DNA from: Deinococcales bacterium
Lineage (GTDB): Bacteria; Deinococcota; Deinococci; Deinococcales; JAAFIG01
Assembly: GCA_043778225.1 (NCBI GenBank)
Contig: JAYWGM010000103.1
Span: 1 to 12,296 of the forward strand
Direction: 5' to 3'
Length of the DNA: 12,296 bases
In this document: piece by piece, positions 1 through 12,296 of the stretch
Layout: each line of letters begins with the position of its first letter
How positions within the stretch are numbered: position 1 is the stretch's first letter
Translations under genes and position numbers: made by a program
The notes under the pieces: model-generated
What the model saw: only the letters and a program-made list of their open reading frames with translations
What the model was told of the DNA's origin: nothing
The model's database searches: none

Positions 1-86
1 ACTTTGAGGGTTTACCGAGTACAACCGAATCTTGGGCTTATTTGGCGAATATTCAGTTGATTTTGAGACGTTTTGACACTTTATAA
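1..86 (+). CDS. IS5-family (IS1031-group-like) transposase, C-terminal fragment (5' end outside window)
   Basis: Not in the ORF track. Frame 3 reads FEGLPSTTESWAYLANIQLILRRFDTL* (TAA 84-86), which matches the IS5/IS1031-type transposase C-terminus pattern 'D(Y/F)ExLPxxxEaWiYLAxIxLxLRRl'. Confidence 0.8.
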   Translation, partial: FEGLPSTTESWAYLANIQLILRRFDTL

Positions 87-97
87 ACACGCTCTAA
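1..97 (+). mobile_element. Right end of an IS5-family insertion sequence: terminal IR ~80-94 and candidate TAA target duplication 95-97
   Basis: The transposase stop lies inside TTTATAAACACGCTC (reverse complement GAGCGTGTTTATAAA), which is followed by TAA. GA(A/G) ends and 3-bp TWA targets are typical of the IS1031 group. The left end is not visible. Confidence 0.7.
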
Positions 98-231
98 GAC
101 CACTTCCTTAATTCGTATCCTAGCCGATTTAACTCGAGACATATGAAAATTGCTTTGGCTATGCTCGAGCTTTTGGCTGCCTTATTTTAGCTTAATCGCT
201 ACAAGGCTTCCCTTTGTGACTGATAACCGCT

Positions 232-247
232 TAAAATGCAGAACATG
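232..247 (+). promoter_or_regulatory. -10 box TAAAAT 7 nt upstream of ATG 245 (leaderless-type promoter of prs)
   Basis: Sequence TAAAAT-GCAGAAC-ATG, with no Shine-Dalgarno before either ATG 236 or ATG 245. Confidence 0.55.
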
Positions 248-1207
248 GATCGCCCCTTGATGGTTTTTTCTGGTCAGTCAAACCCTGCACTCGCCCAAGA
301 AATTTGCGAGCATATCGGTATTCCGTTGGGGCGCTCGATGACCAGACGCTTTAGCAACGAAAATATCGAAGTGCAGTTCAAGGAATCCTTGCGCGAAGCC
401 GATGTGTTTATTGTTCAGTCGTTGTGCGGTAACGGCGAATATAACGTCTCGGATTCGATTATCGAGTTGCTGTTAATGATTTCGGCAGCCAAAAGCGCCA
501 GTGCTAACCGTGTCACGGCGGTGATTCCCTATTTTTCATATGCCCGCTCGGATAAAAAAGACCACCCACGTATCCCCATCGCGGCTCGAGTGATGGCGGA
601 TATGTTCCAAGTGGCTGGAGCAGACCGCGCCCTGATGATGACCCTCCACAGCCCTCAGGTGCATGGGTTTTTTAGTATCCCTGTAGACCACTTGAGTGCC
701 GAAGTGGTGATTGGTAATCATTTTATTACTACATTGCCTTCGCTCGAGGATGCGGTGGTGCTTGCTCCAGATGCTGGCGACATTAAACGCGCCTCGAGTT
801 TGGCGCAGCGTCTTGGTTGTGGCATTGCTTTTATAGACAAGCACCGTGTTTCGGATACGCGGGTCGAAGCTCGAGGACTGATTGGCGAAGTCAAAGATAA
901 AATTGTTTTAATTGTAGATGATGAAATCTCGACGGCTGGCAGTATTGTCGAGGCGGTCAGTGTGATTAAAGAAGCTGGCGCTCGAGAAGTTCATGTGGCT
1001 TGTTCGCATGGTGTTTATGTTGGACCAGCCGTTGAGCGTATTCGTGACTTAGATATTGTTGAGTGTGTCTCGACCAACACCTGCTATGTTGCCCCCGAGA
1101 AACTTGCCATGACCGACAAAATTAAAGTTTTATCGGTTGGTTCGGTTTTTGCCGAAGCGATTCAGCGCATTCATACTGGCGAAAGCGTAAGCACGATGTT
1201 TAACTAA
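245..1207 (+). CDS. prs: Ribose-phosphate pyrophosphokinase (PRPP synthetase); ORF track start 236, ATG 245 preferred
   Basis: Motifs [38 protein letters not shown], the PRT loop [11 protein letters not shown] and the C-terminal GESVSTMF. The '[12 protein letters not shown]' and 'DDEISTAGS' variants match Deinococcus-type Prs as I recall it. Confidence 0.97.
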
Positions 1208-1318
1208 AAATGCTTCGGTGGTACAGATTTTAGCAACACTGCCATGCGCCGTTTGCTCGAGAAAAACGGTTGTACGATTAACCAAGAACAATGGGCATTT
1301 GCGTATTTGCCTCAATAA
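1208..1318 (+). pseudogene. 3' remnant of a GNAT-family acetyltransferase
   Basis: Reads KCFGGTDFSNTAMRRLLEKNGCTINQEQWAFAYLPQ*, containing the GNAT C-terminal motif 'T..SN.AM..L.EK.G'. There is no start for a full gene. Confidence 0.55.
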
Positions 1319-1347
1319 ACGAACCGCTCCTGCAAAGGCAAGAGCGG
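1314..1347 (-). terminator. Intrinsic terminator of the histone-like gene
   Basis: Minus-strand RNA CCGCUCUUGC-CUUU-GCAGGAGCGG forms a 10-bp stem with one G-U pair, followed by UUCGUUUAUU, about 20 nt after the stop at 1367. Confidence 0.8.
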
Positions 1348-1366
1348 AACAATAAACAAAAAAAGT

Positions 1367-1858
1367 TTAGGCTTTCTTTGCGGCTTTGGTGGCTTTCGCG
1401 GCTGGTTTTGCGGCGACAGCTTTTGCGGCTGGTTTAGCAGTTTTTGGAGTCTTTGCAGCTTTAGGAGCAGCTTTTGCAGCCTTAACTGCTGGCTTAGCAG
1501 CTTTGGCTACTGGTTTAGCGGCTTTAGGAGCAGCTTTTGCGGCTTTTGGAGCTTTGACTGCGGTTTTAGCGGCTTTAGGAGCAGCTTTCGCGGCAGCTTT
1601 TGGAGCTTTGACTGCGGTTTTAGCGGCTTTAGGAGCTTTTGCAGCTTTTGGTGCTTTGACTACTGGGTCAGCAGCTTTTGGAGCTTTGACTGCTGGTTTT
1701 GCAGCTTTTGGAGCTTTGACTGCGGTTGCTTTGGCAGTTGCAGTTGCTTTAGCTGGCTTAGCAGCTTTTGGAGCTTTGACTGCTGGTTTAGCAGCTTTTG
1801 CGGCTGCCTTTGGAGCAGCTTTTGCCGCTTTAGGAGCGGCGGTCTTTTCTTTTGCCAT
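1367..1858 (-). CDS. Histone H1-like, Lys/Ala/Pro-rich repeat protein (putative nucleoid-associated DNA-binding protein), 163 aa
   Basis: Almost entirely PKAAK/AVKAPKAAKP repeats with only two acidic residues. SD-like AAAGGGGGTGA lies 5 nt before ATG 1858, which is preferred over GTG 1867. It has its own promoter and terminator. Confidence 0.85.
   Translation of the reverse strand: MAKEKTAAPKAAKAAPKAAAKAAKPAVKAPKAAKPAKATATAKATAVKAPKAAKPAVKAPKAADPVVKAPKAAKAPKAAKTAVKAPKAAAKAAPKAAKTAVKAPKAAKAAPKAAKPVAKAAKPAVKAAKAAPKAAKTPKTAKPAAKAVAAKPAAKATKAAKKA
1542..1790. repeat. Intragenic tandem repeats of the histone-like gene
   Basis: 30-bp units beginning GCAGCTTTTGG(A/T)GCTTTGACT occur at 1641, 1671, 1701 and 1761. 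An identical 41-bp segment occurs at 1542-1582 and 1596-1636. Confidence 0.9.
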
Positions 1859-1887
1859 ATCACTCACCCCCTTTGGTTTGAGTCAAC

Positions 1888-1985
1888 GCACTTTTCCCAA
1901 GCGGCAATACGGGTTCTAGGGATACTTCCCGAGCCGCGCATTGAAGCGGAACAACTATATGTAGGGGTTTACTGGGAATAAGCAC
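1888..1985 (-). promoter_or_regulatory. Putative structured 5' leader of the histone-like gene
   Basis: Outer stem GUGCUU(A)UUCCCA / UGGGAAAAGUGC (1985-1973 with 1899-1888); its G-U pairs form only on the minus strand. Inner stems are GCGGC/GCCGC, CGGG/CCCG and GGGA-AGUA-UCCC. Confidence 0.45.
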
Positions 1986-1992
1986 CACAGAG

Positions 1993-2023
1993 AGTGTAGC
2001 ACGTTTTTGTGTCCTGTGTGCAA
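1993..2023 (-). promoter_or_regulatory. Extended -10 promoter TG-C-TACACT of the histone-like gene; TTGCAC 19 bp upstream
   Basis: Minus strand reads TTGCAC-N19-TACACT with a TGn extension. The predicted start near 1986 coincides with the 5' arm of the leader stem. Confidence 0.55.
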
Positions 2024-2184
2024 TATTTTCGCTACTCGAGTAAAAAAAGAAAGTTGATCTGACCTATACAGCGCCCATAAGCCTTATGGAAAGGCATTTT
2101 CTGTTTTTAGCAAAAAATAATATAAACATTACTTCTTAAAATATAGTATGGTAAATGCGCTAAAATAAACAAAATCTAAAGGCC

Positions 2185-2219
2185 AAAAAATCAAATCTCG
2201 GTCACTCGAGATTCGATTT
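2185..2219 (-). terminator. Intrinsic terminator of ptb
   Basis: Minus-strand RNA AAAUCGAAUCUCG-AGUGAC-CGAGAUUUGAUUU (13 bp, one G-U) runs into a U-tract about 22 nt after the ptb stop. Confidence 0.65.
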
Positions 2220-2240
2220 CTTAACTTAAAACTCAAATTT

Positions 2241-3215
2241 TTAAGCACTGCTTGGCTTAGCAAACTGTCCACGTTCAGAAAGGATGCACGCCAACGCAAT
2301 ACTATTAAATTTTGTTTCGCCACTGTCGGCTCTCGAGGTTAAAATCATTGGCGCACTTGCCCCCATAATAATTCCAGCCACGTTGCTTTCAGAAAAGTAA
2401 ACCAATGTCTTATAGAAGACATTTCCGACATCAATGTTGTCTACAATTAAAACATCGGCATGACCCGCCACAGGCGAAATAATCCCTTTGATTTCGGCGG
2501 CGGCTGGCGAGACCGCATTATCGAGCGCCAAAGGACCATCTATGGTTGCGCCTTTGATTTGTCCACGGTCGCCCATTTTGGAAATAATTGCGTCGTCTAC
2601 GGCGGTACTCATGTCTGGATTGACGACCTCAACGGCTGCCAGCATGGCGACTTTGGGTTTCTCGAGACCAAGAGCAATCGAAACCGCAACTGCATTTTGT
2701 ACAATTTCAATTTTGGCTTTGAGGTCAGGTTCGATGTTCATTGCCCCGTCGGACATACAAAAAAGCCGCTCAAATTTACCGGGTGCATCGAAGACCAAAA
2801 TATGGCTGAGTAATTTGCCCGTGCGAAGTCCCCATTCTTTATTTAATACCGCTCGCAGAATCGTGGCGGTGTCCACCAAACCTTTCATGATGATGTCGGC
2901 TCGACCTTCGCGCACCGCTTTGACTGCCAATTCTGAGGCTTGGGAATTGCTGCCTGCATGGTGAATCTCGAGTTTGGTGGCATCTATACCAAGTTCTAAA
3001 CAAACCGCTTTAATTTTTGTTTCGTTGCCAAAAAGAATTGGGTGAATCATCCCTTCAAGCCGTGCATTGTGAACCGCTTCAAGCACATGATCATCTTCGG
3101 CAGCCGCCACCGCCACCCGTTTTGTGCCACGCACTTGACCAATCAGTTTGGCTAAGCCGATTACGCTTCGCATATCGCGCAGGGGTTCGATGTGTGAAAA
3201 ATCAATGGTTTCCAT
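2241..3215 (-). CDS. ptb: Phosphate butyryltransferase / branched-chain phosphotransacylase (PTA_PTB family)
   Basis: Motifs VAVAAAED, ADIIMKGLVDT, DGAMNIEPD, DGPLALDNAVS, GHADVLIVDNIDVGNVFYK and GASAPMILTSRADS. The exact acyl specificity cannot be determined from sequence. Confidence 0.9.
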   Translation of the reverse strand: METIDFSHIEPLRDMRSVIGLAKLIGQVRGTKRVAVAAAEDDHVLEAVHNARLEGMIHPILFGNETKIKAVCLELGIDATKLEIHHAGSNSQASELAVKAVREGRADIIMKGLVDTATILRAVLNKEWGLRTGKLLSHILVFDAPGKFERLFCMSDGAMNIEPDLKAKIEIVQNAVAVSIALGLEKPKVAMLAAVEVVNPDMSTAVDDAIISKMGDRGQIKGATIDGPLALDNAVSPAAAEIKGIISPVAGHADVLIVDNIDVGNVFYKTLVYFSESNVAGIIMGASAPMILTSRADSGETKFNSIALACILSERGQFAKPSSA

Positions 3216-3230
3216 AAGGGGATAATAGCA
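3213..3230 (-). promoter_or_regulatory. Extended -10 (TGC-TATTAT) 6 nt before the ptb ATG; leaderless-type promoter
   Basis: Minus strand reads TGC TATTAT CCCCTT ATG, with no SD. Confidence 0.6.
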
Positions 3231-3231
3231 A

Positions 3232-3271
3232 GGTTAAAAGGTAAAAAGCATTAACCTTTGACCTTTTAACC
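3232..3271. repeat. Perfect 11-bp inverted repeat GGTTAAAAGGT-N18-ACCTTTTAACC built from degenerate 7-mers
   Basis: Arms at 3232-3242 and 3261-3271, lying between the MazG remnant stop and the ptb promoter. Confidence 0.75.
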
Positions 3272-3379
3272 CTAGCGGTTATCGCCAGCAATTTTTCCAC
3301 GCTCGAGCCTCGAGAACAGTTTTTCGATGTTGGCAGCTGCAACTTCCTCGAGCGTTAAAGCGAACTGGCACAAGAAATT
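3272..3379 (-). pseudogene. 3' remnant of a MazG-like nucleoside triphosphate pyrophosphohydrolase
   Basis: Not in the ORF track. Reads NFLCQFALTLEEVAAANIEKLFSRLERGKIAGDNR*, matching the family C-terminus 'L.LEEvA..Nl.KL.sR..RG.i.GsGDnR'. There is an in-frame TAG at 3380-3382 and the catalytic ExGD region is missing. Confidence 0.7.
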
Positions 3380-3402
3380 CTAAAAGACCAAAGCCAAACT
3401 GC

Positions 3403-4116
3403 TTATTTAGAGACGTAAACCAATAAATTCTTATTTTTTGGTGTCTGGGCTTTACCGGCACTAAAGGTTTTGAAGCCTTGGGCTTGGATGCTATAGGTAT
3501 AACTGCCATTTTCGAGATTGCCAAATAAAAATGGTGTTGTGCCTCGAGCCACTTCGAGACCATCTTTAGAAAGAATAACTGTGCCATTGACTGCTACTTT
3601 TCCATTAGTAAAGGCTGAAATCCGCACACGACAGGGGCATTTTGCATTGCTGGCGCTGCTTAAACCCTGCTGCACCGAAATTTTGCGCTTGATGCTCGAG
3701 CCATCGGCAGCCCGAACTTCAAATTCATATTCGCCGACGGCTGGGCTTGGTACATAAAACGACCATTGGCTGTTGGCATCGCTGCTGGTTGTCCCCTCGA
3801 GAACACCATTTTTATAAATCTCGAGATTTTCGCCATTCACGCCTGTTCCCTCGAGAATAAAATCTTGGGCATCGAGCGCTTCGGCTTGGGCAGGGTAGAT
3901 AAAAGCCATGACTGTGCCACTGGCATTGGGTGTGGCTGCCGCCGTGACCGTACCACTCGGGATTAAAACACCAGCCGCCGCTGCCAAGCCGATTAAGCCC
4001 CCACCAATGGCAATCATGATTGGTTTGCGTTTACGACCCATGCTCATCGAAACTGCACCCGCCACCAGCGTTCCTAAACCCAACAACAAAAGTGGTAAAA
4101 ACATCATTACATTCAT
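3403..4116 (-). CDS. Membrane-anchored surface protein: two N-terminal TM helices, an Ig-like domain and a carboxypeptidase-regulatory/PEGA-like beta domain
   Basis: SD GAGGAG 5 nt before ATG. Two hydrophobic segments are separated by GRKRK. Ig-like pattern 'GTG..G..LEIY.NG...GTT..DA...WSF......GEYEFEVRA.D'; C-terminal 'F.NLENGSYTYSIQAQGFKT'. Confidence 0.75.
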   Translation of the reverse strand: MNVMMFLPLLLLGLGTLVAGAVSMSMGRKRKPIMIAIGGGLIGLAAAAGVLIPSGTVTAAATPNASGTVMAFIYPAQAEALDAQDFILEGTGVNGENLEIYKNGVLEGTTSSDANSQWSFYVPSPAVGEYEFEVRAADGSSIKRKISVQQGLSSASNAKCPCRVRISAFTNGKVAVNGTVILSKDGLEVARGTTPFLFGNLENGSYTYSIQAQGFKTFSAGKAQTPKNKNLLVYVSK

Positions 4117-4273
4117 TCTTTCTCCTCAAAAAATATGCTCGAGCCTTTTGACTCGAGAACTGAATGCACCTAGTTTACCTAAAAAGCATGGGGCGGATGC
4201 ACCGATATGCTCGGGCGATGTACCTCAAGCCTCGAGTGAACCTTTTAAGGATTTGCCGACACTTATACATTAG

Positions 4274-4855
4274 ATGGATACTTATCTTTCTATGTCTGCT
4301 CCACCGTGGCAAAGTACACCCGAAGTCAGCGTGGATGCTGGTCAGGATTTGCGTTGGCTCGAGCGGGTAAAAAATACCGAATCTGAAGCCTTGAAATTCC
4401 TGTACGACAAGTACCATCTGGGTTTGTATCGTTTTTTGCGTTCCAGTCTGTCTCGAGAAGATGCCGAAGAAGTCGTGCAGGATGTGTTTTTAACTGTCTG
4501 GCGTAAACCCAATTTGTTTCGTGGTGAAGCCAGTGTTGCTTCGTGGTTGTTTGGGATTGCCAAAAACCTTGGGCGTAACCAAGCCCGCAAACAAAAGCAT
4601 CATTTGGCACTCGAGGAAAATGTGGCAGCAACCGTTTCAAAGTTACCGCAGCAACTCGAGTTTGAAATTGCACTGCAAGCTGTACGGCGTTTACCTGTGC
4701 AAGAAAAAGCAGTGATTGAACTGGTCTACCTTGCCGAACTGAGTTTACAAGAAGCTGCCTTGCAATTGCGTGTGCCACTTGGCACGGTTAAAAGCCGCTT
4801 ATTTGCGGCTCGAGAACACCTGCGGATTTTATTAGGAGACAATCATGCCCAATGA
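4274..4855 (+). CDS. ECF-family RNA polymerase sigma-70 factor (start uncertain: 4274, 4292 or GTG 4331)
   Basis: Region 2: DAEEVVQDVFLTVWRK...SWLFGIAKN. Region 4: LPVQEKAVIELVY...SLQEAALQLRVPLGTVKSRLFAAR. Confidence 0.95.
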   Translation: MDTYLSMSAPPWQSTPEVSVDAGQDLRWLERVKNTESEALKFLYDKYHLGLYRFLRSSLSREDAEEVVQDVFLTVWRKPNLFRGEASVASWLFGIAKNLGRNQARKQKHHLALEENVAATVSKLPQQLEFEIALQAVRRLPVQEKAVIELVYLAELSLQEAALQLRVPLGTVKSRLFAAREHLRILLGDNHAQ

Positions 4856-5549
4856 ATTAGAAGTGCTGAAAAACGGCGATGGTGGCGGTGAAGTCTGGCA
4901 GCGCATCGAACAGCAATTGTATCAGCCACCACCTGCACCGTTTATCTCGAGAATCCTTGAAAAATGGGGTTTAAGTGGTTCGCCACTCGAGGCTGCCATG
5001 CGTTTTGTGGGCATCATGCCTGTGTTGTTACTGGCGAGTATCAGTTCGTTGCTGCTGGGGATTTTCCTGCACAGTTCAGAACGCCATTGGAGCTTGGTTT
5101 TGCTGCTGCTCGCTCCATGTTGCAGTTCTTTAATTGGTGCGCTTGGTTTCCGCCAAGAACTCGATGCTAACGCCGAGTTAATCCGCTCGAGTTCCGATTT
5201 GCGTTTGTTGCTGCTGGCTCGGCAAATGCTGGTGTACGGTTTCATGCTGGTGCTGGTGCTGCCATTTGCTGCCTTTATTCCGCTCGAGTTACTGACCAAA
5301 TGGCTGATTCCAATTGTTTTTCTGAACGCTATTGGATTAGCGGTTGGATTGCACTTTGGTTCTAACACAGGTTTAGGTACAGCCTTATTTTTCTGGGCGT
5401 GGTTGGTTTGGTTGCAATTTCCTCGAGAACCATCTGAGCAAACCGTGCAACTGCCCGATTTTCCAAGTAACACCTTGCAACTGGTTGCGACGATTCTTTT
5501 GCTGCTCAGTGTCTGGTTCTATGCCGATAAACCACGGAGGGTTCTATGA
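4845..5549 (+). CDS. Multi-pass membrane protein, putative anti-sigma factor with a permease-like C-terminal region
   Basis: Overlaps the sigma stop; SD AGGAG. Short soluble N-terminus containing 'VWQRIEQQL', about 6 TM segments, and a permease-like 'ELIRSS...LLLARQMLV' loop. Confidence 0.7.
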   Translation: MPNELEVLKNGDGGGEVWQRIEQQLYQPPPAPFISRILEKWGLSGSPLEAAMRFVGIMPVLLLASISSLLLGIFLHSSERHWSLVLLLLAPCCSSLIGALGFRQELDANAELIRSSSDLRLLLLARQMLVYGFMLVLVLPFAAFIPLELLTKWLIPIVFLNAIGLAVGLHFGSNTGLGTALFFWAWLVWLQFPREPSEQTVQLPDFPSNTLQLVATILLLLSVWFYADKPRRVL

Positions 5550-6370
5550 TTCAAATGCTGGATATTCAACACCGTTACGGTAAACACATGGTTTTTAACA
5601 ATTTTCAGTTCTCGGTGGGCGCAGGTGTTCATGGTTTACTCGGACCAAATGGCGCTGGTAAAACCACTTTGCTTCGTATTCTGGCTACCCTGCACGCACC
5701 TCAACAAGGTCAGGTTAGTATCCTTGGGTTAAACCCACAAAAGCATCACGAACGCCTCGAGTTACGCCGTCAATTGGGGTACTTACCACAAGATTTTATG
5801 CCATATCCACAATTCAGTGCTTTTGAATTTGTTGAATACATTGCCATTCTTAAAGGCATGAAAAACATTACGCAACGCCGCAAAAAAGTCCTCGAGGTGT
5901 TGGCAGCCGTTGGTTTAGAATCAGAGGCACATCGTAAAGCAGGTGGTTTTTCTGGCGGAATGCGAAGACGGCTCGGTATCGCCCAAGCCATTGTCAACGA
6001 CCCTGCACTGCTGGTGGTGGATGAACCTACCGCAGGACTTGACCCTGCCGAACGAATTCGTTTTCGCTTACTTTTAACCAGCACCCAAGCCAAATGCACC
6101 ATTCTTAGCACCCACATTGTTGAAGATGTGACGGCTGTTGCCCCGCTTTTAAGTGTGCTGAACAAAGGACAACTTTTGTACCAAGGCACTGCGGGCGGGC
6201 TAACCACACACGCGGCTGGACAAGTGTTCCTCAGCAACGAACCCGTTGGCACAGTCATTGCTCGAGTTGGCAATCAGCACCGTGTCCTCACCCAAGAAAA
6301 AAACCTTGGTACATCGCTCGAGCCGAGTGTCGAAGAAGGGTACTTGGCTTTGATTGGTCGTGCCGCATGA
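5546..6370 (+). CDS. ABC transporter ATP-binding protein (ABC-2/DrrA-like exporter)
   Basis: Walker A GPNGAGKTT, signature FSGGMRRR, Walker B LLVVDEPT, H-loop LSTH. ATGA overlap with the upstream gene and SD GGAGG. Confidence 0.97.
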   Translation: MIQMLDIQHRYGKHMVFNNFQFSVGAGVHGLLGPNGAGKTTLLRILATLHAPQQGQVSILGLNPQKHHERLELRRQLGYLPQDFMPYPQFSAFEFVEYIAILKGMKNITQRRKKVLEVLAAVGLESEAHRKAGGFSGGMRRRLGIAQAIVNDPALLVVDEPTAGLDPAERIRFRLLLTSTQAKCTILSTHIVEDVTAVAPLLSVLNKGQLLYQGTAGGLTTHAAGQVFLSNEPVGTVIARVGNQHRVLTQEKNLGTSLEPSVEEGYLALIGRAA

Positions 6371-7947
6371 TTACGGCAGAGTTACGCTGCATTGCCCGTT
6401 CGATTCCCGCCTGGTGCTTGGCAGGATTGTTGTTGCTGCTCGAGGCGTTACCCGCCAACCGAGCCAGTGTTTGGGATGGGCTAAGTTTCTTATTTTGGTT
6501 ACAAACTGCTTGGGGACAAGCGGGTTTCTGGGGTGGTGTTATTGCTGTGATGCTGGCACAACGCGATACTTTACTGGGCGCAACCGAGTACCTTGTACCA
6601 AGTTCATTGTCTCGAGTGCGGTACTTGGGTGGGCAAATGCTTGCCATGATGATTGGTATTTTGGTGTTCTGTGCGGCGATTACCGTGGTAGTTTTCTTGC
6701 GCGACCCACCCGAGAATCTGACCAATTTTCATTGGTGGCTTGTGCTGGACGAACTGATACTTTCTTTCTTCTTGGCTGCCTTTGGATTACTGGTTGGACA
6801 CCGATTTCGTTCACCACTGGCTCTGGTTTTACCTGTCGTGGCATGGTTTAGTTTAACTTGGATCAGCAACGCTAACCTCGAGCCTTACACGGTACTCCCA
6901 ATTTTAGATGTGACTTGCAGCCGAATTTTGGGTTGCCCCAATATGCCTTATGCTTTACATCATGGTTTATGGCTTGGATTACTGGTCTTGTTGTTGCTGG
7001 CAACATTTTTTGTAACCCGACCCACACCTTGGAATCAATCGGTACGGCAAGCCCAACTCCTGATTGCCCTACTATTCACCTCGAGTTTACTGATTGTTGG
7101 TAGCTTACCGATTCTGGCGCAAGTCACAAGTAGCATTCCTAAACGAATTTGGAACAGTCCTAAAACATGGATTAAACTCGAGCGGAAAACCTTTGACACA
7201 CCCTTGTACCGCCAAAAACTTGCTTGTGTTGGTGTTACGCCCAAAGTTTGCTTATTGCCAGGACAAGTTGCACTCGCTACCCGAGTTTATGATGCCTTAC
7301 TGCGCTTAAAAGCCATACAGCCTAAAATTCAGTTACGAGACGTGATTGCCTATCCTGATTTGGTGGGCATTGATGATTACAAAACCTTTGAAACACCCAC
7401 CACGCTTTACATTTCCGAAACATCCCTAAAAGATGCTCGAGCTACACAAGTTTATAGTGAAACAACCAATGTAAAAACTGGGCAAGTTATCAAGCAACAC
7501 ATTACACAATTACAAGATTTAATCCTGATTCACGCTGTTCTTGACCATACATTATTTGGTAAACCCCGACAAAAAACCATTCAAGTTACAGCCGAAAACC
7601 TGAAAACTTTTCCTGCCAATATGCGCCAGCATCTAAACATTGGCGCTAGTTTCATGACCACCAACAAATCCTTTCCGACTGAACTGGCTATTTCCTTGTA
7701 CCTCGAGTGGTTAGCGCTTCGTGACGATGCGGCTTGGACAGAACAACAAGCGGGTATCAATGACAGCACAGATACATCTTTTGTGTACATGGGAATTTTT
7801 GAGGGGATTCAAGATGCCAAGCAACTCTGGAACTTAGGTCAGAAAATCGGTCATGCTCGAGTCGTCAAACGTATTCTGGGATTACAAAAAAATCCTGCCA
7901 TTCAAACCATGAAATTCAAGGATGTACTGCTCGAGGTGAGCCAATGA
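6367..7947 (+). CDS. ABC-2-type permease with a large C-terminal extracytoplasmic domain
   Basis: ATGA coupling; about 7 hydrophobic segments in the first ~250 aa, followed by a ~270-aa soluble domain. Confidence 0.75.
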   Translation: MITAELRCIARSIPAWCLAGLLLLLEALPANRASVWDGLSFLFWLQTAWGQAGFWGGVIAVMLAQRDTLLGATEYLVPSSLSRVRYLGGQMLAMMIGILVFCAAITVVVFLRDPPENLTNFHWWLVLDELILSFFLAAFGLLVGHRFRSPLALVLPVVAWFSLTWISNANLEPYTVLPILDVTCSRILGCPNMPYALHHGLWLGLLVLLLLATFFVTRPTPWNQSVRQAQLLIALLFTSSLLIVGSLPILAQVTSSIPKRIWNSPKTWIKLERKTFDTPLYRQKLACVGVTPKVCLLPGQVALATRVYDALLRLKAIQPKIQLRDVIAYPDLVGIDDYKTFETPTTLYISETSLKDARATQVYSETTNVKTGQVIKQHITQLQDLILIHAVLDHTLFGKPRQKTIQVTAENLKTFPANMRQHLNIGASFMTTNKSFPTELAISLYLEWLALRDDAAWTEQQAGINDSTDTSFVYMGIFEGIQDAKQLWNLGQKIGHARVVKRILGLQKNPAIQTMKFKDVLLEVSQ

Positions 7948-8870
7948 TTCGGCTTTGGTACGAACTTCGTGGCAGTGGTATACCTGCTTTGGCAACCATT
8001 GGCTTGGGCTTGATTCTGACCATTTTATTTGCGGTCTTAAATACCGAAGGCTCGATTGCTCAAGTACGAAACATTATGATTTTTCTTGCTACCACACTTG
8101 GTTTAGCCCTTGCGCTGCTGCCTTCGCCCGCCACGGACAGGGCTTGGGAATTAACCCGCAATGCAGCCGAAGCTGACGGTACAAGAGAACTTTTGCACAG
8201 CCTCGTTAGCCTTGGCATAATTGGTATTTGTTTTACTGCCCTAACAGTGTTCTTAAACGCCCCACCAGAAAGTTTTGAATGGTTTATCCCTCGAGCCATC
8301 TGGTTTTCTGCTGCCAGTGCTGCCACTGTTCTAGCCACCCGCAACACCAGTTTCGCCGTGGGTATTGTTGCACTGTTATTTGTACTGCCGTACTGCCCAA
8401 TGCCTCAAGCTATTAACCCAATTATCCTGCAAGAATCTCGGCTCGAGTTGCACGTTCTGACAGCCATCATGGCGTTGCTTGTCCCATTTTTTTACCGAGG
8501 ATTTTTGCCACGCCGCACCACCCAAATAGCCATTGCTCTGAGCTTATGTGCCATTGCTTTAGTACCACTTTGGCGCTTACAGAACCGCTCAGTCTTGCTC
8601 GAGACAACAGCCCCCAAAGGTTTGCCTGAACGCACGATGCTACTGATCGAAACGCCTTGGGCAAAGTTTCAACTTGCCGAACTCAACCGTTTTCAAACAG
8701 AAGCTCGAGAATTAAAAGGAATTGTGATACGCGGTGTGTATCGCTACCCAAATCGTCCTTATGAACTTATCAATGCTTATGCTGCCGAGAAATTCGTGGT
8801 TGCATTTGGAATTCATGCTTTTCCAATTCGGATTTGGCTCGAGCATAGCAAAGCACGGGTTTTGCCCTAA
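7944..8870 (+). CDS. Second ABC permease-like membrane protein with a short C-terminal soluble (thioredoxin-like?) domain
   Basis: ATGA coupling and SD GAGGTGA. N-terminal 'LWYELR' and 'DRAWEL' loop typical of this permease class, about 7 TM segments, and an ~90-aa tail. Confidence 0.7.
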   Translation: MIRLWYELRGSGIPALATIGLGLILTILFAVLNTEGSIAQVRNIMIFLATTLGLALALLPSPATDRAWELTRNAAEADGTRELLHSLVSLGIIGICFTALTVFLNAPPESFEWFIPRAIWFSAASAATVLATRNTSFAVGIVALLFVLPYCPMPQAINPIILQESRLELHVLTAIMALLVPFFYRGFLPRRTTQIAIALSLCAIALVPLWRLQNRSVLLETTAPKGLPERTMLLIETPWAKFQLAELNRFQTEARELKGIVIRGVYRYPNRPYELINAYAAEKFVVAFGIHAFPIRIWLEHSKARVLP

Positions 8871-8880
8871 ACTTTGGCAG

Positions 8881-8896
8881 TAGACTAAAAATTGTG
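8881..8896 (+). promoter_or_regulatory. -10 box TAGACT 7 nt before GTG 8894 (leaderless-type promoter of the MFS gene)
   Basis: Sequence TAGACT-AAAAATT-GTG, with no SD. Confidence 0.55.
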
Positions 8897-10141
8897 AGCG
8901 TTCAAACCATTCCTAATCGTCCGAATTTACAAAGCATCTGGCAGGATTTAAGCAGCCCTGTGAAACGTAATCTAATAATTTTATTTATTGCCCAAGCCCT
9001 CGCCACCAGTTCCACCACAGTCTCCACAACCCTCTCGAGCATCATAATTTTTAACATTACAGCTTCTGAAAGCCTGTCGGGATTGCCGAGTACCATTAAC
9101 TTTTTTATGTCCGCCGTGACTGCCTACTGGGCTGGGCGAATCATGCAGACCAAAGGACGGCGCTTTGGACTGGGTTGGGGTTACGCCATTGGGGTGATTG
9201 GCGCAATTCTAGCCGCAACCATGGCACTCGAGAAGAACTTAATTGGTTTTTTGATTGGTGGGGCATTGGTCGGTGCTGCCAACGGAGCGATTCAACAAGC
9301 CAAGTACGCGGCTGGCGAGATGGTCTCGAGTAATGTGCGCGGTACGGTGATTGGTGCGCTTGTCACAGGCAGTGCTTTTGGCAGTCTTCTCAGTTGGGCA
9401 GTTGCGCCTTTGGTGCAAGGCTTGGCAAAATCTCAAAGTATTCCGACCATCGAATTCGGTTGGTACTTAGGGGCGTTCTGGTTATTGCTCGGTGCGTTAA
9501 TCATTTTTTTTGGGTTACGTCCAGACCCGAGTAGCCTAGCCGTGCAAGAAACGCGAGTGGTCTCGAGTGGCGTGGCTCGGGATTGGGCGGTATTGCTCAA
9601 AATTCCCGAAATGCGTCTGGCGCTGGTTTCGATGGGACTAGGGCAGATGGTGATGACGAGCTTAATGGTTTTGATGCCATTGCACGCTAAGCACCTTGGA
9701 CACGAAGAAAGTGCCACTGGTTTAATTTCGGTGCATATTTTAGGAATGTTTGCTTTTGGTTGGCTGACAGGGCGCTTGGTGGATAATTGGGGGCGCAAAA
9801 TCATCATTCAACTCGGGGCTGCTCTGCTGATGCTTTCGGCATTTGTGGCGGTTTTTGCAACCCGACCACTCGAGATGGGCTTTAGTTTATTTGTACTTGG
9901 TTTGGGCTGGAATTTTTGCAGTGTCGCTGGAACAACCCTGCTTACCGACCAACTCGAGGCGCATGAACGTGCTTCGGTGCAAGGCAGTGCCGAACTTGTG
10001 GTCTGGATGTGCGCCGCCATAGGTGCGCTAGGCGGCGGCTTAATTGTGGGTGCATTTGGCTTTCCAGTCATTGGTTGGGTGGCACTGGGCGTTGGCGCAT
10101 TGCCAATGCTGGCAACATGGTTAATTGGTCGGCAGAAATAA
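8894..10141 (+). CDS. Major facilitator superfamily transporter (~12 TM), substrate unknown
   Basis: MFS motif-A copies 'GRIMQTKGRR' and 'GRLVDNWGRK'. The 'HILGMF' and 'LGLGWNF' motifs recall the RfnT-like MFS subfamily (from memory, unverified). Confidence 0.92.
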   Translation: MSVQTIPNRPNLQSIWQDLSSPVKRNLIILFIAQALATSSTTVSTTLSSIIIFNITASESLSGLPSTINFFMSAVTAYWAGRIMQTKGRRFGLGWGYAIGVIGAILAATMALEKNLIGFLIGGALVGAANGAIQQAKYAAGEMVSSNVRGTVIGALVTGSAFGSLLSWAVAPLVQGLAKSQSIPTIEFGWYLGAFWLLLGALIIFFGLRPDPSSLAVQETRVVSSGVARDWAVLLKIPEMRLALVSMGLGQMVMTSLMVLMPLHAKHLGHEESATGLISVHILGMFAFGWLTGRLVDNWGRKIIIQLGAALLMLSAFVAVFATRPLEMGFSLFVLGLGWNFCSVAGTTLLTDQLEAHERASVQGSAELVVWMCAAIGALGGGLIVGAFGFPVIGWVALGVGALPMLATWLIGRQK

Positions 10142-10289
10142 TTTTTGGTTTGACCCGCTCTAAGTAACTCATCAGTTCTAACAAGCTCGAGAAGCGTAGC
10201 ACAACACCATTTCCCTCGAGTATCGCTTGCCAAGGTTGTCCTGCTTGGGCAGGAATTATTCGTAGGCGATACTCGAGACTGGTATCCAT
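10068..10289 (-). CDS. Small hypothetical protein (73 aa) coupled to the lipoprotein gene
   Basis: ATG lies 2 nt after the lipoprotein TAA (TAA-TC-ATG). The pattern 'Y.LRI......WQA.LE......RF.SL.EL..YLE' looks like a compact conserved domain. The last 74 nt overlap the MFS 3' end on the opposite strand. Confidence 0.65.
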   Translation of the reverse strand: MDTSLEYRLRIIPAQAGQPWQAILEGNGVVLRFSSLLELMSYLERVKPKIISADQLTMLPALAMRQRPVPPNQ

Positions 10290-10291
10290 GA

Positions 10292-11992
10292 TTAGTATTT
10301 CAAAGCAACGTTTTTGCTTGTGCCTGCGCCAGTGTTAGCACACTCGTTTAAGCCACTCGAGGGTGGTGGGGCTGCCATTGGCGCAAGTCCAGCCCCTATT
10401 TTTCCTGCTAAGGTGCAAGATTTAATCGTGAAATTCCAAGTCTTGGTGGTTTTGCCGCCGCTCGAGTCGGTCACGGTTGCGGTAATGGTTTTTAGACCAG
10501 CCGCACCGATGTAGCTGTAATCAGTAAATTTATGTCCAGAACCCAGTGCCGTACTTTGTTTAATGCCAGCAATTGTCCATTCGACACTGCAACACGCCCA
10601 GCCATCCTCGAGGTCGTCGGTGTTGATGTCTATGGTTGGGATAATAAAATAATCGTTTCCTGCTAATGCACCAGTCGTGAAGGTTTGTTTGGGCAGTTCG
10701 ATGGTCTCAAACTCGAGTGGGGCTTTAATAATAATGCTTGGTTTGGTGTTGGGTGCTTCGGCAACTGTCCAGCGTTTCTCAAAAATTTCGTAGCTGACAT
10801 CGGTGCTCAATAAGCCAAATAAACTGAGTTCTAAACCAAGGCTGACATCGAGTCCCGCATCCAAAGACCAAGTTGGGGTGCGTGGAAAACCAGCCTCAAA
10901 GGTCACAAAACCACCCAAGGTGGCAATCGGACCGCCAATGCCGTAAACCAAAATACTGGCGGTGGCATCTACCCGAGCTTCAACATCCATGTCCAAGCTA
11001 ACACTGGCGCTCGAGGTGTAGGACTTACTAAAGGTGCTATAGGTGTCAAATTTGCCGTCCTCGAGTTCTAGCCCTGCGGTAAAACTCATGGTTTGGTTGC
11101 TTGTCCAATCAAAGCCAACGCTAACTTGCCCGCTAATAGAAGCCTCGAGTTTAATGCTTGGCACAAAGACAAGCGGTACAAAACCAATAGGAATGGTAAT
11201 AATTGGCAACGGAATTGTGCCGAGTAAAACTTTTTTATCAATTGTTTTTGCCAGTTCGCCCGTCACGGTTAAGTTGGTGCTTTCGGTGATGGTAACGTTG
11301 GTATCTAAGTACGGTTTGGTGCAAAGAAAACCTTGGCAAATAAAGACAAAATCAAAATCTAGGCTGATGTCCACGCTCCCCAAAACGCAGACTTGGTCGT
11401 TGGTGGTGTTTTTGTTGCCATCGGTGTTAATAGGGCAAAAATCTATTTGGACTGGAAAAATTAAGCCTTTGTTGCTGGCTCGAGTTTTTTGTAAGGCTTG
11501 TTTTTGACCATTGGCGAGAATCATGTACGGCGCATCGGTCAGTTTCATTTTGCGTTTGACCCGAAAACCCCCAGCTTCAAAAACCTCGTTGAGTTTAGCC
11601 TGCTCGGTTTTGACCCGTACCTGACCTGCTTCTTGAGTAACCGCCGTTATTTTGCGTAAAAAACCTTGGCGGGCTTTTACGCCAGCTTTGCCCACCAGAA
11701 TATTGCCAACGGCTAATTTTTGGCTCGCCCCACTTGGTAATTGGGCTTGGTCAAAAATAATTTCGCCCGTGGACTTGACCACTTTGACCACCGCATCCAA
11801 GAATCTATCGGTAATCGGCACAACTTTACTCGAGACTTTGGTATCTGGTTGGACCCGAGCATCGGCAGCCGAGGCTTCGATAATTGGGGTATCGTCGGTG
11901 TCGTTCTCGGCAACAATCGGGGTTGGTGCAATTGTGTTACAAGCAGCGAGGACGAACATAAAAAGCACAGCCATCAGAACAAGTTTTTTCAT
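10292..11992 (-). CDS. Large secreted lipoprotein, beta-rich core with a C-terminal PKD/Ig-like domain
   Basis: Signal peptide MKKLVLMAVLFMFVLAA-C (lipobox) and SD AAGGAG. Acidic/Pro linker, long runs of alternating beta strands, and C-terminal 'KTITATVTDSSGGKTTKTWNFTI'. Confidence 0.88.
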   Translation of the reverse strand: MKKLVLMAVLFMFVLAACNTIAPTPIVAENDTDDTPIIEASAADARVQPDTKVSSKVVPITDRFLDAVVKVVKSTGEIIFDQAQLPSGASQKLAVGNILVGKAGVKARQGFLRKITAVTQEAGQVRVKTEQAKLNEVFEAGGFRVKRKMKLTDAPYMILANGQKQALQKTRASNKGLIFPVQIDFCPINTDGNKNTTNDQVCVLGSVDISLDFDFVFICQGFLCTKPYLDTNVTITESTNLTVTGELAKTIDKKVLLGTIPLPIITIPIGFVPLVFVPSIKLEASISGQVSVGFDWTSNQTMSFTAGLELEDGKFDTYSTFSKSYTSSASVSLDMDVEARVDATASILVYGIGGPIATLGGFVTFEAGFPRTPTWSLDAGLDVSLGLELSLFGLLSTDVSYEIFEKRWTVAEAPNTKPSIIIKAPLEFETIELPKQTFTTGALAGNDYFIIPTIDINTDDLEDGWACCSVEWTIAGIKQSTALGSGHKFTDYSYIGAAGLKTITATVTDSSGGKTTKTWNFTIKSCTLAGKIGAGLAPMAAPPPSSGLNECANTGAGTSKNVALKY

Positions 11993-12014
11993 AGATAACT
12001 CCTTTGGTGAGGCT

Positions 12015-12046
12015 ACTTTGCTCTAGCTGCGTTTCATGGGCGTTTC
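12015..12046 (-). promoter_or_regulatory. SARP-box-like direct repeats GAAACGC-N4-GAAACGC, 8 nt upstream of a weak -10 (CAAAGT) for the lipoprotein operon
   Basis: GCGTTTC at 12029-12035 and 12040-12046 (11-bp period), an 8-nt spacer at 12021-12028, and ACTTTG at 12015-12020. Confidence 0.65.
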
Positions 12047-12062
12047 TCGAGTAGAGTGATTT

Positions 12063-12296
12063 ATGGAACTTCTGTTGTTTGGCTCGCCCAGAGTCGAAGG
12101 GTCGCTCGAGTCCATTCCGCTCGAACGACCTGCGTGGTTGTGTCTGTACTTGGTGATGCGTGCCGATTGGGTATCTCGAGACGAACTGGCGTGTTTGTTC
12201 CGCCCTGAGACCGATGATGTTACGGCACTTTCGGCTTTGCGCTTAATTTTGCATCGGGCAAAGAAATTTTTGTGGGCTGCCAGCCTCGAAATCGAA
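12063..12296 (+). CDS. AfsR/SARP-family transcriptional regulator, N-terminal winged-helix region (runs off window)
   Basis: Not in the ORF track. Open from ATG 12063 to the end of the window: MELLLFGSPRVEG...PAWLCLYLVMRADWVSRDELACLFRPETDDVTALSALRLILHRAKKFLWAASLEIE, matching the 'L.LlG.P...LL.YL.....sR.eLa.Lf.P......LR..L.r' pattern. A -10-like TAGAGT lies 5 nt upstream. Confidence 0.85.
   Translation, partial: MELLLFGSPRVEGSLESIPLERPAWLCLYLVMRADWVSRDELACLFRPETDDVTALSALRLILHRAKKFLWAASLEIE

Follow-up and report, generated by a model that had tools for sequence, protein, structure and literature searches.

The palindrome CTCGAG is hyper-abundant throughout one Deinococcales family and resembles the cyanobacterial HIP1 repeat

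Results

CTCGAG copies in the window

The window, i.e., the whole 12,296-nt stretch of DNA that was analysed, carries prs, an ECF sigma factor gene (ORF 4274-4855, + strand) and 73 exact copies of CTCGAG, one per 168 b, the first at 133 and the last at 12175-12180. The initial annotation had counted about 73 copies, and this number proved exact, with the coordinates as it had given them. Dinucleotide-preserving shuffles of the window (n = 200) contained a mean of 1.31 copies and a maximum of 6, and 0 of 200 reached 73. Relative to the 11 main ORFs, 56 copies lie inside (phases 29/14/13) and 17 outside. The copies and the features around them are as follows.

CTCGAG starts (exact matches): 133, 164, 585, 743, 793, 870, 981, 1256, 2035, 2205, 2332, 2661, 2967, 3302, 3309, 3347, 3543, 3695, 3796, 3820, 3850, 4138, 4152, 4231, 4358, 4452, 4610, 4655, 4809, 4946, 4986, 5186, 5283, 5422, 5756, 5891, 6261, 6317, 6439, 6611, 6877, 7080, 7177, 7436, 7702, 7856, 7930, 8290, 8442, 8598, 8704, 8838, 9034, 9227, 9325, 9562, 9869, 9953, 10186, 10215, 10272, 10356, 10461, 10607, 10712, 11010, 11060, 11144, 11479, 11829, 12046, 12105, 12175
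236-1207, + strand: prs (Pfam domains), with five CTCGAG copies within 585..986 in all three codon phases
1262..2034, no strand: longest CTCGAG-free stretch of the window, 779 b between copies
3302..3314, no strand: CTCGAG pair 7 b apart in a spacer (exact matches)
4138..4236, no strand: three CTCGAG copies in the spacer between the divergent ORFs 3403-4116 (- strand) and 4274-4855 (+ strand)
7930..7935, + strand: CTCGAG in phase 0 of ORF 6367-7947, overlapping the SD-like GAGGTGA of the next ORF

Within prs, the copy at 743 is in phase 0 (CTC GAG, Leu-Glu), those at 585, 870 and 981 are in phase 1 (nCT CGA G), and that at 793 is in phase 2 (nnC TCG AG), in agreement with the phases first assigned to them. 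The overlap of a copy with a ribosome-binding site was likewise borne out: CTCGAG at 7930 lies within CTCGAGGTGA, 8 nt before the ATG at 7944, where it overlaps the Shine-Dalgarno-like stretch. The ORF at 1386-1919, inside the CTCGAG-free stretch, had no Pfam match.

Abundance and spacing in the source genome

In the source genome (4,029,277 b in 107 contigs, GC 0.487), CTCGAG is the commonest hexamer, with 24,877 copies in 4.03 Mb, or one per 162 bp; observed/expected (O/E) ratios are 26.7, 47.5 and 15.1 under models of order 0, 1 and 2, respectively. Each of the 48 contigs longer than 30 kb holds one copy per 140-201 bp, and the excess is therefore not limited to the window's contig, an artefact that the initial annotation had considered. 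The copies are evenly spread with near-geometric spacing (mean 160.6 b; median 117 b versus 111 b expected), and spacings of 8-20 b occur 2- to 4-fold less often than expected. The closest spacing in the genome is 7 b; a 6-b spacing, which never occurs, would create GAGCTC, itself nearly absent from the genome (24 copies). Gaps longer than 2 kb number 11, with only a few low-GC islands free of the motif, and low-GC methyltransferase genes still hold 3-7 copies per kb; any DNA resident in the cell thus seems to acquire CTCGAG. Other palindromes are mostly avoided, 29 of 64 having an O/E below 0.05.

Independence from coding and simple composition

Synonymous-codon shuffles that kept every protein (5 replicates) yielded 2,303-2,404 copies (about 2,360), whereas 22,144 coding copies were observed in ORF-based gene calls, a 9.4-fold excess. 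Phase 0, which encodes Leu-Glu, is the commonest among the coding copies (13,082 of 22,144). Genes hold 6.18 CTCGAG per kb and short spacers 6.08 per kb, with no change in density near the starts or stops of genes. Of all TCGA in the genome, 68% lies within CTCGAG, and the remaining TCGA occurs at about 0.78 of expectation. Neither codon usage nor TCGA bias, the two compositional causes raised in the initial annotation, accounts for the excess. Because the flanks have no base preference, CTCGAG is not part of a longer repeat. There is no deficit of its transition neighbours (O/E 1.37 for TTCGAG/CTCGAA and 1.40 for CTTGAG/CTCAAG).

Saturation with CTCGAG reaches 69%, 56% and 42% in phases 0, 1 and 2, respectively, such that 69% of all Leu-Glu pairs are encoded by the hexamer. 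In proteins, Leu-Glu pairs have an O/E of 2.33 and Glu-Leu pairs one of 0.97; CTCGAG is abundant enough to alter protein sequences (Leu-Glu 2.3-fold).

Spread across the lineage and conservation

The excess was found in all 19 genomes of the source family (5 genera), at 4.3-6.8 copies per kb, and the reversed word GAGCTC occurs in 0-568 copies in the same 19 genomes. Six separately deposited MAG records carry 5.3-6.4 copies per kb, compared to 0-0.49 per kb in 47 unrelated loci. Sister groups resembling Meiothermus and Marinithermus display a weaker, graded excess, consistent with the initial statement that CTCGAG is frequent in Meiothermus; in 100-kb samples it is the top hexamer of genomes G014 (3.0 times synonymous shuffles) and G043 (2.1 times). 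Deinococcus-like genomes are depleted in CTCGAG, and Thermus-like genomes are neutral.

Conservation was assessed in 158 orthologue pairs between the source genome and family member G125. CTCGAG was retained at 714 of 1,106 sites versus 30% of control hexamers, and the same codons were retained more often inside the site than elsewhere (CTC 77% vs 35%, GAG 82% vs 44%, CGA 65% vs 37%, TCG 80% vs 50%); this excess is compatible with an absence of selection, since two lineages that had reached one and the same biased equilibrium would, at 69% saturation, have most sites in common anyway. Genome-wide, lineage-wide, present in all phases and in spacers and retained about twice as often between orthologues, CTCGAG corresponds to the HIP-like iterated palindrome outside cyanobacteria that had been proposed from the window. 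No published report of this hyper-abundance was found in the literature searched.

Methyltransferases, Vsr and restriction enzymes

In Blow et al. 2016 (PMC4752239, Table S3), CTCGAG-specific type II m6A enzymes without a cognate endonuclease are listed for three cultured relatives: M.Mru1279II of Meiothermus ruber, M.Mch9957IV of M. chliarophilus and M.Mhy14884I of Marinithermus hydrothermalis, with 99.5%, 94.1% and 94.6% of CTCGAG sites detected as methylated, respectively. These are methylome entries, given without a link to motif abundance; the enzymes share word and phylum with the source family, and genomes of their own families display the weaker CTCGAG excess. Likely counterparts are L156 in G014 and L154 in G043, which share only about 30% identity; one of the two is closely related to TaqI (E 1e-126 against M.TaqI structures). 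Their presence does not follow CTCGAG density: only 3 of 13 g4 genomes and 0 of 3 g6 genomes have the L156 type, and the L154 type is found in 23 of 23 Thermus-like genomes, where there is no CTCGAG excess. No orthologue of either was found in the source genome.

Among the 19 family genomes, no methyltransferase common to all was found. TaqI_C is present in 6 of 19; N6_N4 methyltransferases were not found in G138, G133 and G128, C5 methyltransferases were not found in G121 or G128, and a D12 methyltransferase was not found in G130. G138 is a single 5.1-Mb contig, so that the absence there does not result from fragmentation, although its completeness is rated 94%. In the source genome, which carries many restriction-modification systems, both TaqI/Eco57I-type (gamma-class) type II methyltransferases adjoin predicted type II restriction enzymes and are therefore not orphans. 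A Pfam search for XhoI-family endonucleases gave no match in the source genome, but none in control genomes either, and is therefore uninformative. The initial annotation had envisaged a co-distributed CTCGAG/TCGA methyltransferase lacking its endonuclease, or else a Vsr-like gene. CTCGAG enzymes with no listed endonuclease partner do exist in the three cultured relatives, but a co-distributed one was not found in the source family, and the Vsr proposal was not upheld, as no Vsr homologue was found in the source genome by a search that matched the controls E. coli, B. subtilis and Caulobacter.

Discussion

The reading that we tentatively prefer, at somewhat less than even confidence, treats CTCGAG as a genuine highly iterated palindrome of a single Deinococcales family and as a probably methylated 'own DNA' site kept by weak genome-wide pressure. 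A weak directional pressure would create and retain the exact hexamer in every kind of sequence; its estimated strength, roughly 11- to 30-fold per synonymous step (scaled coefficient about 2.4-3.4), would suffice for CTCGAG to take over 69% of Leu-Glu codon pairs and for proteins to contain more of these pairs. The most likely reason for it would be the one now favoured for HIP1, namely that CTCGAG is the target of a methyltransferase without a restriction partner, the modified form being CTCGm6AG as in the cultured relatives, from which we infer that the site is probably methylated in the source family as well. Methylated CTCGAG could then densely label DNA as 'own' for recognition by a genome-wide DNA process, for which uptake or recombination of kin DNA and strand choice in repair are candidates, and each copy would carry a small advantage or be favoured by repair. 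Against this, neither a methyltransferase common to the source family nor an L156 or L154 orthologue in the source genome was found, the L156 and L154 types do not follow CTCGAG density, and both gamma-class enzymes of the source genome adjoin predicted restriction enzymes. The initial interpretation of the window as a whole is partly supported; the mechanisms that it suggested (repair/conversion, an uptake/recombination signal, a chromosome-organising site) are candidates.

HIP1 (GCGATCGC) and the alternate cyanobacterial HIPs (Elhai 2015, PMC4390886; Xu et al. 2018, PMC5861425) are, like CTCGAG, short GC-containing palindromes that are hyper-abundant genome-wide, and HIP1 likewise turns up in every reading frame as well as in non-coding DNA, is lineage-wide and is conserved beyond codon conservation. 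Both words enclose a smaller methyltransferase site (TCGA in CTCGAG; GATC and CGATCG in HIP1). HIP1 is reported to be tied to orphan methyltransferases (PMC4390886), and CTCGAG in the cultured relatives is similarly methylated by enzymes without a restriction partner; HIP1 raises natural transformation only if methylated, according to bioRxiv 10.1101/2024.09.10.611283 and PMC13756078. However, CTCGAG is a different word, a hexamer rather than an octamer, in a different phylum, and it is several-fold denser, at one per 147-233 b versus roughly one per kb as given by Elhai for HIPs (PMC4390886). It also visibly reshapes the proteome, its modification in the relatives is m6A and not m5C plus m6A, and no methyltransferase was found conserved across the CTCGAG-rich source family.

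Deinococcota include naturally competent genera, and the uptake sequences of Neisseria (DUS) and Pasteurellaceae (USS) are lineage-specific words that identify 'own' DNA and are over-represented both within and between genes. CTCGAG is likewise a lineage-specific short word highly over-represented in both; however, uptake sequences are 9-12 nt, non-palindromic, present about once per kb and often paired in terminators, whereas CTCGAG is a 6-nt palindrome at about six per kb, and its excess is absent in Deinococcus-like and Thermus-like genomes.

CCWGG is over-represented in E. coli via Dcm/Vsr very-short-patch repair, and a methylated palindrome such as CTCGAG could gain frequency in the same way through biased repair. 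A neutral drive of a similar but far stronger kind, in which sequence-specific repair or correction, methylation-linked or not, turns near-CTCGAG words into CTCGAG or restores damaged sites so that the motif accumulates as a functionless by-product, is a possibility that we take seriously but judge unlikely. A density that is equal in genes and spacers, does not vary across gene features and does not depend on phase fits such a drive, as do the motif-bearing low-GC methyltransferase genes, the scarcity of long gaps and the weak per-site pressure, which biased repair would give; Elhai's model for HIP1 is of a like kind (PMC4390886). However, the source genome lacks a detectable Vsr homologue, C5 methyltransferases were not found in 5 CTCGAG-rich sister-family genomes, nor in G121 and G128, and patch repair from T:G to C:G should deplete the transition neighbours, which are not depleted, although such a deficit could be hidden by decay of the very many CTCGAG copies. 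The amino-acid cost, seen in the Leu-Glu excess, is also large for a by-product. m5C CTCGAG methyltransferases with Vsr partners are listed in Nocardia and Rhodopseudomonas palustris (PMC4752239, Table S3), and in Nocardia CTCGAG clusters at the replication origin (Blow et al., PMC4752239); compared to these and to Dcm/Vsr, the present excess is orders of magnitude larger and evenly spread.

It is rather improbable that CTCGAG is instead read directly, independently of methylation, by an abundant DNA-binding protein (e.g., a nucleoid-associated or chromosome-structuring protein, or a recombination or uptake factor), with selection acting on overall density. The even, near-geometric spread with its depletion of short spacings and the lack of a family-wide methyltransferase are in line with such a reader, and a chromosome-structure role is argued for HIP1 by Xu et al. 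2018 (PMC5861425). However, no candidate protein was found, a 6-bp site every 160 b demands a very abundant reader, and the near-full methylation of CTCGAG in three cultured relatives points to methylation within the system.

We give a low probability to the possibility that methyltransferases follow the motif, such that an incoming XhoI-type enzyme would be lethal to a genome already rich in CTCGAG through some other cause and such lineages would repeatedly recruit unrelated protective enzymes. The divergence and patchy distribution of the L156 and L154 types, the TaqI kinship of one of them, the many restriction-modification systems and the avoided palindromes would suit this order of events, but it leaves the initial rise of CTCGAG unexplained, and no CTCGAG-specific enzyme was identified in the source family. 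Lastly, a trivial cause, be it the use of particular codons or dipeptides, a bias in TCGA or in dinucleotides, membership in a longer repeat, or an artefact of assembly or adapters, might be sought in the predominance of Leu-Glu copies, or in the GC-rich Thermus-like genomes, where CTCGAG and GAGCTC are about equally frequent and codon usage can explain the counts, but it has a negligible probability and is ruled out by the protein-preserving shuffles, the motif-rich spacers, the O/E against the dinucleotide model, the deficit of other TCGA, the unconstrained flanks, the like density in 19 genomes and the separately deposited MAGs.

The preferred reading remains that of a probably methylated 'own DNA' site, and CTCGAG parallels the unexplained HIP1 repeat of cyanobacteria in a different phylum and at a higher density.

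Abundance of CTCGAG in the window

The initial annotation had counted about 73 copies of CTCGAG, the XhoI site, in the window; the exact number is 73, each at the position assigned to it, against a mean of 1.31 and a maximum of 6 in 200 dinucleotide-preserving shuffles. The codon phases assigned to the copies inside prs (236-1207) were all correct, and the proposed overlap of the copy at 7930 with a Shine-Dalgarno-like stretch, GAGGTGA, was confirmed. The 11 main ORFs hold 56 of the 73 copies (phases 29/14/13), and 17 lie outside them. The longest CTCGAG-free stretch and the large ORFs of the window are as follows:

1262-2034: longest CTCGAG-free stretch of the window, with 779 b between copies, covering an ORF at 1386-1919 (177 aa) that has no Pfam match
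10292-11992 (minus strand) and 6367-8870 (plus strand): large ORFs (526-aa and 308-aa ORFs, 566-aa ORF) with no Pfam match or only weak ones

The 566-aa ORF has a sub-threshold Pfam match to DUF7223, and an Rfam search of the window returned no match. Parts of 1440-1851 are skipped or rearranged in contigs of two of the sequencing runs mapped to the window. Two runs may represent the source sample, and the assembled contigs of a third run represent a relative that is 90-95% identical across part of the window; among the best 40 of 712 difference rows, 32 are specific to the third run, and one of these 32 falls in a CTCGAG site (position 2334). Alignment of the window DNA with six congeners (L001-L006) was rejected as a conservation test because only ~1 kb (prs) aligned; gene order around prs differs between this genome and the six congeners, and prs is the sole match, by both DNA and protein.

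Genome-wide abundance and controls

In the draft genome to which the window belongs as contig C103 (G000; 4,029,277 b in 107 contigs, GC 0.487, 89% complete), CTCGAG occurs 24,877 times, or once per 162 b, and is the commonest hexamer. The ranks directly below it are taken by ~10 overlapping neighbours of CTCGAG itself, and the first unrelated hexamer, CAAAAA, has 5,347 copies. Under Markov models of order 0, 1, 2, 3 and 4, the observed/expected ratio (O/E) is 26.7, 47.5, 15.1, 3.6 and 1.2, respectively; at the higher orders the expectation is dominated by the sub-words of the motif itself. All 48 contigs longer than 30 kb carry one copy per 140-201 b. CTCGAG in this genome is a short palindrome at a genome-wide excess of at least about 15-fold, as highly iterated palindromes (HIPs) are defined.

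Genes were called crudely, as non-overlapping ORFs of at least 120 aa (3,347 ORFs, 88.5% of the genome), and synonymous codons were permuted within each gene, leaving the protein and each gene's codon usage unchanged. The excess survived this codon-preserving control: five replicates gave 2,303-2,404 copies, compared with 22,144 observed in the ORFs. Coding copies are distributed over the three phases as 13,082/4,464/4,598, and density is 6.08 per kb in short non-coding gaps and 6.18 per kb in genes; the excess is independent of codon and peptide usage and extends to all frames and to non-coding DNA, another property by which HIPs are recognized. Bias in the inner tetramer does not account for it either, since 68% of the 36,442 TCGA copies lie inside CTCGAG and the remaining TCGA stand at ~0.78 of expectation; strong avoidance is seen for the other three NTCGAN palindromes (ATCGAT, 224 copies; GTCGAC, 49; TTCGAA, 34). 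An interspersed repeat element of the REP or MITE-like kind was rejected, as the maximum base frequency at flanking positions -4 to -1 and +1 to +4 is 0.31; because the four flanking bases on each side are unconstrained, CTCGAG is a bare hexamer rather than a piece of some longer repeat. The tRNA genes of G000 contain 6 copies, compared with 32.6 expected at genome density. Within 300 b on either side of starts and stops, density is flat apart from a slight dip over the opening 30 b of genes and a slight rise near stops. At the local scale accessible in draft contigs (longest 154 kb), spacing is near geometric, with a mean of 160.6 b and a median of 117 b versus 111 b expected, a 3-b ripple from coding and a 2- to 4-fold shortage of spacings of 8-20 b; there are no cases of a spacing of 6, which would create the avoided GAGCTC. 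Trivial causes of the CTCGAG excess are excluded.

Distribution of CTCGAG across the family and phylum

Six MAG records whose Prs proteins are 92-96% identical carry 5.3-6.4 CTCGAG per kb around prs, and 47 unrelated loci carry 0-0.49. The excess is confined neither to one contig nor to one genome: all 19 genomes of the Deinococcales family of G000, in five genera, have 4.3-6.8 copies per kb, and per-genome counts of the reversed word, GAGCTC, are 0-568 in the 19. CTCGAG is thus common to the whole lineage, as is expected of a HIP. Because the family member G138 has a GC of 0.594 (100 kb sampled) and carries the trait, the trait persists across a wide GC range.

The phylum was surveyed with 120 further genomes, sampled evenly and with genome sizes rounded. 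In this sample the Deinococcus-like family f2 has ~0.01-0.46 CTCGAG per kb, and genus g3, whose genomes are small, has 0.6-1.1, which is not above GAGCTC. Values are 1.4-3.4 per kb in three genera of the same family as g3 (g4, g6 and g7), 1.7-2.9 in family f4 and 0.6-2.0 in family f5. Sampling 100 kb each of G014 (g4) and G043 (f4) put CTCGAG first among hexamers in both, at 3.0 and 2.1 times the synonymous shuffles, at equal richness in spacers and genes, and with a Leu-Glu O/E of 1.64 and 1.35, respectively; the excess is weaker in G058 (f5), at 1.5 times the synonymous shuffles. The frequency of CTCGAG in Meiothermus mentioned in the initial annotation therefore points to a real but weaker form, part of a graded excess in sister groups. 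The phenomenon is real, large and lineage-wide, and it is a highly iterated palindrome in form.

Conservation between orthologues and effect on proteins

Site conservation was measured in 158 protein-anchored orthologue pairs covering 319 kb of the congener G125, at a nucleotide identity of 0.79 (0.53 at four-fold sites). Of 1,106 CTCGAG sites in G000, 714 have a CTCGAG counterpart in G125, and starting from G125 the figure is 714 of 948; of other hexamers, only 30% are kept. At Leu-Glu pairs common to the two species, the motif is found in G125 in 79% of cases when G000 also has it and in 35% when it does not. Codon-matched controls gave the same picture inside sites versus elsewhere: 77% versus 35% for CTC, 82% versus 44% for GAG, 65% versus 37% for CGA and 80% versus 50% for TCG. 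CTCGAG therefore shows, between G000 and G125, the orthologue conservation published for the cyanobacterial palindrome HIP1 (Xu et al. 2018). However, this excess conservation is no proof of selection, because at such saturation two lineages at a shared biased equilibrium would also agree.

The motif encodes 69% of the 18,916 Leu-Glu pairs of G000, and the tripeptides able to hold it in phases 1 and 2 actually do so in 56% and 42% of cases. Relative to amino-acid frequencies, the dipeptide O/E is 2.33 for Leu-Glu, 0.97 for Glu-Leu and 0.95 for Leu-Asp. These data indicate that the pressure on CTCGAG suffices to recode proteins.

Methyltransferases of cultured relatives

Table S3 of Blow et al. 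2016 (PMC4752239) lists type II m6A CTCGAG methyltransferases with no cognate restriction enzyme in three relatives: Meiothermus ruber DSM 1279 (M.Mru1279II, Mrub_2385, 99.5% of CTCGAG sites detected), M. chliarophilus (M.Mch9957IV, 94.1%) and Marinithermus hydrothermalis (M.Mhy14884I, Marky_0034, 94.6%). The same table has no CTCGAG entry for M. silvanus, and for Nocardia and Rhodopseudomonas palustris it lists m5C CTCGAG enzymes, which have Vsr partners. The main text takes up CTCGAG for Nocardia alone, where sites cluster at the replication origin. A 2026 preprint on hot-spring epigenomes gives CTCGAG and TCGA as methylated motifs common to one host-virus group, which the part available does not identify as Deinococcota. 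The co-occurrence of abundance with a methyltransferase for the palindrome or its inner part, by which HIPs are also characterized (Elhai 2015), is, as far as these partial sources go, published for the three cultured relatives.

Eco57I/TaqI_C-type ORFs at 2.437 Mb in G014 (L156) and at 34 kb in G043 (L154) are likely the published CTCGAG enzymes. The two proteins are only ~30% identical, and L154 is close to M.TaqI (E 1e-126). Full-length orthologues of L156 (at least 52% identity) are present in G014, G033, G008, G105 and G086, with a broken copy in G031. The L156 type is lacking in 10 of the 13 g4 genomes and in each of the three g6 genomes, which are equally CTCGAG-rich. In G031 (g7), a genome with 3.06 CTCGAG per kb, the M. 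ruber-type methyltransferase homologue is split into three frames with a stop (G031:C16:44567-46288); high density therefore persists beside a decayed gene copy. The L154 type is present in G043, in genus g13 and in all 23 g3 genomes, and g3 is without CTCGAG excess. The g3 homologues of M.TaqI are 51-58% identical to L154 (e.g., G048:C36:23491-24681), with a stop codon inside the gene in G041, G066 and G049; because all 23 genomes have a TaqI homologue, g3 is probably Thermus.

Methyltransferases of G000 and its family

No orthologue of L156 or L154 was found in G000, the best matches being catalytic domains 23-25% identical. G000 has ~24 methyltransferase genes, and searches of NCBIfam, Pfam, PADLOC and the PDB with the methyltransferases named their classes and returned no specificities; the reference L094, a pseudogene with an internal stop, was left out of the methyltransferase search. 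Both gamma-class type II methyltransferase genes of G000 overlap predicted type II restriction enzyme genes, forming two predicted restriction-modification (R-M) operons:

G000:C92:60722-63236 (L333:4722-7237): predicted R-M operon, REase_II gene overlapping a gamma-class methyltransferase gene
G000:C65:14517-17197 (L334:5518-8198): predicted R-M operon, REase_II gene overlapping a gamma-class methyltransferase gene

The endonuclease gene on C92 lies within a 1,403-b CTCGAG-free stretch with a GC of 0.37, and the neighbours of the C65 operon are defence-like (PDC-S02/YhcG nuclease, HEC-01A ATPase, HicB and PIN). Three further methyltransferases of G000 adjoin restriction genes; a restriction partner was not detected for the five C5 enzymes or for the G000 enzymes L091, L092, L093 and L112. 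The TaqI_C-type enzyme of G000 (L099) was not found in f3, f4 or f5, and the N6_N4 enzymes of CTCGAG-rich sister-family genomes share no more than 28% full-length identity with those of G000.

Neither an enzyme of known CTCGAG specificity nor a methyltransferase common to all 19 family genomes was found. TaqI_C domains occur in 6 of the 19, and the ~500-residue Eco57I-family matches across the family proved to be varied HsdM-like proteins that fall into small clusters. In Pfam searches of the 19 genomes, N6_N4 was not found in G138, G133 and G128, C5 was not found in G121 and G128, and D12 was not found in G130; these genomes are MAGs, 57-94% complete, in which single absences weigh little, though G138 is one 5.1-Mb contig. 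The enzymes of G138 are not orthologous to the gamma-class enzymes of G000. No Pfam XhoI (PF04555) match was obtained in G000 (89% complete), and a control was likewise without matches in 14 genomes.

Avoided palindromes and CTCGAG-free islands

Other palindromes show the opposite extreme. In G000, 29 of the 64 palindromic hexamers have an O/E below 0.05, versus 65 of the 4,032 non-palindromic hexamers; GGGCCC, AGGCCT and GACGTC occur once each and GGCGCC three times in 4.03 Mb. Among tetramers, GGCC has 131 copies (O/E 0.01) and GATC an O/E of 0.13. This avoidance is consistent with the number of methyltransferase genes and the presence of several R-M operons.

CTCGAG-free gaps longer than 2 kb number 11 in G000, compared with 0.1 expected (e.g., C44:57430-63066, C41:55253-59552 and C40:7694-11073), and they are probably recent imports, because their GC is mostly 0.31-0.39, well under that of the genome. 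A pattern scan of IMG/VR for three CTCGAG within 78 b matched at least 126 loci; the longer CTCGAG-rich loci, with a GC of 0.60-0.71 and many GGCC, do not resemble the family. Searches for HK97 capsid and TerL returned no match in G000.

Discussion

New here are the graded distribution of CTCGAG over the phylum, its conjunction with the m6A published for three cultured relatives, and the finding of no methyltransferase common to the family. In the reading we tentatively prefer, though at less than even confidence, CTCGAG would probably be a methylated mark of the cell's own DNA in the family, and its density would be maintained by a small per-site advantage or by a repair bias, in line with how HIP1 is now understood. 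Orphan methyltransferases are linked to HIP1 (PMC4390886), and natural transformation is boosted by methylated HIP1 (bioRxiv 10.1101/2024.09.10.611283; PMC13756078), according to the parts of these sources available. However, the methylation link does not carry over cleanly to the family, because the enzymes L156 and L154 have no orthologues in G000 and the methyltransferase sets are patchy.

A repair-driven motif drive without function is possible, if somewhat unlikely in our estimation. CTCGAG outnumbers CTTGAG by 13:1 and CTCGAA by 12.5:1, and elsewhere the same codons stand at ~1.2:1 and 0.4-0.5:1. These codon ratios suggest a fixation bias of ~11- to 30-fold per synonymous step, with a scaled coefficient of ~2.4-3.4, and do not separate selection from biased repair. 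One specific form, very-short-patch repair bias of the Vsr/Dcm type, was rejected because no Vsr was found in G000 (a control search matched 3 genomes), because C5 methyltransferases were not found in five CTCGAG-rich sister-family genomes or in G121 and G128, and because the neighbour words derived from T:G mismatches are not depleted (O/E 1.37 and 1.40).

That CTCGAG serves as a protein-binding or chromosome-organising site, independently of methylation, we regard as unlikely.

A doubtful further conjecture is that the motif is written and kept in the family by a sequence-specific system other than a conventional methyltransferase-dependent one, in which an enzyme or protein recognising CTCGAG or near-CTCGAG heteroduplexes would drive them to the full site, and the unrelated methyltransferases of the relatives would be secondary, protective recruits. 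The proposal that methyltransferases were recruited secondarily to protect a genome already rich in CTCGAG seems very unlikely to us.

Among known systems, HIP1 itself is GCGATCGC in Cyanobacteria and was set aside, the motif here being CTCGAG in an uncultured Deinococcales bacterium. DNA uptake sequences (DUS/USS) are 9-12 nt long and non-palindromic and bias uptake; CTCGAG differs from them in length and symmetry. The literature search, which did not extend to subscription journals, returned among the papers listed no published report of CTCGAG as a highly iterated or over-represented bacterial palindrome. The portions of the HIP1 literature searched do not mention CTCGAG or Deinococcota, and the literature on CTCGAG and Meiothermus, as far as available, concerns enzyme cloning and characterisation.

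To our knowledge, HIP1 has gone three decades without explanation and is known only from cyanobacteria. CTCGAG is an independent second instance, denser than HIP1 and from another phylum, which makes the phenomenon general and provides a contrast for testing explanations, and as a hexamer it has a plain readout by XhoI digestion and m6A calling. The gradient spans one order: absent in Deinococcus-like genomes, neutral in Thermus-like ones, moderate in Meiothermus- and Marinithermus-like ones, and extreme in the family of G000. Meiothermus ruber and others are cultured, with a published methylome and an identified CTCGAG methyltransferase; knock-outs, transformation assays and mutation accumulation are therefore feasible. 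For the genomes themselves, the CTCGAG load distorts codon and dipeptide statistics, and its absence flags imported DNA. CTCGAG-rich genomes would be extremely sensitive to XhoI-type enzymes. If the conjectured sequence-specific system were real, it would be a bacterial motif drive powerful enough to recode two thirds of Leu-Glu pairs and to add thousands of them to the proteome.
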